The notes under the pieces are model-generated. The model had not been told where the DNA came from, did no database searches, and worked only from the letters and a program-made list of their open reading frames with translations. A program made the position numbers and the translations under genes. Below are positions 1 through 59,012 of a DNA stretch of 59,012 bases, piece by piece. This DNA comes from an uncultured Bacillales bacterium (lineage in GTDB: Bacteria > Bacillota_I > Bacilli_A > RF39 > UBA660). The stretch spans positions 1 to 59,012 of the forward strand of contig CAMUXV010000003.1 in the NCBI GenBank assembly GCA_947164795.1, read 5' to 3'. The first letter of the stretch is position 1, and each line of letters opens with the position of its first letter.

Positions 1-145
1 GATTAATCACTTTTTAAATGGTTTATAGTCTCACATCAATTGTAACACAACAAAATTATATAATAAATATTTTAATTTAAGTTGTAAAGTAGAAAAAAAT
101 GTGTTATTATTTTATTAGATTATAAATAATAGAGAGGTGATTATA

Positions 146-760
146 GTGAAATTTAGAAAGTTAATGTTAGTTTTAACTTTTACTGTTTCTATTATTTTTG
201 TTACCGTAATAGGGGCTACATATGCTTATTACAGTACTAGTGGTGGTAGTATTGGGGGAACTACTGGTAATGTTGGTAATCCTATTAATGTGGTATTTAA
301 TAATTCTGATTATGTTGATTTTAATACTGGAATACCTATATCATCAAGTGATGTTGAGACTAAGGCTAGTAAAACTACTTTTACTTTAACTCCTAATAAT
401 GCTGTTATTAATGATTATGATATTAGCGTTGATATTATATTATCTAATATTGACATTGATAATGCTTTAAAAGCAAGTGATTTTAAGTATAGACTTAAAT
501 GTACACATAGTGTAACTGGTAATAGTCAAATATTTAATGGTAATGGTTCTAGTTTGACTAGTAATTCTTATACTATAGCTAGTTTATCTACGACTAATAG
601 TGGTAATAATATATTTTATATAGATACTAATGCTAATTCACAAAGTTATAGTTGTACATTATATTTATGGCTTGAAGAATCTGGAGTTAGTCAGAATACT
701 TTAATGGGCAAACATTTTGGAGCTAATATTGAAGTTAGTTCAATGATGAAGAAGAGGTAA
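146..760 (+). CDS. small secreted beta-rich protein with TasA/SipW-type signal peptide
   Basis: ORF 137..760. GTG at 146 lies 5 nt after AGAGGTGA. N-terminus MKFRKLMLVLTFTVSIIFVTVIGATYAYYSTS has a basic n-region, a hydrophobic core and a G-x-T-x-A-aromatic motif. The C-terminal strand LYLWLEESG is shared with the next two genes. Confidence 0.55.
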   Translation: MKFRKLMLVLTFTVSIIFVTVIGATYAYYSTSGGSIGGTTGNVGNPINVVFNNSDYVDFNTGIPISSSDVETKASKTTFTLTPNNAVINDYDISVDIILSNIDIDNALKASDFKYRLKCTHSVTGNSQIFNGNGSSLTSNSYTIASLSTTNSGNNIFYIDTNANSQSYSCTLYLWLEESGVSQNTLMGKHFGANIEVSSMMKKR

Positions 761-765
761 TATTT

Positions 766-1329
766 ATGGATAAGAGAAGAAATGTAATTGTTTCTGTTTT
801 GGGTGTTCTTTCTATTATTGCTGTTGTTGCTAGTGTTTCGTATGCCTTCTTTAGATTTGCCACGAATAGTGGTAATATTGAAACTACTGCGGGTAAATTA
901 GACATTGATTATAATATTAGTGAACCTAATTTAACAGGAGTTTTGATACCTTCTGCTACTAGAAGTGGTGGTGTAATGGAAAGTGTAACTGCTAAGTTAA
1001 GAACAGGTAGTGTTGATGGAGCAATTAATTTATATATTAATCCTACTGCTATTAGTGGTATTCCACTTAATGCACTATCTTATGATGTTGATGTTATAGA
1101 TACTTCTAGTAATATACTAAATCATTATAGTGGTGACTTTAGTACTGCTACGATAAATACTCCATATAAGATAGTAGATGCTTATGATTTAAGTACTAAT
1201 TTACTTACATTTAATATTTATATATGGTTAGATGGTTCTAAAATTAATAATGAAAACTTTGATAGTAATAATAGTTTTACTGCTGTAATAACTGCTGACT
1301 CTATTCATGTTACTGGAGAATTTGATTAA
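766..1329 (+). CDS. TasA/camelysin-like secreted protein with SipW-type signal peptide
   Basis: N-terminus MDKRRNVIVSVLGVLSIIAVVASVSYAFFRFATNS is followed by TTAGKLDIDY, which resembles the SGTLDL block of TasA/camelysin. GAGGT RBS. 5-nt gap to the upstream gene. Confidence 0.55.
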   Translation: MDKRRNVIVSVLGVLSIIAVVASVSYAFFRFATNSGNIETTAGKLDIDYNISEPNLTGVLIPSATRSGGVMESVTAKLRTGSVDGAINLYINPTAISGIPLNALSYDVDVIDTSSNILNHYSGDFSTATINTPYKIVDAYDLSTNLLTFNIYIWLDGSKINNENFDSNNSFTAVITADSIHVTGEFD

Positions 1330-1409
1330 TAGATGGGATAGTGATAATTATGGTAATTAATTATTTAAATAGTTATCACTTTTTTCTAGTGTTATAGAGG
1401 GTGAATATA

Positions 1410-3530
1410 ATGAATAAAATAAAAAACTTAAGTAAAAAGAGTAAAATAATAGTTATATCTATAGTAGTATTTGTACTTTTATTAATTGGAGGTACTCTAG
1501 CTTGGCTAGAATGGTCTAGTGAAATTAATGCTTTAGTAAATGGCAGAGTATGTGCTCCTGAAATAGTATTTTTAGGTGGAACTACGATTAATGGTAATGG
1601 ACTTAGACCTGTTTCCAATAAGGAAAATGGTCTTAAAAAAGATATAAATGTTAACTTAGAAAATCTTTGCGAAAATGATACCGCTACTATGGACTTGTAT
1701 CTAAAATTAGAAGTATTTCCTTCAGGGCTCGCAGATGAAACTTTCGTATGGGAATTATATAGAGTAACCACTACTGAGGTAAATAATGAAACAGTAGAAA
1801 CACTAACACTACTTAATGATGGTAATTTTGAAAATAAAGCACAAAACGATACAATAGAACTAACTGATAATACACAAATAATAACAAGTAATATATCTAA
1901 CTATAGATTATATATCTATCTAGATGGTACTCAAGATAATCCAGCATCTACTCAAAACCAATTCTTTAAATTTAGTATTTATGGTCAGGGGAGAGACGCC
2001 ATATATAAAGCTGATACCGTTAGTAATTCACTACTAACTGGTACAAATAATTCATACTTTTTAGTAGAAAATTTACCTAAAACGGATATTGAAAGTATTG
2101 ATATAGTACCATTTAATAGATTACCAGAAGGACAAGATGTAGATATATCTGCTAATGGTGATGGTAGTGTACTACTTACTTATGTAGATGATGATGATGA
2201 TGGACTATATGAAGTATATTTAGGAACAAGTAATGGACTATTAAAAATGAATACTAAAATGGATTATATGTTTGCAGGACTAACTAATGTATCAACATTA
2301 GATTTATCAAGATTAGACACCTCTAATGTAACTAGCATGGTAGGAGTATTTTATAATTCTCCAAGTCTTACTAATATTAATATGAGTACATGGGATACTA
2401 GTAATGTAACAACAATGTATAGTATGTTTCAGAGCTCAAAAGGATTAACGATGCTCAACTTAAGTAGCTTCAACACAACAAGTGTAAAAAATATGGCAAA
2501 AATGTTTTATGATTGTAGTGGCCTAACGACACTCGATTTAAGTAGTTTTTATACGCCAGAATTAACTACTGTTACGGATTTTATTTATGGAATGTTTCAG
2601 GGCTGTACAAGTCTTGAAACACTTGACATGAGAAATTTTGATGTGTCTAAAGTAGGTAATCTTTCTAGAATGTTTGGCGATTGTAGAAGTTTGAAAACAC
2701 TTGATTTGAGTAATTTTTATACCACATCAGCAACTAATATGAATACAATGTTTAGTGGTTGTTCTAGTTTAGAAACATTGGATATAAGTAATTTTAATAC
2801 ATCTAAAGTTGAAAATATGGAAAGTATGTTTCGAAATTGCTCAAAGTTGAAGGAACTAGATATTGATCATTTTAATACTGAGAAAGTAACAAAAATGAAT
2901 GCTATGTTTTATAATTGCGCAAGCCTTGTCAATTTGGATTTAAGTAGTTTTAATACTGAACTTGTTACTACCATGAATTCTATGTTTTATGGATGTAGTG
3001 AATTAGTGACTCTAAACGTCAGTTCATTCAATACAGAAAAAGTAACGAATATGGGAGCAATGTTTTATAGCTGTAGTAAACTAAAAAAATTAAATTTAAG
3101 CAATTTTTATACACCATTATTAACTACAGTTAGGGAATTTATTTATGGAATGTTCGCAGGGTGTTCTAGTTTGGAGGAATTGAATGTAAGTAATTTTGAT
3201 ACATCGCATGTGGCAGATATGTATAGTATGTTTAGTGGTTGCTCTTCGTTGACAAATCTTGATTTAAGCAGCTTTGAAAGTACCAGTTTAACATCTACTG
3301 GAACAATGGCTGGCTTAAATGGTACATTTTCAGGTTGTACAAGTTTAACAGCAATAAACTTAAGTAAGATTGATTTTAGTGTAATTAATTCATATAACTC
3401 TACTTTTAATAATGTACCTGCAGGATGTGAAATTATAGTTAAAGATTGTACTGAATTTGATGATTTTGTTGGTATGTTCGGAAGTAAAAGTGGATTACAT
3501 ACTGTAAATAATGACAGTTGTACTGCGTAA
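1410..3530 (+). CDS. BspA-family / DUF285 leucine-rich-repeat surface protein with TasA/SipW-type signal peptide
   Basis: ATG at 1410 follows AGGGTGA. N-terminus ...VVFVLLLIGGTLAWLEWSSE. About 14 tandem ~26-aa repeats of type NFNTSKVxNMxxMFxxCSxLxxLDLS, the Mycoplasma DUF285/BspA LRR pattern. Confidence 0.7.
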   Translation: MNKIKNLSKKSKIIVISIVVFVLLLIGGTLAWLEWSSEINALVNGRVCAPEIVFLGGTTINGNGLRPVSNKENGLKKDINVNLENLCENDTATMDLYLKLEVFPSGLADETFVWELYRVTTTEVNNETVETLTLLNDGNFENKAQNDTIELTDNTQIITSNISNYRLYIYLDGTQDNPASTQNQFFKFSIYGQGRDAIYKADTVSNSLLTGTNNSYFLVENLPKTDIESIDIVPFNRLPEGQDVDISANGDGSVLLTYVDDDDDGLYEVYLGTSNGLLKMNTKMDYMFAGLTNVSTLDLSRLDTSNVTSMVGVFYNSPSLTNINMSTWDTSNVTTMYSMFQSSKGLTMLNLSSFNTTSVKNMAKMFYDCSGLTTLDLSSFYTPELTTVTDFIYGMFQGCTSLETLDMRNFDVSKVGNLSRMFGDCRSLKTLDLSNFYTTSATNMNTMFSGCSSLETLDISNFNTSKVENMESMFRNCSKLKELDIDHFNTEKVTKMNAMFYNCASLVNLDLSSFNTELVTTMNSMFYGCSELVTLNVSSFNTEKVTNMGAMFYSCSKLKKLNLSNFYTPLLTTVREFIYGMFAGCSSLEELNVSNFDTSHVADMYSMFSGCSSLTNLDLSSFESTSLTSTGTMAGLNGTFSGCTSLTAINLSKIDFSVINSYNSTFNNVPAGCEIIVKDCTEFDDFVGMFGSKSGLHTVNNDSCTA

Positions 3531-3592
3531 ATAATTATACTAAGGACTAGATTTTAAATTAACAAAGTTAATTATATATAGAAATATAAAAG

Positions 3593-3624
3593 AGTTGATG
3601 TTTATTAAGCATTAACTTTTTTTA
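3593..3624 (+). terminator. rho-independent terminator after the LRR gene
   Basis: 8-bp stem AGTTGATG/CATTAACT (one G-U pair), 9-nt loop, then a T7 run. Confidence 0.5.
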
Positions 3625-3668
3625 TATCACAGAATACGAACATTTGTTTATAAATATGAAAAAATATA

Positions 3669-3697
3669 TTGACATTGGTATTATTATTAAATATAAT
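3669..3697 (+). promoter_or_regulatory. sigma-A type promoter TTGACA-17-TATAAT
   Basis: TTGACA at 3669-3674 and TATAAT at 3692-3697, about 55 nt upstream of the 3751 start. Confidence 0.5.
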
Positions 3698-3750
3698 AAA
3701 TGTTAAATGATATTAGAGTGTATGATATCAAAAAGAAAGGGTGATTTAGA

Positions 3751-4605
3751 ATGACAAATAAGTTAGAAACGATTACAAAGTTATTTGAAGAGAAAGAAAT
3801 AAGAAGTATATGGGATAGCGAGAAAGAAGATTATTATTTTAGTGTGGTTGATGTGATTAGTGCGTTAACTGATAGTCCAAGACCTAGAAAGTATTGGAAT
3901 GATTTGAAAAGAAATTTAGATAAAGAGGGAAGTGAGTTGTCCGAAAAAATCGGACAACTGAAAATGAAATCTAAAGATGGGAAACTAAGGGATACTGATA
4001 CTTTAGATACTGAAGGTATATTTAGGTTAATAGAGTCAGTCCCTAGTCCTAAAGCTGAACCTTTTAAGTTATGGCTTGCTAAACTTGGTAAAGAGAGAAT
4101 TGATGAAGTGTTTGATCCTGAAATAGCTATTAAAAGATCTATAGAATATTATAAAAGAAAGGGTTATACTGATGCATGGATAGAGGCTAGAATTAAAGCT
4201 ATATTAAATAGAAATAAACTTACTGATGTATGGAAAGAGGGAGGTATTAATACTCCTACTGAATATGCAATACTTACTAATGATATATATAAAGAGTGGT
4301 CTGGTATGACTGCGAAGGGGTATAAAGAATATAAAGGATTACATAAGGAAAGTTTAAGAGATAATATGAGTGATATTGAAGTTGCTCTTACTGATTTGGG
4401 GAAAATTACTACTAGAGAACTGGCGAAGAAATTTAAACCAAGTGGACTAGATGAAAATAGAATAATAGCTAAAAAGGGTGGTAATATTGCTAAAATTACT
4501 AGGAATAATATTGAGAAGGAACTTAAAGAAAATGTTGTTACGAGAGATAATAATTTAAATTATGAATATATAGATGATAGTGGTAGATTAATAGAGGATA
4601 AATAA
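3751..4605 (+). CDS. Bro-N domain / DinD-like (DNA-damage-inducible protein D family) protein
   Basis: N-terminal block IRSIWDSEKEDYYFSVVDVISALTDS...KYWNDLK is Bro-N-like. The C-terminal half (NKLTDVWKEGGI...GYKEYKGLHKESLRDNMSDIEVALTDLG...) resembles E. coli DinD as recalled from memory. Confidence 0.55.
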   Translation: MTNKLETITKLFEEKEIRSIWDSEKEDYYFSVVDVISALTDSPRPRKYWNDLKRNLDKEGSELSEKIGQLKMKSKDGKLRDTDTLDTEGIFRLIESVPSPKAEPFKLWLAKLGKERIDEVFDPEIAIKRSIEYYKRKGYTDAWIEARIKAILNRNKLTDVWKEGGINTPTEYAILTNDIYKEWSGMTAKGYKEYKGLHKESLRDNMSDIEVALTDLGKITTRELAKKFKPSGLDENRIIAKKGGNIAKITRNNIEKELKENVVTRDNNLNYEYIDDSGRLIEDK

Positions 4606-4678
4606 TATAGTAAGTAAACTAAGGGTTTATTTACTTTATTTTTTTATGAATATGTAGTATGATTATTATGGTGATAAT

Positions 4679-5719
4679 ATGAATATAGGAAGTATTATTG
4701 TTAATATAAATAGTGTTAAAGATATAGAAAAGATAAATAAAGATACTAAGTATATTAATATTAGTATTGATAATATTGATATAGGAGTTATAGATTATTT
4801 ATTAGTTAATGGTAAGGATTATTTATATAGTGATAGTATTAATGCTATTAATGGATATATATATGTTAATTATGATATGTTTGTTGGTAGTGAGAAAGTT
4901 ATTGATAATATTATAGATAGGATGCCTAGTAATTTGAGTAATATAGAAAAGATTAGATATGTGTATATTTATTTAGGTAAGATTCTTAGTAGTGATATTA
5001 ATACTATAGAAGATAAGAATGAAGTTATATCTTTTAGTAATATTAGTACTATAAATAATATATGGGGTAGTATTAATAAGGGTAAGACTAATGATATTAC
5101 TGTATCTAAGATATTTATGTATATATTAAATAGAATTGGTATTAAGAGTGAACTTATTAATAGTAGTGTTAATTGTATTGGTAATAAGGTATATTTAGAT
5201 GATAACAAATTTATAGTGGTTAATTTATTTAATGATTTAGCTTATATACAAGGGGGATTTTGTTTAAGATACTTTGATAAGTATAATAGTGATAAAAAGA
5301 TAGATAAGAAACTTGGATATATAAGTGATGAGTATACGGATTATTATTTGAATAAGACTTTATCTGATATTGATTTATTAGATAGTAATGTCGTAGAGAT
5401 TATTTTGTCTTTAACTGAAAAGATTATTGATATAGAGAATATTGGTACTTTAGAATTATCGAAGATATATAGGGATATTTTTGATAAGTATTTACCTAAT
5501 TATGATGTTAGAATTAATAATTTTTATGTTGTGGATAGTAGTAATAAAAAGCATTTTATTGTTATTAATTATGGAGAAGAGTATTATAGTTATAATTATA
5601 ATAAGAAGTGTTTTATGAAAGTTAAATATGAAGATATTTATAAGAATTTAGAAAATCATTTAATTGGTTTATATAATGATGAGAATTTTATTAAAGATAG
5701 GAAAGAAGTTAGGGTATGA
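4679..5719 (+). CDS. hypothetical protein
   Basis: Long ORF with a GGTGA RBS. Its stop overlaps the next start (ATGA). A faint transglutaminase-like context (SKIFMYILNRIGIKSELINS) lacks the catalytic Cys. Confidence 0.4.
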   Translation: MNIGSIIVNINSVKDIEKINKDTKYINISIDNIDIGVIDYLLVNGKDYLYSDSINAINGYIYVNYDMFVGSEKVIDNIIDRMPSNLSNIEKIRYVYIYLGKILSSDINTIEDKNEVISFSNISTINNIWGSINKGKTNDITVSKIFMYILNRIGIKSELINSSVNCIGNKVYLDDNKFIVVNLFNDLAYIQGGFCLRYFDKYNSDKKIDKKLGYISDEYTDYYLNKTLSDIDLLDSNVVEIILSLTEKIIDIENIGTLELSKIYRDIFDKYLPNYDVRINNFYVVDSSNKKHFIVINYGEEYYSYNYNKKCFMKVKYEDIYKNLENHLIGLYNDENFIKDRKEVRV

Positions 5720-6900
5720 TTGTTAAGATAGATAATTTGTCTCATGATTTAAAGGGTATTGCTAAAGTTAATGGTAAGGTTACTTTTATAGATAATGCTT
5801 TACCAGATGAAGTAGTTAATATTAAAATAATGGAAGAGAAGAAGAATTTTAATAAAGGAAAGGTTATTTCTTATATAGAAAAGAGTAAGGATAGAATAGA
5901 AAATATTTGTCCTTATTTTGATAGATGTGGTGGTTGTTCTTTTGGTGGTACTATTGAATATAAGAAGAATATTTTTATGGATATATTTAAGAGATATGCT
6001 AATATGGATATTAATCCTAATGTTATATATGGTGATAATATTTATGGATATAGAAATAAGATTAGTATGAAGGTTAATAATGGAAATCTTTCTTTAGTAG
6101 AAGAAAATTCCACAGAACTTGTAGATATAAATAAATGCTTACTTTGTAATGATAAGATTAATATGGTTATTGAAAAGTTATCTAGTGTTAATTTAGATGG
6201 GCTTAATGAAGTAATTATTCGTGGTACTGATAGTATTATGGTTATATTAAAGGGAGAATATGATTATGATATTATTATTAAATTATTAGATGGTTATGTA
6301 GATAGTATTATATATAATGATATATGTGTATATGGTGATGAATATATTACTATTAATGTAGGTAAATATAAATATAGAGTATATCCTGAATCTTTTTTTC
6401 AAGTTAATACTTTGATGATTAGTAAGTTATATGATAAAGTTAAAGAGTATGCTGGTAAAGGAGATAAACTCTTAGACTTATATTGTGGTGCTGGTACAAT
6501 TGGTATTTATTTAGCGGATAACTTTAATAAAGTAAGAGGTATTGAAATTAATAAGGATGCGATAAGAGGAGCTAATCTTAATAAAGAGATTAATGTTATT
6601 AATAATATTTCTTTTGAGTTAGGTAACGCTAATAATATCAAGATAGAAGAAGATATAGTAGTAGTGGATCCTCCGAGAAGTGGACTTGATGATAAGACAA
6701 GAAATATTATTATTAATTCTAATATTAAGAAATTAGTATATGTATCTTGTAATCCTGTTACTTTAGCTAGGGATATTAATATATTTAAAGATAAATATGA
6801 TATAAAGAGTGTTACTTTATTTGATAACTTTCCTAATACTATTCATATGGAGAGTGTGTGTCTGTTAGAAAGAAAAAATGAACTATTAGATAATTTCTAA
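5716..6900 (+). CDS. 23S rRNA (uracil-C5)-methyltransferase, RumA/RlmD family (TRAM + Fe-S Cys cluster + SAM methyltransferase)
   Basis: TRAM-like N-terminus, CPYFDRCGGCSF cluster, FFQVN, LLDLYCGAGTIG, VVVDPPRSGL, VYVSCNPVTLARD. Confidence 0.85.
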   Translation: MIVKIDNLSHDLKGIAKVNGKVTFIDNALPDEVVNIKIMEEKKNFNKGKVISYIEKSKDRIENICPYFDRCGGCSFGGTIEYKKNIFMDIFKRYANMDINPNVIYGDNIYGYRNKISMKVNNGNLSLVEENSTELVDINKCLLCNDKINMVIEKLSSVNLDGLNEVIIRGTDSIMVILKGEYDYDIIIKLLDGYVDSIIYNDICVYGDEYITINVGKYKYRVYPESFFQVNTLMISKLYDKVKEYAGKGDKLLDLYCGAGTIGIYLADNFNKVRGIEINKDAIRGANLNKEINVINNISFELGNANNIKIEEDIVVVDPPRSGLDDKTRNIIINSNIKKLVYVSCNPVTLARDINIFKDKYDIKSVTLFDNFPNTIHMESVCLLERKNELLDNF

Positions 6901-6975
6901 TAGTTGATAACAAATGGTTAACTGTGATGAAGGCGGTTTTAAAATGGGAAGAGAAGAAATTACTTAGGTGTAAGT

Positions 6976-7608
6976 ATGAGAAGATATGATAATAAGAATA
7001 TTAATTATGATAAGTTAGTTGGTTATGGTTTTAAGGTAGAGGAAGATAATTATATATATAATAAAAAAATTCATAATGATGAATTTAATGTTATTGTTAG
7101 TGTTTGTGATGGAGTGATTACTTCTAAAATAGTTGAAATAGATAATAATGAAGAATATGTACTTGTGGATACATCTTCTATTGGTAGTTTTATATTAGAA
7201 ATTAATAATGAATATTAAGATGTTATTAATGATATATTTAGTAAATGTTTAGATAATTATAATTTATCTAATGAGGTTATTTCTTATATTAAAAAAAGAT
7301 ATGATGATGAATTAGAATATTTATGGGAGAAGTTTCCTAGTTATGCTGTAGTTAGAAATAAGAGTAATAAGAAGTGGTATGCTTTAATAGCAGAGATAGA
7401 AAAGAATAAATTAATAGGGGAATCTAAGGAACTAATATGGGTGCTTAATTTAAGATGCGATATGGATATTGTTGATGGCATTAACATATTTCCTGGATAT
7501 CATATGAATAAAAAAAACTGGATTAGTATTGATTTATGTGGTAATATAGATATAGAAGTTGTTTATAATCTTATTGATAAAAGCTTCGAACTTTCAGGGA
7601 GGAAATAG
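6976..7608 (+). pseudogene. two-domain MmcQ/YjbR-family gene interrupted by an in-frame TAA (7216-7218)
   Basis: The 80-codon ORF 6976..7218 continues in the same frame for 129 further sense codons to TAG at 7606-7608. That stretch encodes ELEYLWEKFPSYAVVRNKSNKKWYALI...IFPGYHMNKKNWISIDL (YjbR/MmcQ signature). The only in-frame start codons after the stop lie at 7441 or later, inside the conserved domain. Confidence 0.6.
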
Positions 7609-7610
7609 AT

Positions 7611-7943
7611 ATGGATAGAGAAAAGATTGTTATTGCTGCTAGAGAAATAATTGAGGGGCAAAATGGTTATTTGAATTATTTGGAAGAATATTTTGAGTTT
7701 ATTAGATATAGAAATATTACTAGACGTAGTGAGATAGAGAGATTGTTGGATACAGTGTTAGGAATGATACAGACTGATGAGACGATGGATTTATATACTA
7801 GGATATGTTTATATTATCATGCTATTGATAGGGAATCTGCGATGGATTATGCACAGTATTATTTAGAAATGTATAATGAAGATAATGTTATAAGAGAAGT
7901 TATGAAGACAGAAAGAGAGATAAAAAAGTATGCAAAAAAGTAA
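7611..7943 (+). CDS. hypothetical helical protein
   Basis: ORF overlapping the next gene by 14 nt. No family recognised. Confidence 0.4.
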   Translation: MDREKIVIAAREIIEGQNGYLNYLEEYFEFIRYRNITRRSEIERLLDTVLGMIQTDETMDLYTRICLYYHAIDRESAMDYAQYYLEMYNEDNVIREVMKTEREIKKYAKK

Positions 7944-8820
7944 GGTTTATTTTACGAAAGAGATTAGCAGTGATAGTTTAATTAGGATATATGAGGCTCT
8001 TGGAGTAGAGCTTACTGGTAATGTTGGTATTAAGGTATCTACTGGTGAAAAAGGATCTAAAGGTTATTTAAAGGCTGATTTAATTGGACCTTTAGTTAAG
8101 AAATTAAATGGTACGATAATTGAGTGTAATACAGCGTATCCTGGAGCTAGAACTAGTTATGAAGAACATATTAAGGTAGCTGAAGAACATGGCTTTACTA
8201 GTGTAGCAGATGTAGATATTATGGATAAAGATGGTGAATTTAAAATACCTGTTAAAAATGGTAAACATTTGAAGTATGATATAGTAGGGGATCATTTAAA
8301 GAATTATGATAGTATGTTAAATCTTGCCCATGGTAAAGGTCACGCTATGGGAGGATTTGGGGCTAACTTAAAGAATCAATCGATAGGGGTAGCATCAAGA
8401 AATGGGAAAGCTTATATTCATAGTTGTGGACAAGATGATAATCCAGATACTGCTTGGGGCTGTAAATATGAACAAAAGGATTTTATAGAAAGTATGGCAG
8501 AAGCTGCGAAAGCTGTTAGTGATTACTTTGAAGAGAATAATAAGAAAATTGTATATATTACTGTTATGAATGCTCTTAGTGTTGACTGTGATTGTGATGC
8601 TAATCAAGGGGAACCTGTTATGAATGATATTGGTATTATTGGTAGTTTGGATCCTGTTGCTAACGATCAAGCGTTTATTGGTATGATATGGAATAGTACT
8701 GATGAAGGGGCTCGTTTACTTAGAGAAAGGGTAGATAGACAGGAAGGAAGACATATTCTTAAATATGCTGAAAGTATTGGTCTTGGTACTACAGATTATG
8801 AATTTGTTAAGATAAATTAA
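7930..8820 (+). CDS. DUF362 domain-containing protein
   Basis: KVYFTKEIS...GIKVSTGEKGSKGYL...IIECNTAYPGAR...EEHGF and a C-terminal SVDCDCD motif, all typical of DUF362. Confidence 0.55.
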   Translation: MQKSKVYFTKEISSDSLIRIYEALGVELTGNVGIKVSTGEKGSKGYLKADLIGPLVKKLNGTIIECNTAYPGARTSYEEHIKVAEEHGFTSVADVDIMDKDGEFKIPVKNGKHLKYDIVGDHLKNYDSMLNLAHGKGHAMGGFGANLKNQSIGVASRNGKAYIHSCGQDDNPDTAWGCKYEQKDFIESMAEAAKAVSDYFEENNKKIVYITVMNALSVDCDCDANQGEPVMNDIGIIGSLDPVANDQAFIGMIWNSTDEGARLLRERVDRQEGRHILKYAESIGLGTTDYEFVKIN

Positions 8821-8829
8821 GGTGAAATA

Positions 8830-9423
8830 ATGGATGATAGATATGTTAAATATTTAACTGAAAAAATATATTCTTCTAGAGAAAGAGATAATTCGGAATT
8901 AGCTGAGAGGGAATTAAGATTATTTTTTAATGAGTTGGTAGAAAGAAAAAGAGATGATCCTTTTGAAGGTGGAGTTCAAGCATCAATAGTAGTCCTTTCT
9001 GATAGTTTTGCGGCAAAGGTAACAGAAGATGATGGTCATGGTCTTCATTCTTGTGCTGTTATCAATTTGATAAAATATTTAAAAGGTGATTATAAATTTT
9101 ATAGTCAGAAAGCGATGAGATTTCCAATGCTTTATTTAGAACAAAGGAGTATTCTTAGTGAAAATGGCGTTGAAGTTAGAATTCTTGATGGTAGTGAGAA
9201 TTTAATGCTTGCCATATCATCTTTTAATAATATTAATGATTATCAAAAAGATATAATAAAAAAAGTAATATCTATTTGTAATGATATTATCGATAATTAT
9301 CAAAATATAGAGATTGGTATACATGCTCCAAATGTAATTGTGGAATTTACAAACTTAAATAAAGAAAGCTATGAAAATATTATTAATAGTATTACTGAAA
9401 GTAATAGTAAAATTAAGAGGTAG
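8830..9423 (+). CDS. hypothetical protein
   Basis: ORF only. No family recognised. Confidence 0.4.
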   Translation: MDDRYVKYLTEKIYSSRERDNSELAERELRLFFNELVERKRDDPFEGGVQASIVVLSDSFAAKVTEDDGHGLHSCAVINLIKYLKGDYKFYSQKAMRFPMLYLEQRSILSENGVEVRILDGSENLMLAISSFNNINDYQKDIIKKVISICNDIIDNYQNIEIGIHAPNVIVEFTNLNKESYENIINSITESNSKIKR

Positions 9424-9425
9424 TG

Positions 9426-10046
9426 ATGAAGAATTATTTGAATTATTTAATAAGGGGAATTTTTGCGGGGATAATGATTGGTATAGGTGGTACAATATAT
9501 TTATCTTTAGATAATAAGATTATTGGATCATTTTTGTTTTCAATTGGATTACTTATGATATGTATGTATAATATGAATTTATATACTGGTAAGATAGGGT
9601 ATGTTGTTGTTAATAAGAAGAATTACTTAATAGAGTTATTATTTACTTTAATTGGTAATTTTATTGGTACCTATATCTTGTCTTTAGGAATGTTAAATAG
9701 TAGATTTAATGCTATTAGTAATAAGGCTAAAGTTATATGTGATATGAAACTTAATGATAATTTAATTAGTATATTAATTCTATCTTGTTTATGTGGAATT
9801 CTTATGTATATCGCAGTTAATAACTATAAAAAGCATCATACTAGCATTGGTAAATATATGGGTATATTTATGTGTGTTATGGTATTTATTTTAAGTGGAT
9901 TTGAGCATTCTGTAGCTAATATGTTTTATTTTTCTTTAGCTAATATGTTATCTTGGAATACTTTATTATATTTATTTATAATGGTTATTGGTAATTCAAT
10001 AGGAGCAATACTTATTTCTTTATATGATAATAAAATTAATCGATAA
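9426..10046 (+). CDS. formate/nitrite transporter (FNT) family membrane protein, compact form
   Basis: Six hydrophobic segments, the hallmark GFEHSVANMF, and LFSIGLLMICMYNMNLYTGK (the ELFTGN-like region). Confidence 0.6.
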   Translation: MKNYLNYLIRGIFAGIMIGIGGTIYLSLDNKIIGSFLFSIGLLMICMYNMNLYTGKIGYVVVNKKNYLIELLFTLIGNFIGTYILSLGMLNSRFNAISNKAKVICDMKLNDNLISILILSCLCGILMYIAVNNYKKHHTSIGKYMGIFMCVMVFILSGFEHSVANMFYFSLANMLSWNTLLYLFIMVIGNSIGAILISLYDNKINR

Positions 10047-10132
10047 ATTAATTAATTTTTTACAATTTTTCAAAAAAAAGTTGTATATATATTATAGAGA
10101 AGCAAATATGCTTCTTTTTTTGGAGGCTGATT

Positions 10133-10810
10133 ATGAATTTAAATAAAATACCTAGTGAGGAAAAACCTAGAGAGAGATTACTTAAATATGGAAAGGAGAA
10201 TATTTCTAATGATGAATTAATTGAGATTATATTAAGGTCTGGTAATAGAAAGTCCGGTATTAAAGATATTTCTCATAATATTTTATCTTCGGTTAATAAT
10301 ATTAGTGAACTTAAGAATATGAGTATTAATGTTCTTAGTGGAATTGAAGGCATGAGTAAAATTAAAGCTATTGAACTAATCGCTGCAATTGAATTGGGAA
10401 GAAGAGTATATGAGGATAATAAATACGAAAGTTTAGTTAAACTTGCTAATCCTAATACTATTATTAATTATTTTCATAGTTTATTTAAGGATAAAAAACA
10501 GGAATATTTTTATGTAATATATTTAGATAATCAGAAAAAATATATTGATAAAAAATTATTATTTAAAGGGACTGTTAATTATTCTTTGGTTCATCCAAGA
10601 GAGATATTTAAAGAGGCTTATTTATTATCTGCGACTAATATTATATGTATTCATAATCATCCGTCAGGAGATGCTACCCCAAGTGAGAATGATACAGAAC
10701 TTACTAAGAGAATTAAGATAATTAGCGATATTCATGGTATTAATTTATTAGATCATATTATTATCGGTAATAATAATTATTATAGTTTTTATGAAGATAA
10801 TAATTTATAG
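10133..10810 (+). CDS. radC: RadC-family JAB-domain protein
   Basis: PRERLLKYG..., HhH region, HNHPSGDATPSENDTELTKRI JAMM motif. Confidence 0.85.
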   Translation: MNLNKIPSEEKPRERLLKYGKENISNDELIEIILRSGNRKSGIKDISHNILSSVNNISELKNMSINVLSGIEGMSKIKAIELIAAIELGRRVYEDNKYESLVKLANPNTIINYFHSLFKDKKQEYFYVIYLDNQKKYIDKKLLFKGTVNYSLVHPREIFKEAYLLSATNIICIHNHPSGDATPSENDTELTKRIKIISDIHGINLLDHIIIGNNNYYSFYEDNNL

Positions 10811-10864
10811 TCTTTTATTTTATATTAAAATATTATATAATTATGGTGATGGGAAAGTGATAAT

Positions 10865-11728
10865 ATGCTTGGTAAGAGAAAGAAAATACCTAAGAAATAT
10901 ATTTTTATTGGTATTATTATTATTATAGTTATTATAACAGTTATTTTATCTTTTTCTTTAAAAAAAGATAGAAAACTTAGTCCTGTTTTATCTTTTGTTA
11001 GAGATGGTGTATTATCGATAGAGAAAGTTGTTACTTATCCTTTTGTGTTTGTTAAAAATAAGATTGATAATTATAATGATTTAAAAGAAGTTCAAAAAGA
11101 TAATGTTTTACTTAAAACTTCGATTGATAGAGTTGATTCTGTTGAAACAGAAAATGTAGAGCTTAGAAGGCAACTCGATGCCTTAAAAAGTGAACTTAGT
11201 ATAGAGTATACTCTTAGTGATTATGAGTATTTAAACGCTACTGTTATAAGTAGAAATGTTGGTTATTGGTTTAATATTATAACTATTAATAAGGGTGGTT
11301 ATAGTGGTATCGAGAAAGATATGGTTGTTATTAATGCTAAAGGTTTAATTGGAAAAGTTATTAGGACAACTAATTTTACTTCAGATGTCAGGCTTATTAC
11401 TACGAGTGATACTAATAATAAGATTTCTGTTAGTATTACCAATGGTAGTAATAATTTATATGGACTTATTAATAGTTTTGATTATAATGATAATTATTTG
11501 GAAGTGGAGGGCATTAGCAATACTAAGAATGTTTCTATTGGCGATAAGGTATATACTTCTGGTTTGGGTGGTATATTTCCTTCGGGCATCTTAATAGGAG
11601 AGGTATCTGATATTACTACTGATTCTTACGATTTAGCTAAATTAATTAAGGTAAAACCGTCTGCTGACTTTAATGATATTAATTATGTTAGTGTATTAAA
11701 AAGGAAGAGTGCTGAAAATGATAATTAG
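10865..11728 (+). CDS. mreC: rod shape-determining protein MreC
   Basis: N-terminal TM, coiled coil (ENVELRRQLDALKSE), beta-barrel domains (VINAKGLIGKV...SDVRLITTSD...GIFPSGILIGEV). Confidence 0.8.
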   Translation: MLGKRKKIPKKYIFIGIIIIIVIITVILSFSLKKDRKLSPVLSFVRDGVLSIEKVVTYPFVFVKNKIDNYNDLKEVQKDNVLLKTSIDRVDSVETENVELRRQLDALKSELSIEYTLSDYEYLNATVISRNVGYWFNIITINKGGYSGIEKDMVVINAKGLIGKVIRTTNFTSDVRLITTSDTNNKISVSITNGSNNLYGLINSFDYNDNYLEVEGISNTKNVSIGDKVYTSGLGGIFPSGILIGEVSDITTDSYDLAKLIKVKPSADFNDINYVSVLKRKSAENDN

Positions 11729-12224
11729 TATTATTTATTTGGCTATATGTTTAATTCTTGAAGTGATTATGTCTATTTTTTTTCCTAGTACTTTAACTAA
11801 TGTTAGTTTATTTACTACTATTTACACAATTATTGGGTTAATTATATTATATCCGCATTTTAACAACGATAAAAAGTATTATTTATTATTAATTATATGT
11901 GGTATTCTTTTTGATGTTTTGTATACTTCCACTTTTATGTTTAACTTGGTATTATTTGTTATTGTTGGTATTATAATTAAAATATTATATAATATTTTTC
12001 CTGAGAATATTTTTATGACTAACTTAATGAGTTTTATAATTATCATTATTTACCATCTTCTTTCTTTTATACTTCTTAGTTTATTTAGTGGTATTAGCTA
12101 TAGTTTTATACTTTTAGTTAATATTATTTTAGGAAGTATTCTTATGACTATTATATATACTACGATTAGTTATTATATTATTCACTATACTTTTAATAAA
12201 TTTGGTATTAAATATGTTAAATAA
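11718..12224 (+). CDS. mreD: rod shape-determining protein MreD
   Basis: Polytopic hydrophobic 168-aa ORF overlapping the mreC 3' end. The call rests on position and topology. An alternative GTG start lies at 11709. Confidence 0.6.
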   Translation: MIISIIYLAICLILEVIMSIFFPSTLTNVSLFTTIYTIIGLIILYPHFNNDKKYYLLLIICGILFDVLYTSTFMFNLVLFVIVGIIIKILYNIFPENIFMTNLMSFIIIIIYHLLSFILLSLFSGISYSFILLVNIILGSILMTIIYTTISYYIIHYTFNKFGIKYVK

Positions 12225-12234
12225 AAAAATTTCT

Positions 12235-12639
12235 TTATAAAAAGAAATTTGGTTCGTTATTATAATTATAGTTATTATTAGGAGTAGTACTGCTAGTGGT
12301 ACTATTTTCTTTTTTGCTTATTTCATTGTTTTTATTACTATTATTGGGTTTCTTTGCATCTGTTTCGTCTTTAAATACGGAAGCTATTTTTATCATTGAT
12401 TTCATGTTGTTAATCATTGGTCCTACTTCTTTTACTACTGGTATGGCATCTTTTACTACTCCTAGGGTTCGAGATACATTATTTAACATACCATTCCAAT
12501 TAATATTGTGAAATCCATTGAATAGGCTACGAATCCCTCCAGTATTAAATAGAGTTCGAGATATCCCATGATTTATATTATATGGAGTATATGGCATATT
12601 TCTTGGTATTATAAATGGTCTAAAATTATTTCCATACAT
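12235..12639 (-). CDS. YqfQ-like (VrrA-like) sporulation-associated protein
   Basis: GGIRSLFNG...NWNGMLNNVSRTLGVVKDAIPVVKEVGPMINNMKSMIKI resembles the B. subtilis YqfQ core, recalled from memory. N-rich tail. Confidence 0.4.
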   Translation of the reverse strand: MYGNNFRPFIIPRNMPYTPYNINHGISRTLFNTGGIRSLFNGFHNINWNGMLNNVSRTLGVVKDAIPVVKEVGPMINNMKSMIKIASVFKDETDAKKPNNSNKNNEISKKENSTTSSTTPNNNYNYNNEPNFFL

Positions 12640-12738
12640 AATTAAGACTCCTTCCTAAAATAATATATGAAAAATTTTAAAAAAGTGTTAAAAAAGTTTT
12701 TATTTTATGGTATACTTATATGTAGAATAGGTGATTAG

Positions 12739-14040
12739 ATGAACGGACAAGTTAATAGTCAGAATATAAATAATAATAGTCCTAATTTTAAATCTAGTGT
12801 TTCTGGTAATACAGCATTAACTAAAGAGAAAACTAGATATAAATATATCTGCTATGATAGAAATGGTAAACAAATTAAAGGATATTTTGACGCATATAGA
12901 AGATTAGACGTCGAATCATTTCTTACGTCTCAAGGATATAGGATAGCTAATATTACTCCTACTAAGATTAGTAAGATTGGTAAATTCTTAACTTTAGAGA
13001 GGCAAATGAAATATAAGGACTTAAACTTTTTCTTAACGCAATTATCTACCTATGTTAAAAGTGGCATTCCACTTACGGAATCGATTATAATACTTGAAAA
13101 TCAGACTAATAAGAAATCTAATAGGGATTTGTATAAAAGAATTACATATGAATTAAATACTGGTGCTCCTTTTAGTGAAGCGTTAGCTAGGCAAGGTAAT
13201 GTTTTTCCTAAACTTTTAATTAATATGCTTAAGACTTCTGAACTTACTGGTAATCTAACAGAAGCTTTAGATGATATGGCTGCTTATTATAAGACAGCGG
13301 ATACAAATAGAAAGCAAATTGTTTCTGCTCTTAGTTACCCTAGTATAGTACTAGTAGTGGCAATGGGTGTATTAACGTTCTTACTTATTTATATAGTTCC
13401 TAAATTTCAAGATATTTTTAATCAACTTGGTTCTGAGCTTCCTAGTATTACTAAAACTTTGATTGCTATTAGTACTTTTGTTCAAAACAATATTATAAAG
13501 ATAGTGTTAACATTAGCTGCTATTATAATAATTATTATTGTTATGTATAAGAATATTAAAAAAGTTAGGTACGGTATCCAATGGCTTTTAATGCATATCC
13601 CTGTTATTAAGGATGTATTTATATATAATGAAATTGTTATGTTTACTAAAACTTTTTCGTCTTTAATTAGACATGATGTATTTATTACTGATAGTATTGA
13701 AATGTTGGGCAAGGTTACTAGTAATGAAATATATAAAGAAATTATAAGAGAGGCTGTTACTAATTTGAGTACCGGTAATGGTCTTTCGAAAGCTTTTGAA
13801 AATAAGTGGGCTTTTCCTAGAATTGCTTATGAAATGATTCTTACTGGTGAAAAGACTGGTAGACTTAGTAGTATGATGGAAAGTGTTGCTTCTTATTATG
13901 AGGAAGAACAAAGGAATATGGTACAAAGACTTAAAAGCTTTATTGAACCTGTTATGATTATACTTTTAGCTTTTATAGTAGGTGTAGTTTTATTATCAAT
14001 ATTTCTTCCAATGTTTAAGATGTATGAGGGAATTCTATGA
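12739..14040 (+). CDS. pilC: type IV pilus / type II secretion platform protein (GspF/PilC family)
   Basis: Two GspF repeats (FFLTQLSTYVKSGIPLTESI... and FTKTFSSLIRHDVFITDSIEML...), three TM segments, C-terminal PMFKMYEGI. Confidence 0.85.
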   Translation: MNGQVNSQNINNNSPNFKSSVSGNTALTKEKTRYKYICYDRNGKQIKGYFDAYRRLDVESFLTSQGYRIANITPTKISKIGKFLTLERQMKYKDLNFFLTQLSTYVKSGIPLTESIIILENQTNKKSNRDLYKRITYELNTGAPFSEALARQGNVFPKLLINMLKTSELTGNLTEALDDMAAYYKTADTNRKQIVSALSYPSIVLVVAMGVLTFLLIYIVPKFQDIFNQLGSELPSITKTLIAISTFVQNNIIKIVLTLAAIIIIIIVMYKNIKKVRYGIQWLLMHIPVIKDVFIYNEIVMFTKTFSSLIRHDVFITDSIEMLGKVTSNEIYKEIIREAVTNLSTGNGLSKAFENKWAFPRIAYEMILTGEKTGRLSSMMESVASYYEEEQRNMVQRLKSFIEPVMIILLAFIVGVVLLSIFLPMFKMYEGIL

Positions 14041-14816
14041 TGAATATCTTATATGAATTATATATTTATTTTGTAATATTTATATTTGGTACTGTCGTAG
14101 GAAGTTTTCTTAATGTGGTAGCAGTAAGATTATCTAGAGAAGAATCAATATTATGGCCAGGTAGTCATTGTGATGTATGTAATCATAAGCTTAGATGGTA
14201 TGAGAATATTCCTATAATATCTTATTTAGTGCAAAAAGGTAAGTGCAGAAATTGTGGTGCTAGAGTACCTCTTAGTTCATTATTCATTGAAATTATTACT
14301 GGCATTTTATATTGTACTTCATATCATTCTTTTGGTTTTAGCTATGATTTTATTATTAGCTTAATATTTATATCTTCATTAGTAGCTATAATAGTGGCTG
14401 ATATTGAATATATGATTATACCAGATGAAATTATTGGAATATCTAGCATACTAATTATTTCTTTAGAATTAATATTTTATGGGCTTGCATATGCATCTGA
14501 TAAAATTATTGCTGGAATACTTGCATTTGTCTTGATGTATGTGATAAAATTAATAGGGGATAGGATATTTAAAAAAGAGTCTATGGGTGGAGGAGATATT
14601 AAATTAATGTTCTTGTTTGCAATAGTAATTGGTTTTCCTTTATCGATATGTGATATATTTTTAGCTACTTTTATTGCTTTCCCAGTGGCAATATTCATGC
14701 TTGCTAGTAGAAAAGAAAATTTAATACCGTTTGGTCCATTTTTAGCAATGGCTGCAATACTTATAAATATATCTAAAGTTAGCTTAGATAGTATAATTAA
14801 CTTTTTAATAAAATAG
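14037..14816 (+). CDS. pilD: prepilin peptidase (A24 family)
   Basis: N-terminal CxxC...CxxC zinc motif (CDVCNHKL...CRNCGA). Catalytic Asp motifs IVADIEYMIIPD and GGGDIKL. 4-nt overlap with pilC. Confidence 0.85.
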   Translation: MMNILYELYIYFVIFIFGTVVGSFLNVVAVRLSREESILWPGSHCDVCNHKLRWYENIPIISYLVQKGKCRNCGARVPLSSLFIEIITGILYCTSYHSFGFSYDFIISLIFISSLVAIIVADIEYMIIPDEIIGISSILIISLELIFYGLAYASDKIIAGILAFVLMYVIKLIGDRIFKKESMGGGDIKLMFLFAIVIGFPLSICDIFLATFIAFPVAIFMLASRKENLIPFGPFLAMAAILINISKVSLDSIINFLIK

Positions 14817-14826
14817 GAGGAAGTAT

Positions 14827-16374
14827 ATGGAAACTAGAATTAGATTAAAAAATCTTTATTTAATAGCGGTTATTGCTATAGGGCTTATAGGACTTGGTGT
14901 AGGATCTACTTTTGCTATGTTCACATCTAGTACTACTATTGATAATCCTATTGTTTTTAATTCTAATTTGCAATCTATTAATTGCATTGGTGAAACGTCA
15001 GAAGTTGATGTGCCTGCTTATGATGATAAATCTGTTGAATTATTAATAAGTAATACTGGATCTTCTTCAATTAATTATAAAGCTTGGTATATTTCTGATT
15101 CAGATGATATTATGGTAACTTCTTCTTCTAATAATAATTTGTATAGTTCTTCTGGAACACTTCCTTCTGGGGCTTCTTTTACATTGACTGTGACATTTAG
15201 AAATAGTTCTTCCTCTAGGATTTCTGTAACTTTAGGATTATCTTCTTGTGAGGGAGAAATAAATCTTATCTCGAATATGATTCAGATTTCTAGTACTCCA
15301 TTACCTGAAATTATTAATGAAAATGCTGCTGATTATATAAGAGATTTGTATTATGATAATAAAGATACAATGTTAATTGATAATGGAAGTGGTATTGAAT
15401 ATCAGACTGCTTCGGCTGAGAATTTAATTAACGATAGACTTGGAGGAGTATCTACTTATGATGGCGGTAATGTAAGATATTATGGTAGTAGTGAAGATGT
15501 TCACAATTATATATATTTTAATTGCAGTGATTATGATGATCAGGATGATAATTCCTGTGAATTGTGGAGAATTATAGGTGTATTTGGTGATAGAATTAAA
15601 ATAATAAGAGATACTGAAATTGGTACTTACTCTTGGGATTCAAGTGCTACTGGAGTCAATAATGGTTGTGGAATTAATCAGTGGGGGCCTTCTCCTTTAG
15701 ATGGTACAGGATATCAGGGTGCTGACTTGATGAAATTATTAAATCCTGGTTATAGTGGCAATGTAGATTTAGATGAAAACAATACTTCAATGAATATTAA
15801 TAATAGTTTGTATTGGGTTGGCAGAAATGTAGGGGTTTGTTATAATGGTCAGAATAATCATACTAAAACATGTGATTTTTCGACAATTGGATTGAAAAAT
15901 GATGATACAAGAAATAGAATAGGAAATTTTACATATAATCTTGGTAGCGTATCTGCTGCTACTTCTAAGGAGCAAATCTATGCAGATGAGCGTGGCAATA
16001 ACGTTATCGGTAATCCTCCAGATAATATTGTAAGACAGACTACTTGGAATGGAATAGTTGGATTAATGTATTTAAGTGATTATGGTTATGCTTCTAGTGT
16101 TTTTGGATGTAGTTTTGCCTCAGCTGACAGGAATAAAGATATTTCTTGTAAAAATAATAATTGGTTATTTAATAGTACTAATGAATGGACTTTAACTTCT
16201 AGTTATAGTAGTTCAGCAGGTACTTTGGTTTGGACTAATCATGCGTTTGGTTTCGCTTTTGCTTCTGCTGCTTCTTATGAAATAAAGGTTAGACCTGTTG
16301 TATTTCTTAATTCTGACCAATATATTTGGGATGGTAATGGTACAATTGAAAAACCTTATAAAATTAGAAAATAG
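14827..16374 (+). CDS. secreted protein: TasA/SipW-type signal peptide + Ig-like domain + C-terminal W..L.S...VRPV module
   Basis: AGGAGG RBS 10 nt after the pilD stop. N-terminus ...IGLIGLGVGSTFAMFTSSTTIDNPIVF. The C-terminal domain (LWRIIGVF...LMKLLN...GLMYLSDYGYAS...EWTLTS...VRPVVFLNSD) resembles a common Firmicutes surface-protein DUF. Confidence 0.6.
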   Translation: METRIRLKNLYLIAVIAIGLIGLGVGSTFAMFTSSTTIDNPIVFNSNLQSINCIGETSEVDVPAYDDKSVELLISNTGSSSINYKAWYISDSDDIMVTSSSNNNLYSSSGTLPSGASFTLTVTFRNSSSSRISVTLGLSSCEGEINLISNMIQISSTPLPEIINENAADYIRDLYYDNKDTMLIDNGSGIEYQTASAENLINDRLGGVSTYDGGNVRYYGSSEDVHNYIYFNCSDYDDQDDNSCELWRIIGVFGDRIKIIRDTEIGTYSWDSSATGVNNGCGINQWGPSPLDGTGYQGADLMKLLNPGYSGNVDLDENNTSMNINNSLYWVGRNVGVCYNGQNNHTKTCDFSTIGLKNDDTRNRIGNFTYNLGSVSAATSKEQIYADERGNNVIGNPPDNIVRQTTWNGIVGLMYLSDYGYASSVFGCSFASADRNKDISCKNNNWLFNSTNEWTLTSSYSSSAGTLVWTNHAFGFAFASAASYEIKVRPVVFLNSDQYIWDGNGTIEKPYKIRK

Positions 16375-16384
16375 TATATTTTAA

Positions 16385-16411
16385 ATCAACACTTTATGTG
16401 TTGATTTTTTC
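16385..16411 (+). terminator. rho-independent terminator
   Basis: ATCAACAC-TTTAT-GTGTTGAT followed by a T-run. Confidence 0.65.
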
Positions 16412-16481
16412 TGTTGTAAAATGGAATGTCAAACCCTTGAAATATAAGGGAAAATATTATATAATTATAATGGTGATGTAG

Positions 16482-18992
16482 ATGGAAGATATTATTAAGA
16501 AGATTTATGATTACTCTCTAGAAGATATTATGGGAGAGAGTTTTGGTAGATATTCTAAATATATTATTCAGGATAGAGCTATTCCTGATGTTAGGGATGG
16601 TTTAAAGCCTGTTCAGAGAAGAATATTGTATTCTATGTATAAAGAAAAAAACACGTATGATAAACCTACGAAGAAGAGTGCTAATGCTGTTGGAATGGTT
16701 ATGGGTAATTATCATCCTCATGGAGATAGTAGTATATATGAAGCCATTGTTAGAATGAGTCAGCCTTGGAAGAATGAGGCACCATTAATAGAAATGCAGG
16801 GTAATAATGGTTCTATTGATGGAGATCCTGCTGCTGCAAGCCGTTATACTGAGGCGAGACTTTCTAAAATTGCTGGAGAACTTCTTCGTGATATTGAAAA
16901 GCCTGGTATTGTTCCTATGGCTCCAAATTATGATGATAGGTTATTAGAACCTACAGTTTTACCTAGTAGATTTCCTAATCTACTTGTTAATGGTGCTACT
17001 GGTATTAGTGCTGGTTATGCAACAAATATGCCACCACATAATTTAGGAGAAGTTATTGAAGCTACAGTATTTAGAATTGATAATCCTAATAGTAGATTAG
17101 ATACGGTTATGAATTATATTAAAGGTCCTGACTTTCCTACTGGGGGTATAGTACTTGGTCTTGATGGTATTAAAGAGGCTTATGAAACTGGTAAGGGAAA
17201 AATTTTTATTAGAGCAAAAGCTAAGATAGAAAAGGGAAAAATTATAATAAATGAAATTCCTTTTGATGTTAATAAACAATTACTTGTTAGAAGAATTGAT
17301 GAATTAAGATTAGAGAAAAAATTGGATGGTATTGTTGAAGTTAGAGATGAAAGTGATAAAGATGGACTTCAGATTGCTATTGATTTGAAGAAGGAAGCTG
17401 ATAGTGAGAATATTCTTAATTACTTATATAAGAATACTGATCTTCAAATATCATATAACTTTAATAATGTTGTCATTGTGGATAGAAGGCCTATGCAACT
17501 TGGATTATTACCGCTTATTGATGCCTATATTGCTCATCAAAGAGAAGTTGTTCATAATGTTACGGAATATGATTTAAAGACTGCTAAGAGTAGTTATCAT
17601 ATTATGGAAGGTCTTGTTAAGGCTATATCTATATTAGATGAAGTTATTAAGGTAATAAGAGGTAGTAAGAATAAGGCTGATGCTATTATAAATTTAGTTA
17701 AAGAGTTTGAATTTACTAATGTTCAGGCGGAAGCTATTGTTAATTTACAATTATATAGACTTACTAATACTGATATTGTTGCTCTTGAAGAAGAAATGAA
17801 AAAATTAGAAGAGAAGATTAGAATGTATGAAGAAATTCTTTCTAATCCTAGTGTATTAGATAGGGTTATTAAAGATGATTTAAGAAGTATTAAGAAAGAA
17901 TATGCTATTTCTAGACTGACCGAGATTAGGGATGAGACTGCTGATGTTAAGGTTGATGTTGTTAGTATGATACCTAAGGAAGATGTAGTAGTAGTGGTTA
18001 CTTCAGAAGGATATATTAAGAGGGTATCTAATAGGAGTTATGCTTCTTCTAATGGTGAAGAGACTACTTTAAAAGAGAATGATTATGTTATTGGTTTATA
18101 TAATATTAATACTGCGGATAATGTATTATTATTTACTAATATGGGTAATTATTTACAACTAAGTGTATATGATATACCAGAAGCTAAATGGAAAGATCTT
18201 GGTAAACATATTAGTAATATTACACCTTTAAATGTCGAGGAGAGGATAATATATAGCGTTCCTGTTTATGATTTTGATAGAGAAATATATATTACTTCAT
18301 TTAGTAAGATGGGTATGGTTAAGAGAACTTTACTTAAAGACTTTAAAGTAAGTAGATGTTCTAAACCTATGAAGATGATGAATCTTAAAGAAGACGATGA
18401 AGTAGTAACTGTAACTGATAGTAGTAATAGTGAAGTATTTATTGCCACAGAAAATGGATATGGACTTTGGTATGATCTTAGTGAAATACCAGTAGTAGGT
18501 GTTAAAGCAGGTGGGGTTAAATCTATTAACTTAAAAGAAGATTATGTAGTTAGTGCTTCTCTATTTAATCCTGATGATGAATATATTACTATTCTTACTG
18601 ATAAAGGTACTGGTAAGAGAACCAAGATAAGTGAATTTGAAAAAACATCTAGGGCTAAAAGAGGAATACTTCTTATGAAAGTTATTAAGAGTAATCCTAG
18701 CAAAATTATTAGGACTTATATTACTAATTCTAAGAATATGATTTGTATAGTTAGTGATAATTATGTAAAAGAAATTAAAATTACAGAAATACCTATTATG
18801 GATAGATATAGTAATGGTTCTTATGTTATTAAGGATAGAATTATTTCGTCTTATATAATTAGCAATATTATTAGTAAAGATGATATTAAAGAGGAAACAA
18901 AGACTAGTACTATAGAAAAAAAAGAAATAAGTTTAAAGGCTATTGATGATGCGCTTGCTAATGTAGATAGTGTTATTAAAGATATGGAATAA
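16482..18992 (+). CDS. parC: DNA topoisomerase IV subunit A
   Basis: FGRYSKYIIQDRAIPDVRDGLKPVQRRILYSM, GNYHPHGDSSIYEAIVRMSQPW, AASRYTEARL (catalytic Tyr). This is the ParC-type rather than the GyrA-type N-terminus. Confidence 0.85.
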   Translation: MEDIIKKIYDYSLEDIMGESFGRYSKYIIQDRAIPDVRDGLKPVQRRILYSMYKEKNTYDKPTKKSANAVGMVMGNYHPHGDSSIYEAIVRMSQPWKNEAPLIEMQGNNGSIDGDPAAASRYTEARLSKIAGELLRDIEKPGIVPMAPNYDDRLLEPTVLPSRFPNLLVNGATGISAGYATNMPPHNLGEVIEATVFRIDNPNSRLDTVMNYIKGPDFPTGGIVLGLDGIKEAYETGKGKIFIRAKAKIEKGKIIINEIPFDVNKQLLVRRIDELRLEKKLDGIVEVRDESDKDGLQIAIDLKKEADSENILNYLYKNTDLQISYNFNNVVIVDRRPMQLGLLPLIDAYIAHQREVVHNVTEYDLKTAKSSYHIMEGLVKAISILDEVIKVIRGSKNKADAIINLVKEFEFTNVQAEAIVNLQLYRLTNTDIVALEEEMKKLEEKIRMYEEILSNPSVLDRVIKDDLRSIKKEYAISRLTEIRDETADVKVDVVSMIPKEDVVVVVTSEGYIKRVSNRSYASSNGEETTLKENDYVIGLYNINTADNVLLFTNMGNYLQLSVYDIPEAKWKDLGKHISNITPLNVEERIIYSVPVYDFDREIYITSFSKMGMVKRTLLKDFKVSRCSKPMKMMNLKEDDEVVTVTDSSNSEVFIATENGYGLWYDLSEIPVVGVKAGGVKSINLKEDYVVSASLFNPDDEYITILTDKGTGKRTKISEFEKTSRAKRGILLMKVIKSNPSKIIRTYITNSKNMICIVSDNYVKEIKITEIPIMDRYSNGSYVIKDRIISSYIISNIISKDDIKEETKTSTIEKKEISLKAIDDALANVDSVIKDME

Positions 18993-19046
18993 AAATATTG
19001 ATGGTTCCTAATGGAAACCAATATTATATTAAGATAGGAGGTTATT

Positions 19047-20384
19047 ATGTTATACGTAAGTGATATTATTAGAGAGGGAGATGGAATATTAATTCAAGGA
19101 GATACTTCATTACAATTAGGAGATTTTTCTAAAGATACGAGAACTATCAAAGAAGGTGATATCTATGTTGGTCTTAAAGGTGAATCTTTCGATGGTAATA
19201 AATTTTATTTAGATGCTTTAGAAAAGGGTGCTGCCGGATGTATTCTTGATAATATTGATGAAGAAATATCAGATATTTACAAGGATAGATTTATTGTTAA
19301 GGTTAAGAATTCTTTAGAATGTATACAAAATCTAGCTAAATATAAAAGAAGCTTATATAATATACCCGTTATTGGGGTTACTGGTAGTGTAGGTAAGACT
19401 TCTACTAAAGATATGATATACTCAGTATTAAAAGAAAAGTATAAGGTTCTTAAGACAGAAGGTAATAATAATAATCATATAGGTCTTCCTTTTACTATTC
19501 TTAGACTTAAGAATGAAGATATTATGATACTGGAAATGGGAATGAATAATTTGGGAGAAATATCTTTTCTAACTAATATTGCTAGGCCTACAATAGGGGT
19601 TATTACTAATATTGGTACTGCTCATATAGGTAATCTTGGCTCTAGAGAAAATATTATGAGAGCAAAGCTAGAAATAACAAAAGGATTATCTGGCCCTTTG
19701 ATTGTTAATATGGATAATGATATGATATATAATAATATTGATTATATTAAAAGTATTAATGATGTTATTACTATTAGTATAGATAATAAAAGTGATTATA
19801 TGGCTTATGATATTAATGGTAATAAATTTAAGATTGACGGTGAAGAGTTTGAATCTCCTATTGGTAATAGGGCTTTTATATATAATAGTTTAACTGCTTA
19901 TGTTGTTGGTAAATTATGTAATGTTGATGTGAATAGTATAAAAAAAGGTATTAAGAATTTAGAGCTTACTGGTAATAGATTGGAATATAAAAGATCTAGA
20001 AGTGGAGCAATACTAATAGATGATACTTATAATGCATCTCTAGATTCTATTAGGAGTTCACTGGAAATATTAAAAAAAGAGAAGGGAAGAAAGATTGCAG
20101 TCATAGGTGATGTTTTAGAACTTGGTGAATTTAGTAAAAATATTCATGAAGAGATAGGTAAAGTATTACTTGATAGTAATTTAGATTTTATTGTCACTAT
20201 TGGTAATGATACTAAGTTTAGCGATGAATATTTAAAAGAAAAAGGATATAATAATATTATGCACTTTGAAAAAGAAAGCGATTGCTACAGCTTTTTGGAT
20301 TCGTTATTAAAAGAAGGAGATATTGTTCTTTTAAAGGGAAGTCATGGTATTAATTTAAAAAATATTGTTAATTATTTGGTATAA
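19047..20384 (+). CDS. murF: UDP-N-acetylmuramoyl-tripeptide--D-alanyl-D-alanine ligase
   Basis: GVTGSVGKTSTKDM P-loop, NNHIGLP, DDTYNAS, GDVLELG. Confidence 0.85.
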   Translation: MLYVSDIIREGDGILIQGDTSLQLGDFSKDTRTIKEGDIYVGLKGESFDGNKFYLDALEKGAAGCILDNIDEEISDIYKDRFIVKVKNSLECIQNLAKYKRSLYNIPVIGVTGSVGKTSTKDMIYSVLKEKYKVLKTEGNNNNHIGLPFTILRLKNEDIMILEMGMNNLGEISFLTNIARPTIGVITNIGTAHIGNLGSRENIMRAKLEITKGLSGPLIVNMDNDMIYNNIDYIKSINDVITISIDNKSDYMAYDINGNKFKIDGEEFESPIGNRAFIYNSLTAYVVGKLCNVDVNSIKKGIKNLELTGNRLEYKRSRSGAILIDDTYNASLDSIRSSLEILKKEKGRKIAVIGDVLELGEFSKNIHEEIGKVLLDSNLDFIVTIGNDTKFSDEYLKEKGYNNIMHFEKESDCYSFLDSLLKEGDIVLLKGSHGINLKNIVNYLV

Positions 20385-20400
20385 GAAAATGAGGGAACTA

Positions 20401-23400
20401 TTAAGTTTCCTCATTGTTTTGGTTATTATCTTTAATTATTATTGTTCTTGGTAAACTGGTAGTAGTTATCTCTTTTTTCATATCTTCGTCTTGATAATTA
20501 ACTCGATATTTTAATTGATAAGTTCCTGCAGATAATTCATTTACTGCGGATTCTAATGCTTGTTTACCATTATATGTTTTGTTATTAATGATATAAGTGA
20601 TTTCACTATCTTTTGTAACGTCTTTTCCATCATATTTAACTATTATACCATTATCAACATATTTTTCAGATTTACTTTTATCTATTGTTATTGATTTGTT
20701 CCCTGACAATATTATTGATAATCCACTATTATTTTGATTTTCTATATTATCAATAGTTATTTTTGTTTCGACACCATTACTTGAATTATCTTTATAACTT
20801 CCATATTCAGCTTTTACTACTAGGGTAATTGTTCCTGTCTTTGTAGGTTTATATGAATATTTTGTATCGGTTACAAAGGCAATATTTTTAAGGGATCCAG
20901 TAGAATCTTTCTCATATATTCCGAATCCATTATCACCTAATGTTGATTTGTTATATGTTATTCTCTTTTCTAAGTAAGAAGAAGATTGATTTCCGTAAAC
21001 TGAATTAGAAAAATATTTAGTTAAATATGTATTATCTAATACATTTGGCACTTTCCAGTCCCACGATAATTCGTATCCACTTGATGTTTTAGTCGTCTTT
21101 AAATTTGTTACATTATCTAATTTTTCGTATCTTGGAGATATTTCAGTAGGTTGTGTTCCTTTTTTGAAATATTCAGTTACTTTCATGTCACTAGGTGTAT
21201 ATGCACTTGGTAGCATGGCGGGCCAAGTTTCTTTTTCAACTGTAACTGCTACTACAGATGAGGGCATTTCCCATGTTTTTGTTGTTCTAGGAACGTATTG
21301 CATTACCGCTCTCATTACAGCATCTTTGGGAGCAGAAGCACTCCATAAGAAATGATCTTTATCGACTTTTGTATATCCATACCATAAAGCTATTGCGTGT
21401 TCTGGTGTATAGGCTACTGTCCAAAGGTCATTTACTACTCCAGCGGGTAAGCCTTTAGCTTTAATTGTTGCTTCATCTAAGTTAGAAGTTCCTGTTTTAG
21501 CTGCTACTGACATACCATATACTTTGGCTCCACCATTGAATGCATAATCAACAGCATATTTTAAAACATTATTCATTAAGTAAGCGGTAGAGTCTGACAT
21601 TACTTTTTCTTTTTCTTCATTAAATTCTACTACTTCACCTGTAGCACGATATTCTATTTTTGTTACAGCGTGGGTTTTTATATGATAACCACCGTTTGCA
21701 TAACAAGCATATGCTTCGGCCATTTCTAATGGTGTCACTCCGTAACTCATTCCACCAATTGCGTATGCTTCATTTAGATAGTTATCAGCTCCATTATCAT
21801 ATTTTTTGTAGTTAGCAGAACTTGTACTGTAAGCTACATCTAAGCCTAAACCATTTACAAAGTTTGCAATATTTTTCTTATCTACTTGTTGGAATGCTTT
21901 TAATGCAGGTACATTTCTTGAAACACTAAGCGCTTGTCTTAAAGTTATTAATCCTTGGTATCCACCATCCCAGTTTCCTACTGATGGACCATTAGTATAT
22001 GTCCATGGCTCATCATTAAATAGGGTATAGGTAGAGAAGTTGTTATATTCAAAACCAGGTCCATAATCAAATAATGGCTTTGCTGTACTTCCGGGCTGTC
22101 TATGTGATTGTGTTGCATAGTTCCAATCTCCAGCTTGTCTGTTTCTTCCTGCTCCAATAGCAATAATCGTACCATCATTTACATTGGTTATTGCTATACC
22201 AGCTTGAATTTCATCATCTACCCAACCAGTGTATGATTCCCCATTTAATACTTTATTTATTCCATCTTGTACCGCTCTATCCATAGCAGTATATATTTTC
22301 ATTGATACTGATGATGGATTTTTACCTGTTTTATTTTCTACTTCTTCAATTACAGTGTCTATATATCCTTGATAATCTGCTTTAGTTCCATTTCCTACTA
22401 GCATGCTTTCTATTGAAACAGCTTCAGCCATTTGTCTTTCTTCTTCGCTAATATAGTTATGTAATTTCATTAATTTTAATACGGTACTCCTTCTTGTGGC
22501 AGCAGCTTCAGGGTTTGTATATGGATTATATCTACTAGGTGCTTGATACATACCTGCAAGAAGTGCCGCTTCTGGTAAACTAAGTTCGGATACTGTCTTA
22601 CCAAAATAATATTTTGATGCCTCTCCAACACCATATATCATACCGCCAAGTCCACTATCGTTAACATACATTTGTAATATTTCTTCTTTAGTATATCTTT
22701 TTTCCATAAAGAATACTGAAAGATATACATCTTTAAATTTACGAACTAATTTTTCGATTTTTCCTTCTTTTGTATCTTTTTTTGTTAAATTGTTTTTTAC
22801 TGTTTGCATTGTTAAAGTAGAAGCACCACCAGCATCATCTTGACCGATTAATTGAAGGGCTGTTGCTTTTAAAAATCTTGCTGTATCAACACCATTATGT
22901 TGAAAAAATCTTGAATCTTCGGTAGCAATGATTGCGTCTATTAATACCTCTGGTAGTTCGTCATAATCTACTTCTTCTCTTTTTTGATCTCCTAAAGTGG
23001 CAATTATTCCACCATCTTTATCATATATTACTGTTTGTTCTTGGTTTTTGAATGCTTCTGGATCAAAATTGCCACATGATATTACGATATATGCAAATAG
23101 AATTAATATCGATGCTACACCAAAGATAGCTAATCCTAGTATTATTGTTAATATCTTCCTAAATATACTTTTCTTTTTGTTATTTGTTTTTTTTGCTTTA
23201 TTTGTTTTTTTTGCTTTAGTTGTTTTTTCTCTTTTGCTCTCTTTTTTAATATTTGTTACTTTTTCTTTTAAATTACTTATAATCTTTTTAATATTAAAAC
23301 TCTTTTTTCTATTTCTAGAACTCACAACTTCAACTTCCTTTCTTTCTGATAAATTATTATCAGACTCCTTTTTATCTTTTTTTAGTATATTGGTTTTAAA

Positions 23401-23514
23401 ATACATAATTATTAATGGAATTGTAATAATAAGAATAAATAATCCTTTTGCTTTGAAAATTATTATACTAAGTATAAGTGTTAATATAAAGAATATTATT
23501 ACTAAATAATTCAT
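20401..23514 (-). CDS. ponA: class A penicillin-binding protein (glycosyltransferase + transpeptidase) with N- and C-terminal extensions
   Basis: EDSRFFQHNGVD, GGASTLTMQ, RKFKD, STAKP (SxxK), SRN, KTGTS. The ATG overlaps the recU stop (ATGA). Confidence 0.85.
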   Translation of the reverse strand: MNYLVIIFFILTLILSIIIFKAKGLFILIITIPLIIMYFKTNILKKDKKESDNNLSERKEVEVVSSRNRKKSFNIKKIISNLKEKVTNIKKESKREKTTKAKKTNKAKKTNNKKKSIFRKILTIILGLAIFGVASILILFAYIVISCGNFDPEAFKNQEQTVIYDKDGGIIATLGDQKREEVDYDELPEVLIDAIIATEDSRFFQHNGVDTARFLKATALQLIGQDDAGGASTLTMQTVKNNLTKKDTKEGKIEKLVRKFKDVYLSVFFMEKRYTKEEILQMYVNDSGLGGMIYGVGEASKYYFGKTVSELSLPEAALLAGMYQAPSRYNPYTNPEAAATRRSTVLKLMKLHNYISEEERQMAEAVSIESMLVGNGTKADYQGYIDTVIEEVENKTGKNPSSVSMKIYTAMDRAVQDGINKVLNGESYTGWVDDEIQAGIAITNVNDGTIIAIGAGRNRQAGDWNYATQSHRQPGSTAKPLFDYGPGFEYNNFSTYTLFNDEPWTYTNGPSVGNWDGGYQGLITLRQALSVSRNVPALKAFQQVDKKNIANFVNGLGLDVAYSTSSANYKKYDNGADNYLNEAYAIGGMSYGVTPLEMAEAYACYANGGYHIKTHAVTKIEYRATGEVVEFNEEKEKVMSDSTAYLMNNVLKYAVDYAFNGGAKVYGMSVAAKTGTSNLDEATIKAKGLPAGVVNDLWTVAYTPEHAIALWYGYTKVDKDHFLWSASAPKDAVMRAVMQYVPRTTKTWEMPSSVVAVTVEKETWPAMLPSAYTPSDMKVTEYFKKGTQPTEISPRYEKLDNVTNLKTTKTSSGYELSWDWKVPNVLDNTYLTKYFSNSVYGNQSSSYLEKRITYNKSTLGDNGFGIYEKDSTGSLKNIAFVTDTKYSYKPTKTGTITLVVKAEYGSYKDNSSNGVETKITIDNIENQNNSGLSIILSGNKSITIDKSKSEKYVDNGIIVKYDGKDVTKDSEITYIINNKTYNGKQALESAVNELSAGTYQLKYRVNYQDEDMKKEITTTSLPRTIIIKDNNQNNEET

Positions 23515-24059
23515 TTTTCTTTTATTAAAATATCAACAATTTTTATGTAATCTAATCTAGGTGCATACTTAATATCTACTTTATAGCAGTTTTTTTCAAA
23601 GTAGGATATGGGTATTGATTTTCTATCATTTTCTTTTATAAATTCCATTAGGTCTTCTCCCTTAAGAATATAGTCTTTATTTAGTGAGGTAAATCTTACT
23701 ATGAGAAAGACTATTCCTTTATGGTGTATTACTCTTTTTATGTGCTCTATTTGATGTTTATGAATATTATTGATGGAATAACTTGTTTTTGATTTGGTTT
23801 CTTTAGCATCAAATTCGATGTAGTATCCTTTATAGATACCATTATAATCGAGAGTTGATGGTGTTTCAAAGAAACCATCTGTTATTCGCATATTTTTATA
23901 ATCTGTTTTTGTCACTCTAATTGGTGTTGGCTTTTTATATATAAGAGCAATATCATTATCAATATAGTATTTATTAGTGATATTGATATCATTTTCTAGG
24001 CCCATACCACGATTTGCATAAGTGCTATTAAAATTTATTTTGTGGTCCAAAAACATCAC
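23511..24059 (-). CDS. recU: Holliday junction resolvase RecU
   Basis: YANRGMGLENDIN, KKPTPIRV, DYNGIYKGYYIEFDAKETKSKTS, NIHKHQIEHIK. Conserved recU-ponA gene order. Confidence 0.8.
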   Translation of the reverse strand: MMFLDHKINFNSTYANRGMGLENDINITNKYYIDNDIALIYKKPTPIRVTKTDYKNMRITDGFFETPSTLDYNGIYKGYYIEFDAKETKSKTSYSINNIHKHQIEHIKRVIHHKGIVFLIVRFTSLNKDYILKGEDLMEFIKENDRKSIPISYFEKNCYKVDIKYAPRLDYIKIVDILIKEK

Positions 24060-24141
24060 CTATTTAATTATACTATAAAAAAACAAAAAATTCTATATAT
24101 ATAGGAAAATTTTTAATATAAAAAAAACTACTTTAAGTAGT

Positions 24142-24336
24142 TTAATCTAAATCTTTCATAAATAGTCTTAATTGTACTAGACCTGATATTAGGACAAGAA
24201 CATAAACTATTCTAGTAAGTAATGTTCCATCTCCAAATAGGTATTCTACTAGGTTGAAGTCAAATAGTCCTACTAATCCCCAGTTTAAACATCCTATAAT
24301 GGCGATAGTTAATGTTATTTTATGTAGTATATTCAT
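24142..24336 (-). CDS. DUF378 family small membrane protein
   Basis: Internal ATG preceded by AAAGGAGGAT. IGCLNWGLVGLFDFNLVEYLFG signature. Followed by a terminator hairpin with a T-run on the minus strand (24118-24145). Confidence 0.6.
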   Translation of the reverse strand: MNILHKITLTIAIIGCLNWGLVGLFDFNLVEYLFGDGTLLTRIVYVLVLISGLVQLRLFMKDLD

Positions 24337-24440
24337 ATTATCCTCCTTTTTACTTTTATTTTGTACTAAATTTAGTAAATTATTCATCATATATGTAATT
24401 TTTATTTAATATAATGGATTAGAAAGATAAGAGGTGAATA

Positions 24441-25469
24441 ATGAGAAATAAGTTATTTTATGTTTTGATACTTGGATTACTAGTTCTTAGTGGTTGCGGT
24501 AAAGTAAGTGAAAAAGATGTTCTGAATAATTTTGAGAAAAAAGTAAATAATTCAAATAGTTATTATTTGGAAGGAAAACTGGATATTGTAAATAATGAGG
24601 ATATTTATACATATGATGTTAAGGTTTCTTATAAGGAAGATGATAATTATAAAGTTGATTTAGTTAACACTGTTAATTCTCATCAACAAATTATATTAAG
24701 AAATAATGAAGGTGTATATGTTATCAGTCCAAAAATTAATAAGAGTTTTAAATTTCAAAGTGATTGGCCATATAATAATTCGCAAGTATATTTACTTAGA
24801 CCTATTTTAAATGACATTAAAAATGATGATAAAAAATCTTTTGAAAAAGATGATAATGGATATAAAATAGTGGTTGGAGCTAATTATCCTAATAATCCTA
24901 AACTTACGCATGAAGAAATATATTTGGATAAGGATGGTAATATCACTAAGGTTGTTGTTCTTAATAAAGATGGTAATAGTGAAATTACAATGACCTTTAC
25001 TAAGATGGATTTTAATAAGAAATTTAATGATGACTATTTTGAACTTAAATCTATTATTGATATTGAAGAGAATAATAATGAAAATAATGATAATACTAAT
25101 ACTGAAGAAAAAACTAAGGAAACTAGTACTATTGAAGATGTAATATATCCAATGTATTTACCTGTTAATACTTATTTAACTAATACAGAAAAAGTGGATA
25201 AAGAAAATGGAGAGAGATTGATACTTACTTTTGATGGAGATAATCCGTTTATGCTAATTGAGGAAACTACAAACTATGAAAAAGAACATTTGATTGTTCC
25301 TACTTATGGTGATTTAGAACTTATGGCTTCAACAGTAGCTGTTGTTAATGAAACTTCAGTTAATTGGATAGATAATGATATTGAGTATTATGTTGTTAGT
25401 GATAAACTTTCTAAAACAGAATTATTAAATATAGCTAGAAGTATATCAGTATTACCTGTAAGCAAGTAA
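24441..25469 (+). CDS. lipoprotein, LolA-like / YdcC-like (sporulation-associated)
   Basis: Lipobox LLVLSGC. IILRNNEGVYVISPKINKSFKFQSDWPYNNSQVYLL matches the B. subtilis YdcC core, recalled from memory. Confidence 0.55.
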   Translation: MRNKLFYVLILGLLVLSGCGKVSEKDVLNNFEKKVNNSNSYYLEGKLDIVNNEDIYTYDVKVSYKEDDNYKVDLVNTVNSHQQIILRNNEGVYVISPKINKSFKFQSDWPYNNSQVYLLRPILNDIKNDDKKSFEKDDNGYKIVVGANYPNNPKLTHEEIYLDKDGNITKVVVLNKDGNSEITMTFTKMDFNKKFNDDYFELKSIIDIEENNNENNDNTNTEEKTKETSTIEDVIYPMYLPVNTYLTNTEKVDKENGERLILTFDGDNPFMLIEETTNYEKEHLIVPTYGDLELMASTVAVVNETSVNWIDNDIEYYVVSDKLSKTELLNIARSISVLPVSK

Positions 25470-25484
25470 AGCTTGCTTTTTTTC
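25460..25484 (+). terminator. rho-independent terminator overlapping the lipoprotein stop codon
   Basis: AAGCAAG-TAAAG-CTTGCTT followed by a T-run. Confidence 0.55.
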
Positions 25485-25523
25485 TTTATTGATATTAAAC
25501 TATTAAAGAGAAAGAGGGATAGT

Positions 25524-26648
25524 ATGATATATTTTGATAATAGTGCTACGACTGTGGTAGACGATAGTGTATTAGAAACATATAATAAAGTGTGTAAGAG
25601 TTATCCTGGTAATTCTAATTCATTACATAGACTTGGTATTAAAAGTAAAGAATTGGAGGATTACTCTACTTCTAATATTGCTAAGTATTTAGGTGTAAAA
25701 TCTAGTGAAGTAATATATACTTCAGGAGCTACGGAAAGTAATAACACTGTATTAAAAGGAGTGGCTTTTAAATATAGAAATAGAGGTAATCGTATTATTA
25801 CAAGTCATTTAGAACATTCTAGTATTATAGAAACTTGTAAGTATTTAGAAAAGAATGGGTTTGTTATTGATTATGTTAATGTAAATAGTGATGGTACTAT
25901 TGATTTGGAAAATTTAAAAAGTTTGATGAGTGATAATACTATTCTTGTTAGTATTGCTGCGGTAGATAGTGAACTTGGTGTTAAGCAGGATATTAAAAGT
26001 ATTAGTAAGATTGTAAGAGAATATCCTAAGTGCTATTTCCATGTTGATGCTACGCAGGCTATTGGTAAGATTAAAGTTGATTTTAATGATATCGATTTTA
26101 TGTCTATGTCAATGCATAAGATATTTGGTATGAAAGGTATAGGATTATTAATTAAAAAAGAGAATATTGTTATTGATAATTTAATACATGGTGGTAAATC
26201 TAGTACTGTTTATAGGGGAGGTACTCCTGCACTTCCTTTAATTGTGTCTTCTATGAAGGCATTAGAATTAATAATGCCAAATATTGATAAGAATTATAAA
26301 TATGTAGAAGAATTAAATAAAAAAATATTATCATGTTTAAAAGAGTATGATAAAGTACATATTAATAGTACTGATAGAAGTATTCCTTATATAATCAATT
26401 TTAGTATACTAGGTATAAAACCAGAGACATTTATCCATGCTATGGAAGAAGAAGATATTTATATAAGTACTAAAAGTGCTTGTTCTACTGGAGATTCTTC
26501 AGACAGTGTATATGCTATATATAAAGATATGGATATATCTACTCATAGTATTAGAATTAGTTTATCTTATAAGAATACTATGGATGAAGTTAATACCTTT
26601 ATAAATATATTTGATAAAGTTTATAATAAATTGATGTTTAAAAATTAA
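25524..26648 (+). CDS. cysteine desulfurase (class V aminotransferase, NifS/IscS-like)
   Basis: ATG after AGAGGGAT. IYFDNSATT, TSGATESNN, SMSMHKIFGMKGIGLL (PLP Lys), STKSACSTG (active Cys). Confidence 0.8.
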   Translation: MIYFDNSATTVVDDSVLETYNKVCKSYPGNSNSLHRLGIKSKELEDYSTSNIAKYLGVKSSEVIYTSGATESNNTVLKGVAFKYRNRGNRIITSHLEHSSIIETCKYLEKNGFVIDYVNVNSDGTIDLENLKSLMSDNTILVSIAAVDSELGVKQDIKSISKIVREYPKCYFHVDATQAIGKIKVDFNDIDFMSMSMHKIFGMKGIGLLIKKENIVIDNLIHGGKSSTVYRGGTPALPLIVSSMKALELIMPNIDKNYKYVEELNKKILSCLKEYDKVHINSTDRSIPYIINFSILGIKPETFIHAMEEEDIYISTKSACSTGDSSDSVYAIYKDMDISTHSIRISLSYKNTMDEVNTFINIFDKVYNKLMFKN

Positions 26649-26732
26649 AATTATAATACATAATAATGATAGAAATAGAAGTTCTAAATAAAGAGGCAAT
26701 CTGAAGTTTAGAATTTTTTTGTATGTGAATTA

Positions 26733-26760
26733 TTGACAAATTGATAAAAACTGTTATAAT
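26733..26760 (+). promoter_or_regulatory. sigma-A promoter with extended -10 (TTGACA-16-TGtTATAAT)
   Basis: TTGACA at 26733-26738, TG at 26752-26753, TATAAT at 26755-26760. It lies just after a terminator-like hairpin (about 26679-26720). Confidence 0.5.
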
Positions 26761-26796
26761 AGAAAATCGTCTGAAGAACTTTTGGGGGTTTTGATA

Positions 26797-27516
26797 ATGA
26801 ATAATAAGAAGATAATGATTACTATTTGTTCATTAATATTATTATTTTTGTTAGTGTGGTCTATTAATATTAGTAATAGTGCAAATAAGTATGTATTAAA
26901 TATTGATATAAAACAAAATAATAATGTTAATAATCCAATAGATTATAATAAGATAATTAATGATGTTAGAAATGAATACCAGAATGATGATATTGTAGGT
27001 ATTCTAAGTATTGATAATACTGATTATAGAGTTCCGATACTACAAGGAGAAGATAATAGTTATTATTTAAATCGTGGACCTGATGGTAAAAGAAATTCTA
27101 TTGGTTCAGTATACTTAGACTATAGAGTCAATATTGACTCTAGTAGGAAGCTATTAATATATGGTCATAATTCATCTAGAATCGATATGCCATTTAAGAT
27201 TTTAGAAGAATTTTATGATATAGATTACTTTAATAATCATAAAACTATGAGTATTATTACAAGTAATATGGAAAAGAAATATGAAATCTTTTCTGTATAT
27301 GTAGAAACTAGTGATTTTTCTTACATGAATCTTAAACTTAGTGATGAAGAATTTGATAATCAATTTAAGATGTTTAAGGAGAAATCATTATATGATACAG
27401 GAGTAGAAGTACTTCCTAATGATGAAGTGTTAGTACTTCAAACTTGTAGTACTCATAGAGATTATAGTAATTACAAATATAAATATCTATTAATAATATT
27501 AAGGAGGGTTTTATAA
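26797..27516 (+). CDS. srtB: class B sortase
   Basis: N-terminal TM. DIVGILSIDNTDYRVPILQGEDNSYYLN, LIYGHNSS (His), LVLQTCST (TLxTC-type Cys), C-terminal Arg. The stop abuts the adhesin start. Confidence 0.8.
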   Translation: MNNKKIMITICSLILLFLLVWSINISNSANKYVLNIDIKQNNNVNNPIDYNKIINDVRNEYQNDDIVGILSIDNTDYRVPILQGEDNSYYLNRGPDGKRNSIGSVYLDYRVNIDSSRKLLIYGHNSSRIDMPFKILEEFYDIDYFNNHKTMSIITSNMEKKYEIFSVYVETSDFSYMNLKLSDEEFDNQFKMFKEKSLYDTGVEVLPNDEVLVLQTCSTHRDYSNYKYKYLLIILRRVL

Positions 27517-30500
27517 ATGAAAAAGATATTTAATAAGTTTACAAAAATTTTATTACTTGTAGCTATGGTTATATCTGACTTAATGACTCCAATTAAGGTA
27601 TTTGCTGCTGAAGGTGAAGCAGTTACTCCTAAAAAGGGAGACGTTGGTATTAACGAAACTGTAAGTAATGAAGGTAGTGTAACTGTAACTAAGGGATCAA
27701 TTGAAAATCCTGGTGATGTTATGGTTACAAAGACAGTTAAGAAAAATGGTGAAGGAAAATTTACTGTCGAATTTGAAGTTAAAGGAAAGGATGCTGAAAG
27801 TACTACTACTGTTGTGAAACCAGTATATGTAGTTATTGTGTTAGATACTTCTGGTAGTATGATATGCGATGCTGATAATGGTTCATATGCATTTGATAAT
27901 TCTTTTTCTGCTGGTTGGGATAGTAGATCATATACAGCTGCTGATGGTGAAACAATCTATTGTAGTAATGCGAGATATCATTCTGATTACATATTGACAG
28001 ATAAATGGGAGAATGCAGTAAGTGGGGCTGTTACTTTTTCTGAAAATTTAGCTGACCTTGATAATACATATGCATCAGTAGTTACTTTTGCAAGTACTGC
28101 TACTACAGCTACTGCTTTTGCACATGGTGCTTTATCTGAAAGTGATTTTAGTCATCCAGTTGGTGGTACAAATTTAGAGCAAGGTCTTAGTAATGCTAAA
28201 AGTGCATTAGATGGTATTACAGATGCTAATGCTCAAAAATATATTGTTTTAATTGGTGATGGCGAACCTACTTTTTATGGAAGTGGTATTAAAGATAATG
28301 ATGGATACGATAATTATCCAACGGCAACATCAAATGCAAAAACTACTGCTGATAATATTAAGAATAGTGGTATAAATATTTTTACAATTGGATATGGTAT
28401 TGATAATAATACAAATGCTCAAAATATTTTGAAGTATGTTTCTTCTAATACTGATGCACAAGGAACATATACTGATAATGGTTATTATCAATCTGCCAAT
28501 TCATCTGGTATTGCTGGTACTTTACAAACTGTGTTTAATCAATTAAGTACTTCAATAGCGGGTACTGGAGCTACTTTAACAGATAATATTGGTTCTAGTT
28601 TTAGTGTTGATGCTAGTAGTTCTGATTTAATTACAGTAGTAGGAAGTAGTGTAAGTAATACGGATAAATTTGATATTACTGAAGATGTTACTAAGATTAG
28701 CTTCGATGTTGAAATTAATGGTGATGAAGCTGATGGATGGGTTAATGTCAATGAAGGATTTACTTTAACATACACTGACTACAATGGTGAAGAAAAAACT
28801 ATTACATATGGTTCTGATGAGCCACAGCCACAAGTTTATTGGGAAAGAAATACATATAATTATGTAATTAATTATTATAAAGATGAAGTTACTAATACTA
28901 GTGATAGTGAACATTATTTGGGAACTTCAGGTAATCTTAGTGCCTTTAATGGTGAAACAATTACTTTAACTGATGAACAAAAGAATGCTCATATAATAAC
29001 TGGTTATGAGTTATCTAGTAGTAATGTATATACAATTACTATTGATAAAACTAAAGATAATATTATTAATGTTTTATATACTTTAAAGAAATTTGATTAT
29101 AATGTTAATTACTACTATGATGGCATTAAAGATAATGATAAGAGTTATACTGAAAGTGATGTTACTTATGGCACTGTAGTTAATGCTAATGAATTATATT
29201 TTGCTAATACTGATGAATATTCACTTGATACAGAAAACTCTACTAGTGGTAATGTGACTATTAATAATAATGGTATTACGATTGATATTTATTATATAAA
29301 GAATAGTTATAGATATGAAGTTCATTATAATTTTAATGGCAATGAAGATACAGACTTTGCTAAGAATCCTGCTGCTTTATATGGTACAGAATTATTTGCT
29401 GGTGATTTCTATTTGACTAGTAGTGAGTTAGCTACTAATTATAGTGATTATTTCTTAGAACCAGGCAATAGTAAGAATACTGAGACTATTACTGTTGGTA
29501 ATAAAGAAAATAGATTAGATATTTATTATGTTAATACTAATTTTAGTAATAATGAAAGTATTACTAAGAGTGCTACTACTAATGGTAATAAGGTAACTAG
29601 TTCAAATCAGGTAGTTAATTATAAAATTAATTACAGTGATGTAATTAATAATGTTAGAGGGGGAGACACTGTTACTGTAACACTTGTTGATACTCTACCA
29701 TTTAAAGGAACTGTAACTGGTTTAACTGAAGGCTGCTCTTATGATAATGATAAAACTATTACATGTACTATTACTAAAACAGCTGATAAATTTGAGTCTC
29801 ATTATGAAGTAAGTGAAGAAGTTGAATATAGTGTAGTATATGAAGACTTTGCTGATATTAGTGCAAGTAGTAATCCAAAACTAGTTAATACTGTTAATGG
29901 TAAAACTACTGTTACTAGTGGAAATATTGTTAAAGAATCTGCTGGTGTAGAAGCTACTGCTGAAGTTCCAGTAGAAATTAGTGGTAACTTAATTGTTCAT
30001 CATTATACAAAAGATGAAGAAGGTAATAATGTTAGTGTATATAGTGACGAGAGAAGTAGTGCTTTAGTAGGAAGTGACTATGAAACTAACTATAGAACCG
30101 ATATTATTGGTTATACTGTTGATACTGATAGTATTCCTAGTAATAAAGATGGTAAGTATGCTGTTAATGATACAGAAGTTACTTATTACTATGTTAAAAA
30201 AGATGGTGTGATTGATAATCCTACTACTGTTAAATCTTTTGTAAGAGAAGAAGGACAAACAGAGAATATAGTAGAAAGTGTTAATAGTACATTTAATTAT
30301 ACTATTACTGGTACTGCTACTATTAAAGATTATATTGGTACTTATAAAGTTAGAGCTACTGATTATTTACCATATAAGTTAGATACTACTGATATGGAAA
30401 AACTTGACGAAAATGATAATATTTATAAAGTTAATGATAAATGTGTATACGATGGTAATATGACTATTGTATGTGAATCTGAAACTAAGAATATTACTAA

Positions 30501-32247
30501 AGATATGTATGATTCTAATAAAGAATATAGTGTATCTGAAACATTTGAATTGAGTATTAAATATTTAAATATTACTAATGAAACAGTAACTAATAGAGCT
30601 AAAATTGAAGTTATATTAGATAATAATAGTAAACCAAGTGAAACTACTACTGAAGATGTTACTGTTAAAGAAGGTAGTGTTAAAGCTGTATATTTAGAAA
30701 ATGGTAAAGAGACTAATGTTCTAGAAGAAGAATATACTAATACTGGTCTTGTTGGTACTAACTATGAAACTCCATTCAAACCTGTATTTGGTTATACTTT
30801 AGATAAAGATCCTGAAAATAAGAATGGTTCTTATGTTGAAGGTGAAACTTTAGTTAAGTATTTATATAATAAGAATAAAGGTACTTTTGTAGAGGAACCT
30901 ACTGCTGAAAAGAATGGACCAGATAGTGTAGCTAGTATTAATAGTGAATTTGAATATACTATTACTGGTAGCGCTAGTATTAAGGATTATGTTGGTACTT
31001 ATAAAGTTAAAGTAGTAGATACTTTACCATATAGTATTGATACTGAAAAATCTACTTTAGATAATAGATGTACTTATGATGGTAATAATACTATTACTTG
31101 TGTAAGTGAAGAAAAGACAGTTGCTGAAAGTGATTATGTAATTACTGAAGCTGGTGAAAAGGTATTTAACATTAAAGAGACATTTACTTTAAGTTTAGTA
31201 TATGTTGGTATTAAAACTGAAAGTGTTAAAAATAGTGCTAAAGTTGAAATTATCTTAGATGATAATAGTAAAGAAAGTCCAGTTGATACAGCAGAAACTG
31301 AAATTAAAAAAGGTACTGTTAAAGCTACTTATAATACTACTGATGGAGAAGAACTAGCTGATGCAGTTACTACTACTGGTATTGGTGGTAGTGAATATAC
31401 TACTGAAGCAAAAGAATTCTTTGGATATCATTTAAAAGAAGCTAAGGGGTATACAACTGGTACTTATGTAGCAGAAAAAGAAATACTTGTTGAATATATA
31501 TATGAATTAAATGATGGTGAAATTACTAATAATAAAGTAACTAAAGAAGGACCTGAAATTATTAGTGATGTTAATGACTATACGGAGTATGTATTTACTT
31601 ATGATGGTACTGTTAAGGATTATATTGGTAAAGCTACTCTTACACTAACTGATGTTCTTCCATATGAAATATATTCTGCTGGATATGATGATAGATGTGA
31701 TTATGATTTTGAAAATAATACATTTACTTGCAAAGTAGAATATGATATTACTGAAGAAGATTATGTTAATGGAGAATATAATATTCATGAAGAATTTTAC
31801 TTAGATGTTATCTATGGGGAACTTGATAGTGATGTTATTACTAATAAAGTAGATTCTAAGTTAGAACTTAGAAAAGTATATAAGGATTCTGAATCTTCAG
31901 TTGATAGTAAAGTACTTAAAGGTGAATTACTTGTAAGTTATGTTGATGAAGAGGGTAATGTACTTGATAGTTATACTATTACTGATTATGCTGGTCTTTA
32001 TTATGAAACTGAGGAAAGAGAATTTGATGGATATACATTTAAGAGTAATTCTGATAATGTTGAAGGATTCTTAATTGCTAATGAAACTATATATGTAGAA
32101 TATGTATATAGTAAGAATGTTGGTACATATGAAGAATTACCTCCTCAAACTGGTGTTGAAGATATTTCAGTAAATTATATTGGTTACGTACTAGCGGCTT
32201 TCTTATTTATCTTACTTGGTAAGAAGAAAGAAGTTAAAAATAATTAA
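27517..32247 (+). CDS. cell-wall-anchored adhesin: signal peptide, vWA domain, MucBP-like and isopeptide-type repeats, PPQTG sorting signal
   Basis: Signal peptide ...PIKVFAAEG. MIDAS motif VVIVLDTSGSM with GGTNL and GDGEPT. Seven G..Y.T....GY MucBP-like units. Four F.YTI...TD.LPY modules. C-terminus LPPQTG + hydrophobic stretch + KKKEVKNN (32137-32244). Confidence 0.8.
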   Translation: MKKIFNKFTKILLLVAMVISDLMTPIKVFAAEGEAVTPKKGDVGINETVSNEGSVTVTKGSIENPGDVMVTKTVKKNGEGKFTVEFEVKGKDAESTTTVVKPVYVVIVLDTSGSMICDADNGSYAFDNSFSAGWDSRSYTAADGETIYCSNARYHSDYILTDKWENAVSGAVTFSENLADLDNTYASVVTFASTATTATAFAHGALSESDFSHPVGGTNLEQGLSNAKSALDGITDANAQKYIVLIGDGEPTFYGSGIKDNDGYDNYPTATSNAKTTADNIKNSGINIFTIGYGIDNNTNAQNILKYVSSNTDAQGTYTDNGYYQSANSSGIAGTLQTVFNQLSTSIAGTGATLTDNIGSSFSVDASSSDLITVVGSSVSNTDKFDITEDVTKISFDVEINGDEADGWVNVNEGFTLTYTDYNGEEKTITYGSDEPQPQVYWERNTYNYVINYYKDEVTNTSDSEHYLGTSGNLSAFNGETITLTDEQKNAHIITGYELSSSNVYTITIDKTKDNIINVLYTLKKFDYNVNYYYDGIKDNDKSYTESDVTYGTVVNANELYFANTDEYSLDTENSTSGNVTINNNGITIDIYYIKNSYRYEVHYNFNGNEDTDFAKNPAALYGTELFAGDFYLTSSELATNYSDYFLEPGNSKNTETITVGNKENRLDIYYVNTNFSNNESITKSATTNGNKVTSSNQVVNYKINYSDVINNVRGGDTVTVTLVDTLPFKGTVTGLTEGCSYDNDKTITCTITKTADKFESHYEVSEEVEYSVVYEDFADISASSNPKLVNTVNGKTTVTSGNIVKESAGVEATAEVPVEISGNLIVHHYTKDEEGNNVSVYSDERSSALVGSDYETNYRTDIIGYTVDTDSIPSNKDGKYAVNDTEVTYYYVKKDGVIDNPTTVKSFVREEGQTENIVESVNSTFNYTITGTATIKDYIGTYKVRATDYLPYKLDTTDMEKLDENDNIYKVNDKCVYDGNMTIVCESETKNITKDMYDSNKEYSVSETFELSIKYLNITNETVTNRAKIEVILDNNSKPSETTTEDVTVKEGSVKAVYLENGKETNVLEEEYTNTGLVGTNYETPFKPVFGYTLDKDPENKNGSYVEGETLVKYLYNKNKGTFVEEPTAEKNGPDSVASINSEFEYTITGSASIKDYVGTYKVKVVDTLPYSIDTEKSTLDNRCTYDGNNTITCVSEEKTVAESDYVITEAGEKVFNIKETFTLSLVYVGIKTESVKNSAKVEIILDDNSKESPVDTAETEIKKGTVKATYNTTDGEELADAVTTTGIGGSEYTTEAKEFFGYHLKEAKGYTTGTYVAEKEILVEYIYELNDGEITNNKVTKEGPEIISDVNDYTEYVFTYDGTVKDYIGKATLTLTDVLPYEIYSAGYDDRCDYDFENNTFTCKVEYDITEEDYVNGEYNIHEEFYLDVIYGELDSDVITNKVDSKLELRKVYKDSESSVDSKVLKGELLVSYVDEEGNVLDSYTITDYAGLYYETEEREFDGYTFKSNSDNVEGFLIANETIYVEYVYSKNVGTYEELPPQTGVEDISVNYIGYVLAAFLFILLGKKKEVKNN

Positions 32248-32251
32248 TATG

Positions 32252-32284
32252 AAAAGAGACTAAATGTGTATAGTCTCTTTTTTG
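32252..32284. terminator. bidirectional terminator between the convergent adhesin and hydrolase genes
   Basis: 11-bp stem AAAAGAGACTA/TAGTCTCTTTT with an 8-nt loop, flanked by A-run and T-run. Confidence 0.6.
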
Positions 32285-32958
32285 ATGTCTATATTTTCTT
32301 TATTTAAAAAGTTTATTATTATGTTTTTAATTTCTTTGTATCTATTATTTGAAATTGTGTTATGTGCTATATTATCTATTTTAAATAAAGTAACTGACTT
32401 AGAACTAATATTATTATATATGTAATTAATTGATTTTTCTGATACTATTTTATCATCTTTTCCCCATAATATTAGGGTGGGACACTTAATATTTTTGATG
32501 TCTTCTTGATGTTCAATTACTAAATTTAGAAATTCTTTAAATGTTTTTCTTGGTACTTTTATTAAATTTGATAATATTGTTTTTATTGAATAGTTTTTAA
32601 GTAATTTAATTCCTTCTTTGGAACATAAATCTTTTTTGTTTTGATATTTATATGCGGGAGAAGCTAAAATTAATTTGGCTATTTCTTTATAAATAGAAGC
32701 TAGATAGCAGGCAATTACTCCTCCCATACTATGTCCGATTAGATATATTTCTTTATAGTTTTTATTTATTATTTTTATTAATTCTTCTTCAGATTTATCT
32801 AACCATTCTTCTTTTGTTACATTGTTTATCCTTTTGTTTTTATGCCCTGGAAGAGTAAAATGAAAGACATCATAATTTTTATTTAAGTCATTTATTAATT
32901 CTCCAAAGTCATTAGGAGTTCCTCCTAAACCATGTATTAGTAAAACAGCTTTTTTCAT
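32260..32958 (-). CDS. alpha/beta hydrolase (carboxylesterase-like)
   Basis: Start MKKAVLLIHGLGGTP follows AGGTGA. GHSMGG nucleophile elbow. C-terminal His region (IAHNT). Confidence 0.7.
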   Translation of the reverse strand: MKKAVLLIHGLGGTPNDFGELINDLNKNYDVFHFTLPGHKNKRINNVTKEEWLDKSEEELIKIINKNYKEIYLIGHSMGGVIACYLASIYKEIAKLILASPAYKYQNKKDLCSKEGIKLLKNYSIKTILSNLIKVPRKTFKEFLNLVIEHQEDIKNIKCPTLILWGKDDKIVSEKSINYIYNNISSKSVTLFKIDNIAHNTISNNRYKEIKNIIINFLNKENIDIKKETIHI

Positions 32959-33011
32959 AAAATCACCTAATAATATTTTAACATATTTTTTTAATATAAA
33001 ATATATAAAAT

Positions 33012-33038
33012 TTAGCAATAAAGTGTTGACATTGCTAA
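33012..33038 (+). promoter_or_regulatory. CIRCE-like HrcA operator 1 (TTAGCAATA-N9-CATTGCTAA)
   Basis: A 9-9-9 inverted repeat that keeps the TTAGCA/TGCTAA ends of the CIRCE consensus TTAGCACTC-N9-GAGTGCTAA. It overlaps the -35 box. Confidence 0.6.
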
Positions 33039-33054
33039 ATAATAGTAATATAAT
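33026..33054 (+). promoter_or_regulatory. hrcA operon sigma-A promoter TTGACA-17-TATAAT
   Basis: TTGACA at 33026-33031 and TATAAT at 33049-33054. Confidence 0.6.
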
Positions 33055-33058
33055 AATA

Positions 33059-33086
33059 TTAGCAATCGAAAGATAATGATTGCTAA
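33059..33086 (+). promoter_or_regulatory. CIRCE-like HrcA operator 2 (TTAGCAATC-N10-GATTGCTAA)
   Basis: Perfect 9-bp inverted repeat starting 5 nt after the -10 box. The spacer is 10 nt rather than 9. Confidence 0.5.
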
Positions 33087-33100
33087 AGGAAGTGATTTCT

Positions 33101-34105
33101 TTGATAACAAACAGACAAAGAGAAATACTTAAGGAGATTGTTGAAGAATATATTAAGACTGCTAAACCAGTTAGTTCTAATCATATTTGTAAGAAACTTA
33201 AGTGTTCTTCTGCGACAATTAGAAATGAAATGGTGAGACTAGAAGAACTTCATTATCTAGAGAAAAATCATTTTGCATCGGGTAGAATACCTAGTGAAGA
33301 AGGGTATAAGTATTATGTTGATAATTTAATGGCTCCGAAAGATATGACTGGGGAAGATATGCTAAAACTTCAAACGATATTTAAGAATAATTCACTAGAC
33401 CTTAATGATACGATTAAGAAGAGTATTGAAATAGTTAGCGAAATTACTAATTATACGGCAATAGTACTTGGTAGTTCATCTAAAGAAAATAGACTTAAGA
33501 AAGTTGAAGTAGTACCACTAGAGGAAAACAGAGTATTATCAATAGTTATTACTGATAGAGGAGTAGTTCAGCATAAGATACTTAGTTTACCTGATAGAGT
33601 ATCTAATGAAGATGTTAAGAAGACAGTAGAACTAATTAATAAGTTAGTAGTGGGTACTCCGATTAATGAAGTTAGTGAGAAGTTAGAGTATGAAGTTAAA
33701 CCTATTATTAGAGATTATGTTAGTCAGTATGAAGCTTTATATAATACTTTTTATGATGCATTTCATGAATTTACGGTAGAAAGAAATAATAATACTTATT
33801 TTGGTGGTAGAACTAATATGCTTAAACAACCAGAATTTAATAGTATTGATAAGGTAAAAGAAATACTTAGTAAGTTTGAAGATGTTGATAGTATTTCGAA
33901 GATGAGAGAAGAAGAGAATGGTATTAACATTTATGTTGGTAGTGAGACTGAACTTATGGATGATGTATCTGTTATAAAGACTAAATATAATGTAAATGGT
34001 GAAGAAGGTACGATTGCTATTATAGGTCCTAAAAGAATGGAATATGGTAGAGTTGTAGCACTTCTTGATTATATAAAAAATAACCTAGGAGGTAATGATG
34101 AGTAA
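33101..34105 (+). CDS. hrcA: heat-inducible transcription repressor HrcA
   Basis: TTG start 8 nt after AAGGAAG; the track start at 33080 lies inside operator 2. (L)[25 protein letters not shown] winged-helix N-terminus. Gene order hrcA-grpE-dnaK-dnaJ. Confidence 0.85.
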
Positions 34106-34742
34106 AGATAAAAAGAAAAAGATTGAAGAAGTAAAAGAAGAAAACTGTGGATGCACTGAAGGTAAAGAATGTACATGCGGTGATGGATGCAATTGTGGAG
34201 ACTCTTGTACATGTGGTGATTCTTGTGAATGTGGTGAAGGGTGTACATGTGGTGATAATTGCTCTTGTCATGAAGAATCTAATATAGATGACGAAAGAGA
34301 ATTATTAGGTAAGAGAATTAAAGATTTAGAAGAAGCTCTTCTTAGAAGCCAAGCTGAACTTATTAATTATAAGAAGAGAAAAGATGAAGAGACTGATAGG
34401 ATTATTAAATATGCTGAAGAAGACATATTAAAAGGATTCTTACCAATACTTGATAATTTTGAAAGGGCAATTGGTATGGATGATGATAATCTTAAAGATG
34501 ATGTGTCTAAGTTTCTTGAGGGATTTAAACTTATGTATAAACAAATACAAGAATTACTTGGTAAGTTTGATGTTAAGGAGATTGATGCTTTGAATAAAGA
34601 ATTTGATCCCGCTATTCATAATGCAGTAGCTATGGATAAGAAAGAAGGCGTTAAGTCTGGAACTGTGACGGAGGTACTTCAAAAAGGTTATATGTACAAA
34701 GATAGAGTTCTAAGAACAGCGATGGTAAAAGTTAATGAATAA
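34095..34742 (+). CDS. grpE: nucleotide exchange factor GrpE with Cys-rich N-terminal extension
   Basis: AGGAGG RBS. Canonical GrpE helix and beta domain ([52 protein letters not shown]) preceded by the repeat described separately. Confidence 0.85.
34146..34271 (+). repeat. tandem 18-nt coding repeat specifying (C-x-C-G-D/E-x)n
   Basis: [42 protein letters not shown] read directly from the translation. Confidence 0.85.
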
Positions 34743-34965
34743 AGAGGTTATTAAAGAAATAATATATATTGCTATTGCAATTATACTTGCTATCTTAGCT
34801 ATTAAATTTGTTATATGGGCTTTACCTGTAATATTAATAGGGTTACTTGCAATATTTATTTATATTTCAATTAAGAAAGATAAGTATAAGAAAAGTAATA
34901 TAAGTAAAAGTACAGATAAGAATAAAAGGATGAAAGTTATACATGAATTTGATGATAAGGATTAA
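34735..34965 (+). CDS. small two-TM membrane protein (hypothetical)
   Basis: The ATG overlaps the grpE stop (ATGAATAA). Two hydrophobic helices and a K-rich tail. Confidence 0.5.
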
Positions 34966-34967
34966 CT

Positions 34968-35270
34968 ATGAATAATATAGAATTATTATTTCAAGCTCTT
35001 GGTATTATATCTAGTATATCAGGAAATGAATATAGTTTAGATGATATATTTATTGGTAGTAATCCTAAGATATTTGATTATTCTAATAGACTTCTTTTTG
35101 ATATATTAGACTTACTTGATAAAGGTTATAGTGAAGAAGATATTATTAGATTAATTAATGATTGTGAGTTTAATGGTATTAATGATTTAAATGATGAGGA
35201 AAAGAATTATTTAAAGAGTGATGCTAAGAAGACTTTAAAAAAGATTATAAATAATAGAAAAGGAGAATGA
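34968..35270 (+). CDS. small acidic hypothetical protein
   Basis: Starts 2 nt after the previous stop. Its stop overlaps the dnaK RBS region. Confidence 0.45.
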
Positions 35271-35275
35271 TATAT

Positions 35276-37111
35276 ATGAGTAAAATTATAGGAATTGACT
35301 TAGGTACCACAAATAGTTGTGTTGCCGTATATGAAGGGGGAGAGGCTAAAGTTATTACTAATCCCGAAGGAGCTAGAACTACTCCTTCAGTAGTAGCTTT
35401 TAAGAATGGAGATATTATTGTAGGTCAAAAAGCTAAGAACCAAATGGTTACGAATAAGGATACAATATCTTCTATTAAGAGAAAAATGGGTACTAGTGAG
35501 AAAGTGGAGGCTAATGATAAGAAGTATACTCCAGAAGAAATATCTGCAATGATACTAGGAGACCTTAAAAAGACTGCGGAAGCTTATCTTGGTGAGACTG
35601 TAAGTAAAGCTGTTATTACAGTACCTGCTTACTTTAATGATAGTCAAAGACAAGCTACGAAAAATGCTGGTAAGATAGCAGGACTTGAAGTAGAGAGAAT
35701 TATTAATGAACCTACTGCTGCTGCTTTAGCATATGGCCTTGATAAACAAGATAAGATGCAAACAGTACTTGTTTATGACCTTGGAGGTGGTACATTTGAT
35801 GTATCTATCCTAGAATTAGGTGATGGTGTATTTGAAGTTAAATCTACTAGTGGTAATAATAAACTAGGAGGAGACGACTTTGATGAGAGAATCATGGACT
35901 GGATGGTTAAGGAATTTAAGAAAGAATCTGGTATAGACTTATCTAATGATAAGATGGCTATGCAAAGAGTTAAAGATGCTGCAGAGAAAGCTAAGAAAGA
36001 TTTAAGTGGTATGACTACTACTGAGATATCTTTACCGTTCATTTCTCAAGGAGAAGAAGGACCTATTCATTTGAATATGAGTTTAACTAGAGCTAAATTT
36101 GAAGATTTAATTAGTGATTTAGTAGAGTCTACTACTGAACCGGTTAGAAAAGCTTTAAAGGATGCAGGACTTACTGCAAAAGATATTGATAAAGTTTTAC
36201 TAGTAGGTGGATCTACTAGAATACCTTGTGTACAAGAACTTGTTAAGAAAGAGCTTGGTAAAGAACCTTCGAAAGAGGTTAACCCTGATGAAGTTGTTGC
36301 TATGGGTGCTTCTATTCAAGGTGGAGTACTTACAGGAGATGTTAATGATATCGTACTTCTTGATGTTACACCATTATCTCTTGGTATTGAAACACTTGGT
36401 GGCGTTATGACGGTTCTTATTCCTAGAAATACGACTATTCCTACTAGTAAGAGTCAGGTATTTTCAACAGCTGCTGATAATCAACCAGCAGTAGATATTC
36501 ATGTATTACAAGGTGAAAGACCAATGGCTAATGATAATAAGACACTTGGTAACTTCCAACTTACAAATATTCCACCTGCTCCTAGAGGTGTACCACAAAT
36601 AGAGGTTTCATTTGATATTGATGCTAATGGTATTGTTAATGTTAAAGCTAAAGACTTAGGTACAAATAAAGAACAATCTATTACAATTACCGCCACTAAT
36701 ACTTTAAGTGATGAAGAAATTGATAAGATGATGAAAGAAGCTGAGAAAAATAAAGAAGCAGATGCTAAAAAGAAAGAAGTAGCAGATGCTAAGAATGATG
36801 CTGAACAGGTTGTGTTTATGACAGAGAAAGCTCTTAAAGATTTAGGTGAAAAAGTGTCTGATAGTGATAAAAAAGAAGCAGAAGAGTTAATGGAAGAGAC
36901 TAAGAAAGCAATAGAGACTGAAGATGTTGAAAAGATTAATAAAGCTAAGGATAAATTATTAGAGAAAGCTAATGCTCTAGCTACTAAGGTTTATGAAGAG
37001 GCTGCAAAAAATAATCAAAGTACTTCTGAAACTACTGAAGAACCTAAAGAAGAAAAAAAGACTAAGAAAAATGATGATGGCGTAGTAGATGCTGAATATG
37101 AAGAAAAATAA
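35276..37111 (+). CDS. dnaK: molecular chaperone DnaK
   Basis: [14 protein letters not shown] (ATG 9 nt after AGGAGA), [33 protein letters not shown]. Confidence 0.95.
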
Positions 37112-37119
37112 TTGGATAA

Positions 37120-37141
37120 AAGTTCTAGCTTGCTAGAACTT
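37120..37141 (+). other. intercistronic stem-loop between dnaK and dnaJ
   Basis: AAGTTCTAGC/GCTAGAACTT near-perfect palindrome with no strong T-run. It may be a partial terminator or an mRNA-processing/stability element. Confidence 0.4.
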
Positions 37142-37163
37142 CTATCTTGTAATAGGAGATATT

Positions 37164-38285
37164 ATGAATAAAAGAGATTATTATGAGGTTTTAGGAGTTT
37201 CTAAAACTGCCAGTCAAGATGAGATTAAGTCAGCATTTAGAAAACTTGCTAAAAAGTATCATCCGGATGTTTCAAAAGAAGAAAATGCTGCGGAAAAGTT
37301 TAAGGAAGCACAAGAAGCTTATGCAGTGTTATCTGATGAAAATAAGAGAAAACAATATGATCAATTTGGGCATGCAGCATTTACGAATAGTCAGGGTGGA
37401 TTCTCTGGATACGAAGGCTTTGACTTTGGAAGTATGGATGATATATTAAGTGAAGTACTTAAAAATTTTGGCTTTCATACAGGAGGAAGTTATTCTAGTT
37501 CGAGGGGAAATCGAAGACAAGATGGTTCCGACTTATTATATCGGATGACAATATCATTTGATGAAGCTGTGCATGGTACGAAGAGGGATATTAAGATAGA
37601 TGTTGAAGATGAATGCTCGGAATGTGATGGTAAAGGTGGTTTTGGTAGTCATACATGCTCTGAATGTAAAGGTTCTGGTACGGTAACTAGACAACAAGCT
37701 TCTTTATTTGGCTCATTCTTATCTAGGACTACTTGTCCTAAATGTGGGGGGACTGGTACTTCTTTTGATAAAACATGTACTATATGTCATGGAAGTGGAA
37801 GAGAAGTTAAGAATAAAACTTTAACTGTTACTATTCCTAAAGGGGTAGATACTGGTAATAGAATAAGACTTGCTGGTAAGGGTGAAGCTGGTACTAATGG
37901 TGGTTATCCAGGAGACCTTTATATTGAGTTTTCAGTTAAAGATGATGAATTTTTCCAAAGAGATGGTAATGATATATATGCTGTAATTCCTTTAACTATT
38001 ACAGAAGCCGCTCTTGGCTGTAAAAAGATGGTTCCTACTATTCATGGTAATGTAGAACTAACCATTCCAGAAGGTACTAAAAATAATACGAGACTTAGAC
38101 TTAAAGGTAAAGGAATTGATTCAGATATTAATAGTAGAAAAGGGGATATGTATGTTATTACTAATGTTATTATTCCTAGCAAACTAAATAGAAAGCAAAA
38201 AGAACTATTTAAAGAACTATCTGATACTGATTTAGATAATGAAAATGAATTTAAAGATTATGAAAAAATACTAAAGAAATATTAG
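37164..38285 (+). CDS. dnaJ: molecular chaperone DnaJ
   Basis: J domain (DYYEVLGV...KKYHPD), G/F region, four CxxCxGxG zinc motifs. Confidence 0.95.
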
Positions 38286-38351
38286 TATTTTTTTACATAT
38301 AAATGTATATTTTTGTGAAATTTGAAAATCCGACAAAATTTAGTCAGTGTC

Positions 38352-38381
38352 TTGACATAACATTATAAAATGTGATATATT
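38352..38381 (+). promoter_or_regulatory. candidate promoter for the surface-protein block (TTGACA-18-TGaTATATT)
   Basis: TTGACA at 38352-38357, TG at 38373-38374, TATATT at 38376-38381. This leaves a leader of about 190 nt. Confidence 0.35.
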
Positions 38382-38575
38382 AACAATAGGCATAGTATGA
38401 TATCATTTATAATAGTAGAGATGTATATTATAGTGTCAGTAAGAAAGAAAAAGTCTTAAACATTAAGGGCAATGAGGGGAGTGATGAAGTGAATTTTATT
38501 TAAAAAATCGCAATTAGTAGTGTTCATATTCAATTATGGATTACATAATTTACTAAATTGAATTGATGGGAGGAA

Positions 38576-39232
38576 GTGAAGAAAAGAGTGAGATATATAA
38601 ATAAGTTAATGCTTGTATTTTCTCTAGTTCTATTTGCAGCTATTTCAAGAGTTAATGCTGAAGTGGTTAATAATACTGATAGTCCACAGGATGTTAGATT
38701 ATATTTACAGTCAACTGAAAATATAACGCCAGATGAAAAAACTGATGCTTCAGAAGATAAAAAACGTATATGGAATGTAATTTTTTCTACTAATGAATTA
38801 GTATGGAATGTTAATCAAAATGTTGATGGTGGAGCATATTATTATGTATGGAATGCTGAAACCGGAAAATATAGTCGTGAGATTGCCAGAAATAGTGGCG
38901 CAGTAACTACTACTTTAGCAGATAATGAAGCGTCAAAAACAGTAGATATTACCAATAAGTCAAATTTTGATGTTACACCTAGTATAACTATATCTAGTCA
39001 AGATATTACTGGTTTATTTAGTGCAACTTATAATGGTGGGTCAATTGCGTGGAATGTAACTAAAAGTGCTACGGTAACTGTAGATTCAAGTGTTTTAGAA
39101 AGTATTACTGAATTGATACCTGATAATTTTACTAGTAAAACTGTTGGAAATGAAAATGTTTATGTAGCAGGTAATGTCACTATTAATTTAGAAAGTGGTT
39201 CTATATATGCCTCTAATTACAGTCAACCATAA
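38576..39232 (+). CDS. secreted protein A (paralog of the N-terminal half of 40585..41931)
   Basis: Sec signal ...FAAISRVNAEV. Blocks IWNVIFSTNELVWNVNQNVDGGAYYY and ITNKSNFDVTPSITIS are shared with protein D. The start may be the in-frame GTG at 38588. Confidence 0.6.
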   Translation: MKKRVRYINKLMLVFSLVLFAAISRVNAEVVNNTDSPQDVRLYLQSTENITPDEKTDASEDKKRIWNVIFSTNELVWNVNQNVDGGAYYYVWNAETGKYSREIARNSGAVTTTLADNEASKTVDITNKSNFDVTPSITISSQDITGLFSATYNGGSIAWNVTKSATVTVDSSVLESITELIPDNFTSKTVGNENVYVAGNVTINLESGSIYASNYSQP

Positions 39233-39297
39233 AAGCAAATAATGTAACATGATAGAATATACATTGTTATATCTAGTTTTAGAAAGGATATATTAAT

Positions 39298-39891
39298 ATG
39301 ATAAAAGAGAAAAACAAAAAAATAACTAAAAAAATAAGACATTACAGAATTATTAATATTATATTATTTGTTATTTTAATAATTGTCGTTATTTTTGCTG
39401 TATATAGACGTTACGATGAAGGTATAATATTTAGTAAACCGGAATTGGATATAGGGCAAAAAGAAATAGACAATACTAATAATGAGCAAGAAAAAAAGGT
39501 AATTAATGATGATTCTTCGAAGGGTGAATTTACATTATATTTAGTAGGAGATTCTTTTGTTGCTCAAAATGGTTCATCATCTTTTAAAGTAAATATTAGA
39601 AATGTAAAAAGTTCTAATCATGATATAGTAGTACGTTTTTTTATATCAAAAGACGAATTAGAGAAACAAGGTATATCTATAAGTGATAATGATTATTTAA
39701 TCGCTGAATCAGGAAGATTTGAACCAGGATATTTTATTGATGAAGTAATATTAAAAAAATTACCAAATGGCATAGTACTTCCCAAGGGTAAGTATAATTT
39801 AACTTTATCTGAGGTTTATTACCATCATAAAACAGGAGTTATATCATCATATGAAGCAAAAATACCTGTTACATTGGAGGTGTTAAACTAA
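39298..39891 (+). CDS. bitopic membrane protein B (N-in TM anchor + extracytoplasmic beta-rich domain)
   Basis: K-rich N-terminus, TM IINIILFVILIIVVIFAVY, about 140-aa C-terminal domain. No family recognised. Confidence 0.5.
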   Translation: MIKEKNKKITKKIRHYRIINIILFVILIIVVIFAVYRRYDEGIIFSKPELDIGQKEIDNTNNEQEKKVINDDSSKGEFTLYLVGDSFVAQNGSSSFKVNIRNVKSSNHDIVVRFFISKDELEKQGISISDNDYLIAESGRFEPGYFIDEVILKKLPNGIVLPKGKYNLTLSEVYYHHKTGVISSYEAKIPVTLEVLN

Positions 39892-40559
39892 TGGAAAAAA
39901 AGAATGATTTGAATCAAAATATAAAAAAAACTAATAATGGTAATTTAAAACTTTCACAATATAAATTAAATAAAATTATAATGATAATATTATTAATATT
40001 AATTGTTATTATTTCAGTATCTAAAATAGTACATTATTTCTGTAATGAAAAAGTGAGTTATGATAAAAGGGCTATAAATATTTCTGAAAGTAATGTTGAT
40101 ATAGAAAAATTATATTTGATGAAATTTAATAGTGAATTAACAGTGACTAGTGAAGAAGTGATTTTTGTAGACTTTAATAATAGTGAAGCAAGTGTTAATT
40201 TTACTTCGGCATCTTCTAATAAAGTTTTAGTAAGAGCTGAAATATTTACTAATGTATCCAATTTAAAGCAAAAACCGACTAAAAAGTTTTGGACAAAATT
40301 ACTATATCCTGAAGATAAAAGATTAGTAAGAATTGGGGATACAGGATGGATTGAGTCTGGTAAAATAATTGAAAAAATAAAACTGGATGAATTACCAAGT
40401 AAAAGTTGTCCAATTACAATACGCTTTACGGCAGTTAATCCTGCTAATACTAATATAAATGCTGGTATGTTTTCGATGAATACTGATTTAGTTATTGTTG
40501 ATTATGAAGGAAATATGCTAGATGAAGATGGCGTATGGAAAAATTTAAATAGTGAATAA
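39891..40559 (+). CDS. bitopic membrane protein C (N-in TM anchor + extracytoplasmic domain)
   Basis: GGAGGTG RBS. The ATG overlaps the stop of B (TAATG). TM IIMIILLILIVIISV. Confidence 0.5.
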   Translation: MEKKNDLNQNIKKTNNGNLKLSQYKLNKIIMIILLILIVIISVSKIVHYFCNEKVSYDKRAINISESNVDIEKLYLMKFNSELTVTSEEVIFVDFNNSEASVNFTSASSNKVLVRAEIFTNVSNLKQKPTKKFWTKLLYPEDKRLVRIGDTGWIESGKIIEKIKLDELPSKSCPITIRFTAVNPANTNINAGMFSMNTDLVIVDYEGNMLDEDGVWKNLNSE

Positions 40560-40584
40560 TATAAAAGAAAGAAAGGAAAATAAA

Positions 40585-41931
40585 ATGAAAAAAAATAAAA
40601 TTTTAACTTTAAGTTTAGCTTCTATGGCATTTTTATTTGCAGGTACTCTTGTAGTTAATGCTGAAGATGCTAGTTCACAAGATGTTGGATTAAATTTAAA
40701 ACCAACAATTACGACAGGAACTGAAACTAAAACGGAAGAATCTGATGATTTAACAAAAATTTGGAATGTAACTTTTAGTACAGATAATTTAGTATGGAAT
40801 GTAAATCAAAATAAAGATGGTGGTTCATACTATTATGAATGGGATGAAGATCATGGTGTTTATAATAGGGTAACTGTGACTCCTGCTAGTTCTACTGCTA
40901 CTACTACTTTAGCAGATGGGGAAAGTGTTAGTAGAACAATAACTATTACTAACAAATCAAATTTCGATGTAACACCTAGTATAGCAATAGCTAATGGTTC
41001 ATATGTTACTGGTTTATTTACTGCAAGTTATTCAGGTGGAACTCTTGCATATGGTAATAATGCTGATGCTAATATAACTATTGATGAGGAAAAATTAGAA
41101 ACAATTGATACTTTGTTATCAGAAAGTGGTATAACAAATACTATAATTGTTGGAAATGCTCCGGCATATTTAGCTGGTACTGCTACTATTAGTTTAAGTT
41201 CTGGTGATATTTATCCAGCAGAAGTAATTTATAATGGAACAACTTCGGAAGAATTCTTAGATACTGCAGAAACGGTTAATCCTGGTCAAACACTTAAATT
41301 AAATAATAGTGTAACATTTGATGAAAATTATTCAGTTACTGTATGGGAAAAAGTCTTTAATTTAGATTTAAATGGTAATACGATTACTACTAATAGTGGT
41401 GTGGATAAAGATTTATCTAATATGGGCTACAAGGCATCTGCTATTACTTATAGCGCTGAAGGCGATATAACTATTTCTAATGGTACAATTACAACTGCTT
41501 ATGGTGCTGGTATTTATTTAGATGAAGTTAATGCTACATTATCTAATTTAAATATTACATCTAATACAGTTGGAGTACAACCAACAGTTGAATATTCATC
41601 AGCAGTACGTTTGACATCAGCTGCAAGTGCAACAATTAATAGTGGTACTTATACTGGTAAGAATGCTATTGCTATCTCAAATAGTGGTGGTGATGTAGTT
41701 ATCAATGGTGGAACATTTAATGGAGACTTATTCTTCAGTAATAATACAAACTCAGGTGTTTCTAAATCATTAACAATTAATGGTGGAACATTTGATGGTA
41801 ATTTTGTAAACTTTGATAAGGGAACTGTAACTATTAATGGTGGAACATTTACTAGTGATCCAACTAATTATATAGGAAGTGGTTGCCATGTAACTGATAA
41901 TGGTAATGGTACTTATACTGTTACAAAATAA
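40585..41931 (+). CDS. secreted protein D: A-like domain + C-terminal parallel-beta-helix-like G-G-T-F repeats
   Basis: Sec signal ...FAGTLVVNAED. IWNVTFSTDNLVWNVNQNKDGGSYYY and ITNKSNFDVTPSIAIA. C-terminal INGGTFNG / INGGTFDG / INGGTFTS repeats. Confidence 0.6.
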   Translation: MKKNKILTLSLASMAFLFAGTLVVNAEDASSQDVGLNLKPTITTGTETKTEESDDLTKIWNVTFSTDNLVWNVNQNKDGGSYYYEWDEDHGVYNRVTVTPASSTATTTLADGESVSRTITITNKSNFDVTPSIAIANGSYVTGLFTASYSGGTLAYGNNADANITIDEEKLETIDTLLSESGITNTIIVGNAPAYLAGTATISLSSGDIYPAEVIYNGTTSEEFLDTAETVNPGQTLKLNNSVTFDENYSVTVWEKVFNLDLNGNTITTNSGVDKDLSNMGYKASAITYSAEGDITISNGTITTAYGAGIYLDEVNATLSNLNITSNTVGVQPTVEYSSAVRLTSAASATINSGTYTGKNAIAISNSGGDVVINGGTFNGDLFFSNNTNSGVSKSLTINGGTFDGNFVNFDKGTVTINGGTFTSDPTNYIGSGCHVTDNGNGTYTVTK

Positions 41932-41972
41932 AATATAAATATGAGTAGTTAAAATAAAAAATGGTATTTAGA

Positions 41973-42012
41973 AAGAACGGTTCTTCTCTGGGTTAACGGA
42001 AGGACCGTTCTT
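41973..42012 (+). terminator. GC-rich 14-bp hairpin after protein D (terminator-like, no adjacent T-run)
   Basis: AAGAACGGTTCTTC-N12-GAAGGACCGTTCTT with 13/14 positions paired. It stands out in AT-rich spacer. Confidence 0.45.
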
Positions 42013-42119
42013 AAATATTAAGAGGTGATGATCTTGAATTCATTATCTCTAATTTAATTAATGGTCTTTTTTTTATTTATAATAATTGGTATAATTATAT
42101 TTAGGAAAGTGAGGTAATT

Positions 42120-43046
42120 ATGGATATTGATGATTTAATTAATAAAGAAGATAATTTGTATATTCCTAAGCATTCACAGACTTTGATGAATAAAAAGAAT
42201 AAAAGAGTTGTTATTGTAAAAAGAAAAAGAAGAGGAGTTAAAAATACATGGGTTATTGTTTTACTTTGTATTTTTGTAATAGTTATTATCTATAGTTTAC
42301 TTAAAATATATATGTGGAATGTCGATAATAACAGGACTACTGATATTACTAAAAAAATAGAAAAAATAACAGATATAAAAGAAATAGAAGATAATTCTTT
42401 TACAGAGTTAGTAGGTGTTGAAGATGATCAAGATAATCCTTACTGGTATTATATTACTTTTCCTTTAATTGATGTTGATATTAGGGAATTAAAAAGTCAA
42501 AATAGTGATACTGTTGGGTGGATTAATGTTAATAATACTAATGTTAATTATCCTTTTGTTCATACTAGCGATAATGATTTTTATTTGAATCATTCTTTTG
42601 ATAAGAGTTATAATGAAGCAGGTTGGTTATTCTTAGATTTTAGAAATGATACTAATTTTAGTGATAGAAATAATATTATTTATGCTCATAGTAGACTCGA
42701 TAAAACAATGTTTGGTTCTCTTAGTAAGGTTCTTAAAAGTGATTGGTATAATAATAAAGATAATCATATTATTAGACTCTCTTTAGAAAATGAGAATACT
42801 TTGTGGCAGATTTTTTCAGTATATACAATAAAATCTGAAACTTATTATATTACTACTAATTTTAATAGCGATAGTGAATATTTGGATTTTTTAGATACAA
42901 TAAAGAATAGAAGTTTATATGATTTTAATGTTAATTTAAGTAAAGACGATAAAATATTAACTCTTAGCACTTGTTACTCTGATACTGAAAGAACTGTAGT
43001 TCATGCTAGGTTAATTAAGAAGAGTAGTAAAAAAATATTGAATTAA
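42120..43046 (+). CDS. srtB: class B sortase (second copy) with long basic cytoplasmic N-terminus
   Basis: DTVGWINVNNTNVNYPFVHTSDNDFYLNHSF, IIYAHSRLDKTMFGSL (His), ILTLSTCYSD (Cys), RTVVHARL (Arg). Extended -10 TGgTATAAT at 42087-42095. Confidence 0.75.
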   Translation: MDIDDLINKEDNLYIPKHSQTLMNKKNKRVVIVKRKRRGVKNTWVIVLLCIFVIVIIYSLLKIYMWNVDNNRTTDITKKIEKITDIKEIEDNSFTELVGVEDDQDNPYWYYITFPLIDVDIRELKSQNSDTVGWINVNNTNVNYPFVHTSDNDFYLNHSFDKSYNEAGWLFLDFRNDTNFSDRNNIIYAHSRLDKTMFGSLSKVLKSDWYNNKDNHIIRLSLENENTLWQIFSVYTIKSETYYITTNFNSDSEYLDFLDTIKNRSLYDFNVNLSKDDKILTLSTCYSDTERTVVHARLIKKSSKKILN

Positions 43047-43093
43047 CATATATTGTGTGATAAAATTGTTATGATAGATAGGTGTTTGTCTTC

Positions 43094-44440
43094 ATGAAAT
43101 ATTTGTTTAATCAAATTATGGGATATAAAAGAATAATAGTTGTTTTAACCTTAGTATTATTACTTTTTGGTTATAAAACTATACGATACTTATGCATTAG
43201 ATGAACAAATGAATGACAATACTTATGCGTTTACCTTATATGGTGATACATCTGTTAGTATACCTGCTAATTCGATAAAAAATATTTATTACGGTATAAG
43301 GAATGTTAATGGTGGTAGTGTAAGATACGGTGTTGGTTATTCTTCTACTAGTACTGTTGTTAGAATATATGATAATTCTATTGATAGTGTCCAAGGATTA
43401 CTTACTGAGAATGCGACAAAGATGGTTAGGTTGCAACTTAAAAATATTGGTGATACTTCTGATACTGTTGTTTTGTCTACAATACTAGGTTATGAAAATG
43501 GTGGTAATTTGATTGTACCAAATGGTGTTCTTTGGTTACTGAAGTAGCTTCTTCTGTTGTTAGAAAGACAGCGGCAGAAGAGATTAGTGAATTATTTGAT
43601 CCTGGTAATGTTACTAAGTCTAATAATGGAAGATCATATCGATATGATGAAACTAATATGTTAATGGAAGATCTTGATGGCAATATAAGATATTTTGGAA
43701 AAAATCCTAGTAATTATGTTTGGCTTGGAGAATACTCTGATTCGCAAAATACAGTAAAAAAATTATATCGTATAGTTGGTGTTTTTGGTGGTAATTTGAA
43801 AATAATAACTAAAGATAGTATTGGTGATCTTTATTTTAGTAAAACATCAGTTAATGGAGCATATAATAAATTTGCTAATTCTGATATTATAAAAATTTTA
43901 AATCCGGATTTTGAAGACGAAGCTTCTAATAATAGTTTATATTGGTATAAACAAAGAGGTACTTGTTCGGGATATGAATGTGCCTTTACTCTAAATGGTT
44001 TAGATAGTACAGTTAGAACTAAAATATTAAAAACTGATTGGTATTTGGGCGGTAATAATGATTCTAGTTCTACTTTTCCAGATCAGTTCTATAATTTAGA
44101 GCGAGCAGGGGATTCAATTAAAGCTTATGTCGGACTAATGTATCCATCGGATTATGGATATGCTGCTAATTTTAATAATTGTACAGTTAATATTTATAAT
44201 TACAACAATTCTAATTGTACAGGTAATAATTGGTTATATACAAGTGGTGTTTATACTTGGACTATTACTCCAAGAACGGGTAGTACAACTAATATATGGT
44301 ATATTTATAATACAGGTTACCTTCGTGATAGAAGCGCGTCTTCATATAGAAGTGCTGTTCGACCAGTATTTTATTTAAAATCTGATGTATATATTGAGGA
44401 TGGAATTGGTACTGAACAGAGGCCATTTAAAATATCATAA
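43094..44440 (+). pseudogene. paralog of the 515-aa secreted protein (14827..16374) broken by two compensating frameshifts
   Basis: Three collinear pieces. ATG 43094 (MKYLFNQIMGYKRIIVVLTLVLLLF, after AGGTG) runs to a stop near 43200. Frame +1 covers 43167..43547 (Ig-like domain). The original frame resumes at 43532..44440 (LYRIVGVF...GLMYPSDYGYAA...TWTITP...VRPVFYLKSD). Confidence 0.6.
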
Positions 44441-44469
44441 ATATCTATTTATTTAGATATTTTTCTTTT
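44439..44469 (+). terminator. rho-independent terminator
   Basis: AAATATCTA-N6-TAGATATTT followed by a T-rich run. Confidence 0.55.
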
Positions 44470-44512
44470 GTTATTTTGTTTTTAATGATATAATTATTTT
44501 GGGTGTTATATT

Positions 44513-45226
44513 ATGCAAAGATATTTTGCTAAGGATTATGATAAGAATTTGATATTGGAAAATAGTGATATTCATCATATTAAGAATGTTATGAGAATGA
44601 AAGAAAATGACATAATTGAGGTAGTCTATGAAAATAAGTTATACATATGTAAAATTAGTTCTTTTGAACCGTTTTCTTTGAATATTGAGAAAATAATTGA
44701 AGAGGAAAATAGTATTGGCCTTGATGTTACTGTAGCGGTAGGTCTCGTTAAGGAACAAAAAATTGATTTAATACTTCAAAAACTCACTGAACTTGGTGTA
44801 AACACTATTATTCCTGTTAATATGGAACATAGTATTGTAAGGTTAGATGATGCTAGATTTAAAAAGAAGAAAGAAAGATGGATAAGTATATGTAAAGAGG
44901 CTAGTGAACAATCAAAAAGGACTAATATTCCGGTAATTAAGGATATTATGAATATTAAAGATTTAGTTAATTTTGATAGTGATATTAAATTAGTGGCCTC
45001 CACTAAAGAGAAGGATAAAATGTTTAATTACTATTTACAAAAAATAGAAAACTATGCTAAAATTATAATAGTAATTGGACCAGAAGGGGGAATTAGTGAA
45101 AAAGAAGAAAACTATTTATATGAAAATGGTTTTGATAGAGTTAGTTTTGGTAATTTAATATTTAGAGTTGAAACTGCTTGTATATATGCAGCATCAATAT
45201 TTAATTATTTTAGTAGTATGAGGTGA
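44513..45226 (+). CDS. rsmE: 16S rRNA (uracil1498-N3)-methyltransferase RsmE
   Basis: MQRYF start, ILQKLTELGVNTIIP, VIGPEGGISEKE, LIFRVETA. Confidence 0.8.
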   Translation: MQRYFAKDYDKNLILENSDIHHIKNVMRMKENDIIEVVYENKLYICKISSFEPFSLNIEKIIEEENSIGLDVTVAVGLVKEQKIDLILQKLTELGVNTIIPVNMEHSIVRLDDARFKKKKERWISICKEASEQSKRTNIPVIKDIMNIKDLVNFDSDIKLVASTKEKDKMFNYYLQKIENYAKIIIVIGPEGGISEKEENYLYENGFDRVSFGNLIFRVETACIYAASIFNYFSSMR

Positions 45227-45231
45227 ATCTG

Positions 45232-46044
45232 ATGAATTTTTATGATAATTTAACTGATAGTGGAGTATTCTTTTTTTGGATTGCTATTATCCTTACAATT
45301 TTTTTATTGGTACTTGCCATATTTTTATTAATAAAAAATAGAAAATTAGCTACTTTATTGAAAGAAGAAAAGAAACCTGAAATTTTTTCTAATAATGATG
45401 ATGATAGTATACATATAGTGGAAGATAATCCTACTGAGGTTGCTGTGAGTGTTGAAGAACCTGAAATTTTTCAAATTGAAGGTAAAAGTGAATATATAAC
45501 TGACCCAAACACTGAATTGATTGAGAATAAAGATGTTAAACGAGAAGAAAATAAATGTATATTTGAAGAAGAAATGCCTAAATTGTTTGAATCTAGTAGC
45601 GATATTAAAAAGAATGATAATTTAAATGAGAGTAATTCAAAACCATATCAAAAAAATATTCTTAGAGAAATGTCTAGGAGGATGCCTACATCTCCTATTC
45701 ATATTGAAAAGCATGATATAACAGATGATGATAAAAATATTTATAATGTGTCTAGCGATTTGGATGGTATCGATTTTGGCGAAAATGATGTATTTCCTTT
45801 AGAGAATATGGAAGATGTTTATGAAGCAGATGACAATATGAAGGAAATTGTATCAAGGATGGAAGAAGAAATTAAACCTTCTAATATTGAACTTACTGAT
45901 TATGAAAAGAAGCAGGAAGAGGAAGCTATTATTAGTTATGAAGAACTAGAAAAAGTTAAGGATAAAATATATAATTTAACTGAGGAAGAAGAAGATGGGG
46001 AGTTTATTGATGAACTAAAGAATTTTAGGCTGGATTTAAGATGA
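45232..46044 (+). CDS. hypothetical N-terminally anchored, highly acidic protein
   Basis: ATG after GAGGTGA. One TM (FFFWIAIILTIFLLVLAIFLLI), then a D/E-rich sequence. Confidence 0.45.
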   Translation: MNFYDNLTDSGVFFFWIAIILTIFLLVLAIFLLIKNRKLATLLKEEKKPEIFSNNDDDSIHIVEDNPTEVAVSVEEPEIFQIEGKSEYITDPNTELIENKDVKREENKCIFEEEMPKLFESSSDIKKNDNLNESNSKPYQKNILREMSRRMPTSPIHIEKHDITDDDKNIYNVSSDLDGIDFGENDVFPLENMEDVYEADDNMKEIVSRMEEEIKPSNIELTDYEKKQEEEAIISYEELEKVKDKIYNLTEEEEDGEFIDELKNFRLDLR

Positions 46045-46069
46045 ACACAGAGTGTTCATCGTTTTTTTT
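46040..46069 (+). terminator. rho-independent terminator overlapping the stop codon
   Basis: GATGAACAC-AGA-GTGTTCATC followed by a T8 run. Confidence 0.65.
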
Positions 46070-46210
46070 ATAAAGAAAGAAGTATTTGTGTGGGTATTTT
46101 TTTTGTCACTTTATGATTTTTTATATATTTTTCATGTGCAACGACGGGCATGCTTTTTTTTCGACATATAATTTTTATGTAGAAGTATATACTTTTAATA
46201 GGTGATAATC

Positions 46211-47221
46211 TTGAAGAAAATGAAATTAAAGGGTACTTCAAAAAAGAAATTGTTTAAATCTTTTATTCGTATTATTATTTTATATTTGGTCTTTTCTATT
46301 ACTTTTTATTATTCTCTAAAAAATAGTAATAATATTAATAATTCTAAGTTTATTAATTTTTTATTAGAGGGTGGTAATAGTCATTTACTGGGAGATTATA
46401 AATTAATTGATATAGTTAATTCTAGTACTAATTATTTATTTAGTATTGATTTTAAAAAACCTAGCACAATCTTTAACACTAGTATATTAAGAGGTGAAAC
46501 ATCTAATATCGAATTAGAACATGATGATGATTATAGTAATTTAGAAGAACTAAAAAAAATTAGTTCTTATATTGAAGATCCTAATCCAGTTGATATTAAT
46601 AATCCTATTGTTTATATTTATAATTCTCATCAATTGGAAAATTATAATAATTTTAATTTAGATATATATGGAATTACTCCTAATGTATTAATGGCTTCTT
46701 ATTTACTTAAAGAAAAGCTTAATAGCAAGGGTATATCTACAATAGTTGAGGATGCTAATTTAACTGAATTTTTATCTATAAATGGGTGGAATCATGCTAG
46801 TTCTTATAAAGCTTCTAGAATATTTATTTTAGATAAAAAAAATAAATATAGTTCACTTAAATATTTTATTGATATTCATAGAGATTCAGTAGGTAGAAGT
46901 AGTACTACTACTAGTATTGGTGGGAAAGATTATGCTAAAATTTTATTTGTGATTGGACTTGAACATGATAACTATAAATCTAATTTAAAGACTGTTGAAG
47001 AGGTTAATAGTTTAGTTAATAAGTATTATCCTTCTTTATCAAAAGGAATATTAAAAAAGGAGGGAATAGGGGTAGATGGTATTTATAATCAAGATATTAG
47101 TCCGAATAGTATCTTAATTGAAGTTGGTGGAGTAGATAATAATATTGATGAAGTATTAAATACTATAGAGGCTTTATCTAATATATTGTTCTATTATATT
47201 AGTGGTGATAATAATGGATAA
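46211..47221 (+). CDS. spoIIP: stage II sporulation protein P
   Basis: TTG 6 nt after AGGTGA. N-terminal TM. VYIYNSHQLENY, IDIHRDS, AKILFVIG, ILIEVGGVDNNIDE. Confidence 0.75.
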   Translation: MKKMKLKGTSKKKLFKSFIRIIILYLVFSITFYYSLKNSNNINNSKFINFLLEGGNSHLLGDYKLIDIVNSSTNYLFSIDFKKPSTIFNTSILRGETSNIELEHDDDYSNLEELKKISSYIEDPNPVDINNPIVYIYNSHQLENYNNFNLDIYGITPNVLMASYLLKEKLNSKGISTIVEDANLTEFLSINGWNHASSYKASRIFILDKKNKYSSLKYFIDIHRDSVGRSSTTTSIGGKDYAKILFVIGLEHDNYKSNLKTVEEVNSLVNKYYPSLSKGILKKEGIGVDGIYNQDISPNSILIEVGGVDNNIDEVLNTIEALSNILFYYISGDNNG

Positions 47222-47537
47222 GAAAAAATTTATTAAAATTATATTTATTATCTTATTTTTAGCTTTTGTAGTATCATATGTTATAGAGGAAAGTGGCTAC
47301 TACGAATATAATTTACAAAATAGAACTATTCTTACTAATGATTCAATGAAAAAATTTGAGAAAGATGTTAGTGAAGGAAAAGATGTTACACTAGAGGATT
47401 ATGCAGTTTCTACTTCTAAGGATTATACTAATTCTTTTACTAAGAGAACTAATAAAGTTTCTATTGGTGTTAATAAAATATTAAAAAAAGGAATTGAATA
47501 TTTATTTAGATTACTTGGAAGTTTTGTTAAAGAATAA
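47214..47537 (+). CDS. YqxA-like small membrane-anchored protein
   Basis: Located immediately after spoIIP, as yqxA is in B. subtilis. N-terminal TM. The call is by position only. Confidence 0.35.
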   Translation: MDKKKFIKIIFIILFLAFVVSYVIEESGYYEYNLQNRTILTNDSMKKFEKDVSEGKDVTLEDYAVSTSKDYTNSFTKRTNKVSIGVNKILKKGIEYLFRLLGSFVKE

Positions 47538-47590
47538 TTAATATTGTATTTTTTATATTTTTTTGATAGAATATACTTGTGGTGATAATA

Positions 47591-47827
47591 ATGGATAACA
47601 AAAAGATAGAAGAAAAAATATTAGATGTTTTAGATAGAATTAGACCTTATTTAGAAAATGATGGTGGTTCTGTTAAGTTTAACAGATATGAAAATGGTGT
47701 AGTATATGTTTCTATGACTGGAGCTTGTTCTAATTGTGAGCTTGCTTCTTATACATTAGAGGATGGTATAGAGAGTGCTCTAATTAATGAAGTTCCTGAA
47801 GTTATTAAGGTTGTAAATGAGGATTAG
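47591..47827 (+). CDS. NifU-like (Nfu C-terminal domain) Fe-S cluster protein
   Basis: VLDRIRPYLENDGGSVKF...VYVSMTGACSNCELASYTLEDGIE (CxxC). Confidence 0.75.
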   Translation: MDNKKIEEKILDVLDRIRPYLENDGGSVKFNRYENGVVYVSMTGACSNCELASYTLEDGIESALINEVPEVIKVVNED

Positions 47828-48716
47828 TTTCCTTATTTTTTTTAAGCCATAATGGAAGTGGTATATCATAATATTTAGATAAATATAAGTAGATGTTATA
47901 TAGATAATTTTCATATTCATCTATTCTGTTTATTATGGTATTTAGTTTATTTTCTTCTAAAGTATTTGTTATTATTTTATCAATTGTATTAAAATAATAA
48001 TTTGGATATAATATTCTAGAGTATAATACTTGGATTCCATACTTTGAATAGTTATTATGTTTAAAGTATTCATCCAATTCTCTATATATGCTAGTATTAT
48101 TTATAAAGAAAGAGTATTTTATATACTCAGCTATATCTCTTGCTTTATGATCAAATATAATATTAAATGGATCATATAATGAATTGGATAATTTTATATG
48201 TGATACTACTTTTCTATCTAGATAATCATCTTTTTGGACTTCTCTTTTAGTATTTACTAAATAAGAAATAGCATTTTCTGATAATCCAATAAAGTAATCA
48301 GAGCTTTCCCTAATAAGGGGGTATTTTCCTCTATTTTGAGAGATAAATTCTTCTAGAAAGTCTGTTCTATTAGACCATAGAATTTCCCAATTATTCCTTT
48401 CTAATTCGGGTATTATATTTATATTGATATTAGATAGATTTGATATGTTAGGAAGGGTAAGAATAGATATTCTTTTTATTAATATAAGAGAATATAATTT
48501 ATTATTTATAATGGTAAATAAACTATTTTCTTTATTTGGTATGATAGTATTTATATTTAAATCAGTAGATAATTTATATATAATATTTATATCATTGGTA
48601 CTATATATTTCTTTTAATACTAGTGTATTGTTTTTAACTTTTAATATATAATTATTATCTTTTGATTTTAATGTGTTTATTTTTATATTATAGTAGTATT
48701 CTATTATATTTTCCAT
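47805..48716 (-). CDS. hypothetical; possibly a degenerate CotS/YutH-like kinase-fold spore protein
   Basis: Size and N-terminal beta-lobe-like pattern, plus adjacency to the nfu-like gene as for yutH/yutI in B. subtilis. The kinase motifs are not intact (SHIKLSN, IFDHKARD). Confidence 0.3.
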   Translation of the reverse strand: MENIIEYYYNIKINTLKSKDNNYILKVKNNTLVLKEIYSTNDINIIYKLSTDLNINTIIPNKENSLFTIINNKLYSLILIKRISILTLPNISNLSNININIIPELERNNWEILWSNRTDFLEEFISQNRGKYPLIRESSDYFIGLSENAISYLVNTKREVQKDDYLDRKVVSHIKLSNSLYDPFNIIFDHKARDIAEYIKYSFFINNTSIYRELDEYFKHNNYSKYGIQVLYSRILYPNYYFNTIDKIITNTLEENKLNTIINRIDEYENYLYNIYLYLSKYYDIPLPLWLKKNKETNPHLQP

Positions 48717-48797
48717 GTATCATCCTTATTATAATTTATTATTTTTAATTTAGATATAGACTATTATTTTTAAATATGGTAAAATATTGTTTAGGTA

Positions 48798-49970
48798 ATG
48801 AATATGAAAAAAACTATTAAAGATTATGATTTAAATGGGAAGAAAGTTATTATTAGATGTGATTTAAATGTACCTATAGATAATGGTATTATTCTTGATG
48901 ATACAAGAATTAGGTCTAGTATTAAGACAATTAGGTATGCAATTAATAATGGTGCTAGTGTTATTTTACTTTCTCACTTAGGTAGAGTCAAAAATGTTGA
49001 TGACAAAAAAAATAATAGTTTATATCCTGTATCAATTGCTTTATCTAATATATTAAAAAAAGAAGTGTTATTTTCTCCTGAAACTAGGGGTAAAGAACTT
49101 AGTAAAATGGTTAGTGAATTAAAAGCTGGTGATATATTACTTATAGAGAATACTAGATTTGAAGATATAATTGGTAATAAAGAATCAAAATGTGATAAGA
49201 GACTTGCTAAATATTGGGCTAGCTTAGGGGATATTTATATTAATGATGCATATGGAACATGCCATAGAAATCATGCATCTGTTACAGGAATTCCTTTATA
49301 TATACCTAGTGGTATTGGCTTTCTTGTTGAAAGAGAAATTAATAAAATTAATGGTGTTCTTGATTCTAATACTCATCCATTTGTTACAATACTTGGTGGT
49401 AAAAAAATTGATGATAAGATTAAGTTAATCCAGTCTTTAGTTAATATTAGCGATAAATTAATAATAGGTGGAGCAATGTCGTTTACTTTTCTTAAAGTGC
49501 TTGGATATAATATTGGTAAGAGTACTATATCTGAAGATAATTTTTCTTTTTGTAAAAGACTATTAAACGAATATGGAGAAAAAATAATATTACCTGTTGA
49601 TTTTGTTTGTGAAGACGGAACTAAAGAAATTGATGAATTTGATGATAATGATATAGGTTATGATATAGGGCCTAAGACAGTTAGATTATTTGATAGAGTG
49701 CTTAAGGATGCCAGAAGAGTAATATTAAACGGACCTATGGGAATGTTTGAGGATAAGAAATATTCTGATGGTACTAGAAAAGTATTTAATATTCTTGGCA
49801 AGTATAAGATTAAGACTGTAATAGGAGGAGGAGATTCTGCTTCTGCAGTTAATAATCTCGGCTTTGAAGATATGTTTTATCATGTATCTACCGGAGGCGG
49901 AGCAACAATGAAATATTTAGAAGATAGAAAATTAATAGGAATTGAAGTGATTGAAGATGCAAAAAAGTAA
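48798..49970 (+). CDS. pgk: phosphoglycerate kinase
   Basis: VIIRCDLNVP, DDTRIRSSIKTI, LLSHLGR, IENTRFE, GGGDSASAV, STGGGA. Confidence 0.9.
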   Translation: MNMKKTIKDYDLNGKKVIIRCDLNVPIDNGIILDDTRIRSSIKTIRYAINNGASVILLSHLGRVKNVDDKKNNSLYPVSIALSNILKKEVLFSPETRGKELSKMVSELKAGDILLIENTRFEDIIGNKESKCDKRLAKYWASLGDIYINDAYGTCHRNHASVTGIPLYIPSGIGFLVEREINKINGVLDSNTHPFVTILGGKKIDDKIKLIQSLVNISDKLIIGGAMSFTFLKVLGYNIGKSTISEDNFSFCKRLLNEYGEKIILPVDFVCEDGTKEIDEFDDNDIGYDIGPKTVRLFDRVLKDARRVILNGPMGMFEDKKYSDGTRKVFNILGKYKIKTVIGGGDSASAVNNLGFEDMFYHVSTGGGATMKYLEDRKLIGIEVIEDAKK

Positions 49971-51012
49971 GATCAAGATTTATTTAGGATTTGTAATGGT
50001 ATTATTTGTGGCAGTGTTGTTCTTTTCTTTAAAGGATAATTTTAAAGATATTGTACACAATTTAAGCCATGTCAATATATTATGGTTAATGCTTGGAATT
50101 GGATTTGTTTTCTTATCTAAGTATTTTATTGGTTTAACTACTTATGAACTAGGTGTGAAAGAAAACAAAAAATTGAGTTTATCTAAAGTGATTCAAATTT
50201 CATTAATATATCCTTTTTATGCAGGAATAACTCCCAGTAGTATTGGTGGCGAAGGATTTGAAATTTTTTATTTAAAACAATGCGGTATATCTTATGGTGG
50301 CGGAACTAATATTCAAATGCAGAAGTTTATTTTGTATGAGATATCAATGATTTCAATAAATGTATTAGTGATTATTCTTAACTTTTTCACAGGGATAGTA
50401 GTGGATTCTTCTTTTGTTGGTAGTGCTGTTACTTTAAATTTTATTGTTAACTTAATATTACTTGGTGGTAGTTTTTTAATTACTTATAATAAATGGATTA
50501 AAAATTTTATTCTTAATGGTGGTGTTAATATTCTTAGTAAGATAAGAATTATTAAGGATCCAGATAAATCTAGGGAAAAAATTGATGAGTTTTTAGTTAA
50601 TTTTGATGAAGGAGCTAAAACTTTACATAAAGATAAAAAGTTGTTTTGGAAACTTGTTGTCTATAATGCGTTAGCCATTATTTTCTTAACTATTGCTGCT
50701 TGGCCTGTAGCAAGGGCAATGCATATTAAAGAAATTAGTATTATTAATTTATTTGTTCTTGCAGCTTATGCTAAGATGATGTGTTTACTAGTTGTTACTC
50801 CAGGCAATAGTGGTGCTGCTGAATATTGTTTTATCTATTTGTTTACGGGATTAATACATGAAGATGGTATAATGGCATATATGCTTATATGGAGATTAGT
50901 TACATATTATGTTCCTTTAGTAACAGGAGGAATTATGGCTATGTCATGGGAAAGGAGAAGAGTTCGTGAAGAAGCTATTAGTGCTAAATCACAAAATGGG
51001 AATGCTTTATGA
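49957..51012 (+). CDS. polytopic membrane protein, flippase-like / LPG-synthase-TM (UPF0104)-like
   Basis: About 8 TM segments and the layout typical of the family. Weak assignment. It overlaps the pgk 3' end and the tpiA 5' end. Confidence 0.45.
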   Translation: MQKSKIKIYLGFVMVLFVAVLFFSLKDNFKDIVHNLSHVNILWLMLGIGFVFLSKYFIGLTTYELGVKENKKLSLSKVIQISLIYPFYAGITPSSIGGEGFEIFYLKQCGISYGGGTNIQMQKFILYEISMISINVLVIILNFFTGIVVDSSFVGSAVTLNFIVNLILLGGSFLITYNKWIKNFILNGGVNILSKIRIIKDPDKSREKIDEFLVNFDEGAKTLHKDKKLFWKLVVYNALAIIFLTIAAWPVARAMHIKEISIINLFVLAAYAKMMCLLVVTPGNSGAAEYCFIYLFTGLIHEDGIMAYMLIWRLVTYYVPLVTGGIMAMSWERRRVREEAISAKSQNGNAL

Positions 51013-51670
51013 TGAAGTATATTACTATATAGATAAACTTAATAATATTGATACTGATATGGATATTATTGTTTGTCCATCAAATATTTATTTAGAAGCT
51101 TTTCTTGAAACTTGTGATTATCCAATAGGTAGTCAAAATGTTCATTATGAAATGGATATTAATAATACTGGTGAGATATCGACGATTCAGTTAAAATCTT
51201 TGGGAGTAGAATATTCTTTAGTAGGTCATTATGAAAGAGTAAGTAAATTTCATGAAAATGAAAAAATTGTAAATGAAAAACTTCTTAGTATAGTGGATGC
51301 TAATATTTTTCCAATTTTATGTTTTGGTGAAGGAGAATCGGAAGATTATAGAGAAGTTCTTCCTAAAAAGTTAGATGCATATCTAAAAGAAGTAGAGAAT
51401 ATAGAGTTTATTATTTTTGCTTATGAACCAGAATATGCAATAGGAACAGGTATTCTTCCAAATATAAATAGAATAAAAGAGGTTACAGAGTTTATTTCTG
51501 GCTATTTAGAAAGTAAATATCATAAAAAACCCAATTTATTATATGGTGGAAGTGTTGATTCTAGTAATATTAAAGATATTATTAATATTGATAGTATTAA
51601 TGGTGTTGTAATAGGAGAAGAATCTTCTAATATAGTTGAACTAGAAAAAATAATTAATGAGGTTAAATAG
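50966..51670 (+). CDS. tpiA: triosephosphate isomerase (divergent)
   Basis: GTG after AAGGAG. LNHKM (Asn/Lys), VGHYERV (catalytic His), AYEPEYAIGTG (catalytic Glu), LYGGSV. Confidence 0.8.
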   Translation: MKKLLVLNHKMGMLYDEVYYYIDKLNNIDTDMDIIVCPSNIYLEAFLETCDYPIGSQNVHYEMDINNTGEISTIQLKSLGVEYSLVGHYERVSKFHENEKIVNEKLLSIVDANIFPILCFGEGESEDYREVLPKKLDAYLKEVENIEFIIFAYEPEYAIGTGILPNINRIKEVTEFISGYLESKYHKKPNLLYGGSVDSSNIKDIINIDSINGVVIGEESSNIVELEKIINEVK

Positions 51671-51699
51671 AGAAGTATATGAGATATTTCTCTATTTTT
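51668..51699 (+). terminator. rho-independent terminator after tpiA
   Basis: TAGAGAA-N13-TTCTCTA followed by a T-run. Confidence 0.45.
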
Positions 51700-51717
51700 C
51701 TTAAGTCAAGTCTATAA

Positions 51718-51724
51718 TTCGACA
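51718..51724 (-). promoter_or_regulatory. 0A box (TGTCGAA) upstream of spo0A
   Basis: TTCGACA on the + strand, 55 nt before the spo0A ATG. Perfect 7-mer, but this 7-mer is expected a few times by chance in the window. Confidence 0.35.
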
Positions 51725-51778
51725 TATTTTGCTTAAATACTTTAGTACAATGTTAGAGTAAGGAAAGAAGGGTAGAAT

Positions 51779-52537
51779 ATGGAAAAAATTAAAGTGCTTA
51801 TGATTGATGATAATGTCAATCTAGTAGGAATGGTTGAGGATTATTTTGAAGATAATTCTCGTATTGAAGTTGTTGGTAAAGCATATGATGGCGAAGAAGG
51901 ACTGGAAATTATAAGAGAAGGACAGTTAAAATATGATCTAATTATACTTGACTTAATTATGCCTAAGAAGGATGGAATGGGAGTATTAAAGGAACTAAAA
52001 AAAGAAGAAAGAAATGAGAATATTATTGTATGTACTTCTTATAATGCTCCGGAAACTATTAGAAAGGTTAGCGAGTATGGAGTTAACTACTATATATTAA
52101 AACCTTTTAGTTTAGCAGACTTAGAAGAAAAAATATTAGAGTCTTTTGAGGATACTAAAAATTCTAAAAGTATTAATTTGCTTAGTGGTAATCTTCAGAT
52201 TAATATTAGTAAGATGCTTCATTCGCTTGGTATGCCTTCACATATTAAGGGATATCAATATGTAAGAGAAGCTATTTCAATGGTATATAGTAATCCTGAA
52301 ATAGTAGGAGGTATTACTAAGGAATTATATCCTGAACTTGCTAGTAAGTTTGATACTACTGTATCAAGAGTAGAAAGAGCTATTAGACATGCTATTGAAG
52401 TGTCTTGGAATAGGGGTGACTGGGACTTGATGGAAGAAGTCTTTGGACATAGCGTAGATATTGATAAAGCAAAGCCTACTAACTCCGAGTTTATTGTTAC
52501 TGTAGCGGATAAACTTAAATTAGAGCAGTATGCATAA
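51779..52537 (+). CDS. spo0A: sporulation master regulator Spo0A
   Basis: Receiver domain (DDN...LDLIMPKKDG). Spo0A-specific C-terminus HIKGYQYVREAI...TTVSRVERAIRHAIEVSWNRGD...KPTNSEFI. Confidence 0.9.
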   Translation: MEKIKVLMIDDNVNLVGMVEDYFEDNSRIEVVGKAYDGEEGLEIIREGQLKYDLIILDLIMPKKDGMGVLKELKKEERNENIIVCTSYNAPETIRKVSEYGVNYYILKPFSLADLEEKILESFEDTKNSKSINLLSGNLQINISKMLHSLGMPSHIKGYQYVREAISMVYSNPEIVGGITKELYPELASKFDTTVSRVERAIRHAIEVSWNRGDWDLMEEVFGHSVDIDKAKPTNSEFIVTVADKLKLEQYA

Positions 52538-52715
52538 ATGAACCTTTATTGGGTTCTTTTTTAATTAATAGATAAAAAATCTTTCTATGAATATTTGTTT
52601 TGGTATGAAAATGTGACAAATATTTTTAAATAATGGGTATATAATATAAGGGAGTAAATAAAAATACTTGAAATATTTTCCATTATATTATAAAATTACA
52701 TTAGGAGGTATCCTT

Positions 52716-53852
52716 ATGGAAGATATTGAAAAGGAAATTGCTGGAGAAGAAGTACTTGATAATGAAGAAATAACTAAAGAAGAAGTACATGATGATATTG
52801 AAATAGTTCATGATGATGAACTTAATAATGAAAAAAAGAATAAAAAGAAAGAAGATGATACTATCAGATTTAGTAAAAGAGGTAGTGATCCTGATAAGAA
52901 GAGAAATATTATAATTATTATTCTTATAGTGGTAGCGATTATTCTTATTGGCATAATCGGAGTTCTTGCTTTAACTAAGAAGGATAGTAAATCTAATAAT
53001 AAAGATGATAATAATAAGACTGAAGAAGTAGTTAAAGAAAAAGATACGGAAGAAATTGGTAAAAAAGTATCTTATGTTTCTTGTGATGATAATACTGCTC
53101 CTCTTAATGTAAGAAATTCTATATCTGGTGATATTATAGATGGACTTACTTGTTTTAAACAAGTGGAAATACTTGAGGATGCTGGTAGTACTGATGCATG
53201 TGATAAATGGTATAAAATAAATTATCAAAAGAAAGGTAGTTCTTATACTGGATATGCATGTGGTAAATATATTAAAGAATCTAGTAGTGATTCTGTTGCT
53301 ATTAAGAAGATGAGAGAAGTAATAGATAAAGCAAATAAATATTATGATGATAATCTAGTAATGGTTTATTGTGGTGAAACTACTGGTACTAAAACCATTA
53401 AGATAAATCAAGATGGTCATGATTTTGATGGGCAATATTTAAAGTCAGAATTCAAATCAATAGATGAACTTAAGAAACATATTTTAACATTTATTGATGA
53501 ATCTTTAATTAAAGTTAAATTAGAGGTATCAGATCATAATAATCCTAAGATGTATGATAATTATTATGAAATAGATGGTAATTTATATTGTAGAGATTAT
53601 TCTGGAAAAGGAGTACTTAAATTCTATACGGGTAATTACGATATAGAAGTAGTAAGTGAAACAGATAATAATGTAAATTTAAAGATTGCTTATGAGTATG
53701 TTGATGAAAATAAATTAGATGAAGATGGTAAATGTTCACTTGCTAATGTTTCAGCGTGTCCTAGTTCTTACTTTAAGTATGTTATTAAGAATATTACTTT
53801 AAGTAAAGATAATGGTAATTATATAGTTACTAAAATGGAATTTCATGATTAA
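52716..53852 (+). CDS. membrane-anchored protein with SH3b-like domain
   Basis: ATG after AGGAGG. Acidic N-terminus, one TM, then LNVRNSISGDIIDGLTCFKQVEIL...WYKINY (SH3_3-like) and an uncharacterised C-terminal domain. Confidence 0.45.
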   Translation: MEDIEKEIAGEEVLDNEEITKEEVHDDIEIVHDDELNNEKKNKKKEDDTIRFSKRGSDPDKKRNIIIIILIVVAIILIGIIGVLALTKKDSKSNNKDDNNKTEEVVKEKDTEEIGKKVSYVSCDDNTAPLNVRNSISGDIIDGLTCFKQVEILEDAGSTDACDKWYKINYQKKGSSYTGYACGKYIKESSSDSVAIKKMREVIDKANKYYDDNLVMVYCGETTGTKTIKINQDGHDFDGQYLKSEFKSIDELKKHILTFIDESLIKVKLEVSDHNNPKMYDNYYEIDGNLYCRDYSGKGVLKFYTGNYDIEVVSETDNNVNLKIAYEYVDENKLDEDGKCSLANVSACPSSYFKYVIKNITLSKDNGNYIVTKMEFHD

Positions 53853-53860
53853 AAAAGTAA

Positions 53861-53895
53861 AAAATATATCAAAAATACTTGATATATTTTTTATT
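53861..53895 (+). terminator. rho-independent terminator
   Basis: AAAATATATCAA-AAATAC-TTGATATATTTT followed by T residues. Confidence 0.55.
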
Positions 53896-53987
53896 TATGA
53901 TAATATAAATACTCGAAGAAAGGAAGTGATGTACCTAATATAATTATTAATTATTTTAGGTACTTTTTCTTAACTTGGAGGTGCAAG

Positions 53988-56282
53988 ATGGTTGAGACTA
54001 ATTTACCGATACTGTATTTAAGAGAAGAAGTTTTGCTTCCTTTTAATGAGATTCGGTTAGAGTTTACACTTGATAAAGATAAAGAAATATTAAATACAGC
54101 AGAGAAATATCATAATAGTCATTTACTCTTGGTTAATTTAGTTGATAGATTGGAAGAAGAACCTGATATTAATAATTTATCAAAGTATGCTATCCTTGGT
54201 AAGATTAAGTCTAAGATAGTTCTTCCGAATGGATCAAATAGGGTTGTTATTACTGGTATAGATAGGGTAGAGATTATTAATTATATTGAAACTGAAAGAG
54301 GTATGTTTGCTTTTGTAGTGCCTACTAAAGAATATGATTATAATGAAGTTGAGGCTGCTGCTTTAAGAAGGGTTTTATATAGAAAATTAGATGAATATAT
54401 TGATATATCTCCTTATATGTCTAATACTGTATTAGGTAGAATAACTGATGTTAAGAATATTGGTAAACTATCTGATATTATTGTATCTGAACTTCCTCTT
54501 GATTATATGGATTTATTTAAGTATATATCTATTACTAATCCTATGGATAGAATAAGAAGAATAATTGAAGATTTATCTAAAGAGATAGATACAGTAAAAT
54601 TAGAAAATGAGATAGAAGATTCTCTTAAGGTTAGAATGGAAGAAGACCAAAGGGAATATATGCTTAAGGAAAAAATTAGGCTAATTAAAGAAGAACTTGG
54701 AGAATCTGATTTAAAAGAAGATGATATTAATAAGATAAGAAAAAAGATGGATGAAAAGAATCTTCCTGATAATATTATTAAAAGACTTAATGAAGAATTA
54801 GATAGGTATTCTCTTACAAGTCCTGCTTCTCCGGAAGTTACTACAATTAGAACTTATATTGATTGGTTACTTAGTCTACCTTGGAATATAGAATCTAAAG
54901 ATATTACTGATGTTAAGAAGATAGAAGAAGTATTAAATAGTTCTCATTTTGGTCTTGAATCTGTTAAGAAAAGAATTATTGAGTATATAGCAGTTAAAAA
55001 GAAAACTAATTCTTCATCTAGTCCAATTATTTGTTTAGTAGGTCCCCCTGGTGTTGGTAAAACTTCTCTTGCTAGTTCAATAGCTAAAGCTCTTGGTAAG
55101 GATTTCGTTAAGGTATCTCTAGGTGGTATTAATGATGAGGCTGAAATATTGGGTCATAGAAGAACCTACGTAGGTGCTTCTCCTGGTAAGATTATTCAGC
55201 AAATGAAAAAGGCTAAAACAATGAATCCGGTATTTTTAATTGATGAAGTAGATAAGCTTACTAAGGATTATAAAGGTGATCCTGCTTCAGCGTTGTTAGA
55301 AATATTAGATAGAGAACAAAATGCTAAGTTCTGTGATAATTATATTGAAGAAGAATTTGATTTATCTAAAGTACTATTTATACTTACGGCGAATAATATT
55401 GCTAGTGTTCCGGCTCCTCTTTTAGATAGATTAGAGATTATTGAGTTATCTAGTTATACAATATATGAAAAGATTAATATTGCTAAACATCATTTAATTC
55501 CTGATTTGCTGGATGATTATAAGGTTAAGAACATTAAATTTACTGATGCTGCTATTGAAAGAATTATTACTTCGTATACGAAAGAAGCTGGAGCAAGGGA
55601 TTTATATAGACAAATTGATTCTATTATTAGAAAAGCTATTATATCGAGAGATAAGAATAAAAAATGTGAGATTCTTCAGTCTGATGTAGAAGCTTTCTTA
55701 GGTCCTTCTAAATATAATTTAGCTAGTAATGATGAAAATAATAAGACAGGTATTGTTAATGGCCTTGCTTATACTTTATATGGTGGTTCTATACTTAAAG
55801 TTACTTGTACTTTATATCCTGGTAAGGGTAATATTACTTTAACTGGAGCACTAGGAGATGTTATCAAGGAAAGTATATATATTGCTTTATCTTATATTAA
55901 GGCTAATAGTGTTAAGTTTAAGATTGATTATAAGATATTTGAAGAAAGTGATTTTCATTTTCATATAGAAGAAGGTAGTACTCCAAAAGATGGACCGTCA
56001 GCGGGTATTACAATTGTTACAGCGATTCTTAGTTTACTTAAGAATAAAATTATCAGTAATAAGGTATCTATGACTGGAGAGATTACTTTAAGAGGTAAAG
56101 TTTTACCAGTAGGTGGTTTAAAAGAAAAACTTATTAGTGCTGTTACTAATGGCATTGATACGGTATATTTACCACTTGATTCTTCGAAAGATTTAGTAAG
56201 TTTACCTAGTGAAGTTAGAGATAAACTTAATATTATTTTAGTTGAAGATTATGAAGATTTATATAAGAGATTATTTAAATAA
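53988..56282 (+). CDS. lon: ATP-dependent protease Lon (LonA)
   Basis: LON N-domain, GPPGVGKTS Walker A, FLIDEVDK Walker B, PKDGPSAG (catalytic Ser), GGLKEK (Lys). Confidence 0.9.
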   Translation: MVETNLPILYLREEVLLPFNEIRLEFTLDKDKEILNTAEKYHNSHLLLVNLVDRLEEEPDINNLSKYAILGKIKSKIVLPNGSNRVVITGIDRVEIINYIETERGMFAFVVPTKEYDYNEVEAAALRRVLYRKLDEYIDISPYMSNTVLGRITDVKNIGKLSDIIVSELPLDYMDLFKYISITNPMDRIRRIIEDLSKEIDTVKLENEIEDSLKVRMEEDQREYMLKEKIRLIKEELGESDLKEDDINKIRKKMDEKNLPDNIIKRLNEELDRYSLTSPASPEVTTIRTYIDWLLSLPWNIESKDITDVKKIEEVLNSSHFGLESVKKRIIEYIAVKKKTNSSSSPIICLVGPPGVGKTSLASSIAKALGKDFVKVSLGGINDEAEILGHRRTYVGASPGKIIQQMKKAKTMNPVFLIDEVDKLTKDYKGDPASALLEILDREQNAKFCDNYIEEEFDLSKVLFILTANNIASVPAPLLDRLEIIELSSYTIYEKINIAKHHLIPDLLDDYKVKNIKFTDAAIERIITSYTKEAGARDLYRQIDSIIRKAIISRDKNKKCEILQSDVEAFLGPSKYNLASNDENNKTGIVNGLAYTLYGGSILKVTCTLYPGKGNITLTGALGDVIKESIYIALSYIKANSVKFKIDYKIFEESDFHFHIEEGSTPKDGPSAGITIVTAILSLLKNKIISNKVSMTGEITLRGKVLPVGGLKEKLISAVTNGIDTVYLPLDSSKDLVSLPSEVRDKLNIILVEDYEDLYKRLFK

Positions 56283-56476
56283 AAATACTTTTAGATTTAT
56301 TCTAGAAGTATTTTTTTATGTATCTTGAGAAGGAAGAGAATCTACTACTAAAGAGATGATTAAAAATATGGTTAGGAAAAAAACAGATTATGAGTATATT
56401 TCTGATATATCTGGCAAAACAACAGAAGAAATAAAAGAGATAGAAAAAAGTATTGATTTATAAAAAATTACGGATT

Positions 56477-57325
56477 TTATTCCGTAATTTTATTTATTCG
56501 ATAAAAGTTAATAGATGGTTTATTAAACATACGAAGATTTAGTCTAGAAAGTCCGACACCACTAGATATATAAAGATCTGTATCTTGTACTTTATAATAA
56601 TTATCATAATATTTTCTACTTCCTTTTGGTAAAAAGAATTTCTTTATATAAGGGATATTTATTTGTCCATTATGAGAATGACCACTTAGTACTAAATCTA
56701 CATTATAATCTTTTACTATTGTATCAATATAGTCTGGTTCATGACATAATATTATTTTATAACTAATATCTTCGTTATCATTAAAGTATTCCATTATTTT
56801 AGAAATATTGGCTTTATTAAAACTATAAGTATCTGTTCCTCCAATAAATAATTTATCGTTATTATTTCCATAGACTATATCATAACTATTTTGTAGTAGG
56901 ATAAAGTTACTAGATGAATATATTTCTTTAAATAGTTCTTCTTCTTTCATATAATCGTGATTACCTAATACTGCATATTTTCCATATTTACTTTTTATAC
57001 TAGATAATTCACTTATTAAATTATTTTTTTCTTTATCATTTAGTTTAAAATCTTTATCGATAAGATCTCCAGTAAAGAAGACAATATCTGGGTTTATTAA
57101 CTTAATTTCATCTACTACTTGTTTTAGAATATCTTTATTTGTTACTCTAAGATAATGCAAATCACTAAAGTGAACTATTTTTAATCCATCAAATGATTCG
57201 TCAATAGTGGTATTTATGGTATATTCCTTGGTTATTAACCCTTCTGTTCCGACATATCTTCCATATATTAATAATAAAAGGAAAAATAATAATACAAAGA
57301 ATAAAAATCTTATAAACTTTTTCAT
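56477..57325 (-). CDS. membrane-anchored metallophosphoesterase
   Basis: HFSDLHY, FTGDLID, LGNHDY, LCHEP, LSGHSHNGQ. Confidence 0.75.
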   Translation of the reverse strand: MKKFIRFLFFVLLFFLLLLIYGRYVGTEGLITKEYTINTTIDESFDGLKIVHFSDLHYLRVTNKDILKQVVDEIKLINPDIVFFTGDLIDKDFKLNDKEKNNLISELSSIKSKYGKYAVLGNHDYMKEEELFKEIYSSSNFILLQNSYDIVYGNNNDKLFIGGTDTYSFNKANISKIMEYFNDNEDISYKIILCHEPDYIDTIVKDYNVDLVLSGHSHNGQINIPYIKKFFLPKGSRKYYDNYYKVQDTDLYISSGVGLSRLNLRMFNKPSINFYRINKITE

Positions 57326-58002
57326 AATGAGACTCCTAATAGATAGACAATTATAGCTATTGCATTATGCATAGCATGCATAGCGATAGTGCTATATATA
57401 TTATTTGTTTTATAATATGTATAAGAAAAGGCAATACCTAATGAACCATAAGGAATTAGATATAGTAAACTTAAAGGGCTATTTATGTAAGTTATGATAT
57501 GAAGTAATCCAAATAATAAACCACTTACTAAAATAAATGTCCATTTATTTGCAGTACAATCTTTAATACTTTTTCTAAACGCAAGCTCTTCCGTTATTGG
57601 AGAATATATACAGGTATTAAATATCATTAATAATGGACTTATATTGATAAAAGATCTTACTGAAATTTCGTTGCCTGCAATATTCATTTTTAATATATGT
57701 GTTATTATTAAATTACTTATGAACATAATAATAAAACCTGTTATCCAATATTTAAATGAAATAAATAAATTACTAAAGTATTTTTCCTTAAAAAAAGATA
57801 AATCATTGATTAATGCTTTTCTATAAATATAAATAAATATTCCTAATAATATTAAATTAGATGTTGAATAATATATTAAATACTGTTTATCATTAATAGT
57901 TTCTCTATTTATGTTAAATATCAAAAAAAATAATGAACTGAAAGATAATAGTAAAAGGATTATGCCAATACTTTTTAAAATATTTTTTGTTTTAGTATTC
58001 AT
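57322..58002 (-). CDS. CPBP family intramembrane glutamic endopeptidase
   Basis: Polytopic. ITEELAFRKS, FGLLHI, HAMHNAI motifs. 4-nt overlap with the downstream gene. Confidence 0.7.
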   Translation of the reverse strand: MNTKTKNILKSIGIILLLLSFSSLFFLIFNINRETINDKQYLIYYSTSNLILLGIFIYIYRKALINDLSFFKEKYFSNLFISFKYWITGFIIMFISNLIITHILKMNIAGNEISVRSFINISPLLMIFNTCIYSPITEELAFRKSIKDCTANKWTFILVSGLLFGLLHIITYINSPLSLLYLIPYGSLGIAFSYTYYKTNNIYSTIAMHAMHNAIAIIVYLLGVSL

Positions 58003-58097
58003 ATTATCACCAATTATAGTTTATCAAAAATATGTAAAAAAGTCTATAAAAGAGAGAAAAAGTATGATATAATTTTTAAAGAAGAGGTAGGAGTAGT

Positions 58098-58598
58098 ATG
58101 GAAAAAATTAATAAGCAAAGAAAAGGTAATTTAACTTGGGATGAATACTTTATGGGTATTGCTAAGTTATCTTCAATGAGGAGTAAAGATCCGAATACAC
58201 AAGTTGGTGCTTGTATTGTTGGAAGTGATAATCGTATTTTATCAATTGGTTATAATGGGTGTCCTAATGGATTTAATGATGATGAATTTCCTTGGGATAG
58301 GGAAGGAGAACCACTTAATACTAAATATTTATATGTTTGTCATGCAGAAATGAATTCAGTACTTAACTATAGAGGAAATAGAAAAGAATTAGAAAGTGCT
58401 AAAATATATGTTGATTTATTTCCTTGTAATGAGTGCGCTAAGATTATTATTCAAGCTGGTATAAAAGAAGTAGTATACTTATCTGATAAATATGCTAATA
58501 CTGATGGCACTATTGCTTCAAAAAAATTATTTGATACATGTGGAGTAAAGTATAGACAGATTAAATTAAGTGGTAAAGAAATTAAATTAGATTTATAG
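58098..58598 (+). CDS. comEB: dCMP deaminase (ComEB-type)
   Basis: WDEYFMGIA, CHAEMNS, PCNECAKIIIQAGIKEV. Confidence 0.85.
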   Translation: MEKINKQRKGNLTWDEYFMGIAKLSSMRSKDPNTQVGACIVGSDNRILSIGYNGCPNGFNDDEFPWDREGEPLNTKYLYVCHAEMNSVLNYRGNRKELESAKIYVDLFPCNECAKIIIQAGIKEVVYLSDKYANTDGTIASKKLFDTCGVKYRQIKLSGKEIKLDL

Positions 58599-58655
58599 AT
58601 GTTTTTTCGACATCTTTTTCTTTTTCTCTTTTATATAATAAAAGAGAGGTGAGAA

Positions 58656-59012
58656 ATGAAGAATCTTAATATGGCAGTGGATATTGGTAGTACCAGTGTT
58701 AAGGGTATTTTAATGGATGATATTGGTAATATTGTATCTAAATATTATCTAAAAATAAAAGATGATTATGTTACGACTTATGGAAGGGTTATTAATAAAT
58801 TAAGAAGTGATATTAATTTAAATGAATATAGGGTATCTTGTTTTAAACATACTGGTCTTAGAAAAAGGTTACTAGAAAGAAGTTTGGGTAGGGAACATTT
58901 TTGTAATGAAATTAATTCGATATGTAATTATGTTAATACTAAATATAAGATAGGTACTATTATTGATATTGGTAGTAGTTTAAAGATAATTAATTATAAA
59001 AATAATAATATT
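58656..59012 (+). CDS. BadF/BadG/BcrA/BcrD-type ATPase (acyl-CoA dehydratase activase-like), 5' partial at window end
   Basis: ATG after GAGAGGTGAG. MAVDIGSTSVKGILMD phosphate-1 motif and IIDIGSS. The ORF runs off the window. Confidence 0.5.
   Translation, partial: MKNLNMAVDIGSTSVKGILMDDIGNIVSKYYLKIKDDYVTTYGRVINKLRSDINLNEYRVSCFKHTGLRKRLLERSLGREHFCNEINSICNYVNTKYKIGTIIDIGSSLKIINYKNNNI

What the first reader, a model, noticed from the sequence alone, without database searches (positions are those of the whole stretch)
34146..34271. GrpE carries an N-terminal metallothionein-like (C-x-C-G-D-x)n repeat: 14 Cys + 1 His in 42 residues
Residues 18-59 of GrpE read [42 protein letters not shown]. They are encoded by about six tandem 18-nt units and are followed by an ordinary GrpE (long helix [17 protein letters not shown]..., beta domain FDPAIHNAV...VKV). 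There is no in-frame ATG/GTG/TTG between the repeat and the conserved helix; the next is the Met in GMDDDN, well inside the domain. The Cys cluster must therefore be translated with GrpE. GrpE N-termini are normally short, acidic and Cys-free. Cys-X-Cys arrays are the hallmark of metallothioneins, and Zn/Cys redox switches are known in chaperones (Hsp33, DnaJ zinc fingers). Inference: a metal- or redox-sensing module is fused directly to the DnaK nucleotide-exchange factor, which is itself a thermosensor. I do not know of a described example. The 18-nt periodicity also makes copy number prone to slippage.
Basis: partly seen in the sequence, partly recalled or inferred. Interest (0 to 1): 0.72.

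Follow-up and report, generated by a model that had tools for sequence, protein, structure and literature searches.

The report
GrpE with metallothionein-like cysteine tail
The DnaK co-chaperone GrpE of this uncultured gut bacterium, and of well over a hundred relatives in several lineages, carries a conserved cysteine-packed, metallothionein-like segment in its flexible N-terminal tail, an undescribed fusion that most likely binds metals but has never been tested.

Summary
grpE (34098-34742, +) encodes an ordinary GrpE domain. In front of it lies a 42-residue array, CxCxxxxxCxC-(GDxCxC)5-H, with 14 Cys and 1 His and no alternative start codon. It is not an artefact or a private slippage product. 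All 120 closest database homologues carry the array (7-21 Cys). So do 27 of 80 species-representative genomes of related uncultured gut Bacilli, and 46 further GrpEs whose cores are only 28-69% identical (up to 33 Cys and 11 His).

The Cys residues are invariant while their codons flip between TGT and TGC. The spacers between them evolve fast, and unit number changes in 6-residue steps. Composition is 33% Cys, 29% Asp+Glu and 0.2% aromatic, and the best database matches are metallothioneins, mostly below threshold. The operon has a consensus promoter flanked by CIRCE-like operators.

My best explanation is a metal-thiolate (Zn/Cu/Cd) domain in the tail that, in E. coli, contacts the DnaK substrate-binding domain. 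It would act as a stress-co-induced metal and oxidant sink, and possibly as a switch. Metal binding is inferred, not shown. I found no publication describing it. I rate it a new variant of known kinds.

The parts
33012..33086 (+). Promoter of the hrcA-grpE-dnaK-dnaJ operon. TTGACA (33026-33031), 17 nt, TATAAT (33049-33054). It is bracketed by two CIRCE-like inverted repeats, TTAGCAAT-N11-ATTGCTAA (33012-33038) and TTAGCAATC-N10-GATTGCTAA (33059-33086).
   Evidence: The promoter scan gives 12/12 matches. Inverted repeats: (2 matches against 0.04 expected). The same TTAGCA-N12-17-TGCTAA element lies upstream of hrcA in 79 of 87 related loci. The canonical CIRCE with N9 spacing is not matched at up to 3 mismatches.
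33080..34105 (+). hrcA, the heat-shock repressor. The true start is probably GTG 33092 or TTG 33101, downstream of the second operator.
   Evidence: Pfam HrcA PF01628, E=3.2e-54, plus the HrcA DNA-binding winged helix. Reading of the sequence.
34087..34092 (+). Ribosome-binding site AGGAGG of grpE.
   Evidence: Sequence. It lies 5 nt before ATG 34098.
34098..34742 (+). grpE, 214 codons plus stop. An alternative ATG lies at 34095. The start overlaps the 3' end of hrcA.
   Evidence: P0001 is identical over 214 aa.
34098..34145 (+). Lys/Glu-rich leader [16 protein letters not shown]. It contains the only aliphatic residues of the tail (I, V, flanked by Glu).
   Evidence: Translation. The leader is conserved in close relatives.
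34146..34271 (+). Cys array: [11 protein letters not shown] cap, then (G-D/E-x-C-x-C) units, ending CSCH. 14 Cys and 1 His. This is the metallothionein-like module.
   Evidence: Conservation. Best PDB match is a snail Cd-metallothionein (6QK5, E=1.3e-3). Best Pfam match is Metallothio PF00131, 14.9 bits, below the cut-off of 23.
34272..34739 (+). Canonical GrpE: the short [12 protein letters not shown] linker, the long stalk helix, the helical bundle and the beta domain. There are no Cys residues.
   Evidence: Pfam residues 60-214. Alignment to 4ANI 72-212 and 1DKG 50-192. 0 Cys in the core.
34735..34965 (+). 76-aa predicted membrane ORF between grpE and dnaK. It belongs to the operon but is not linked to the Cys module.
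   Evidence: ORF list. Homologous ORFs sit in the same place in many relatives, with or without the module.
34968..35270 (+). 100-aa ORF of unknown function between grpE and dnaK.
   Evidence: It has no Pfam match and is patchily present in relatives.
35276..37111 (+). dnaK. The ORF opens at 35267; the likely start is [14 protein letters not shown].
37164..38285 (+). dnaJ, with four intact CxxCxGxG zinc-finger motifs.

Best explanation
The N-terminal tail of this GrpE contains a metallothionein-like domain. In the cell it probably folds around d10 metal ions (Zn(II), Cu(I) or Cd(II)) through its 14 thiolates and the terminal His. That would give two such clusters per GrpE dimer, at the N-terminal tip of the stalk.

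The gene sits in an operon with a consensus promoter flanked by CIRCE-like operators. The domain would therefore be made in step with the chaperones. It would act mainly as a capacity-type sink for metals, and secondarily for oxidants and electrophiles, placed at the DnaK machine during proteotoxic stress. The logic resembles the Ni-binding tail of Helicobacter GroES (HspA).

The array also occupies the position of the disordered tail that in E. coli GrpE contacts the DnaK substrate-binding domain. Loading, unloading or oxidation should switch it between a compact cluster and a 42-residue flexible chain. That change probably also tunes substrate release.

Shown here:
- the array is translated with GrpE;
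- it is under strong purifying selection on Cys;
- it has metallothionein composition and motifs;
- it is widespread;
- it lies in an operon carrying HrcA-type operator sequences.

Inferred: metal binding, which metal, and any effect on DnaK.
For: 1. Translation with GrpE is unavoidable. There is no internal start, the RBS and the hrcA overlap fit the annotated start, and no internal promoter is seen.

2. Selection acts on Cys. All 120 nearest homologues carry the array. 27 of 80 species-representative loci have at least 4 N-terminal Cys, and these fill one large clade with a single loss. In same-length orthologues, Cys identity is 14/14, spacer identity is only 46-61%, and the rest of the protein is 92-97% identical. 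Cys codons switch between TGT and TGC among orthologues.

3. The register is strict. Cys-Cys spacings of 2 (567 cases) and 4 (360 cases) dominate.

4. The composition is that of a metallothionein. 119 distinct modules contain 33% Cys, 0.2% aromatic and under 1.2% aliphatic residues.

5. The best database matches are metallothioneins. These are snail Cd-MT 6QK5 at E=1.3e-3, sharing CxCGxxCxCGEGCTC, and Pfam Metallothio at E=0.029 for the window. A relative's tail passes Pfam's Metallothio_2 cut-off (27.2 bits against 23).

6. His residues accompany or replace Cys in homologous tails. Examples are CHC units, HxH runs and up to 11 His in GrpE tails, and the His-run tail of P0207 in the other family that carries the module. 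His is a metal ligand, not a redox group.

7. Unit number varies freely: 8, 10, 12, 14 or 16 Cys among proteins at least about 80% identical. This is expected for a capacity function, as in modular metallothioneins.

8. AlphaFold2 gives coil at pLDDT 35-44 for the array. This is the usual result for metallothionein domains modelled without metal (noted in PMC13578184).

9. Position. The alignment offset (query 68 matches E. coli 50) puts the array where the E. coli disordered tail lies. That tail binds the DnaK substrate-binding domain (PMC12915176).

10. CIRCE-like operators lie upstream of hrcA here and in 79 of 87 related loci.
Against: - No metal-binding data exist for any member.
- The window's array matches no Pfam or NCBIfam metallothionein family above threshold.
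- The array is unusually acidic (29% Asp+Glu) compared with classical metallothioneins. That would add negative charge to clusters that are already anionic.
- The consistent attachment to GrpE in several lineages hints at a role tied to the DnaK cycle rather than bulk buffering.
- The AlphaFold2 model was poor overall (mean pLDDT 53, with the beta domain mis-modelled). It therefore says little.
- Whether these genomes lack other metal buffers was not examined.
Confidence: 0.5

Rival explanations
1. The array is a dedicated regulatory switch, following Hsp33 or GRPEL2 logic. It is held reduced or Zn-loaded in the anaerobic cytosol. On exposure to oxygen, oxidants or electrophiles it forms disulfides, possibly between the two protomers at the tip of the stalk. 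This rigidifies or re-tethers the tail and slows substrate release or nucleotide exchange by DnaK. Metal storage would be incidental.
For: The array sits at the tail that touches the DnaK substrate-binding domain in E. coli (PMC12915176) and ends about 4 residues before the predicted stalk helix. Redox control of GrpE homologues is documented: GRPEL2 Cys87 (PMC6089081) and Mge1 Met oxidation (PMC5807549). The hosts are gut anaerobe MAGs. The module is attached consistently to GrpE across lineages whose cores are only 28-35% identical.
Against: A precise switch normally has a fixed ligand set. Here Cys number ranges from 4 to 33 and differs among near-identical proteins. One member inside the clade has lost the array entirely (L012). 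His enrichment points to metal ligation rather than thiol chemistry alone. The same module also decorates an unrelated small-protein family.
Confidence: 0.22
2. The array binds iron or an iron-sulfur species, for example as an oxygen-labile cluster or an Fe(II) store, rather than Zn, Cu or Cd.
For: The hosts are anaerobes. Cys density is high, and the neighbouring Asp/Glu residues could ligate harder metals.
Against: The spacing is CxC-x3 rather than the CxxC or CxxCxxC patterns typical of Fe-S sites. Cys number is variable. No match to any Fe-S family was found in Pfam or NCBIfam. The closest matches are Zn/Cd/Cu metallothioneins.
Confidence: 0.08
3. The hexapeptide array folds as a short left-handed beta-helix-like coil, or as another metal-free structural or interaction repeat.
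For: The period is 6 residues. The whole-database HMMER search with the array returned mainly CxLGDx proteins that are Pfam Hexapep members, aligned in register with L in place of C. Weak LpxD and hexapeptide-transferase hits appear in NCBIfam and PDB.
Against: The aliphatic core residue that defines hexapeptide repeats is absent (under 1.2% aliphatic). Pfam Hexapep does not match the array even at E up to 10, whereas Metallothio does. Many homologues have only 2-4 units, too few for a beta-helix. AlphaFold2 predicts coil.
Confidence: 0.06
4. The array is a neutral low-complexity expansion tolerated in a disordered tail, with no function.
For: GrpE N-termini are variable and disordered (PMC12987570). 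Unit number drifts. One clade member lacks the array (L012).
Against: Cys is rare in this genome (0.93%) and chemically costly. Even so, it is invariant at every array position while the spacers diverge and the codons turn over. The trait persists across many species-level genomes and across GrpE lineages whose cores are only 28-35% identical. A specific non-Cys element, E[DEN][NH]KC[SN][DEP]xCTC, is shared with another family and never appears in shuffled sequences.
Confidence: 0.05
5. The array is an assembly or sequencing artefact.
For: None found.
Against: More than 100 distinct array sequences were recovered from independent assemblies held by NCBI, ENA, JGI and Logan. All are in frame with GrpE.
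Confidence: 0.01

Closest known systems
Helicobacter pylori HspA (GroES with a His/Cys-rich C-terminal metal-binding tail)
   Same: A housekeeping, heat-shock-regulated co-chaperone carries a lineage-specific, ligand-rich tail that binds metal (Ni) in addition to its chaperone role (PMC8779794, PMC5116745). This is the nearest functional analogy.
   Different: It is a different co-chaperone (GroES, not GrpE). The tail is C-terminal, not N-terminal, and His-dominated (about 8 His and 4 Cys, from my own knowledge) rather than a CxC array. There is no sequence relationship. Its metal binding is proven, whereas here it is not.
Metallothioneins (e.g. snail Cd-MT 6QK5; Pfam PF00131, PF01439, PF02068)
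   Same: About 30% Cys, CxC motifs, no aromatic residues, fast-evolving spacers with fixed Cys, and modular copy-number change. There is a literal motif overlap, CxCGxxCxCGEGCTC, with the snail protein.
   Different: It is not a stand-alone small protein. It is much more acidic. The window's array is below every Pfam metallothionein threshold. The similarity is probably convergent.
Bacterial metallothionein fusions (TrxA-Mt chimera of Runella aurantiaca; SmtA/BmtA family)
   Same: A precedent for a bacterial metallothionein domain fused to a redox or proteostasis protein, with low AlphaFold confidence in the metallothionein part (PMC13578184).
   Different: That metallothionein domain is a SmtA homologue (about 16% Cys, zinc-finger-like fold) at the C-terminus of thioredoxin. 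The GrpE array has no SmtA/BmtA similarity.
Redox-regulated chaperone components: Hsp33 zinc centre, DnaJ zinc fingers, GRPEL2 Cys87, Mge1 Met155
   Same: Cys/Zn or oxidisable residues couple chaperone activity to redox state. GRPEL2 and Mge1 show that GrpE-type exchange factors can be redox-controlled (PMC6089081, PMC5807549, PMC12987570).
   Different: Those use one residue or a fixed four-Cys site within a folded domain. Here there is a variable 4-33 Cys array in the disordered tail. It has no CxxC or CxxCxGxG motifs and no Hsp33 domain.
E. coli GrpE N-terminal pseudo-substrate tail (17-IIM-19)
   Same: Same location in the protein, an acidic character, and flexible attachment to the stalk (PMC12915176).
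   Different: The hydrophobic triplet is not evident. The only aliphatic residues are I and V in the leader ([10 protein letters not shown]) and I, L, L after the array (NIDDERELL). The middle of the tail is replaced by the Cys array.

Membership tests
GrpE nucleotide exchange factor (PF01025) | GrpE domain: stalk helix, helical bundle and C-terminal beta domain | tested here: met
   Pfam PF01025, E=7.7e-45, residues 60-214. NCBIfam equivalog PRK14140, 142.7 bits against a cut-off of 137. Aligns to 4ANI residues 72-212 and 1DKG residues 50-192.
GrpE nucleotide exchange factor (PF01025) | Genomic context hrcA-grpE-dnaK-dnaJ | tested here: met
   The same order is found in distant Cys-rich GrpE loci.
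GrpE nucleotide exchange factor (PF01025) | Nucleotide-exchange activity on DnaK | not testable with these tools
   Needs biochemistry.
Metallothionein (classical operational definition) | Cys content of about 30% with CxC/CxxC motifs | tested here: met
   14 of 42 residues (33%) in the window. 33.0% over 119 distinct modules. CxC and C-x3-C spacings dominate.
Metallothionein (classical operational definition) | Lack of aromatic residues | tested here: met
   F, Y and W together make up 0.2% of 4919 module residues, and none occur in the window's array.
Metallothionein (classical operational definition) | Metal-thiolate clusters with high metal content | not testable with these tools
   Needs ICP-MS, native MS or spectroscopy.
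Metallothionein (classical operational definition) | Small stand-alone protein | tested here: not met
   The array is an N-terminal segment of a 214-aa GrpE.
Pfam metallothionein families (PF00131, PF01439, PF02068, PF02069 and others) | Score above the family's gathering threshold | tested here: not met
   The window's array scores best against PF00131, 14.9 bits against a cut-off of 23, and the full protein gives no metallothionein hit. One relative (P0248) passes PF01439 with 27.2 bits against 23, so the result is inconsistent across the clade.
Hexapeptide-repeat left-handed beta-helix (PF00132) | [LIV]-[GAED]-x2-[STAV]-x repeats with an aliphatic core residue | tested here: not met
   No Hexapep hit for the array at E up to 10, whereas CxLGDx proteins score E=1e-24. 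Aliphatic residues are under 1.2%.
Hsp33-type redox switch | Hsp33 fold with a C-terminal CxC...CxxC four-Cys zinc centre | tested here: not met
   No Hsp33 domain. CxxC spacing occurs only 2 times among more than 1000 Cys-Cys spacings.
DnaJ-type zinc finger (PF00684) | CxxCxGxG repeats | tested here: not met
   Absent from GrpE. Present as expected in the neighbouring dnaJ.

The most novel reading that the evidence does not exclude
The Cys array is a metal- or redox-gated tether. Its folded (metal-loaded) and extended (apo or oxidised) states control whether the GrpE tail can reach the DnaK substrate-binding domain. This would give anaerobic gut Firmicutes a direct metal or oxidant input into the Hsp70 cycle. 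The array would also belong to a mobile, previously unrecognised bacterial metal-binding domain family, shared with a new family of small proteins carrying up to 36 Cys.
Probability: 0.22. Interest if true: 0.82.

Novelty: new variant of a known kind. Interest (0 to 1): 0.66.

Why it matters
GrpE is an essential and intensively studied co-chaperone. Its N-terminal tail has only recently been shown to engage the DnaK substrate-binding site (PMC12915176). Recent reviews describe that tail as short, acidic and disordered, and do not mention Cys or metals (PMC12987570).

A conserved array of 14-33 Cys at that exact position would add a new regulatory or protective input to the bacterial Hsp70 system, whether metal load or redox state. 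It occurs in whole clades of abundant but uncultured gut bacteria.

[quoted passage not shown] It is directly testable with a single recombinant protein. Finally, it points to a second, unannotated protein family that carries the same tails.

Tried and rejected
- **Module-only word-indexed search.** It found 2 candidates and no hits, and one capped search was wasted. The index evidently does not handle this composition.
- **Whole-library HMMER search with the 49-residue array.** It returned mostly CxLGDx hexapeptide (Hexapep) proteins. I considered a left-handed beta-helix reading and rejected it. The search did reveal P0135.
- **AlphaFold2 of GrpE with a 28-sequence alignment.** The model was poor (pLDDT 53, beta domain mis-modelled). 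The array came out as coil, which is uninformative beyond consistency.
- **AlphaFold2 of the P0135-family core, followed by Foldseek against PDB.** The core model was moderate. No fold match reached E below 0.8.
- **Canonical CIRCE search.** It gave 0 hits. The operator here is a spacing and sequence variant, found by an inverted-repeat search.
- **Scan for other CxC-rich ORFs.** I scanned the window and the flanks of up to 4 kb on each side of grpE in 80 loci. No coding candidate turned up.
- **Cluster look-up for source names.** None are recorded.
- **Taxonomy.** Record titles say only Bacilli, Tenericutes, Mycoplasmatota or Clostridiales MAGs. Assignment to RF39/RFN20-like gut lineages rests on PMC7301438 and my own knowledge and was not verified.
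- **Not attempted.** I did not ask whether these genomes hold a second, tail-less grpE. I did not test whether presence of the module correlates with loss of other metal or redox genes, because only short loci were available.

Full report
**1. What is in the sequence**

Window 34095/34098-34742 (+) is a 215/214-codon ORF. After the leader [16 protein letters not shown], positions 34146-34271 encode [42 protein letters not shown]. That is 14 Cys and 1 His in 42 residues, written as seven 18-nt units.

Tandem Repeats Finder sees the 18-nt period at only 75% matches. The repeat finder gives 36-nt copies that are 64-75% alike. The DNA is therefore a diverged repeat, not a perfect slippage tract.

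The only in-frame start codons are codons 1, 2 and 128. AGGAGG lies at 34087-34092, and the hrcA stop codon (34103-34105) overlaps the start. No credible promoter lies between hrcA and the array. The array must therefore be translated with GrpE.

The rest of the protein is an ordinary GrpE:
- Pfam PF01025 matches residues 60-214 at E=7.7e-45.
- NCBIfam equivalog PRK14140 is above its cut-off.
- The core aligns to the solved GrpEs 4ANI and 1DKG.
- The core has no Cys.

Cys is 0.93% of the residues in the window's long ORFs. The window is 27.5% G+C.

**2. Surroundings**

The gene order is hrcA, grpE, a 76-aa membrane ORF, a 100-aa ORF, dnaK and dnaJ.

Upstream of hrcA lies a perfect TTGACA-17-TATAAT promoter at 33026-33054. 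Two CIRCE-like inverted repeats bracket it, at 33012-33038 and 33059-33086. They differ from the canonical CIRCE in one arm position and in spacing, so the canonical pattern is not matched. The same element stands upstream of hrcA in 79 of 87 related loci.

The Cys-bearing GrpE therefore belongs to an operon with HrcA-type operators. Heat-shock regulation is inferred from this, not shown.

**3. Is it real and conserved?**

A search of 5.8 billion proteins with the full GrpE returned 6685 hits. All of the best 120 (68-100% identity, 192-234 aa) carry an N-terminal CxC array of 7-21 Cys.

A scan of one genome per GTDB species returned 80 loci, all uncultured gut MAGs labelled Bacilli, Tenericutes, Mycoplasmatota or Clostridiales. 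Of these, 27 have at least 4 N-terminal Cys and the rest have 0-1.

On a neighbour-joining tree of the GrpE core, the array fills one large clade that includes the window. That clade shows a single loss (L012). The array also appears in a few neighbouring branches (L028, L034, L042, L027/31/32).

Further points on conservation:
- Cys-Cys spacings are overwhelmingly 2 and 4, giving the pattern (CxCxxx)n.
- In orthologues of equal length, Cys identity is 14/14, spacer identity is 46-61%, and the remainder of the protein is 92-97% identical.
- Cys codons alternate between TGT and TGC among orthologues.
- Among proteins at least about 80% identical, the Cys count takes the values 8, 10, 12, 14 and 16. 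Whole 6-residue units are therefore gained and lost.

**4. Wider distribution**

A whole-library HMMER search with the array alone mostly found hexapeptide-repeat proteins. It also found P0135, a 194-aa non-GrpE protein with CxC arrays at both ends.

Searching with P0135 revealed two things.

(a) A family of about 70 small proteins with no Pfam or NCBIfam match. They share a conserved core of about 75 residues and have Cys- or His-rich tails of up to 36 Cys. Some members have no tails at all.

(b) 46 further GrpEs with 9-33 N-terminal Cys and up to 11 His. Their cores are only 28-69% identical to the window's. They come from loci of 34-44% G+C with the classic lepA-hemN-hrcA-grpE-dnaK-dnaJ order.

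A specific element, E[DEN][NH]KC[SN][DEP]xCTC, occurs in 33 of 145 GrpE tails and in 8 of 74 members of the new family. It never occurs in shuffled sequences. Part of the similarity therefore goes beyond composition. The window's own array lacks this element.

**5. What it resembles**

Over 119 distinct modules the composition is 33% Cys, 29% Asp+Glu, 2.6% His, 0.2% aromatic and under 1.2% aliphatic.

- The best PDB sequence match is a snail Cd-metallothionein (6QK5, E=1.3e-3), with the shared string CxCGxxCxCGEGCTC.
- The best Pfam match for the window's array is Metallothio PF00131, at 14.9 bits against a cut-off of 23.
- One relative passes Metallothio_2 with 27.2 bits against 23.
- Hexapep does not match the array.
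- AlphaFold2 gives low-confidence coil for the array, and the model is poor overall.

**6. Mechanism**

The alignment offset (query 68 matches E. coli 50) places the array where the E. coli disordered tail lies. That tail transiently occupies the DnaK substrate-binding site through a short hydrophobic motif flanked by Glu (PMC12915176). In this GrpE the only aliphatic residues of the tail are in the leader (IEEV) and just after the array (NIDDERELL). The array ends about 4 residues before the predicted stalk helix.

I therefore propose a metal-thiolate domain that folds on binding Zn, Cu or Cd. There would be two per dimer at the stalk tip, and it would be produced together with the chaperones.

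The free variation in unit number and the accompanying His residues favour a capacity-type metal sink. This is the logic of HspA, the Ni-binding GroES of H. pylori (PMC8779794, PMC5116745). The position in the tail makes a secondary effect on substrate release plausible. All of this is inference; nothing here measures metal.

The rivals, with my reasons for ranking them lower, are given in the structured fields:
- a dedicated redox switch, for which GRPEL2 (PMC6089081) and Mge1 (PMC5807549) are precedents;
- iron or Fe-S binding;
- a metal-free hexapeptide coil;
- a neutral expansion;
- an artefact.

**7. Novelty**

Full-text searches combining GrpE with cysteine-rich, metallothionein or metallothionein-like found nothing relevant. 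In GrpE papers, "cysteine-rich" refers to DnaJ. A 2025 review of GrpE-like factors discusses the N-terminus without mentioning Cys arrays or metals. The databases give these proteins no special name.

The components, GrpE and metallothionein-like arrays, are known kinds, and metal-binding tails on co-chaperones have a precedent. I therefore rate this a new variant of a known kind. Interest is moderately high because of the position in the DnaK-contacting tail, the breadth of conservation and the ease of testing.

Noticed in passing
window 33012-33086: The hrcA promoter is a perfect TTGACA-17-TATAAT. It is flanked by two variant CIRCE operators, TTAGCAAT-N11-ATTGCTAA and TTAGCAATC-N10-GATTGCTAA. 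The canonical CIRCE (TTAGCACTC-N9-GAGTGCTAA) is absent. A tandem or single TTAGCA-N12-17-TGCTAA element lies upstream of hrcA in 79 of 87 related loci. The annotated TTG start of hrcA (33080) lies inside the second operator, so the real start is probably 33092 or 33101.
   Followed up: partly
window 34735-34965: A 76-aa ORF with a long hydrophobic stretch ([38 protein letters not shown]...) sits between grpE and dnaK. Clear homologues occupy the same position in many relatives, whether or not their GrpE has the Cys array. It is a conserved small membrane protein inside the heat-shock operon, of unknown function.
   Followed up: partly
window 34968-35270: A second inserted ORF (100 aa, acidic, no Pfam match) lies between grpE and dnaK. 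Similar-sized ORFs are present at this position in only some relatives.
   Followed up: partly
L081 698-1282 (P0135) and proteins P0156-P0228: An uncharacterised family of 130-220-aa proteins with no Pfam or NCBIfam match. The few that carry a name are called 'hypothetical protein [Clostridia bacterium]'. They share a conserved core, ENDLNVAIIK..LL.NE.CCTC.NI.L.NDG.I.TSFLG.HNPYIV.QLEKAQK.YFK.LKKALK. In AlphaFold2 this is four strands plus a helix (pLDDT 72-86), with no PDB fold match. The core is flanked by CxC or His-rich tails of up to 36 Cys, and some members have no tails. In L081 the gene follows ychF. These are probably metal-binding proteins in their own right.
   Followed up: partly
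proteins P0253-P0258, P0272 (loci L085-L087): These are extreme GrpE variants of 256-273 aa, with 29-33 Cys and 10-11 His in an N-terminal extension of about 135 residues that ends in a HHKHHKH run. They come from a lineage whose GrpE core is only about 33% identical to the window's. The genes lie in an hrcA-grpE-dnaK operon at about 40% G+C.
   Followed up: partly
window 27517-32247: A 1576-aa predicted surface protein. It has an N-terminal signal-like sequence, a vWA-like region (from reading the sequence, not tested) and repeated domains. Its C-terminus has PPQTG followed by a hydrophobic stretch and KKK, which looks like a sortase sorting signal. That would imply a cell wall in this organism, although related MAGs are labelled 'Tenericutes'.
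   Followed up: no
proteins P0121-P0133, P0136, P0139-P0143 and others: Many small proteins, apparently from diverse sources, are built of CxLGDx hexapeptide repeats (Pfam Hexapep) with one Cys per repeat. They align in register with the GrpE CxCGDx units. This is probably coincidental periodicity, but it is the reason composition-driven searches are misleading here.
   Followed up: partly
window 34146-34271 and orthologues: The TGC share of Cys codons in the arrays is 33% (76 of 233). In the window's other long ORFs it is 15% (26 of 169). Mixed codon use may reduce DNA repeat identity. This is unexplained.
   Followed up: no
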